From: an uncultured archaeon
GTDB taxonomy: Archaea; Thermoplasmatota; Penumbrarchaeia; JASLWR01
DNA length: 33,847 nucleotides
Assembly (NCBI GenBank): GCA_964342815.1
Contig: CAYFHS010000022.1
Coordinates: 1-33,847 of the forward strand
Direction: 5' to 3'
The position numbers and the translations under genes are program-made. Below are positions 1 through 33,847 of the stretch, piece after piece. How positions within the stretch are numbered: the first letter of the stretch is position 1; the number at the start of each line of letters is the position of its first letter. The notes under the pieces were generated by a model. That model did no database searches and was not told the origin of the DNA. It saw only the letters and a program-made list of their open reading frames with translations.

Positions 1-2
1 GA

Positions 3-488
3 GCGGAGAGCAATCTGAAGTTCACAATAGAGATTATTATGCCTGACCTGCTCATAATCGGCAAGATAACCTCAACTGAATTGAATGTTGGCAAGATCGC
101 ATCATTCACGGCAACCATCGGTAATATCGGTGAGCTGCCTGCTGAGAATGTTGAGATCACGCTGTACGTGGACAGGAAGGAGGTTGACACCAGGAACCTG
201 CCGCGCATCGTAGTAGGCGACAAGAAACTGGTTACCTTCGTTTGGCCCGTTAGCGAGGGTGAGCACGACGTCAAGGTGGCTGTGGATCCAAACAACGATA
301 TCGCCGAAACGGACGAGACCAATAACGTTAAATCCATGGGCAAGGATATCAATGTGGACGAAGAAGGTTCCTCGGTAATTAACGCTCTTGGAGGCTCCCC
401 GCCGCTGCTGGTGTTCATCGTTATCCTAATAGGTCTCTCCGGTGCGGCAATCGCGTACACCGTGCATCATTTCAAGCATAGATTCTGA
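3..488 (+). CDS. C-terminal part of a CARDB-domain surface protein with a C-terminal TM anchor (5'-truncated by the window edge)
   Basis: The frame is open back to position 3. CARDB signature PDLLI...TIGNIG...VAVDPNNDIAETDETNN, then a hydrophobic segment (LLVFIVILIGLSGAAIAY) and a basic tail. Confidence 0.85.
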   Translation, partial: AESNLKFTIEIIMPDLLIIGKITSTELNVGKIASFTATIGNIGELPAENVEITLYVDRKEVDTRNLPRIVVGDKKLVTFVWPVSEGEHDVKVAVDPNNDIAETDETNNVKSMGKDINVDEEGSSVINALGGSPPLLVFIVILIGLSGAAIAYTVHHFKHRF

Positions 489-546
489 GCCCTCGACCGG
501 GAACGGAAAGCAAAATATACCCATTAATTTAAACAGTGAATCAATA

Positions 547-554
547 TTTATATA
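547..554 (+). promoter_or_regulatory. Probable archaeal TATA box (TTTATATA) for the 608 gene
   Basis: TATA consensus in an AT-rich spacer about 55 nt upstream of ATG 608; SD-like AGGAAGTGATGG just before the ATG. Confidence 0.5.
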
Positions 555-607
555 TACCTGTATGCCAATCATAGTGTAAATAGAACTAGAAAAGGAAGTG
601 ATGGTCT

Positions 608-2182
608 ATGTTAAAGAACAGAAATAAACAGATTTGGATAGTAATCATGGCAGTAATGTTCCTTTTATCGTCGGGATTAGCGACGATCGGAACCGCGGAT
701 GAAACCGAGGAATCCCCCGGTAGTATCGCGGAGAAGGCCCGCGAATCCATTTCAAAGGGATTGGGATGGTTGAGGGCACAACAGATGGAAGACGGCTCAT
801 GGATGGGCGATGTCGGAATAACTGCCTTCGTTGTTTCAGCTTTTGCGAACAACGGGATCGGAGAGGACGATGAAAACGTGAAGAAAGCAGTGGATTTCGT
901 ACTCTCGAAAAGGGCAAGTGACGGCTCCTTTACTATGGGAACCAACACCGTTTACTATACGTCGGTATGTGTGGTGGGCCTTTCCTCAACACGGAACCCG
1001 GACTACAAAGATGAAGTGGAAAGCGCTATCAAGTACCTCGAGAGCGTCCGGAAGACTGCAGAGAATTCCGACGAGGAATGGTGGATCGGAGGTATCGGAT
1101 ACGGCGGAGACGGTCGACCCGACCTTTCGAACAACCAGTTTGCCATAATGGCATTCCACGCAGCTTCCACGGTTTATGATATCGATGTGGACGAGAACAT
1201 CTGGAACGATGTGGAAACATTCACCTCGAGATGTCAGAACAAAATGGATACCAATCCCGATTACGCCGCATACGACGACGGTGGGTTCATGTACTTTCCA
1301 GGATACTCCCACGCAGGAGAGGGAATATCCTACGGCAGCATGACGGCAGCAGGTGTCTGGTGCTACGTGCTGGGCGGTGTGAGTCGTGAAGATCCGCGGG
1401 TGACCGCAGCAATGGACTGGCTCGACAAAAACCATGTCTTCAATGAGAACCCCGGCATCGGCGACGCCGGATTGTACTATTACTACTGGACATATGCGAG
1501 AGCCATGACACTCTACGGCGAACCAGTAAGCGAGTGGTACAAGGACCTCGTTCCGGCAATTCTGGAGCGGCAGGCAGCCGACGGCTCCTGGGTGAACGAA
1601 AAGGACTGGTTCTGGGAGAACCTTCCGGAGCTGGCCACGGTATACGCCATAAACGCTCTCGAGACCGCTATCCTCCCCTGGACGGATGGTGTGACCATTG
1701 AGGTCGAACTTCACAGTGAAAAGAATCTTCATATACTGGACGGTGACGGGCGTCACAGCGGTGACGGTGTATTGACCCGCTCTAATGAAGCAGGTATCCC
1801 AGGTTCCACTGTTACCAAAGGTGAGGATTACACCAAGGTTGTCATCGAGAACGCCGATGCTGGTGCTTACACCATAGAAATGACCGACGGTAATGACGGT
1901 GAATACGAGCTAAAGGTCACTGTCAAGAAGGACGGCGAAACCCTGGACGAAAAAGAACTATCAGGGGACTCCAGCGAGGATGTCAAAACTATAATGGTGA
2001 TTAACAGTATATCTGCACCGGGCAGTGTATACGTGGAAGAACCCTCGGCTGGAGAAACGGGAACATACACAATTAACGCTGAGGAAGACGAAGCTTCATA
2101 CACGCCTTTCATCATTGCAGCCATTGCGGTCCTCGTTTTCCTGATAATTATAAGCCTGATTCTAGTAATGAAAAAGAAATAG
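608..2182 (+). CDS. Exported prenyltransferase/squalene-cyclase-like (alpha/alpha barrel, QW-repeat) protein with a C-terminal beta domain and TM anchor
   Basis: N-terminal signal peptide; QW-type repeats WLRAQQMEDGSW, LSKRASDGSF, ILERQAADGSW; motifs GGIGYGGDGRPDLSN, YGSMTAAG and LYYYYW; C-terminal TM followed by KKK. Confidence 0.8.
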   Translation: MLKNRNKQIWIVIMAVMFLLSSGLATIGTADETEESPGSIAEKARESISKGLGWLRAQQMEDGSWMGDVGITAFVVSAFANNGIGEDDENVKKAVDFVLSKRASDGSFTMGTNTVYYTSVCVVGLSSTRNPDYKDEVESAIKYLESVRKTAENSDEEWWIGGIGYGGDGRPDLSNNQFAIMAFHAASTVYDIDVDENIWNDVETFTSRCQNKMDTNPDYAAYDDGGFMYFPGYSHAGEGISYGSMTAAGVWCYVLGGVSREDPRVTAAMDWLDKNHVFNENPGIGDAGLYYYYWTYARAMTLYGEPVSEWYKDLVPAILERQAADGSWVNEKDWFWENLPELATVYAINALETAILPWTDGVTIEVELHSEKNLHILDGDGRHSGDGVLTRSNEAGIPGSTVTKGEDYTKVVIENADAGAYTIEMTDGNDGEYELKVTVKKDGETLDEKELSGDSSEDVKTIMVINSISAPGSVYVEEPSAGETGTYTINAEEDEASYTPFIIAAIAVLVFLIIISLILVMKKK

Positions 2183-2197
2183 ACCACAACTTCCACA

Positions 2198-2240
2198 AAA
2201 CGACCCGGAAATTTCCGGGTCGTTTAACTTTTTCTTTATT
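2198..2240 (+). terminator. Hairpin plus T-rich terminator-like element
   Basis: Perfect 13-bp inverted repeat AAACGACCCGGAA-at-TTCCGGGTCGTTT (2198-2225), 16 nt after the stop codon, followed by T-tracts. Confidence 0.75.
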
Positions 2241-2391
2241 TGTTTTTACCTGCTGAATCTTGATTCTGGATTTTTCAATTTCTTTTTTTGTCTTTCTATG
2301 TATTATGGGAGATGTCGATTAAATTGACATACCAATGTTTTTAAATATGAGGGAAATGTTATTTTATCCTATAAATCAAAGGATTGATATC

Positions 2392-4125
2392 ATGCAATTT
2401 ATGAATATAGGTTCTGGAAATAAATGTTCGATGATCAGTACTGTTTTTTTAACGGTATTCTTAGTCATGGTCGTCTTACCAGGAAGGACCGGTGCGAACG
2501 GTAGAGAGGTGACTCGAAGCGTGGACGATAATATCATTGTATGGTCTGAGAATTCCACGCATTATGTGAACAAAAAACTGCAGATAGGGACCGACGAAAC
2601 CTTGATTATCGAAGCCGGTGTGAAGGTATTTTTCAGCTATGATGGACCCTCCAACGGCAATCCCTACAGCCTCAGGATAAAGGGGAAACTTCTCGCCCTT
2701 GGTACCGAGAAAAATCCGATACATTTCACATCCAATGCAACGGACCCTGCGCCGGATGACTGGGATAAAATCAAGTTTCATAGTTCCTCCGATGACAGCA
2801 GTATAATGGAACACTGCATTATAGAATACAGCATCCAGGGGATCCAGGTGGATCGAGCGAGTCCCACTATCAGGAACAATGTCATCCGAAACATAGGAAA
2901 ATACGGGATAAAGGTCACCGGTGCAAGTTCACCCATAATCGAGAACAACACCATTAATACCAGGAACATAGGGATCCGATTGATCGAGGAACAGGGTCAG
3001 GGAACACCAAATCCGGTTATCAGGTACAACACCTTCGATAACAACAGTTACTATGCAATTCTGGTAGATTCCGGGTCGGGAACTGTCATTTCAAACAACA
3101 TTATACGGTCAAGCGGCGAGTACGGGATCTATTCTACGGTTGCCAATCCTGTGATCGAAGGAAACAGGTTCGAGAAGAATAATATCGGCATTGCTTTCAG
3201 GAACAGCAAAGGTCTATGTAAAAACAACGTGATATCCGGAAGCAAGGAATGCGGCATCTACCTGACCTACACGGATGAACTTACAATCAAGGATAACACG
3301 ATAGAGGATAACGTGATAGGGATACTTGCAGATAATTCCGCAGCTGACGTAGTGAACAACGTATTCAGGGGAGCCCAGACCAAATCCATAGATATGACGG
3401 ATTGCAACCTGACTATTACGAACAATATACACAACGGTCTTATTAGCTCTTTCAAACACGTCGTGCTGCAGGCGGTGAATAGCAATGGTTACCCGATCAA
3501 GGATACGTCCATGACCATTAGCGACGGAACAGGCACAGAAGTAATCCACAAAGAACTTGGTGAAAGCAGTATCTTTCTAATGGGACTCGATAATTACCAG
3601 ATAGATCCTTCCGGGAAAATGACGAATTACATGCCCTATAAAGTGACGGCCGAGAAGGACGGAATAAAGACCGAGAACATGATCACCGATCTTTCAATAC
3701 CCTTACAAAAGGTGGAACTGGAAAAAACATTCACACCCAAGCTTACAGTAGTCTCCCAGAAAGAATTAGGAGATACGGTGACCATCAGCGGGGAAGTAGA
3801 CTTCGATGAACTAGATACTATAGAGATGGATTGTACCGTTTTGGTAAAGGTGAAGGGAGGCGAATGGGAGGAAGCACTGGGTAAAAACCGATGGGGTTAT
3901 GTATGTGACGCAGACGATGTTACGGAAGGGGACGTATTCGAGGTGAAATTGGTAGACGGTATATCCGATCCAACCATAAAGGAGACCATTGATGTTGAAA
4001 ATGGCGATTTCGATAATATTATCCTGGTGGCACTTTGCATTGGTATAGTTATCGTGCTCGTTGTACTTTGGCTGGTCTACCGGCAGCGCGGAAGACGTGA
4101 AGAAGAGGAAAAAGAACAGCAATGA
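2392..4125 (+). CDS. Exported right-handed beta-helix (NosD/pectate-lyase-like) protein with a C-terminal TM anchor
   Basis: Signal-peptide-like segment; repeated I.NN.I..N..GI.. beta-helix units; C-terminal TM followed by RQRGRR. The ORF is open from 2335; ATG 2392 was chosen for its AAGGA upstream, so the start is uncertain. Confidence 0.8.
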   Translation: MQFMNIGSGNKCSMISTVFLTVFLVMVVLPGRTGANGREVTRSVDDNIIVWSENSTHYVNKKLQIGTDETLIIEAGVKVFFSYDGPSNGNPYSLRIKGKLLALGTEKNPIHFTSNATDPAPDDWDKIKFHSSSDDSSIMEHCIIEYSIQGIQVDRASPTIRNNVIRNIGKYGIKVTGASSPIIENNTINTRNIGIRLIEEQGQGTPNPVIRYNTFDNNSYYAILVDSGSGTVISNNIIRSSGEYGIYSTVANPVIEGNRFEKNNIGIAFRNSKGLCKNNVISGSKECGIYLTYTDELTIKDNTIEDNVIGILADNSAADVVNNVFRGAQTKSIDMTDCNLTITNNIHNGLISSFKHVVLQAVNSNGYPIKDTSMTISDGTGTEVIHKELGESSIFLMGLDNYQIDPSGKMTNYMPYKVTAEKDGIKTENMITDLSIPLQKVELEKTFTPKLTVVSQKELGDTVTISGEVDFDELDTIEMDCTVLVKVKGGEWEEALGKNRWGYVCDADDVTEGDVFEVKLVDGISDPTIKETIDVENGDFDNIILVALCIGIVIVLVVLWLVYRQRGRREEEEKEQQ

Positions 4126-4389
4126 GGAATGAGTGTATCGAGTTAAAAAAAAAACTTTCCATAAGTCAGCTGTATATCAAGTTATGCCAAGTAGCCTGGA
4201 AAATTATCTATGGGTGAGTAAGCGAAAATGGCATTATTACGACAATGTCAGAAGGTCTCAATATTTTCATCGTGTTTCTGCTGAGGAGTGAGAATGAAAC
4301 GGAAAATAATTTACACGTTCGTGCCTTAATAGTAAAATTCATATTGATAATGACAAATTTTTCAGTAAGTTATAAATCGGCAATTATTA

Positions 4390-7300
4390 TTGATAAAACG
4401 GGCGAGTGAACGAATGCTAGAAATCGGGAAACGGATGATATCAGGAATATTATTGGTGCTATTACTTTTATTAACGATATCGCCCCTTTTCACATCAGAC
4501 CAATATAATAAGCAGGATTTAAAACGGAAGGGCCTGAAGGCAAGGTCTTTGGACGAAACTCCTACAGATATTTTCATGGAAAGAACTCCTGCCGAATCAT
4601 CATGGTTAGACAACGGGATCGATGGTCAATTATATTCAACAACAAGGACACAAGAAGCCAGTGAAATCCCTTATACATTCTTTAGCCCTTTGAATTTTAC
4701 ATCCATTCACGGCAGTGGAGAATACCTATGGGCTACGGACGGCAGCGTGGTAATGAAGCTGAAAACCGGCACGAATGATGTGATGATATACGAAAAGGAT
4801 AATGGTATAACGGAACGCATTCACCGGATGGAAGGGAATTGCCACACATTGTATCTTCTCGGAGAAGAAAATCTGTTCTATTATGATTCCGTAGATGACG
4901 GGTTCCAGCGGATACCTCTTCCTGCAAACATTGTCCTGGATGAAATTACGGACTTTCATCCCTTGATATGGGAAAACGAGGATGGCGGGATGGAAAAAGG
5001 AATTGTAATGGCGGTGGAAAACAGGATTATTTTATTCCGGTTGACGAGTAAAAATAGTTTCGAAAAAATTTATGATGATAGTTTTCCCTCCCATTTCGGG
5101 AAATTCCTTTGGATGGATGGGTATTTGGGCCAAATTGTCATAGGTTTCACAGACGGTATTGCCCTGGCCACTCACGAGAAATTGATTGAATCCAGTGTCG
5201 ACCTATCCGGGGGTCTGGGAGGGATATATGATCGAGATTTCAAAGAGGACAATGTAAGTTACGAGCTAGCCGTAGCCAGGGATGGTGATATTTTCGGATA
5301 CACTTTGAGCTACAGTTACGATAACGCGAAGTTGGAGATAAACGATAACGGTACAATATGGAATGCAGGTCTCCATGAAGATTTGTCATCATTCGCTGTT
5401 GAAGGTAAAGTCGTGGTTATCGCCCTCGATGAAAGTATAGAGATTAAAAACGACAATAAAAAATTCTCAGTGATTTCTCTCGGTACGAAGCAAATCGTCA
5501 TTGTCGATCAAAGGATATTCATACTCATAAACGGTAAGTTAAATACGATAACGGGGGCTGCGTTGGAGGAGATGAATGTTAACCTGAATGCACCGGTTCC
5601 CGATATGGTAAATATTGATGGCGGTGAGAGCATACTGGTTGCCAGCAGCAACGTTTCGATCTCGGTCCTGCCAGGAGCCGTGGCCCCTGCGAGATGGATG
5701 AATGCCGATGCTATCCTTGGAAATCACCTGGAAAGACCTGTCCACTGCCTTGATCAAAGTGAGAATATATGGCTCGCCCAAACCTATTCGATCTTTAAAG
5801 GAACATTGGTAAATGAGGAGCTTACATGGAACTTTTACCATGTGAACAGCGTCTATTCTCCCCTTTCATTAAGTTCATTGAACGATAAACTGCTTATTAT
5901 GAATGCAAGCACTTTGATCATGTTCAACCAGACGACACGTACCGATGAGAAGTTTACCGAATCGGACAATAATACCGGATCATTTTTGAAATGTATATCG
6001 GATGAATATGAAAATTGTTTTTGGGTGCTCTGTGAGAACGGCATCCTGAAGATATTCCGGAATGCCAATGGGACAATGAACCAAAGCTTCTTCGGGAGAA
6101 TTTTTCTACCAGGGAATCAATTGCTCGATATTGGAACCAGCGATAATATATTGTGGATACTCACGGATACCGACGTCGGTAGATACTACAAACCCACAGA
6201 TGAGTGGTGGAACCATACTCACAATCAGGATATGCTTGAAGCCGGTCTCATTAAACTATATTCCAGGGGCCACGAGATATATCTGGGAGGAAAGGAACTG
6301 TACTACATGGATGCATGGAGCCCCATGGGATTCATGCCCATATCTTTCGGGAGTGAAAAACTTGGACGTATCATCTCTATGGACGGAAGGGATTTCCAGA
6401 AGGATAATACGGGAGAGCTATATTTACTGGGCCCCGGCGGAATAAGAATATATGATACTTCCAGAAGCAACTGGCAATCTCTTACGACCTCTAACGGATT
6501 GGCCTCAAACGATATCAGGCAGGTCACAAAGGATTCCCGAACCGGTGATGTATGGGTAGCAGCTTACGGAGGGGTAACAAAATATATTCCGTCCACTTCC
6601 ACCTTCGAGATATTGACGTCGGACGACGGTCTGCCCAATAATTTTCTGTATACGGCACATACTGATCAAAACGGCGTCTGGCTTGGTACCGACGGCGGCG
6701 GTGTATGCCGGATCACTCCCGATGGAGATTACGAGATATTAACGGTGGAGGACGGGTTGGCTGCTGATGACGTATTAAAAATAAAGAACGCTTCGGACGA
6801 CACGTACTGGTTCTGTACTGATGCGGGGTTGACCCTATACGATCACAGTAACGGCGATACCACGAACTACCGCTCACCCGAACATCTCGCAGGGGACTGG
6901 GTGTGGGACATAGATACCTTGGATGACGGAGTTTTCGTTGCTTCCGACGGAGGTATCTCAGTTCTAAATACGAAGACCGGTAAATGGCAGCGTTTCTATC
7001 ACCCACTCGATCTCCCGGATACTACCGTTTTCTCTGTAGATCTCTTCCGCTACAATTATAAAAAATATATGTGGGCCGGTACTCAGAACGGCGCAGTATG
7101 CTATGATATAAACCGTGACATCTGGACTAATATCGACGAAGAGTCCGGATTGACCGATACCAGGATAAGGGACGTTTTTTTCGATGGTGAGAAGGTCTGG
7201 CTGGCAACGGGGCAGGGTATCTCTATTTTTACTCCTGATGGTGAATTTATCCAGACTTACACGCGCCAGGACGGGCTAGTTCACAACATGGTGGAATCGT

Positions 7301-7989
7301 TCTCACTTTACGACGATGTCATGTACATCTCCACCAGCGGGGGTTTCTCCATGTTCCGGGAAGATACCATAACCAGCACGTTACTGCCCAGATTCATCCG
7401 CTCACCCGGTATCTATCCGGACATTTTCATCAAAAATTACAGCGCAGACATAACTTTGTATGAGGATGATAAAAATATGCTTACCGCGAATATTACTGTT
7501 GGCAGTGATGTTGGCGGATCATTCTACCTATACGTTTCCACGGACCGCCCCGAGAATCATTACACTGCCATTAGATCACTCTACTGTAACCCTAAGAACT
7601 CCCCTTCTGAAGGGGATGAATGGGTGTTGATACCAGTGGACCCGGGTTCCGGCAATAGGACTGCAACAATCCGGGTAATTCTGAAAACGAGAAAAGGCAT
7701 ATCTCTGGACAATGATGACGCGATTTCTGAGAATTTTCTCCGTAACATCCCGCTTTACATCATAGTTGATCCCGACGGCAGGTGGATAGAGGAGCAGGAG
7801 ACCAATAACATGTTGATAACTACTGTGGACTTGCCCGAAGATGATGGATCCAAGGATCCTGTTCCCATATCGAATAATAGCGAAAACTTCGGCAAATGGA
7901 TAGGGCTGGTTGTAATAACCGCTTTCATTATTGGATCTATTGGATATAGATTATACTCCCGGAGAAAAGGAAAGGATGACAGCCAATAA
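4390..7989 (+). CDS. Large exported beta-propeller protein with two-component-regulator-type propeller repeats, a CARDB-like domain and a TM anchor
   Basis: Seven repeats of the type (D/N)GL..N.I..I..D...VW.AT.GG in the C-terminal half; VDPDGRWIEEQETNN CARDB-like motif; TM followed by RRKGK. The start could be ATG 4414 or 4435. Confidence 0.8.
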   Translation: MIKRASERMLEIGKRMISGILLVLLLLLTISPLFTSDQYNKQDLKRKGLKARSLDETPTDIFMERTPAESSWLDNGIDGQLYSTTRTQEASEIPYTFFSPLNFTSIHGSGEYLWATDGSVVMKLKTGTNDVMIYEKDNGITERIHRMEGNCHTLYLLGEENLFYYDSVDDGFQRIPLPANIVLDEITDFHPLIWENEDGGMEKGIVMAVENRIILFRLTSKNSFEKIYDDSFPSHFGKFLWMDGYLGQIVIGFTDGIALATHEKLIESSVDLSGGLGGIYDRDFKEDNVSYELAVARDGDIFGYTLSYSYDNAKLEINDNGTIWNAGLHEDLSSFAVEGKVVVIALDESIEIKNDNKKFSVISLGTKQIVIVDQRIFILINGKLNTITGAALEEMNVNLNAPVPDMVNIDGGESILVASSNVSISVLPGAVAPARWMNADAILGNHLERPVHCLDQSENIWLAQTYSIFKGTLVNEELTWNFYHVNSVYSPLSLSSLNDKLLIMNASTLIMFNQTTRTDEKFTESDNNTGSFLKCISDEYENCFWVLCENGILKIFRNANGTMNQSFFGRIFLPGNQLLDIGTSDNILWILTDTDVGRYYKPTDEWWNHTHNQDMLEAGLIKLYSRGHEIYLGGKELYYMDAWSPMGFMPISFGSEKLGRIISMDGRDFQKDNTGELYLLGPGGIRIYDTSRSNWQSLTTSNGLASNDIRQVTKDSRTGDVWVAAYGGVTKYIPSTSTFEILTSDDGLPNNFLYTAHTDQNGVWLGTDGGGVCRITPDGDYEILTVEDGLAADDVLKIKNASDDTYWFCTDAGLTLYDHSNGDTTNYRSPEHLAGDWVWDIDTLDDGVFVASDGGISVLNTKTGKWQRFYHPLDLPDTTVFSVDLFRYNYKKYMWAGTQNGAVCYDINRDIWTNIDEESGLTDTRIRDVFFDGEKVWLATGQGISIFTPDGEFIQTYTRQDGLVHNMVESFSLYDDVMYISTSGGFSMFREDTITSTLLPRFIRSPGIYPDIFIKNYSADITLYEDDKNMLTANITVGSDVGGSFYLYVSTDRPENHYTAIRSLYCNPKNSPSEGDEWVLIPVDPGSGNRTATIRVILKTRKGISLDNDDAISENFLRNIPLYIIVDPDGRWIEEQETNNMLITTVDLPEDDGSKDPVPISNNSENFGKWIGLVVITAFIIGSIGYRLYSRRKGKDDSQ

Positions 7990-8029
7990 TTGGTAGACGA
8001 TTTTTGTTTTTTATGAATCGATATAATAA

Positions 8030-8037
8030 TTAAATAT
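8030..8037 (+). promoter_or_regulatory. Probable TATA box (TTAAATAT), likely leaderless transcript
   Basis: Lies 23-30 nt upstream of ATG 8060, the usual archaeal TATA-to-start spacing. Confidence 0.45.
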
Positions 8038-8059
8038 AATAAGTGATATACTGGACTCA

Positions 8060-9433
8060 ATGATTGGTGGGCCGACATCCATGAAAACGAGAGTTGATTT
8101 TCCTTTCATAATGACAAGCCCTTTCAGCTTTAATTCCGTAAGATCAATAAGGGCAGCAGCATTTTTTCTGGTTGTTGCATTATCGGTTACAATTACTTGT
8201 GAGCTTGTGTTTGAGAATTCCGCCTGGAATACGGATATTCGTAAGAACAAGGAGTGTATCATCCGGGAGTTCACAAGAGAGGATGAACCAGAGATGACCG
8301 CGGGAGTGACTCCGCGAGAAGGGACTAACACTACCATGTTCAATTTCACCTTAATCATTGAAGATGCCAGCGATGTGAGCTCTGTCAGATTGAAGATCCC
8401 GAATCTCCTCGATATCGGTGTTCTTGGAAAGATCGCCTCCGGAAGCAACACAACGTTCTGGTACAGAACCAGTTTTTCCGATCTCACCCACGATACATAC
8501 GCTTTCTCCTTCGAGATCAGGATCTCAACGGAAATCTATATACTTCGCGAACCTGAAATGGTTTTCACCATCTCACCCATAGTCTCCTTTGCAGTAACAC
8601 CTTTCTCCGGTGCGGAGGGAACCGTATTCACCTTCAATATGAGATACCGGGATCCCGGGGGAAACCCTCCCTCCTACGTTCTGGCATTAATAGACAATAC
8701 CAGCAATTATGAAATGATCAAGGCAACATATCCCGAGAATTTCGCGAATGGGGTCAATTACACAGTCAACTCTCTCGATATGGGGCTTGAACCCGGAATC
8801 CATACATATTATCCTCTCGTAAGTGTGAATGGAAAAAATTATTCCGAGCACGTTCGTTACAAGACATTTGTAGTGTTGGATGAAATTGAGGAAACGACCG
8901 AAGAAAAATGGTACGAGGACGAATCCTGTTTGTTCCCGCTCATCTTCATGATGATGTTGTTGCTCTTCTCAATAATAAACAACCTGATCATGAGATCCAA
9001 GATGAAGAAAAGAAGAATGGCTACCACCGGTCTATATGATGGATCGCAGGGCCTAGGCAGTAATAGATGTTCCAACTGCAATTCCTTGGTGGCAGACGAC
9101 GACACGTTCTGTCCGCACTGTGGAGAATATTTTGACGAGGAGACGGTTTGTCCGGAATGCGGAAATATGATCTCCGGTGAAGGTGCTGTCTGTGAAAAAT
9201 GTGGTACCACAGTCCAAGAAACCAAAAAAAATGAAAATATTCTGAAAAGGGAAAAATGGAAAGACGATATCAGAAAGGTCCGAGTAGATGGGAACCGGGT
9301 TCGCCGAGTAAGGAAGGCCCGCAAGACCAATACGGTCAAGGAAGAGACGAACGGTTTCATGTGTTCAATGTGCGGTGCGGCAGTTAAGGGAAGCGCCAGC
9401 AAATGTAATGAATGCGGTACCGAGCTTGAGTAA
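8060..9433 (+). CDS. Membrane protein with two Ig-like extracellular repeats, a TM helix and three cytoplasmic double-zinc-ribbon motifs
   Basis: N-terminal hydrophobic segment; repeats beginning GVTPREG..T.FNFT and AVTPFSG..TVFTF; TM LFPLIFMMMLLLFSII; three C-x2-C-x10-C-x2-C units (CSNC..CPHC, CPEC..CEKC, CSMC..CNEC). Confidence 0.8.
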   Translation: MIGGPTSMKTRVDFPFIMTSPFSFNSVRSIRAAAFFLVVALSVTITCELVFENSAWNTDIRKNKECIIREFTREDEPEMTAGVTPREGTNTTMFNFTLIIEDASDVSSVRLKIPNLLDIGVLGKIASGSNTTFWYRTSFSDLTHDTYAFSFEIRISTEIYILREPEMVFTISPIVSFAVTPFSGAEGTVFTFNMRYRDPGGNPPSYVLALIDNTSNYEMIKATYPENFANGVNYTVNSLDMGLEPGIHTYYPLVSVNGKNYSEHVRYKTFVVLDEIEETTEEKWYEDESCLFPLIFMMMLLLFSIINNLIMRSKMKKRRMATTGLYDGSQGLGSNRCSNCNSLVADDDTFCPHCGEYFDEETVCPECGNMISGEGAVCEKCGTTVQETKKNENILKREKWKDDIRKVRVDGNRVRRVRKARKTNTVKEETNGFMCSMCGAAVKGSASKCNECGTELE

Positions 9434-9449
9434 AGAACGGTGTATTATC

Positions 9450-9836
9450 ATGGATATGGAACCTGTTGCAATCTTACTTGCTTTCCTTGGATCGGTGGGG
9501 TGGGGATTTTCTGCAACGTTGTTCAAGAGGACAACGCGATATATGGGTCCGGTCCATTTTTACAATCTCGATAGAAAGAGAATAATAACACTAATGAAGA
9601 GACCCCCATTCATATCCGCCGTTATACTTAAGGCGATCTGCGGCGGCCTATATCTGGCCGCATTATCTCTCGCCGAACTGTCACTTGTCGGGCCCATGAT
9701 CGCTCTCGTATATCCCAGCCAGGCTCTTTCAGCTAGGTTCCTCATAGGCGAAACCATATCCAAGATGGATGCCGTATGTATAATTGGAGTATTCATTGGG
9801 GTTGGGCTTATAGCATCCGCGGGGGTGGGGCCTTGA
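9450..9836 (+). CDS. Small 4-TM DMT/EamA-superfamily protein (ArnE/SMR-like)
   Basis: 128 aa with four hydrophobic helices; pattern LFK...YLAALSLAELSLVGPM...ARFLIGETIS typical of DMT half-transporters. Confidence 0.75.
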   Translation: MDMEPVAILLAFLGSVGWGFSATLFKRTTRYMGPVHFYNLDRKRIITLMKRPPFISAVILKAICGGLYLAALSLAELSLVGPMIALVYPSQALSARFLIGETISKMDAVCIIGVFIGVGLIASAGVGP

Positions 9837-10435
9837 AGAAGTCTGAAACGAGGGGGAACGGCGATGGGTATGCCGGGGAAGGGACCCCGGGCGGTCACAC
9901 CAAAGAAAGCCCCCTACGACAGAAGGTCAGGGACGGAAAGAATCTTCTTAAGAAAAGAATAATAAAAACCAGAAAGGTTATGAAGAAACACACAAAACAT
10001 TCACCATGGCTCGCACGTCTAGCTGCATTTGTAATAGGTATTATCGACGGCAGCGTCATAATACTTTTCAAGTTCGGGACCAATTATGCAGTTGAGCGGA
10101 TCGATGGTGACGCGTTCGATATCTTTGATATTGGTCACTGGTATCACATTTTTATAAATCCCTGGGTTCTGGTGGCCCTTCTACTAGCCATCATTTCCGT
10201 GATCGGCATGACCGCCGCCTTTTCCCACGAGCGTTCTCATAGATTATTCTCCCTAATAGGCGGTACCTCATACATCTGCATAGTGCTGGCATCTATATTA
10301 TTACTGGCTGAGACAGTGAAGATCATGGTGTTGATCGGCGTGGGTATTATCCTCATATCGCTCTCCTTATCGAACGTATATCAGATCGTGCTGTGGTTCC
10401 GAAACAAGGTGCATTATCTCCGGGGGATCCGATGA
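9833..10435 (+). CDS. Second small DMT/EamA-superfamily protein (ArnF-like partner)
   Basis: TTG 9833 overlaps the upstream TGA (TTGA coupling); alternative ATG at 9980. Motifs LFKFG...NPWVLVALL...GTSYICIVLASILLLAETV. Confidence 0.7.
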   Translation: MKKSETRGNGDGYAGEGTPGGHTKESPLRQKVRDGKNLLKKRIIKTRKVMKKHTKHSPWLARLAAFVIGIIDGSVIILFKFGTNYAVERIDGDAFDIFDIGHWYHIFINPWVLVALLLAIISVIGMTAAFSHERSHRLFSLIGGTSYICIVLASILLLAETVKIMVLIGVGIILISLSLSNVYQIVLWFRNKVHYLRGIR

Positions 10436-10459
10436 TCTCTGACGAGTGAAGGTGGTCAA

Positions 10460-11284
10460 ATGACAGATGTTTTGAATGAAAAGGATCATGAACCGAACGT
10501 AATAGTGCTTAGAGCAGATCGGCTTAACGAGGACAAACTGGATCGGTCAAAACGGATTGGATTATTGAATGTGGAGGCAATACGCAAAGCTAAGGTTCTT
10601 GTGGTTGGCCTCGGAGCTATTGGGAACGAGACAGTTAAGAATCTTGTATTATCCGGATTTATAAATTTCACCCTTGTTGATATGGACTATATCGTGCGAT
10701 CAAACCTGAACCGATGTGTATTTTTCCGCGATATCGATGCGGATCGAAAATCGCTTAAGACCGAAGTGGTGGCAAAAGGAGCAAAGGAACTTGATCCGGA
10801 TATTGATATTACGATCCATTCATCAAAGATTCAGGATCTGGGTGATGATTTCCTTCCCCGCTTCGATCTGGTTTTCGGCTGCCTCGATAACATCGATGCG
10901 CGTCTCCACATTAACGCACACTGCTATTACAACAACATACCGTACGTAGACGCCGCCACCGACGGTTTTATAGGCAAAGTACAGGTCATACTGCCTCCGG
11001 AAACACCATGTCTCGAATGCGCCATGAACAAGACCCATTACGCTATTCTCCAGAAGAGATTCTCCTGTACTGGAGTCGACATAACCTATTTCGAGGACAA
11101 GATGGCGGCGGAGATCACCACCACGGCAGTTGTTTCAGCCGTACAGGTTAGAGAAGGACTTAAGATTATATCCGGTAAACGGGACAAATGTCTCAAGAAC
11201 ATCTTCTATTATCACGGTATAAACAACATGTCCGATGAACTGGAGCTGGAACTCAATCCGGACTGCCTGCACCATTCGCCGTGA
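10460..11284 (+). CDS. ThiF/MoeB/E1-family adenylyltransferase (ubiquitin-activating-enzyme-like)
   Basis: GLGAIG nucleotide-binding loop, SNLNR, CLDNIDAR, CLEC plus terminal CLHH Zn ligands, RFSC cysteine; SD GAAGGTGG. Confidence 0.9.
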   Translation: MTDVLNEKDHEPNVIVLRADRLNEDKLDRSKRIGLLNVEAIRKAKVLVVGLGAIGNETVKNLVLSGFINFTLVDMDYIVRSNLNRCVFFRDIDADRKSLKTEVVAKGAKELDPDIDITIHSSKIQDLGDDFLPRFDLVFGCLDNIDARLHINAHCYYNNIPYVDAATDGFIGKVQVILPPETPCLECAMNKTHYAILQKRFSCTGVDITYFEDKMAAEITTTAVVSAVQVREGLKIISGKRDKCLKNIFYYHGINNMSDELELELNPDCLHHSP

Positions 11285-11298
11285 TCCCTGAACCAATT

Positions 11299-13218
11299 CT
11301 AGAAGAACTCCTCTTCCTTTCGTGTAGGTCTGCGTCCACCTTTGTGGCCACCTTTACCGCGAGAAAATATAATGATCATGAGAAGCAGTACTACGGCAAA
11401 TATAATCACGAGAACTATTAGAAGAGTACAGCTCGTATCTTCCTCTCCCTTCTTTTTTCCTGGGAATGATTGTGGATCGGTGGGATCGGTCCCGGCTTCC
11501 AGTTCCTCCTCATCCCAGTATCCATCCTGGTCAATATCATCATCCTGATAGTTTAAAAAACCGTCATCATCGATGTCCTCCTCGGGATGGACAACGTAGT
11601 CGCCCCAAGTGTTGTTCCATCTTGCCCAATCTGACGGGGACCAATTTTTCGGATCACCTTTGTCGCCAAAGTCCGTGACAGCTTTTTTCACCGTGATGTT
11701 GATAACTGTGGAATTTGAGACGCCGGCATCATCAGTGACAGTCAGTGTAATATTGTATATCCCCACATTGGTGTAACTATGTGTTATCTGAACTCCGCTT
11801 CCGGTGTTTCCATCACCGAAATCCCAGCTGTAGTTAACGATGCTTCCGTTCAGGGCCGATGACTCCGAGGCATCCAGGTCGAACTCCTGTTTCACGATCA
11901 CCTTCTCTTTTGAAAGCGTGAACTTAGGAATGGGTGGAAGGTTGGCCACCTGTCCCGCCTCCACGACAATGATGGTCACTTCCTGGGTAAAGGTTCCGTA
12001 TTTCGTTACAATATTGAGCGTAATTCCATATTCTCCGGTACCGGAGTAGCTCTGGTTAACTTTACTGAACTCGTCCGCCTTTACGGTTAGGGTTTTGAGT
12101 GTGGGTGTATCTGCGGAACCGAACTCGATATTCCATTCGACTTCCTCGATTCCCTGATAGAAACCATCGATATACTGACTGAATTCCACAAGGACGGTTC
12201 CGTTCCCGGGAAGTTCAGCCCGTATCTCCGAGAAATTTACAAGGTCTCCCACCAGGAAGAGTACAGAAGCAGTGTCGGTCATATTTTGCGAGTCGGCCAC
12301 TGTGAGGGATATTTCGTATATACCCCAGGTAAATGTGTGGTTAACGATCAATCCAATCCTGTTCCAAAGCACCTCATCGAATCTTTGTAATTCCCATTTG
12401 TAATCGTTTATTACGGCATCGGTACTGGCCATAGACCCTGTTGCATTGAATAATAATTTGCCGCCGGGTATAATATCAGCGGGCAGTTCGGCGATAAGAG
12501 CCTTGGGACTTGTTTTATTGTTTACCGTTACCGTCATGTTATCCACAGCCCAGTTCCCAGCGCTGTCCGTAACGTTCAATGTAACAACGAAGGCACCTGT
12601 ATTATTGAATGTGTACGTAGGTGAAATTCCGTACAATTTCATCGCAGTATCGTCATAAAGTGTCCATGTAAAATTGACGATCCCTACGTTATCATCGCTT
12701 CCGCTCCCATCATATGTAACCTTTTCACCAACGAGAACCGATTGGTCTGGCCCGGCTGATGCTCCCGGGTCGGTGATGTCTCTCACGGTGACGTTGAACG
12801 TATCTATGCTGAAGTTGCCCACTGCATCGGTTACATTCAGCGTGATTATGAAAGTACCGGCATTTGCGAAAGTGAAATTTACGATGATTCCGTATAGCGA
12901 ACGCGAGCCTGCGTCCACAAAGGTCCATGTGTAGTTTGCAATACCAATATCGTCCGTACTGCCGTTACCGTTGAAAGTGACCGTATCGCCCTGGTCAATC
13001 GTCCGGTCGGGGCCTGCTTGGGCTACGGGGATCTCGGTATCGTTAGCTCTGGATGATGTATCCGCGGCCCCTGCATAATCACTGCTCCCATAGACGTAGA
13101 CATTCTTTTCGCTTTTCATGGATTCATCCGGGCTGAAAGCTAGAATAACGGATACAGTGGCGATCAGAAGAAAATTTACTAGTATTATCGAGATTAGTTT
13201 ATTTTTTAATAAGGACAT
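11299..13218 (-). CDS. Exported multi-PKD-domain surface protein with a Ca-binding (TSP3-like) segment and a TM anchor
   Basis: Signal peptide; about four PKD units (PVAQAGPD, PGASAGPD, YSWDFGDG); DIDDDG/DIDQDG acidic motifs; TM followed by a basic tail. Confidence 0.85.
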   Translation of the reverse strand: MSLLKNKLISIILVNFLLIATVSVILAFSPDESMKSEKNVYVYGSSDYAGAADTSSRANDTEIPVAQAGPDRTIDQGDTVTFNGNGSTDDIGIANYTWTFVDAGSRSLYGIIVNFTFANAGTFIITLNVTDAVGNFSIDTFNVTVRDITDPGASAGPDQSVLVGEKVTYDGSGSDDNVGIVNFTWTLYDDTAMKLYGISPTYTFNNTGAFVVTLNVTDSAGNWAVDNMTVTVNNKTSPKALIAELPADIIPGGKLLFNATGSMASTDAVINDYKWELQRFDEVLWNRIGLIVNHTFTWGIYEISLTVADSQNMTDTASVLFLVGDLVNFSEIRAELPGNGTVLVEFSQYIDGFYQGIEEVEWNIEFGSADTPTLKTLTVKADEFSKVNQSYSGTGEYGITLNIVTKYGTFTQEVTIIVVEAGQVANLPPIPKFTLSKEKVIVKQEFDLDASESSALNGSIVNYSWDFGDGNTGSGVQITHSYTNVGIYNITLTVTDDAGVSNSTVINITVKKAVTDFGDKGDPKNWSPSDWARWNNTWGDYVVHPEEDIDDDGFLNYQDDDIDQDGYWDEEELEAGTDPTDPQSFPGKKKGEEDTSCTLLIVLVIIFAVVLLLMIIIFSRGKGGHKGGRRPTRKEEEFF

Positions 13219-13367
13219 TATACCACTCCTGTTGATTTGTTCCTACCGGTCACTATTTTTTCTTATAGTATTTATCTTTAATTAGTAAAAATCTGAGATA
13301 AAAAACAATGCAAAAAAGTATCACTGAAAAAAGATTTTAATACATCACAGGTTGGAGAATGGGAATC

Positions 13368-14129
13368 TCAGAAGAAATCCGATAGCGTAGTGCTGTATAC
13401 CTTCTTTTTTATTTTATTTATAGTATCCCAGGAATAACGGACGAACCGAGGGAAGGTTCCGTTCTTCCTTAAATAATCCTCCAAATACCGCCTTGTATGG
13501 GGGTCAGATGGGTATCCGCTCCCGAAATCTTCACCAAGCTCGAACTTTATCCTCTCAATCTCGCTCTCCCTGAAGGTCTTTGCCACGATTGATGCTGCCG
13601 ACACAACCGGGAACTTTTCGTCAGCCTTATGCTCCGATACGATATGATGGAATATTTCATTATCCATGTCCGTTTTTGTGTCACCCTCGCGGCAGTATCC
13701 GGCAAGTACATTTGCCAGGTCCCGTGCAAATCTCTCCTCGTTCACGTCACATGAATCAACGTATATCGTAGAAACCGAGATCATATGCGGGAGATTATCG
13801 AATCGGTATGATAATTTTTGATAGAGCTTAAGGATTACAGCTGCAAATGCATTTATTTCTATACGGTTCAGTGTCAGATTCTTTCTCTCGATATCGATGG
13901 TCGTTGCTGATATCGTTTCAATCGAATAACAGACATTGGCTTTCAGCTGATTGAATGCCGTTTCTCTAGAAGCGTTCGTATAGACCTTGGAATCTTTTAC
14001 CTCTATCTTTTTCAAATAATCTTCGTTATCCACTGCTACCGCTCCCACCACCAAAGGTCCAATGATGGGACCTCTTCCCGCTTCATCTATACCTATTATC
14101 ATGTGAACAGCACCCGGATTTCTTTTCAT
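13368..14129 (-). CDS. rnhB: Ribonuclease HII
   Basis: GIDEAGRGP, YVDSCD, EHKAD..FPVVSAASIVAK, GSGYPSDP and RYSW motifs. The start is either 14129 (ATGA overlap with the upstream gene) or 14102. Confidence 0.97.
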   Translation of the reverse strand: MKRNPGAVHMIIGIDEAGRGPIIGPLVVGAVAVDNEDYLKKIEVKDSKVYTNASRETAFNQLKANVCYSIETISATTIDIERKNLTLNRIEINAFAAVILKLYQKLSYRFDNLPHMISVSTIYVDSCDVNEERFARDLANVLAGYCREGDTKTDMDNEIFHHIVSEHKADEKFPVVSAASIVAKTFRESEIERIKFELGEDFGSGYPSDPHTRRYLEDYLRKNGTFPRFVRYSWDTINKIKKKVYSTTLSDFF

Positions 14130-14563
14130 AAAAACCTAACCAATGTAAAACCGTCCTTTCCGTCCTCGTAGAATCCGGAAAGCTTTTTTTCGATAATGAA
14201 ACCCAATCTTCCATAGAATCTCTGGGCGGGATTGTTGTCTGTGGTCACCTCCAGGCGGACCATGTGAATTCCCTCAATCATACACTGGCTGATAAACCTT
14301 TGCATTAAGCGAGTACCGAATCCTTGATTACGTATCTTCTTTTCTACCCCGAGATAAAGCACTTTGGCATTGTTGGGTCGATCCTTGACTCCAATAAGAA
14401 AACCGTTTATATTATTGGCGAATCGCACAACCAGGCATCCCTGGGGCCACAGGTTGATAAGACTCAGTAACATGCTGGGTTCGTAGAGCCTCCCTAGCGT
14501 GCGGCCCATGTTTTCGATCAATAAAGGTACGTCGCCCGGTTCCGCATTGGTAATATACATCAT
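14126..14563 (-). CDS. GNAT-family N-acetyltransferase (RimI/Ard1-like)
   Basis: Acetyl-CoA motif LGVEKKIRNQGFGTRL, LEVTTDNNPAQRFYGRLGF, and a terminal FYEDGKDG. Confidence 0.9.
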   Translation of the reverse strand: MMYITNAEPGDVPLLIENMGRTLGRLYEPSMLLSLINLWPQGCLVVRFANNINGFLIGVKDRPNNAKVLYLGVEKKIRNQGFGTRLMQRFISQCMIEGIHMVRLEVTTDNNPAQRFYGRLGFIIEKKLSGFYEDGKDGFTLVRFL

Positions 14564-14685
14564 TGAATGTAACAAATATATATGTTAAAATAGTTTCAGT
14601 TCCTATTACTGTACAAAAACAATACGATGAAACCGACAAAATTCCCAGCAATACTGTAGGGAAATCCAACGAGGAGAAATAATAG

Positions 14686-16128
14686 ATGACTAAGAGGAAA
14701 AAAGCAAATGAACGTTTTATTTTGGCCCAGGCGAAATGGGATGTGGTGATAATTGGAGCGGGACCCGCTGGATTATTTGCAGCAAGTACCCTGATAGAAG
14801 AACGAAGTGACCTTAATATTCTTATTATCGACAGGGGTAAGGAAGTGGATAAAAGATCCTGCGGCGCTCTTGAAACCGGCATCTGCGTCCAGTGTCAGGT
14901 TTGTGATATAATGTGCGGTGAAGGCGGAGCAGGTACCTTTTCCGACGGTACGCTGAACCTCCGATATGACATTGGAGGTAATCTCCTTGAATTTATCGAT
15001 ACCGTAGAAGATGCATGGAAGATAATCGATGATGTGGACAGGATTTTTTTAAGGTTCGGTGCTCCCGCGAAACTTTCGAATCCGTCCAAGAGTAAAAAGA
15101 TTACCGAGCTCGAGCACAGGGCCGCTTCCGTAGGTGCGAGATTTATTAACATCCCGCAAAGACACATTGGTTCGGACAAGGCTCCACGGGTAATACGGAA
15201 TATCACCGATGATCTGAAATCGAAGGGGATAACTTTTCTATTTGAGACCGAAATTGAAGACCTGATCGTGGAAGAGGGAAAATGCAAGGGTGTGACGTTG
15301 AAAAATGATGAGGGCACAAAAATTATGTCTGAGTTCACCCTGAGCAGTCCGGGACGGGTTGGAATCGGCTGGGTTGAAGAAATGGTGGAAAAACACAATA
15401 TCAAGGCCAGTTACGGCCCAATTGACGTGGGTGTCCGGGTGGAGGTCTCAGCCATACTCATGGACGAGATAATATCTATAAACCGGGACCCGAAATTCCA
15501 CATTCGCACCCAGCGCTATGACGATTTCGTACGTACATTCTGTACCAATTCACACGGATTTGTAGTAAAGGAAAAATACGACGAGTTCGTGGGAGTGAAC
15601 GGGCATGCTCATAAGGAAATGGGTTCTGATAATACCAATTTCGCATTTCTCGTGCGGGTCAACCTTACCGAACCTCTGGAGAACACATACCAATATGGAA
15701 GATCCATTGCAAAACTTGCCACCACAATCGGTGGAGGTGATCCTATCCTTCAACGTATCGGGGACCTTAAAAAGGGAAGGAGGACGACACCGAACAGGTT
15801 GAAGAGAAATCAGGTTGAGAACTCGTTGAAAAGCGTAACTCCCGGGGACATTTCAATGGCGCTTCCACACCGGATAGTAATGGATATAATCGAGGGTTTG
15901 GGCAAACTGGACGAGATCATCCCTGGCGTCATGTCAGATTCAACATTACTATATGCCCCTGAGATAAAATTCTATTCCATGAAAGTAGGAGTGAACCGGG
16001 GAATGGAAACCAGTGTCCATGGACTTTATGGGGCCGGGGATGGAATGGGCCTTTCCGGTGATATGGTCAATGCTTCAGCCACCGGTGTACTTGCGGCCAG
16101 GGGTATCTTGAGTAACATGAAGCAATGA
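14686..16128 (+). CDS. FAD/NAD(P)-dependent oxidoreductase (uncharacterised COG2509-like)
   Basis: VVIIGAGPAGLFAA Rossmann motif, GEGGAGTFSDG, DVGVRVE, VRTFCTN, LYAPEIKFYS and GLYGAGDG. Confidence 0.9.
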   Translation: MTKRKKANERFILAQAKWDVVIIGAGPAGLFAASTLIEERSDLNILIIDRGKEVDKRSCGALETGICVQCQVCDIMCGEGGAGTFSDGTLNLRYDIGGNLLEFIDTVEDAWKIIDDVDRIFLRFGAPAKLSNPSKSKKITELEHRAASVGARFINIPQRHIGSDKAPRVIRNITDDLKSKGITFLFETEIEDLIVEEGKCKGVTLKNDEGTKIMSEFTLSSPGRVGIGWVEEMVEKHNIKASYGPIDVGVRVEVSAILMDEIISINRDPKFHIRTQRYDDFVRTFCTNSHGFVVKEKYDEFVGVNGHAHKEMGSDNTNFAFLVRVNLTEPLENTYQYGRSIAKLATTIGGGDPILQRIGDLKKGRRTTPNRLKRNQVENSLKSVTPGDISMALPHRIVMDIIEGLGKLDEIIPGVMSDSTLLYAPEIKFYSMKVGVNRGMETSVHGLYGAGDGMGLSGDMVNASATGVLAARGILSNMKQ

Positions 16129-16159
16129 ACTTTATTAACATTAATGGAGTGTATCTGCC

Positions 16160-17023
16160 TTGGTAATAGACTCGAAAATATACCGGTCGATCTCGTACAT
16201 AGCCATTTTTTTCATCCTCCTCATTTTTCTAGAGCCTGTGGTCACACCGGAAAACACAGTTAAGTCCGGGGGAATGAATTCCGAACCCGGTGTTATCTAC
16301 CAGGATGACATCAACACGTCAAAACCGAACCGTATCGCTGTGATCGACGTTGCGGACTGGGGTGTGATCAAATTCGAGCTGTACGACAACATGACCCCCA
16401 TAACCACGGCGAACTTCGTGAAACTGGCCGAAGCGGGATTCTATGACGGGATAAAGTTTCACAGGTGCATTGATGATTTCGTAGCGCAGACGGGTGACCC
16501 GAATACCAGGGACAACAACCCGTACAATGACGGCTCTGGCGGTTCCGACGAGACCATCCCTCTGGAAATCCATCCGAATGCGACCCATGTCGATGGCGCC
16601 GTTGGCATGGCGAGGAGTTCCGAACCCGATTCCGCCTCTTCCCAATTCTACATATGCGACGGACCGCAGCATGGATTGGATGACATTCCCCGAATGGAGG
16701 AGAGCGGCGAACACGGGTACGCGGTATTCGGTGTCGTTATCGAAGGTCTGGAGATAGCGAAAGCCATTGCGGCTTGTGAAACATACGGAAATACACGACC
16801 GTTACTGAAAGATCATCCGGTGGATGATATTATTATGACCACCGTCACTATTGAAGAGGGTGTTTGGCCGGATACCTTTGAAATGGGTGGTGAGCAGCAG
16901 GAAAACGGAGCCAGTACCGTATTTGAATCCGGCGGCAGCGTACTGGGTATTCTTGGCGTTGTGGGCATAATACTCGTGGTGGGGACCATTCTCTGGGCTG
17001 TGGTTTACAGGAAAAGAAAATAG
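16160..17023 (+). CDS. Cyclophilin-type peptidyl-prolyl isomerase, exported and membrane-anchored
   Basis: GFYDGIKFHRCIDDFVAQTGDP, GAVGMARS, SASSQFYI and YAVFGVV motifs; N-terminal hydrophobic segment; C-terminal TM followed by RKRK. Confidence 0.92.
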   Translation: MVIDSKIYRSISYIAIFFILLIFLEPVVTPENTVKSGGMNSEPGVIYQDDINTSKPNRIAVIDVADWGVIKFELYDNMTPITTANFVKLAEAGFYDGIKFHRCIDDFVAQTGDPNTRDNNPYNDGSGGSDETIPLEIHPNATHVDGAVGMARSSEPDSASSQFYICDGPQHGLDDIPRMEESGEHGYAVFGVVIEGLEIAKAIAACETYGNTRPLLKDHPVDDIIMTTVTIEEGVWPDTFEMGGEQQENGASTVFESGGSVLGILGVVGIILVVGTILWAVVYRKRK

Positions 17024-17033
17024 GGGTTCTTTT

Positions 17034-17705
17034 ATGGTTATACCCTCGGCAGCACCACTCCTGCTTGAAAAGGACAATCATCTTTATAGTCTGAATATGG
17101 TCAGGGGAATTTCGGTATACAATGAAGAATTGATTGAGATCGGAGGGGAGGAATACCGAAGCTTTACTCCTAAAAGATCGAAGCTTGCGGCAGTGATAAA
17201 GAAGGGAATCACACCCGATATATTGGAGAACGCTAAGATGCTTTATCTCGGCGCGGCCAATGGGACCACGGTGAGTCACATAAGCGACCTGATGCCGGAC
17301 GGAAAGATATTTGCTGTGGAAATATCGTCTAGAACGTTTAGAGACCTCCTGGAACTCGCGAAATCACGACCGAATATCTTCCCGATCCTTGCCGATGCAA
17401 TGAAGCCTGAAACATACCGTTACATTGTGGACCACGTGGATATCATCTATCAGGATATCGCCCAGAAAGGGCAGGCGGCGATCTTTCTTGCGAACGCGAA
17501 AAGTTATCTCAAGAAGAACGGGATCGCCTATCTGATGGTAAAGGCGAACTGTATCGATTCAACTAAGAAAGCCGATTTGATTTATCGTGAAATAAGAACG
17601 CAGATGACCAGCGCAGGATTCCTGATAAGAAATGCCTTAGAACTGGATCCCTATCAAAAAGATCACATGGCGTTCATAATGAAGGAGAACGGGCTGCAAC
17701 GGTAG
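17034..17705 (+). CDS. flpA: Fibrillarin-like rRNA/tRNA 2'-O-methyltransferase
   Basis: RSKLAA, LYLGAANGTTVSHISD, YQDIAQ and LDPYQKDH motifs. Confidence 0.96.
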   Translation: MVIPSAAPLLLEKDNHLYSLNMVRGISVYNEELIEIGGEEYRSFTPKRSKLAAVIKKGITPDILENAKMLYLGAANGTTVSHISDLMPDGKIFAVEISSRTFRDLLELAKSRPNIFPILADAMKPETYRYIVDHVDIIYQDIAQKGQAAIFLANAKSYLKKNGIAYLMVKANCIDSTKKADLIYREIRTQMTSAGFLIRNALELDPYQKDHMAFIMKENGLQR

Positions 17706-17752
17706 TTTGAAGATCACTTTGGATTATTTCACCCTGCTGCGATTTCCCAAGC

Positions 17753-17760
17753 TTTTTATA
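17753..17760 (+). promoter_or_regulatory. Probable TATA box (TTTTTATA), likely leaderless transcript
   Basis: Ends 25 nt upstream of ATG 17785. Confidence 0.45.
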
Positions 17761-17784
17761 CTCCGTAACTGATTTAGCGCACTA

Positions 17785-20700
17785 ATGCTAAATTCCATCA
17801 CTACCTTTATACGGCAAATTATCAAACCCAACCCCCGGCGCATGATCAACCGTCAAAGAGTTATCCTTGTACTTTTCATCGTTTTCATCGCAGTCACGAT
17901 CTACATCCGCGGTTTCGAGCACGGGATCGAAGGGGGAAAACCGCATCTTAAGGACGAGGAAGGGTTCTACGGCTGGGCGGAGCTTTATACCGAGGGTTAT
18001 TATTCCATCCCACTTCAGGAGGCCCGTGGAACCTACCATTACGATACTGTTTTTACAACTAAATCAGAAAATAAGACAACAGAGCTAACGACCAATATTG
18101 GATCATTTGATGCAGTTGGCAAAGATAACGATCTCAAAATCGAGCTTTTATATGTAAATGGAACTCCGGTTTTCAATGCCAATGTGTCGATCAAGCTCAA
18201 GGGGGGGCTGTCGGGTGGTGTTGCTTCCAATAATACTGATGAAAATGGTACCTGCATATTATATAACATACCCATGGGGATTGTACCACTTGAGATTATT
18301 ATCCCGAGGGATGATGATGTTCCCTTGGTAATGCAAACCATGATCGACTCCAAATCCAAGGGCGGTAGGTACAATATCTTTGCAACAGTGGAAGTAGAAC
18401 AGCTGACCTATGAATCTCTTGGAACGAGCATAAAGGTTGAACGGATCATTAACGGAACAGCCGAACCTCTTTTAAGGGCCAAAATAAATGTCAACGGCCA
18501 ATTTATTGGCGAGACGAATATTGCGGGTGAGCTGTATCTCAATTCGTCAGATTCAGATCATGCATTTGTCAGAATACGGCCTTCAACGGGTGAGCTAAAG
18601 GGTATGCAGGTTAGCCTGGGTGCCTTACAAGAGATCACCGATGACAAGGGTGCCGTCCTTTTTGCTGTGGAGAACCAGTACGAACTTACGGTCTTGGTGG
18701 AGGATATTTTCGGGTCACCCGTTTCCGATGTGGACATCTCAGTTGATCCAAATCCGCAAACGAAGGAAATAATTGATAGCACCGGTGCGGACGGACAAAT
18801 TAAATTTCAAATGAAATTGAAAGAAGGCGAGCATCGCCTAGTGGCCCACAAGGATGTGGACGGTTATATCCCTCCTCTGGCCTCCGGAGTTGCCGTGGTG
18901 GACGGTGAATATCATTATGTGAACCACTGGCCCCCCGGACCTTCTGTGGTTATCTCTTGGCTCATTTATGTGGGTGCTGAGGACTTTTTCGGTCTTATCG
19001 TGGTTATTATTCTAAGTTTCAGTACCTGGGGAGTGGCGCGACGTATCTTCGGGTGGAAAGTTGCTGCAATTGCAACTTTCTTGTCCATGACCTGCGGTAT
19101 AACCCTCCAGTTGTATTTCGGGCAGTGGATGGGTGACCTTTCCTCAACAGCATTTGCAATGGGTGGTTTTTGGCTATTTTTGATTTCTGTTAAGCTGTGG
19201 AAAAATAGTCGTAATCGGGACGGGATAAATGGGAAGGAAAATTGGAGCATTGGAAATGATAATATCGCTTGGGAAGAAGAATCCCCGAAGATAGATTCCA
19301 ATGGTGTTGTCAGGAATGGAAATACAATTATGGGAAAGTGGATCCAGCCGATCTCTCTCGCACTAGTGGCGGGGATTCTTTTTGGGTCCAGCGTTACCAT
19401 GAGATATTCAACGCTTGTTGCCTGTTTCATGCCCTACATTTATTTTCTGGGCCTTAGTATAAGAGAAGCTTCAGGTCAGCGAAAAGTTTTCCTTAAGAAA
19501 TTCTTTTCGAAAAGATCGCTCGGGTCCTGGCTAGGGATAATAATTCCTTTAACCATCGGAATGATCATAATTGGATCTATGTTGATGTGCTACAATGCGA
19601 AATATTTCGGGGGACCAATGAACTCGGGATACCAGGCGCAAAATATCCGAGCAGTTATCAATACGGATACTTCCGGTAATCAATCCCTGGAATCGTACGA
19701 ATCCCCGAACACATTCTTTGAAAGCTATTTCATCTGGGGTGAGGACGATAAGGAAAACGCACCATATATTTTTCAATATATTCTGATATTCGTACCCATA
19801 TTTTTTCTTTCGATACCTGCTCTCTGGTTATTGAGAAAGGAACCTCTGATGTATTCATTGTTCGCCTGGATCATTTTAACTTTTGTAATTTATCTCTCGC
19901 AGGGGTGGGTGCTGAAAAGGACCATAGAGGATATCAGATATTATTCTCCCATGATACCGCCATGCGCCATACTCGGCGGATCGATGCTTGTTCGGATGGG
20001 ACGGGGTGGTGCCTGGCGAAATCCGGGCCGGATATCAAAAATAATAACCACTGGAATTACTTCTATCGTTGTAATCCTTTTGCTGGTGGCCACCGTTACA
20101 GCCGGAAATTACGCTATTGAAGAGAGGATGGAAAAATCTAAAAGAAGTCAGCCTCAAGGCGGGATGAATGAACCACTCACCATAAAGGAGGTTCCCATAC
20201 CTCGACTGCTTGAAAATCCATTGGGATACAAAGGCAAAAAGGTCACGGTGACTCATGGTATCGTGGATCAGATAATGGACTCAGGTAAAGGTCTTACCCT
20301 GATCAGAGACGAAAGAGAGCCGGAAAAGAAAATCTTAGTTTCCCCGGTAGATCCAATTCAAGGAATTGAGTTGGATATGAGGATTGAAGCCACCGGTACA
20401 TTCTTGCCGCCACAGAATTCATCGGGGTACTGGCAGGTGATTGTTGAGAGAGCCGGAGACTTAAAAAAAGGGGAAATTATCACTATTAATATCACGATCA
20501 AATCACTGCTGGAAAAACCTGAAGATTTTAATGGGAAACGGCTAAAAGTAATCCATGCCGTCGTTGAGAGGATCATTAACCAGGAAAAAGGGATCGCTCT
20601 AATAAGAGACTATAAGTTTCCGGACAAAAAGATCGTGCTCAATCCAACTGGGCCGATCCCAGGTGTGGTAGCAGGAGCGAGATTGGAGGCGTTCGGGCGT

Positions 20701-21075
20701 TTCGGACCTGATAAGAAGAAACCTGGAAACTGGATGCTATTGGTAGAAGATGAAAATGATGTGAAGTTCGTCTCTAGAGGTTTTACGAAGGACGATCTGG
20801 ATAATATGAGCAATGTTACCGTCGAAGATCATGAAACAAGGAATGAAGATTCTATTCCCGATCTGAGCATAATGCAGGGTAATCCTCCTCCAGGGCAGGG
20901 AGCCAATAAAAAGTCCGGAAACTCGAAATCCCGAAGTGGACTGGAACACCCCCCCCTCGATAAAGAACTTAATACTGCCAAACTTTTTTCTACTGCAAGC
21001 CTGATACTTTTTTATGTATTCGGTCTAATCTTATTCATAGGAGGACGAGTGAACCGAAAATACAGCAATCAGTAG
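17785..21075 (+). CDS. Large GT-C-fold membrane glycosyltransferase-like protein (ArnT/PMT-like) with inserted beta-sandwich domains and two C-terminal OB-like repeats
   Basis: TM1 followed by KDEEGFY (acidic loop-1 motif); HWPPGPS; more than 10 TM helices; RYYSPMIPP; two roughly 95-aa repeats beginning LLENPLGYKGKKV and LLEKPEDFNGKRL. Confidence 0.7.
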   Translation: MLNSITTFIRQIIKPNPRRMINRQRVILVLFIVFIAVTIYIRGFEHGIEGGKPHLKDEEGFYGWAELYTEGYYSIPLQEARGTYHYDTVFTTKSENKTTELTTNIGSFDAVGKDNDLKIELLYVNGTPVFNANVSIKLKGGLSGGVASNNTDENGTCILYNIPMGIVPLEIIIPRDDDVPLVMQTMIDSKSKGGRYNIFATVEVEQLTYESLGTSIKVERIINGTAEPLLRAKINVNGQFIGETNIAGELYLNSSDSDHAFVRIRPSTGELKGMQVSLGALQEITDDKGAVLFAVENQYELTVLVEDIFGSPVSDVDISVDPNPQTKEIIDSTGADGQIKFQMKLKEGEHRLVAHKDVDGYIPPLASGVAVVDGEYHYVNHWPPGPSVVISWLIYVGAEDFFGLIVVIILSFSTWGVARRIFGWKVAAIATFLSMTCGITLQLYFGQWMGDLSSTAFAMGGFWLFLISVKLWKNSRNRDGINGKENWSIGNDNIAWEEESPKIDSNGVVRNGNTIMGKWIQPISLALVAGILFGSSVTMRYSTLVACFMPYIYFLGLSIREASGQRKVFLKKFFSKRSLGSWLGIIIPLTIGMIIIGSMLMCYNAKYFGGPMNSGYQAQNIRAVINTDTSGNQSLESYESPNTFFESYFIWGEDDKENAPYIFQYILIFVPIFFLSIPALWLLRKEPLMYSLFAWIILTFVIYLSQGWVLKRTIEDIRYYSPMIPPCAILGGSMLVRMGRGGAWRNPGRISKIITTGITSIVVILLLVATVTAGNYAIEERMEKSKRSQPQGGMNEPLTIKEVPIPRLLENPLGYKGKKVTVTHGIVDQIMDSGKGLTLIRDEREPEKKILVSPVDPIQGIELDMRIEATGTFLPPQNSSGYWQVIVERAGDLKKGEIITINITIKSLLEKPEDFNGKRLKVIHAVVERIINQEKGIALIRDYKFPDKKIVLNPTGPIPGVVAGARLEAFGRFGPDKKKPGNWMLLVEDENDVKFVSRGFTKDDLDNMSNVTVEDHETRNEDSIPDLSIMQGNPPPGQGANKKSGNSKSRSGLEHPPLDKELNTAKLFSTASLILFYVFGLILFIGGRVNRKYSNQ

Positions 21076-21452
21076 AGACACCAGGGTTAGCGAACCAGTC
21101 CTGTGAAGACACACCTCACCGCGTACACTTCGTCTTGAAACATCTGAGATGCCGCTTACGCTACGTTGAATCAGAGATTCAACTGCATCCTTGGCATGTT
21201 TGCCTATGGATGTTTCTATCCCTGCCCGCAAGTTTGCTGACAGGCTACGCAACACCTTCTAGGCGTTGCTGGGCCTGTAGTCATACTTGACGAATGCGCA
21301 GTTGGATTCCAAATCCAACGGAATGCAATGGGCGCCCTCGGTATGTATACCTGCGGACGTGTCACTCTGGACAAGTAATGACTTGTCAAGTATCTGGACT
21401 CGGTAGAACAGTGTATCTCGATTGAATCGAATGATTCGGTCCCATTATGGGC
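21076..21452. ncRNA. Candidate large structured non-coding RNA, family unassigned, strand uncertain (minus favoured by the promoter)
   Basis: No credible ORF; hand count of 188 G+C in 375 nt (50%) versus 89 in 290 nt (31%) in the next spacer; 10 or more hand-verified helices, a multibranch junction and a long-range closing helix (see findings). Confidence 0.65.
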
Positions 21453-21548
21453 TTACAAACCGCCAAGGTTTCTCAATTCCTTTAACAGGGAGATCTCATC
21501 CTCGGTAAGGAATAATCCCCGCAGTTGCATTTGTTCGTCTTCTTCCAT
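21453..21548 (-). CDS. Small 31-aa ORF MEEDEQMQLRGLFLTEDEISLLKELRNLGGL
   Basis: ATG preceded by purine-rich AAGGGGG at SD-like spacing; amphipathic-looking helix; below the size cutoff of the ORF track. Confidence 0.45.
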   Translation of the reverse strand: MEEDEQMQLRGLFLTEDEISLLKELRNLGGL

Positions 21549-21642
21549 TTGTCAAACCCCCTTGAATGACACGGGAACGTGCTCATGGAAAGCAAATTCC
21601 CTGAAACTTTTTCAGTTTCTGAGAAAAAATACCGATTATTCC

Positions 21643-21654
21643 TTATTTAAATAA
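21643..21654 (-). promoter_or_regulatory. Palindromic TATA-like box TTATTTAAATAA, plausibly driving a minus-strand transcript from about 21620
   Basis: TTTAAATA core with purine-rich sequence upstream on the minus strand; the nearest plus-strand start is about 250 nt away. Confidence 0.4.
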
Positions 21655-21896
21655 TCTCTCTCGACTACTATGAGTGATTATCATTTCCGAGAATGACCTG
21701 ATTTTGATAGATTTTTCACTGGTCCGAGAACACATTTGTCCTTTCCAATTAAGAAATCATAAACAAAGTTCCAGCAAAACACCATCACTGTGGGAAAAAA
21801 TAAAGAATATTAAATATTCAAAGCATCTTTACAGCCTTTTTGAAATAACAAATTTCAAATTGATATATTTTCAGAGGTGTAGGAGGAAGATAGTTA

Positions 21897-23060
21897 ATGG
21901 GTCACAAATATGCTGTTATAGGAGTCGGGCGTCAGGGAACTGCAGCTGCCTATGATATGGGTAAGTTTGGAGACGCGGACGATATTATCCTCGTTGACTC
22001 ACAGGAGGGTATTGCTGAAAAAGCGGCAAAGAGAATAAATGAACTGCTCACCCGTGATGTCGCGAGGGGGCTGTGTGTCGATATAGTGGAAATGGACAAA
22101 CTGAAGACATTGCTTCAGGGAACAACATCCTTCCTTTCCGCCGCTCCCTATAGATACAATCTCCAACTTACGGAACTCGCCATCTCGATCGGATCGAATA
22201 TGTGTGACCTCGGTGGTAATACTGAGATCGTAAGAAAACAGCTTGCTTATAATACGGAAGCGCTGAAGGCAGGGATAACAATCGTTCCCGACTGCGGGAT
22301 GGGACCCGGAATGAACATTTCACTTGCCATGTATGCCATTTCTCTTATGGATAAAGCAAAAGAGGTTTTAATCTGGGACGGGGGACTTCCACTGGAACCG
22401 AAACCGCCCTGGAATTATCTATTGACCTTTGCATTCAACGGATTGGCTAATGAATATTATGGCAATGCGTATTTCCTGCGTAATGGAAAGGTTACCGAGG
22501 TAGAGTGTTTTGACGGATTCGAGGAACTGGAATTTTCGCCTCCCCTGGGTCGACTCGAGGCTTTTGTAACCTCGGGGGGTCTATCAACGGCTCCTTGGAC
22601 ACTGGAGGGAAATCTCGAGCGACTCGAGAACAAAACACTCCGTTATCCGGGTCACTGGGCACAGTTCAGGGCCTTCCGTCAGCTTGGCCTCCTATCGTTG
22701 GATCCGGTTGATGTAGGGGGTACCGAGCTTATTCCACGGAATGTACTGTGTGCATTATTGGAGCCAAAGATTGTCCGACCTAAAATAAAAGATATATGCG
22801 TGATACTGGTAAAATGTGTAGGAGAAAAGAAAGGGGAAAAAACAGAGGTATATGTCGAACTAGTGGATCTCTATGATGAAAGGACCGGTTTTACAGCAAT
22901 GCAGCGCATAACGGGATGGCATGCTTCCATCATAGCCATACTAGCCGCCAAGGAAAGAATGGCTCCCGGGGCGATCCCCGTGGAAATAGCGGTCCCAGGT
23001 ATTACAATGGTTCAGGAAGCGAGGAAGAGAGGTTTGAAGGTAAAAGAACGTTTCGAATAA
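21897..23060 (+). CDS. Saccharopine dehydrogenase / lysine 6-dehydrogenase-family oxidoreductase
   Basis: VIGVGRQG Rossmann motif, DLGG, PDCGMGPG, GGLP..PKPPWNY, TSGGLST, KTLRYPGH and TAMQRITG; SD AGGAGG. Confidence 0.9.
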   Translation: MGHKYAVIGVGRQGTAAAYDMGKFGDADDIILVDSQEGIAEKAAKRINELLTRDVARGLCVDIVEMDKLKTLLQGTTSFLSAAPYRYNLQLTELAISIGSNMCDLGGNTEIVRKQLAYNTEALKAGITIVPDCGMGPGMNISLAMYAISLMDKAKEVLIWDGGLPLEPKPPWNYLLTFAFNGLANEYYGNAYFLRNGKVTEVECFDGFEELEFSPPLGRLEAFVTSGGLSTAPWTLEGNLERLENKTLRYPGHWAQFRAFRQLGLLSLDPVDVGGTELIPRNVLCALLEPKIVRPKIKDICVILVKCVGEKKGEKTEVYVELVDLYDERTGFTAMQRITGWHASIIAILAAKERMAPGAIPVEIAVPGITMVQEARKRGLKVKERFE

Positions 23061-23163
23061 TGGTATATTTATAACATTCAATTATATCTCTATAATCTAT
23101 TAAATATATCTTGTGTATTAACCACGTATTTCGGTTCTTAACCGTTTAATATAGAGGTATTTC

Positions 23164-23394
23164 ATGTCGGCCAGCTGGGTTATCGCATTGATTATCGTCC
23201 TGTGCGTGATAGTCACCGGTACTGCCGCTTTTCTCATATGGTGGTTCGTGATACGGAAAAAGAAGGAAGACCCGGATAGTTATATCTCAGTTACCTGTTC
23301 GACCTGTGGGAATTCCCTGAATATAGATAAATATAATCCACCAACGAAAATAGTATGTCCCAATTGCGGTAAAGAAGGGCCGGTGAAACACTAA
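23164..23394 (+). CDS. Small single-TM protein with a C-terminal zinc ribbon
   Basis: SD GAGGT; N-terminal TM followed by RKKKE; CSTC-x14-CPNC. Confidence 0.75.
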   Translation: MSASWVIALIIVLCVIVTGTAAFLIWWFVIRKKKEDPDSYISVTCSTCGNSLNIDKYNPPTKIVCPNCGKEGPVKH

Positions 23395-23433
23395 ATTGAG
23401 ATCAGACGGTAATATATTAACGGAAGTGTAGTC

Positions 23434-25800
23434 TTGGCAGGCATGTCCAATTTTGTTCCAGACGTGGAATATCATCCCTCACCATTTCGAAATAGATTAC
23501 TTAAGAGAATGGTTGAAGCCAAAGAGGAAATTCTGATATCCACAAGATTCTTTAATCAGGCAACTGCCGGTCTTCTCAAGCGGCTTATATTATCCAAAGA
23601 GTTCAGAGATCCGTTTGATATTCGAATTGTCACCTCTGTTACCGAAGAGAATATGCGTACTGGTTCCGTGGATCCCCACGCCCTATTGGAAAGCTTAAAT
23701 CTCATTGCTCCAACGGAATTGAATCTGACCTTCAAGAGCATATTAAATGCTGAAATGACCTTCATCGCTATAGATGCGGAATTTGTCGCTGTACTCCTTG
23801 GAAAGTTAGACGAGGATTCTTTCAATCGGTCTGTCACGTCACTACTAGAATTGAATGATGAGGATGTTGTTTCTTCCATGATCGCCAGTTTTGATGACAT
23901 ATGGAAAAGATCGACATCCTTGAACGAAAGTAACCTCACCGAATTCATCAAAACTGTGGGAGACGTTCCCCTTATCGGTCTGCCATCCGGTGTTGGGATC
24001 GGATCCACGATTTCACCTTTGGGATCTGATACTGAAGACGTTTCGCTGCGAAGCGTTGATGATATGGTTTACGAACTGTTGGAGGAATCGGAGAATGCTG
24101 CTTTCGATGAAGATTACGACACAGCACTGAAATTCATTGATCAAGCCCTCGGGATAAATCCCAAATCTACCATGGGGAACCTACTGAAGGGAAAATACTT
24201 ATACGAACACAAATCGGATCTGGATGGTGCACTAAAGGCATTCAACAAATTGGTCAGTATAAATGATGGCCATGAAGAGGGATTCTTCTATCTAGGCTCC
24301 ATTTTATACAAGAAAAATAAGGATATCGATGCCCTTGAGGCCTTCGATAAAGTCACCATGATAAATCCCGATAACGAACAATCCTGGTATTATAAAGGGG
24401 TTTTGCTCGCAAGAGCTTTCGAAAAATATGATGATGCCATCAAGTGTCTTGACATGGCCATAAAGCTCGAACCTTACCTTGACATGGCGTGGTTCGAGAA
24501 AGGAAATATCTATTACAAATATCTTGATAAAACTGATGAAGCACTTCGTTATCTTCAGGGAGCCATAAGGATAAATCCCGATAATATGGATGCCCAACTG
24601 CTGAAAGCAAATATCCACTTTAAGGTTAAAAAGGACAAAAAAGGAGCTTTAAAAGTAATTGAAAAGATTCTTAAAAGGGACCCCGCTAATGAAAAGGCAT
24701 TATCACTTGTAACCAAGATACTGAAAAAAAGCCGTAAAGATGCTAGCGCCGTTGATATGGCCATGAAATATTTTGACAAAGCAATTGAAGAGGACCCCAA
24801 AAATATCAAGGCACTTCTCGGAAAAGGGAAGATACTCTATAGGAGCAAGTCTCAATACGATGAGGCTCTGAAATGTTTCAAGGCGGTACTACGGGAAGAC
24901 ATTCGTAATATCAAGGCGCTGATCGCGATTGCTAATATTCTATTGCTCATAGATAAACCGAAAGAATCGTCAAGGGTATTGGATGAAGCTTTGAACCTTG
25001 ACAAGAAAAATGGTAAACTGCTATACCTTAAGGGTTACGTACTCTCAAAAGGATTGAAAAAGCACAATGAAGCGCTGAGACTTCTCGATGCAGCCACCAA
25101 ACTTAACCCCCGAAATGCAAAAGCATGGTACGAAAAAGGCCATATATTCGGTTCGGTATTCGAAAAATATAACGATGCCATATACTGCTTCGATAAATCA
25201 CTTCGTCACGATCCCGAAAACGAGAATGCATGGTATGACAAGGGGCTGATCCTATCACAGCACTTGAACGATCCCCAGGGGGCTCTCATCTGCTTTGACG
25301 AGGCTACCAAGATTAATCCGGATTTTGAGATCGCATGGTATGACAAGGCCATCGTGCTTTGCAGTTATTACAATCGCTTCGAGGATGCTATTCTGTGTTT
25401 TAACAAGGTACTGGAGATAAATCCCAACGATCAGGATGCTTGGTACAACAAGGGTAACGCTTTGGCAGACCTGGGACGATATGAGGAAGCACTGATCAGT
25501 TTTGACAATACTCTTGCGCTTGAACCCGATATGTGGCAGGCATGGGGAAACAAAGGAAACATTCTTGACTCTCTGGGAAGATATGACGAGGCTGTTGAGT
25601 GCTTCGACCAGGCGATTCATCTAAATCCCAATGATGAGACCGCGTGGTACAACAAGGGAAACTGCCTTGTCAACCTCGGAAGGTATCGAGAAGCCATCCA
25701 GTGTTTTGAAAACACTTTGGCAATCGATCCCAGTCACACAATGGCAGATAAGAACAGGGTGATATGTTACAATAAACTTCACCAAATGAGATATTATTAA
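23434..25800 (+). CDS. TPR-repeat protein (16 repeats) with an N-terminal degenerate PLD/TrmB-like domain
   Basis: Clear TPR consensus W..KG..L..LGRYEEA...F..AL.L.P. The N-terminus has the PLD-like pattern EEILISTRF...IRIVT...FDDIWKRS but no HKD. The start could be ATG 23443. Confidence 0.85.
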   Translation: MAGMSNFVPDVEYHPSPFRNRLLKRMVEAKEEILISTRFFNQATAGLLKRLILSKEFRDPFDIRIVTSVTEENMRTGSVDPHALLESLNLIAPTELNLTFKSILNAEMTFIAIDAEFVAVLLGKLDEDSFNRSVTSLLELNDEDVVSSMIASFDDIWKRSTSLNESNLTEFIKTVGDVPLIGLPSGVGIGSTISPLGSDTEDVSLRSVDDMVYELLEESENAAFDEDYDTALKFIDQALGINPKSTMGNLLKGKYLYEHKSDLDGALKAFNKLVSINDGHEEGFFYLGSILYKKNKDIDALEAFDKVTMINPDNEQSWYYKGVLLARAFEKYDDAIKCLDMAIKLEPYLDMAWFEKGNIYYKYLDKTDEALRYLQGAIRINPDNMDAQLLKANIHFKVKKDKKGALKVIEKILKRDPANEKALSLVTKILKKSRKDASAVDMAMKYFDKAIEEDPKNIKALLGKGKILYRSKSQYDEALKCFKAVLREDIRNIKALIAIANILLLIDKPKESSRVLDEALNLDKKNGKLLYLKGYVLSKGLKKHNEALRLLDAATKLNPRNAKAWYEKGHIFGSVFEKYNDAIYCFDKSLRHDPENENAWYDKGLILSQHLNDPQGALICFDEATKINPDFEIAWYDKAIVLCSYYNRFEDAILCFNKVLEINPNDQDAWYNKGNALADLGRYEEALISFDNTLALEPDMWQAWGNKGNILDSLGRYDEAVECFDQAIHLNPNDETAWYNKGNCLVNLGRYREAIQCFENTLAIDPSHTMADKNRVICYNKLHQMRYY

Positions 25801-25805
25801 GGATC

Positions 25806-26306
25806 GTGTCAACCGTGAGCGATATTCATTACTCGAGAAGACATTTTTTAAAAAGAAAACAGCTGAAGCAGATAAACAATGTCCTGACAAATCATTATCA
25901 ATACGATTTTCATCTTATGGATTTGAGAGTGGAGCGGGCTTCTTCAAAGGAAGGGGATATTTTGATCCTTGATAAGGTTCCCACATTCTTTTCGGTTGAA
26001 GGGCATTTTTATCTAACTTTAAAGGGCCACACTAGATACGAGATAATAACGAAATATGTAACGGTGGACATGGGTGCCGTTCCGTTTCTTGTGAACGGAG
26101 CTGACGTTATGGCCCCTGGAATCATCGACGCTGATATTTCGATCCGAGAGGGAGATGTGATCTGGGTCAGGGACGAGAAGAACCTAAAACCGATATTGGT
26201 GGGTAAAAGTAGGGAGAAAGGGGAGCAATTAGTTTCGCTGTCAAAGGGAAAAGTTATTGACACTATTCATTTTGTGGGGGACGATCTGTGGAGGGCAGAA
26301 TTATAG
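25806..26306 (+). CDS. PUA-domain RNA-binding protein (MCTS1/Tma20-like, COG2016-like)
   Basis: RHFLKRK at the N-terminus and VTVDMGAVPFLVNGADVMAPGI..AD PUA signature; GTG start. Confidence 0.92.
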   Translation: MSTVSDIHYSRRHFLKRKQLKQINNVLTNHYQYDFHLMDLRVERASSKEGDILILDKVPTFFSVEGHFYLTLKGHTRYEIITKYVTVDMGAVPFLVNGADVMAPGIIDADISIREGDVIWVRDEKNLKPILVGKSREKGEQLVSLSKGKVIDTIHFVGDDLWRAEL

Positions 26307-26385
26307 TTGTTTCCATATATCGTTTCCCGTTCGATTAATTGACTAAATATATTTCCTCCATGTGTTTTTTTCCCCAATATCCAAA

Positions 26386-26405
26386 CACCCACATAAATGT
26401 GGGTG
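26386..26405. repeat. Perfect GC-stem hairpin, possibly an IS200/IS605-type end relic
   Basis: CACCCACA-TAAA-TGTGGGTG in an otherwise AT-rich spacer; no transposase nearby. Confidence 0.4.
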
Positions 26406-26481
26406 GAGTTAGATAGCTATAAAATATTGAATTTTCCATTCTTGCAGATAAATAAATAATTTTAAATACTAGTTTCCCGTA

Positions 26482-26572
26482 TTATAAAAGATTATACGCC
26501 ATTGGGATGGAACAAAGGTGTGAATACTACTAGGGATATGTAGTCAAGGCGGCTACATCCCCATCTAGGAGG
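26482..26572 (+). promoter_or_regulatory. TATA-like box plus a structured 5' leader and SD for the WD40 gene
   Basis: TTATAAAA at 26482-26489; hairpin 26530-26568 (ATGTAGTC/GGCTACAT core) overlapping the start of AGGAGG at 26567-26572. Confidence 0.45.
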
Positions 26573-26582
26573 CAAGACCTAT

Positions 26583-29500
26583 ATGATGGCGGATATATCG
26601 AATAGAGCATTAGCCCTGTTCTTTGGAATGGTTGTAATTCTATCCGGAGCATCGTTTTTGGGTACAATTTCATTTTCAGGAAATGCCACTCTAACCATTA
26701 ACGAAGCCAAGTTGAATTATACCGGTCATAAACAAGGTAGTGTATTCTCTGTGGATTGGGCTCCCACCGGGGATCGCATCATTTCTGGCGGAGAGGATCG
26801 TGACGCCATAATATGGGATCCCACCACAGGAAGTACTTTTTTAAAATATGATATGCACGATGGATCCGTTACATCCGTGGATTGGGCCCCGAACGGAGAA
26901 AGAATTGTATCCGGTTCCGCTGATAGGACCGTTCTTGTATGGAATCCACAAACTGGTGGTACGGTAAAAAATCTTATAGGTCACACAGATAGTATTAAAA
27001 TGGTAGCATGGTCGCCAGACAGCAGCAAGATCGCCTCAAGTTCACAAGATCATACAGTGAGAATCTGGAACTGGGCCGGTAATACCACTCTTACAACCTT
27101 TGATGGTCACAATGATATCGTCACTTCGGTAGCATGGTCGCCTGACGGTACGAAATTGGCCTCCGGAGGGAATGATAATCGCGTCCGTATCTGGAATGCA
27201 AACGATGGACAGGAACTAATGTCGCTTCGGGGTCATGGTGATAGTGTTATGACGGTGGCATGGTCTCCCGATGGAAAGAAAATCGTATCAGGCTCACTTG
27301 ACGATACAGCAAGGGTATGGGACGTTGAAACCGGAGAATTAAATTATATCTTCTACGGCCATAGTAACGGAGTGTTGAGTGCTGTCTGGTTTGACGACGG
27401 TGTTCGGATCGCCTCCGGCGGTGAAGATTCCACCATAAGGTTGTGGAATGCCGAAAATGGAGAGGTCCTGCTGGACTTTACGGCTCATAAGGATGTCATC
27501 CGCTCCATCGCCATATCACCGGACGAGGAAAAGATTGCATCGGGTTCAGCTGATCACACGGCAAGAATATGGAATCTGCGCATTCCGCCTCCTGCACCCC
27601 AATTGGTAGTCCCCTCCGTTAAACTTCTCAGGTCATCCACCGTTAAAATTACAGCGGGTGTACAGGATTATCTCGGGAAACAAAACAATCTGAACCCTGA
27701 GTTCCAGTACAAGGAGCAGTCATCCTCATATTGGAAAGAGAAATATCTCTCCACCCCTGTTATTCAGGACGAAGAGTGGTCGGTGGATTTCACACCTAGT
27801 ATAAACGCAACGCTGGGGAAATACGATTTTCGCGCCCGCTTCGAGGACGAACAACAGTTAAAGGGACCCTGGACGACGGAAATGGACACCATCGAGGTGA
27901 CGAACAACCTACCATCAGCAGTAATATGGTCTGCACCATCCTTAGCGTTTCGGGGACAAAAAAACCATCTTGGCATTGCTGTGGCCGATATCGAAACATC
28001 GCCAGGTAATATGCTTGTCAGTATTGAATACAGCCCAGTTCAGGAGGAGATCTGGGATATGGATATCTTCACCACTCCTGTATTTAACACATCCTCGGGT
28101 ATGTGGGATTCCTATTTCACGTTTCCCTTGTATACTCCTCCAGGCCAGTATCGATTCAGGACCCGATGTGCCGATAAAGCATTGGGAGTATCCGATTGGG
28201 ATCACTTGTTGAATCCTGTGGTAGTTGCTAATAATCCACCTGACTTGGTCGGATTTGATATGGTTCCTTCCATTATAAAGAGAGGCGAAAGTACAAGAAT
28301 GTGGCTTGATGTCAACGATTTAGAAGAAGGGAAAGTCCTCGAAAACGTCGAGGCGGAGATCAAGGGACCCCAGGGTGATTGGGAGTCCATAGATTTTTCT
28401 TTGAATCGACAGGGAAATAATTATACCGCTTTGTACACAACATCGATGCTGTCAGAGACGGGAGAACATGACGTTAGGATAAATTTAACGGATGCTGAAG
28501 GGGAGGGAACCGATTGGTTATTGGCTCCCTTACCTTTGAGAGTTCTCAATAACCACCCGAGTGTCACCGCGACCCATAAAGAGTTTGAGCTCTATGGCGA
28601 TAAAGAGGAGCTTTTTGACCTTAGTGGTCTGGCTTCTGACCTTGAAGACCCAGCCTCATCATTGATATGGGAGGTATACAGCTCTCCCTCACCCCTTTAC
28701 AGTGTCAGGGTGATTAATTCAAACTGGATTGAGATAGTACCTTCCTCCGATTATAGCCACGGTCAGGGTTCCGTCAGATTGAAGGTCACCGACTCTGATG
28801 GAGATTCGGGATTTAAGGATATATTTATTGATATTAAAAACGCAACGGAGCGTCCAGCCCTCGATGTCATTCTCAATTATCCTGTTGACGGGACGACGGT
28901 GGGTGTTTCTAGAACCACTCTTTCATGGGATCTCTCCAACGAAAAATCACAAGTGAAATATGATCTGTACTTGGGGGATTCTTTAGGGAACGTGACTCTT
29001 CTTTACAGTGGACTGAGTGATAATAATGTAATTATTGAGAATCTCATCAATAACCAGACGTACTGGTGGAAAGTAACTGCAAGGATATACGGCATACCAT
29101 ACGCCTTTGTGAGCTCATCCTGGTCATTTACAGTCAAGATCGGATTTCAATCTCTTCATAATATTGCCCTTTCATATGAAAAAAAGTTGATCGATGTGGG
29201 CCTGGGAGACACTGTTCACATGAACTTGACACTTTCCAATCTGGGGAACGTTCCAGAAGAGGTGGAACTCTCCATACTTGGGGTTCTGAAGGATTATGTC
29301 AGCATAATAGAATCGATATTAATCAATCCGGGTGAAACTATCAACGTGCCTTTCACGATCCGAGCTCATGACAGCCTTTCTTTGAAAAAATATATACTTA
29401 CCATTAAAGCGGATTTCGGTGATAATGAAAAAACAAAACGTTTGGAAGTGAGAATAGGTGGTATGGATCAAAATCCTGATAATTCATCTTCAGTGATCCG

Positions 29501-30353
29501 ATACCTCACGTTGATCGTTGTTCTTGTATTCCTCATAGGAGAACTACTGGTGTTTTTATTTTGGATTGGACGAAAACGGAAAAAAAGCAAAATGGACGAC
29601 ATAATTCCCACGCCATTCTATTTATCCCCCTATGAATCGGAGGACCTTTATTCACTGAATTCTCAATCATATTCCCCGCAGGAACCGGAAGCATATGGAG
29701 ATGCACCCGTTCAATTCTATTCGGAACCTGCGGCATATCAAGAAGTCCCCCCAATTTTACCTCCGGTATCTGTACCAAATCAACAATTATCACAGGTTCC
29801 AATACTGCCCGGTCCACAGACATCTGCAATTCCTTCACAGGGTGACGGTCCTCAGCAATTGATGTTGGCACCAGCACCGTCAGCTGGTTCTGATTCTTCG
29901 AATACGCCTGTCTCACCACAGGGCCCGGGGATGATTGAAGCACCATCCGCAGAGGCTGTGGAAAAATGGATGGAAAGTTTACCTAGCGAATATAACGCCC
30001 CACAAGCCCAACAAGCAGCACCCCCAGAGATGGATCCGTCTCTAATTGAAATGGAGGGAACTATTCCCATGGGATCATCTCAGCCGATAGCAACAGAAGA
30101 AGATATAACAGAACCCATGGAGGTGGACTCCATAACACTGGAAGATGAACTCGACGACCTGAAAGACATTATCAGTAATGTAATAAGAAAAGACCTTCCA
30201 TTGCTTCCCCCGTCTTCTTCAGACACAGAAAAAATTGATCATTATGAAGGTAATGATTCGAATTCCGGACTGCAAAACATCGAAAACAAACTTGCAATGC
30301 TGGATTCACTCACAGAAGATTACAATGAGAAACAAGATGGGGCAAAAGAATAA
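26583..30353 (+). CDS. Type I membrane protein: signal segment, 7-blade WD40 propeller, Ig/cadherin/FN3-like domains, TM and a Pro/Gln/acidic cytoplasmic tail
   Basis: Seven GH...WSPDG...SGS.D..VRIW repeats right after the N-terminal hydrophobic segment; NNLP/NNPP/NNHP-initiated beta-sandwich units; TM followed by RKRKK; low-complexity tail. Confidence 0.88.
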   Translation: MMADISNRALALFFGMVVILSGASFLGTISFSGNATLTINEAKLNYTGHKQGSVFSVDWAPTGDRIISGGEDRDAIIWDPTTGSTFLKYDMHDGSVTSVDWAPNGERIVSGSADRTVLVWNPQTGGTVKNLIGHTDSIKMVAWSPDSSKIASSSQDHTVRIWNWAGNTTLTTFDGHNDIVTSVAWSPDGTKLASGGNDNRVRIWNANDGQELMSLRGHGDSVMTVAWSPDGKKIVSGSLDDTARVWDVETGELNYIFYGHSNGVLSAVWFDDGVRIASGGEDSTIRLWNAENGEVLLDFTAHKDVIRSIAISPDEEKIASGSADHTARIWNLRIPPPAPQLVVPSVKLLRSSTVKITAGVQDYLGKQNNLNPEFQYKEQSSSYWKEKYLSTPVIQDEEWSVDFTPSINATLGKYDFRARFEDEQQLKGPWTTEMDTIEVTNNLPSAVIWSAPSLAFRGQKNHLGIAVADIETSPGNMLVSIEYSPVQEEIWDMDIFTTPVFNTSSGMWDSYFTFPLYTPPGQYRFRTRCADKALGVSDWDHLLNPVVVANNPPDLVGFDMVPSIIKRGESTRMWLDVNDLEEGKVLENVEAEIKGPQGDWESIDFSLNRQGNNYTALYTTSMLSETGEHDVRINLTDAEGEGTDWLLAPLPLRVLNNHPSVTATHKEFELYGDKEELFDLSGLASDLEDPASSLIWEVYSSPSPLYSVRVINSNWIEIVPSSDYSHGQGSVRLKVTDSDGDSGFKDIFIDIKNATERPALDVILNYPVDGTTVGVSRTTLSWDLSNEKSQVKYDLYLGDSLGNVTLLYSGLSDNNVIIENLINNQTYWWKVTARIYGIPYAFVSSSWSFTVKIGFQSLHNIALSYEKKLIDVGLGDTVHMNLTLSNLGNVPEEVELSILGVLKDYVSIIESILINPGETINVPFTIRAHDSLSLKKYILTIKADFGDNEKTKRLEVRIGGMDQNPDNSSSVIRYLTLIVVLVFLIGELLVFLFWIGRKRKKSKMDDIIPTPFYLSPYESEDLYSLNSQSYSPQEPEAYGDAPVQFYSEPAAYQEVPPILPPVSVPNQQLSQVPILPGPQTSAIPSQGDGPQQLMLAPAPSAGSDSSNTPVSPQGPGMIEAPSAEAVEKWMESLPSEYNAPQAQQAAPPEMDPSLIEMEGTIPMGSSQPIATEEDITEPMEVDSITLEDELDDLKDIISNVIRKDLPLLPPSSSDTEKIDHYEGNDSNSGLQNIENKLAMLDSLTEDYNEKQDGAKE

Positions 30354-30580
30354 AAATCATCGGATTGTTCAGTTTAAACATTCGGATGCAACGCAAATTG
30401 AAAAGTGGACAATAGTTACGGTAATGTTCCAATACTTGATTAGTAAAGACATACCTGATGGCATATCACACTTTCAAGCCAAGCCAGTGGGTGATGATGA
30501 ACATAGTTCATCGAACCCTAATAGAATCTCTGATTCTATGTCGGGACTTGGCTTTTCAAGAAAAGCAAGAAGGCGACAAA

Positions 30581-32179
30581 ATGGAAAGCAAATCTTCATC
30601 CCAAAAGCAGCGATATGTTGAGGGATTAAAGACCTGTGTCATTATTATGATAATCCTTCTTATTATTACTGTGGCAATATCCACTTTGTCCTCTTATATT
30701 GGTCAGCGTAGTATCGATCCATCGAAGTTCGATGCAAATATTGACATCAGGAAAGAATTCTCCGTACCTTATTACAGCTGCCCTGTTGAGATAGATGTCA
30801 GTATCAGAGGAGGAGGTAATGCCACCTTTTATTTGGTGAAGGGAAAGGATTTAAGCGATAATCCTCTTGAGGATGAAAAGAATGCAAAGTATATCGTGAA
30901 CAATACAATTGCTTCGGTAATGAATACCCGAAACTTCCACCTTGAACGGGAACTGGACTCAGGCGATTATACGCTGTACATACTTCATCTTCAGGAAAAG
31001 AAAGACGATGAAAAACCGATAATAGTTGGTGTCGATGTTGAAAATGACATGACTGGATCAATTGCATATACTTCCTACAGTAAGGTTCAGTATAATAAGG
31101 TCAATATATTTATTTTAAAACCGATTCTGCCATACGTGTATATAGTTTTCATAATCAGTGAAATTTTTCTGATCGTATGGTTCTTTTCTTTCATTGTAAG
31201 GAGGAGAATGGTTAGGGAAGAAAAGGAACCACAGCCGGTCTCATACAAGGTAAGGATTGAAAAAGTTCCCAAAAGGGATGCCACTTCTTCATGGAAGACC
31301 ACACTGCGAGGCGAGCGAGGTACAACAGGTTCATCAAATATACACTATTCACCCCCCACTGAGACATATTCGAATAAAAAGAGCCTAGCTTTACCAGAGG
31401 ACACATCTGTAAGCTCAGCGATATCCCATCCAACTGTTCCAAGCGAGGCTTCAACACCCAATCTACCCGAATTAACCAAAATCCCCCCCAAATCGTCGCC
31501 GAAAAAGGATGCCGGCGACCAAAAAAAGAAATCAAAACCCGGTAAAAAAGATAAGAAAGTTATCCAGGAAAACAAGGATATACAGATATCCTCGATTCTG
31601 GAAGGATTGAGGAATTCGGTAAGTACCATTGAGAGAGAGGAAGTGCCGGCTCATACTTCACTGGAAACCACAGATGGTGAGAAGCTGAACGAAGAAGAGA
31701 TTACACTTGATGACATGAATTTGGACGATGTGGATACCATGGACCAATTTCTTCAAAAGGTGAATGCAAGTTCTGATTTAAGGAAAACCAGAACGAAATC
31801 AAAGAAATTTTCAGGATCCCTGGAAGACAGGAGAAGGATCGCAGCTTTTTCGAAAAGAAAACATTCATCCAATGAGGTATTGATTGAAGAGAAGAAAAAC
31901 CGAAATGACCTTGACACCGAGATGGAGAAACTGGGCAAGCTGGATCCGAAAACAACAAGGGAGTCGAAGGAACAAAGGGTCAAACCATGGCCAGCCTCAC
32001 CTGCAGCCAGGGAAAGAAGGGCTTTCCCATCGGATCGAAAGGAAAAACTTGAGAAGACCTTTGCACGGATATTAAAGGAAAAGTCAGATGAAGTAACTCC
32101 TGGATCTAAGAAGCAGAAGAAGATGGATACTTTAAGAGAGAGGATGGACTCATTACTAAGTCAAATCATTGAAGATTAG
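30581..32179 (+). CDS. Two-TM membrane protein with an extracellular beta domain and a long charged, probably disordered cytoplasmic tail; function unknown
   Basis: Two hydrophobic helices about 150 aa apart, then about 320 aa rich in K/E/S/P. ATG 30581 is preferred over the ORF-track start at 30458 because a purine-rich AGAAGG precedes it. Confidence 0.75.
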   Translation: MESKSSSQKQRYVEGLKTCVIIMIILLIITVAISTLSSYIGQRSIDPSKFDANIDIRKEFSVPYYSCPVEIDVSIRGGGNATFYLVKGKDLSDNPLEDEKNAKYIVNNTIASVMNTRNFHLERELDSGDYTLYILHLQEKKDDEKPIIVGVDVENDMTGSIAYTSYSKVQYNKVNIFILKPILPYVYIVFIISEIFLIVWFFSFIVRRRMVREEKEPQPVSYKVRIEKVPKRDATSSWKTTLRGERGTTGSSNIHYSPPTETYSNKKSLALPEDTSVSSAISHPTVPSEASTPNLPELTKIPPKSSPKKDAGDQKKKSKPGKKDKKVIQENKDIQISSILEGLRNSVSTIEREEVPAHTSLETTDGEKLNEEEITLDDMNLDDVDTMDQFLQKVNASSDLRKTRTKSKKFSGSLEDRRRIAAFSKRKHSSNEVLIEEKKNRNDLDTEMEKLGKLDPKTTRESKEQRVKPWPASPAARERRAFPSDRKEKLEKTFARILKEKSDEVTPGSKKQKKMDTLRERMDSLLSQIIED

Positions 32180-32248
32180 ATTATTTCTCGAATTTGCTCG
32201 GATTTGGAGCAATAGAGCGTCACTTTCCGGGAAAAAAGTGGTCACCAT

Positions 32249-33559
32249 TTGGAGATGAGATGTCCCATGGCAGAGAACGAGAACAAAACAAAGTTAAATA
32301 TCTGGTCGAAAAGAAACAGATGGATATCAGGAATCATAGTGGCCCTGGTATGTATCATTCTCCTTATCATTGCTCTGCCGAGATACTTGGAAAGCCAGGG
32401 AGCATCGCCCATAATAAAATTCTTCATGGTGATGATCTTCATTGCCTTCATCGGATTATTGCTTGTAATCGGAGTAAATCTCATTATAGGTGACTTCCAA
32501 CTTGGTCGAAGGGTGAAAGAAGAAACCATAGAGAGACCTAAAGCAAAGGTGGACTTATCCGAGGGTTTCCGCGATTGGACTCCTGCCAGAATGAATTCCA
32601 ATGTTGTCCAGTCAGTTGATTATGACCGGACCGTGAGCAAAGGATACGGGAGTGCATGGGAACAGGAAGACCGAAGGAAAAAAAGAGAGGCCGAGCTCTT
32701 AAAAAAGAGGAAAATAAGTGAACTTGCTATCAAGTACAGGGAAGATACCAGCGAATATCTTATTCAAAAGGAAATCGAGCAGAAGAGCGAGATGATAACC
32801 AGAGAGATAACGGAAAGAAAGTTGATCGACGATATACTTACCACGCATGTTAACACAATTGGAATGAGATTCGTACCTTTACGAAGAGGAGAATTCCTCA
32901 TGGGAGATAACCGCATACCGCAGAGCAGCCCCGAACATAAGGTAAGTATGACTGAACCATTCCATATTAGCGTATATCCTGTAACCCAGGAACAATGGGA
33001 AAAAGTAATGGGCAGCAACCCCAGTCCGACCAAGAACAAAGATTCACCAGTAGTGAATGTATCGTACAATGATTGTATGGAATTCGTGACCAATCTGAAC
33101 AACTTGGAAAGAGTATTAAGGTATCGACTGCCAAGTGAAACCCAATGGGAATATGCTTGCAGAGCAGGCAGCACCAGCAAGTTCTCTTTTGGCGATGATA
33201 TGGCCCGAGTTCGGTCCTACGCCTGGACCAAGGAGAGTTCTGAAGTGGGATTGCACCCGGTGGGCCTTAAAGATCCAAACCTTTGGAACATCTACGATAT
33301 GCACGGGAACGTATGGGAATGGTGTATCGATAGGTGGCACGATAACTATAAGAACGCCCCGGGGATGGATTCACCCTTCATGGACGGAAAGGGTTCGAAA
33401 TGTGTCGTCCGCGGGGGAAGTTACAAATCCGACCACTGGGAAAGCGCCTATCGCACGTATCATGATGCGGATTACCGCTCAGATGACCTTGGTTTCCGGG
33501 TCGTCATGATTTTCGATCCATTAGCTTTACTTTCACAAGGTGCTTTCGCGCTGAGATAA
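32249..33559 (+). CDS. Formylglycine-generating-enzyme (SUMF1/FGE-sulfatase) fold protein with two N-terminal TMs
   Basis: GEFLMG, PVTQEQW, PVVNVSY, YRLPSETQWEYACRAG, PNLWNIYDMHGNVWEW, VVRGGS and LGFRV motifs. Confidence 0.92.
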   Translation: MEMRCPMAENENKTKLNIWSKRNRWISGIIVALVCIILLIIALPRYLESQGASPIIKFFMVMIFIAFIGLLLVIGVNLIIGDFQLGRRVKEETIERPKAKVDLSEGFRDWTPARMNSNVVQSVDYDRTVSKGYGSAWEQEDRRKKREAELLKKRKISELAIKYREDTSEYLIQKEIEQKSEMITREITERKLIDDILTTHVNTIGMRFVPLRRGEFLMGDNRIPQSSPEHKVSMTEPFHISVYPVTQEQWEKVMGSNPSPTKNKDSPVVNVSYNDCMEFVTNLNNLERVLRYRLPSETQWEYACRAGSTSKFSFGDDMARVRSYAWTKESSEVGLHPVGLKDPNLWNIYDMHGNVWEWCIDRWHDNYKNAPGMDSPFMDGKGSKCVVRGGSYKSDHWESAYRTYHDADYRSDDLGFRVVMIFDPLALLSQGAFALR

Positions 33560-33673
33560 TTTGTTATTCCCCGATTGGCAAGATATACGTTCCCTTCGGG
33601 TGGATAATATTCAAATTGAATGATATGATCATTTACACAGTTTAGATTACACTACAACCTTTACTGCTTATTC

Positions 33674-33847
33674 TTATTTCTTTTTATCCTTTTTACCGGC
33701 CTTTTTTCCCTTTGGTTTCTTCTTTTCCACTTTCTTTTTATCCTTTTTGCCGGTTTTTTTTCCTTCCTTCTTCTTTTCCTTTTTCTCTTTTTTCTCTGCC
33801 TTCTTCGCCTTTTCTACTTTCTTTTTATCCTTTTTGCTTGTTTTTTT
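33674..33847 (-). CDS. Lys-rich C-terminal tail of a protein that starts beyond the right edge
   Basis: Open minus-strand frame ...KKTSKKDKKKVEKAKKAEKKEKKEKKKEGKKTGKKDKKKVEKKKPKGKKAGKKDKKK ending at TAA (33676-33674). Confidence 0.8.
   Translation of the reverse strand, partial: KKTSKKDKKKVEKAKKAEKKEKKEKKKEGKKTGKKDKKKVEKKKPKGKKAGKKDKKK

Follow-up and report, generated by a model that had tools for sequence, protein, structure and literature searches.

Positions 21103-21392 of the analysed DNA (hereafter the window, a stretch of 33,847 nt from an uncultured marine archaeon) are probably a long mosaic copy of a lineage-specific, non-coding and non-autonomous mobile element composed of hairpin modules. 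The hairpin family to which this copy belongs is most likely selfish mobile DNA. The initial annotation had read 21076-21452 as a candidate for one discrete structured RNA of 310-375 nt, and this reading is not supported, in view of a multi-copy, modular family and an empty syntenic site in a congener. The fold is real and non-coding, but the object is not a unique structured RNA gene.

The genome of the source archaeon (G000; assembly 89% complete), whose population is present in oxygen-minimum-zone samples, was compared with those of a congener (G001), a member of a sister genus (G003), and a representative of a third genus in the family (G002). Model R1, a covariance model built on the 55-nt two-hairpin core of the repeat family, was used for the family searches.

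Genomic setting and folding of the segment

The stretch 21076-21452 is flanked by a 1096-codon surface-type ORF (plus strand, end at 21075) and a saccharopine-dehydrogenase-like gene (start at 21897). The element begins 27 nt past the stop codon of the 1096-codon ORF, and the stop codon of a minus-strand 31-codon ORF is located about 60 nt from it, which places the element between two convergent 3′ ends. The GC content was 0.51 over 21100-21399 compared to 0.30-0.34 over 21600-21899, confirming the contrast to the adjacent spacer that had been reported. Elsewhere in the window, a fibrillarin gene was observed at 17034-17705, which marks the DNA as archaeal, and genomes of relatives are labelled as Thermoplasmatota MAGs.

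The 377-nt stretch folded better than 100 of 100 dinucleotide shuffles on both strands, with z values of -3.64 (plus) and -4.58 (minus), so the claim of a stronger fold than expected was upheld. The element alone, folded as minus-strand ssDNA, gave a z value of -5.55. All pairings listed in the initial annotation exist, except that the partner of ACAGGC (21240-45) is 21273-78 instead of 21274-79. Rfam returned nothing at the gathering score in the whole window and nothing at E ≤ 10 inside 21076-21452, in agreement with the earlier failure to match any described RNA family.

A decayed protein-coding gene or a chance hairpin-rich spacer is an extremely unlikely explanation. ORFs of 43-74 codons do overlap the region; however, none of these short ORFs gave a Pfam match at E ≤ 0.1, and the earlier statement that no credible ORF is present still holds. 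Furthermore, the indels among paralogues follow hairpin modules and not codons, the folding lies beyond all shuffles, and the stems of the family covary.

The hairpin repeat family and its minimal unit

A BLAST search against the own genome detected partial paralogues on contigs C1, C8, C27, and C49 with 83-90% identity. The C1 copy (90714-90860) aligned with window 21246-21392 at 85%, and the C27 and C49 copies aligned with 21129-21276 at 83-86%. In the C8 copy, the window pieces 21103-51, 21209-75, and 21332-92 run contiguously, so that this copy corresponds to the window copy with two internal blocks removed. The 3′ module is carried by many additional short BLAST matches in G000. Model R1 had 55 matches in G000, 58 in G001, 14 in G003, and none in G002; the 3′ end of the window copy was matched at 21341-21393 (E = 2e-7), and a second match in the window covers 30443-30481. 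Among the best 40 matches in G000, 27 were intergenic and 13 were located within ORFs of 150 codons or more, 7 of them in the orientation of the ORF and 6 against it. As read from translations, the copies on C1 and C8 adjoin ribosomal-protein genes. Hairpin-dense stretches of this genome between rpl37e and a peptidase gene, upstream of rpl40e, and upstream of a K+ channel gene have modules in common with the window copy and are most simply explained as further members of one family. The second, short family member of the window (Table 1) was observed between ORFs of 1256 and 573 codons.

The distribution of the family is narrow. When the 21-mer of hairpin 2 was searched for exact matches in 185,579 species genomes, only two Thermoplasmatota/archaeal MAGs and one Enterococcus MAG were found, and the latter match is taken to be chance. 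The element had no match in phage and plasmid collections. A metagenome search with the same 21-mer returned only a G001-type population. Read assembly from four DNA runs yielded only short contigs, which belonged to the population of the source archaeon and to the paralogues, and none had a joint across the element. In one X3 contig, C27-like modules are joined to the left flank, most likely through an assembly path induced by the repeats.

The minimal unit comprises 51 nt: GTRAAG, hairpin 1, ACACWG, hairpin 2 (GACAAGT-GGTG-ACTTGTC), and AA. Hairpin 1 has a stem of 5 bp followed by 2 bp, with a conserved mismatch (C.C or A.C) between the two parts, and a loop of 4-5 nt. It starts on the last base of the 5′ GTRAAG, while hairpin 2 stops 2 nt before the end of the unit, and a GTRAAG-like 6-mer follows directly in the flank. 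The two ends of the unit are not inverted copies of each other, and the consensus foot of the family hairpins is GTAAAG/CAAG. Unit sizes within the family range from 51 to 301 nt.

Module composition of the window copy

The window copy has the same ends as the minimal unit, with about 240 nt of extra hairpin modules between the two arms of hairpin 1 (Table 1). In such long copies, the extra modules are carried in the loop of hairpin 1 and in those of other modules. The multibranch appearance of the fold results from this nesting of modules within the loops of others.

Table 1. Features in and around the hairpin element of the window.
Feature	Coordinates	Strand	Remarks
Left flank, 5′ arm of the proposed closing helix	21094-21101	.	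Not element; beyond homology with all paralogues
Probable long (~290 nt) mosaic copy of the hairpin repeat family	21103-21392	+	Starts GTGAAG; ends with hairpin 2 and CAAGTA
Module A	21103-21136	+	5′ end GTGAAG; 5′ arm of family hairpin 1 (GACAC-A-CC, 21108-21115); AAGAC/GTCTT pairing
Module B	21137-21216	+	Stem GAAACATC/GATGTTTC around hairpins 21165-83 and 21193-204
Modules C and D	21217-21275	+	C: hairpin of CCTG..CAGG/CCGCA..TGCGG type, degenerate in the window copy
Stem of Module D	21249-21269	+	Hairpin-1-like, GCAAC-A-CC / GG-C-GTTGC
Module E (optional)	21276-21331	+	8-bp hairpin 21301-19
Module F	21332-21392	+	Internal-loop hairpin CC-UC-GG / CC-UGC-GG (21334-59); hairpin-1 3′ arm GTGTC (21359-63); hairpin 2 GACAAGT-AATG-ACTTGTC (21370-87); CAAG end
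Conserved DNA just downstream of the 31-codon ORF	21396-21452	-	Closing-helix 3′ arm; AGTGTA (21410-15); hairpins 21418-30 and 21441-51; 87% identical to G001
31-codon ORF (MEEDEQMQLRGLFLTEDEISLLKELRNLGGL)	21548-21453	-	Intact in G001 with 5 amino-acid changes; no Pfam match
Second, short family member (hairpin 1 and variant second module)	30443-30490	+	R1 28.8 bits, E = 1e-6

Each module recurs in other copies in its own combination. Module A is common to the C8 copy and to three G001 copies (L010, L017, and L021). The stem of Module B, as GAAACATC/GATGTTyC, closes a loop of only 3 nt in C8, C20, and at least five G001 copies; therefore, the inner 57 nt of this module are optional. This optional block is flanked by a GATG repeat. 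Modules C and D form a conserved 86-nt backbone that is identical at four G001 loci. The C1 copy has Module E, which is flanked by a short direct repeat, and the C8 copy lacks it; a related hairpin with a changed stem was found at C23:38267-38328. Module F is the part of the family that is most widely shared.

Arrays in which other hairpin modules alternate with the two-hairpin core were also observed in G000 at C16:42376-42760, C9:92950-93130, and C18:31246-31400, bounded by GTAAAG...CTTTAC motifs. These arrays suggest that the family is part of a wider superfamily whose modules can be interchanged. In the G001-type population, the 51-nt unit is also contained in a repeat that is about 800 nt long and has at least three copies (L112:2750-3560, also L117, L121, L100, L101, L110, L116, and L119); the ORFs of this repeat (108-145 codons) have no Pfam matches.

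Several parts of the proposed single fold turned out to lie outside the element. Both arms of the closing helix (21094-21101 with 21396-21404) do pair, but they are flanking DNA. The hairpins at 21418-30 and 21441-51 exist and are located in conserved flank. The possible pseudoknot between TACACT and AGTGTA can likewise form, with a 3′ partner (21410-15) that is flanking DNA. The right flank from 21396 onward is conserved in G001, where the element is absent.

Covariation of stems and conserved unpaired features

The first five pairs of hairpin 1 occur as GGTGA/TCACC, GACAC/GTGTC, GGCGA/TCGCC, and GGCAC/GTGCC, while the C.C or A.C mismatch is kept at the sixth position. Among 13 copies, 93.8% of the hairpin-1 cells were paired, compared to 19-45% in slid registers, and none of 500 shuffles reached the observed covariation. 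In an alignment of seven long copies, covarying pairs were detected in the hairpins 21165-83 (three), 21193-204 (one), and 21249-69 (two). Hairpin 21165-83 differs from the copy G001:C70 by three compensatory pairs, and two pairs of the Module D stem were changed on both sides. However, the long-range helices GAAACATC/GATGTTTC and GATGC/GCATC were invariant in the seven long copies. Thus, the covariation that the initial annotation had looked to among homologs is found in several local hairpins kept by compensatory change, and not in the long-range helices. Together with the differing subsets of modules held by the paralogues, helices that either lack covariation or consist of flanking DNA argue against one discrete RNA.

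Unpaired features are conserved as well. An internal loop of the type CC-UC-GG / CC-URC-GG recurs within the window copy, at 21186-21212 and 21334-21359. This recurring loop and the conserved mismatch show that some single-stranded form is recognised, which could be ssDNA or RNA. The stem mismatches by strand type were 5 G.T versus 9 A.C, without a preference, in keeping with the mixed strand evidence that had been noted before.

These data bear on the view that the family consists of genuine structured non-coding RNA genes or modules, such as protein-binding sRNAs with optional domains, in which case the window copy would be one functional RNA and the spread of copies would be secondary. This view fits the conservation of the mismatch and of the internal loop beside covarying stems, the highly significant folding, the 86-nt backbone kept without change at four G001 loci, and the position of the C1 and C8 copies next to ribosomal-protein genes. 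Against it, protein-coding ORFs contain about one third of the best core matches, in either orientation, and for those copies an independent RNA gene is implausible. In addition, the window copy and at least four others are missing from the orthologous sites of close relatives, G.U-type and A.C-type stem mismatches show no strand bias, no Rfam relative exists, and covariation is lacking in the long-range helices of the single fold that had been proposed. RNA genes are therefore considered quite unlikely, and the mobile element is preferred.

A DGR template/variable repeat was ruled out, as the mismatches between paralogues are not adenine-specific.

Presence and absence among relatives

On one contig, G001 carries orthologues of both flanking genes, the proteins being 74% and 81% identical. 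The DNA between the two genes matches that of the window at 87% identity from 21395 to about 21700, whereas 21102-21394 is missing; the empty site reads ..TTGTCC^GGACTCG... Loss of synteny in G002 and G003 leaves the window copy without an outgroup that would polarise insertion versus deletion.

The C3 copy (62514-62568) is an exact in-frame insertion of 17 codons, or 51 nt (STDTSDGVSNWTSSDLS), in a 1441-codon surface-protein ORF. This insertion is missing from the orthologues in both G001 and G003 and is thus polarised by an outgroup. At three of its copies, G001 has an insertion of exactly 51 nt that G000 lacks. In total, five filled/empty pairs with contiguous empty sites were found, of which one is outgroup-polarised. 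The four translated insertion sites are all in large surface-type proteins. In the 51-nt insertion differences, filled sites have the GTRAAG-like 6-mer at either end of the unit, whereas empty sites have it a single time, a pattern that fits either a 6-bp duplication or a target together with the element's own end.

At none of the loci compared between G000 and G001 was the same insertion shared, and the unit is near-identical in three genomes. This combination marks a mobile family that is active or was so until recently. The spacer that contains the window copy in G000 was observed to contain, in G001, a separate solo hairpin-1 copy at a different place (L028:4812-4851, on G001:C131), which indicates independent turnover of the family within one spacer. 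The G001 spacer before the dehydrogenase gene is also about 320 nt longer than that in the window.

The same comparison bears on whether the repeat was exapted in cis as a bidirectional transcript-end structure, that is, a stabiliser or terminator situated where the surface-protein gene and the 31-codon ORF converge; such a role has been proposed for REP/BIME elements in bacteria. The convergent 3′ ends at 27 nt and about 60 nt past the stops, the strong fold on both strands, and the intergenic location of 27 of the 40 best matches agree with such a role. However, G001 lacks the element and still has both genes together with the conserved flank of the ORF, so the element is dispensable at this locus, and no oligo-T tract of the archaeal terminator type is present next to it. 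We regard a cis role as very unlikely to be the explanation of the element. For a mobile element, any effects on neighbouring genes, such as transcript 3′-end stabilisation or termination, would be secondary, as with bacterial REP elements.

The 31-codon ORF beside the element

The 31-codon ORF and about 150 nt upstream of it, with conservation reaching to about 21700, are 87-100% identical to G001 DNA. By comparison, the flanking proteins are only 74% and 81% identical at the amino-acid level. The region 21453-21700 on the minus strand is, on the basis of this conservation, a candidate small-protein gene or regulatory RNA. A TTTAAATA box was observed upstream of the ORF, near 21646-53.

Possible relationship to Y1 transposases

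The element may move as single-stranded DNA by means of an IS200/IS605-type Y1 (HUH) transposase acting in trans. The hairpins with the conserved mismatch would then serve as recognition sites of the transposase, and CTTYAC, the reverse complement of GTRAAG, would be both the cleavage and the target site. Provided that the family is a mobile element, we give Y1-mediated single-strand transposition roughly even odds on the available sequences.

Genes with a Y1_Tnp domain (PF01797) were found in G001 (two full and three fragments) and G003 (one) and were absent from G002, which matches the distribution of the element among these genomes. One of the G001 proteins, of 155 residues, is encoded on G001:C65. 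An IS200-like unit with conserved ends and a 163-residue Y1 transposase is present at L095:1405-1896 (G001:C158) and L094:1465-1956 (G003:C1), with orthologous Y1 genes at non-syntenic sites in two genera. This unit starts right after TTTAC and ends in GTTTAC, and the reverse complement of the family GTAAAG is CTTTAC. Its left end carries the hairpin CCAGNGCC-TTTA-GGCNCTGG, and its right end carries the hairpin CCAGCTCC-TTTA-GGGGCTGG. Only the terminal TTTAC is held in common with the family; the hairpins differ in both sequence and spacing.

Neither a Y1 transposase nor TnpB was detected in the G000 assembly (89% complete), and tblastn of the G001 Y1 proteins against G000 gave weak fragments only. 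A site at C44:2208-2395 in G000 weakly resembles the G001 Y1 transposase at both the DNA level (69%) and the protein level and may be a decayed IS200 remnant. No family members occur within 1.5 kb of Y1 genes in G001 or G003. In G000, the stretches between paired family ends are about 300 nt long at most (the longest spans 301 nt), so no autonomous parent was found there. The initial annotation had named multi-copy hits flanking transposases as the mark of a mobile-element relic; the multiple copies were found, but no copy was found beside a transposase gene.

Two considerations weigh against a simple IS200/IS605 passenger. The 6-nt GTRAAG direct repeat may represent a genuine duplication of the target site, and this would speak against the mechanism. 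To our knowledge, IS200/IS605 elements make no target-site duplication. Moreover, compensatory upkeep of internal hairpins would not obviously be needed by a passive passenger and would fit an RNA role equally well.

Comparison with known repeat systems

Among described archaeal elements, the palindrome-associated transposable elements (PATEs) of Haloquadratum walsbyi are derived from IS200/IS605-type transposons, have 52-bp terminal-only forms produced by repeat-mediated core deletion, show nested insertions, and are mobile even where an intact IS200 transposase was not assembled (PMC3119063). The present family resembles them in being archaeal, non-coding, and below transposase-coding length, and in having near-terminal palindromes without terminal inverted repeats. 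In both, long heterogeneous forms occur beside terminal-only forms of about 50 nt, copies are nested, insertions are strain- or species-specific, and mobility is indicated even for genomes in which an intact IS200 transposase is missing from the assembly. However, no sequence similarity was found, and the host of the family belongs to the Thermoplasmatota. Unlike PATEs, the family has no parent IS200/IS605 transposon that could be found, and its terminal palindromes do not resemble those of an IS200/IS605 transposon in the same genome. Its unit is flanked by the 6-nt GTRAAG repeat, while PATEs cause no target duplication, and its extra modules are located inside the loop of one terminal hairpin and not between two terminal palindromes.

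The REP/BIME/REPIN elements of Proteobacteria are mobilised by RAYT Y1 transposases (PMC3733652). They share with the family short imperfect palindromes, a conserved flanking oligonucleotide, mosaic arrays, and a mostly intergenic location, often at convergent 3′ ends. The Y1 HUH enzyme family is also present in carrier genomes, here G001 and G003, with none found in G000. In contrast to REP and REPIN elements, the foot of the family is GTAAAG/CAAG and a GTAG or CGTC tag is absent. No single-copy RAYT flanked by family hairpins was found, as G000 yielded none and the Y1 genes of the relatives are unflanked; these genes look like ordinary, non-syntenic mobile IS200 copies, unlike RAYTs. Many family copies are, furthermore, within ORFs, which differs from REP elements.

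Rickettsia palindromic elements (RPEs) are repeats that enter protein-coding genes of unrelated kinds in-frame, and their translation adds a peptide segment to the product (reviewed in PMC10969869). The family unit is likewise inserted in-frame into protein genes, but RPEs are about 150 bp long, bacterial, and unrelated in sequence, compared to a unit of 51 nt (17 codons). A further difference from RPEs is that all four translated family sites are in the large surface-type proteins. No description of a palindromic unit inserting in-frame into protein genes outside bacteria was found in the literature. Finally, omega-RNA and HEARO resemble the element as structured, transposon-linked non-coding sequences with a conserved 3′ hairpin, whereas the element has no Rfam match and a TnpB or IscB-type gene was found neither in the G000 assembly nor beside any copy.

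Significance

The element is probably a new member of the palindromic mobile repeats, and as such of an ordinary kind, and not a novel large RNA. A more ambitious reading, which we consider rather unlikely, would make the hairpins, through their conserved mismatch and recurring internal loop, recognition modules of a dedicated protein, serving as the substrate of single-strand transposition and, once transcribed, as RNA modules in the form of 3′-end stabilisers or processed sRNAs. The 17-codon in-frame inserts would then be recurrent new peptide segments in the surface proteins of marine Thermoplasmatota, and the family would be to archaea what RPEs are to Rickettsia, but mobilised by a new chemistry.

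Repeats of this family break assemblies and imitate RNA genes in structure-based screens. The family provides a clean archaeal example of a 51-nt palindromic unit that inserts in-frame into protein genes. Furthermore, the element and its candidate enzyme form a testable pairing for single-strand transposition in uncultured marine Thermoplasmatota.
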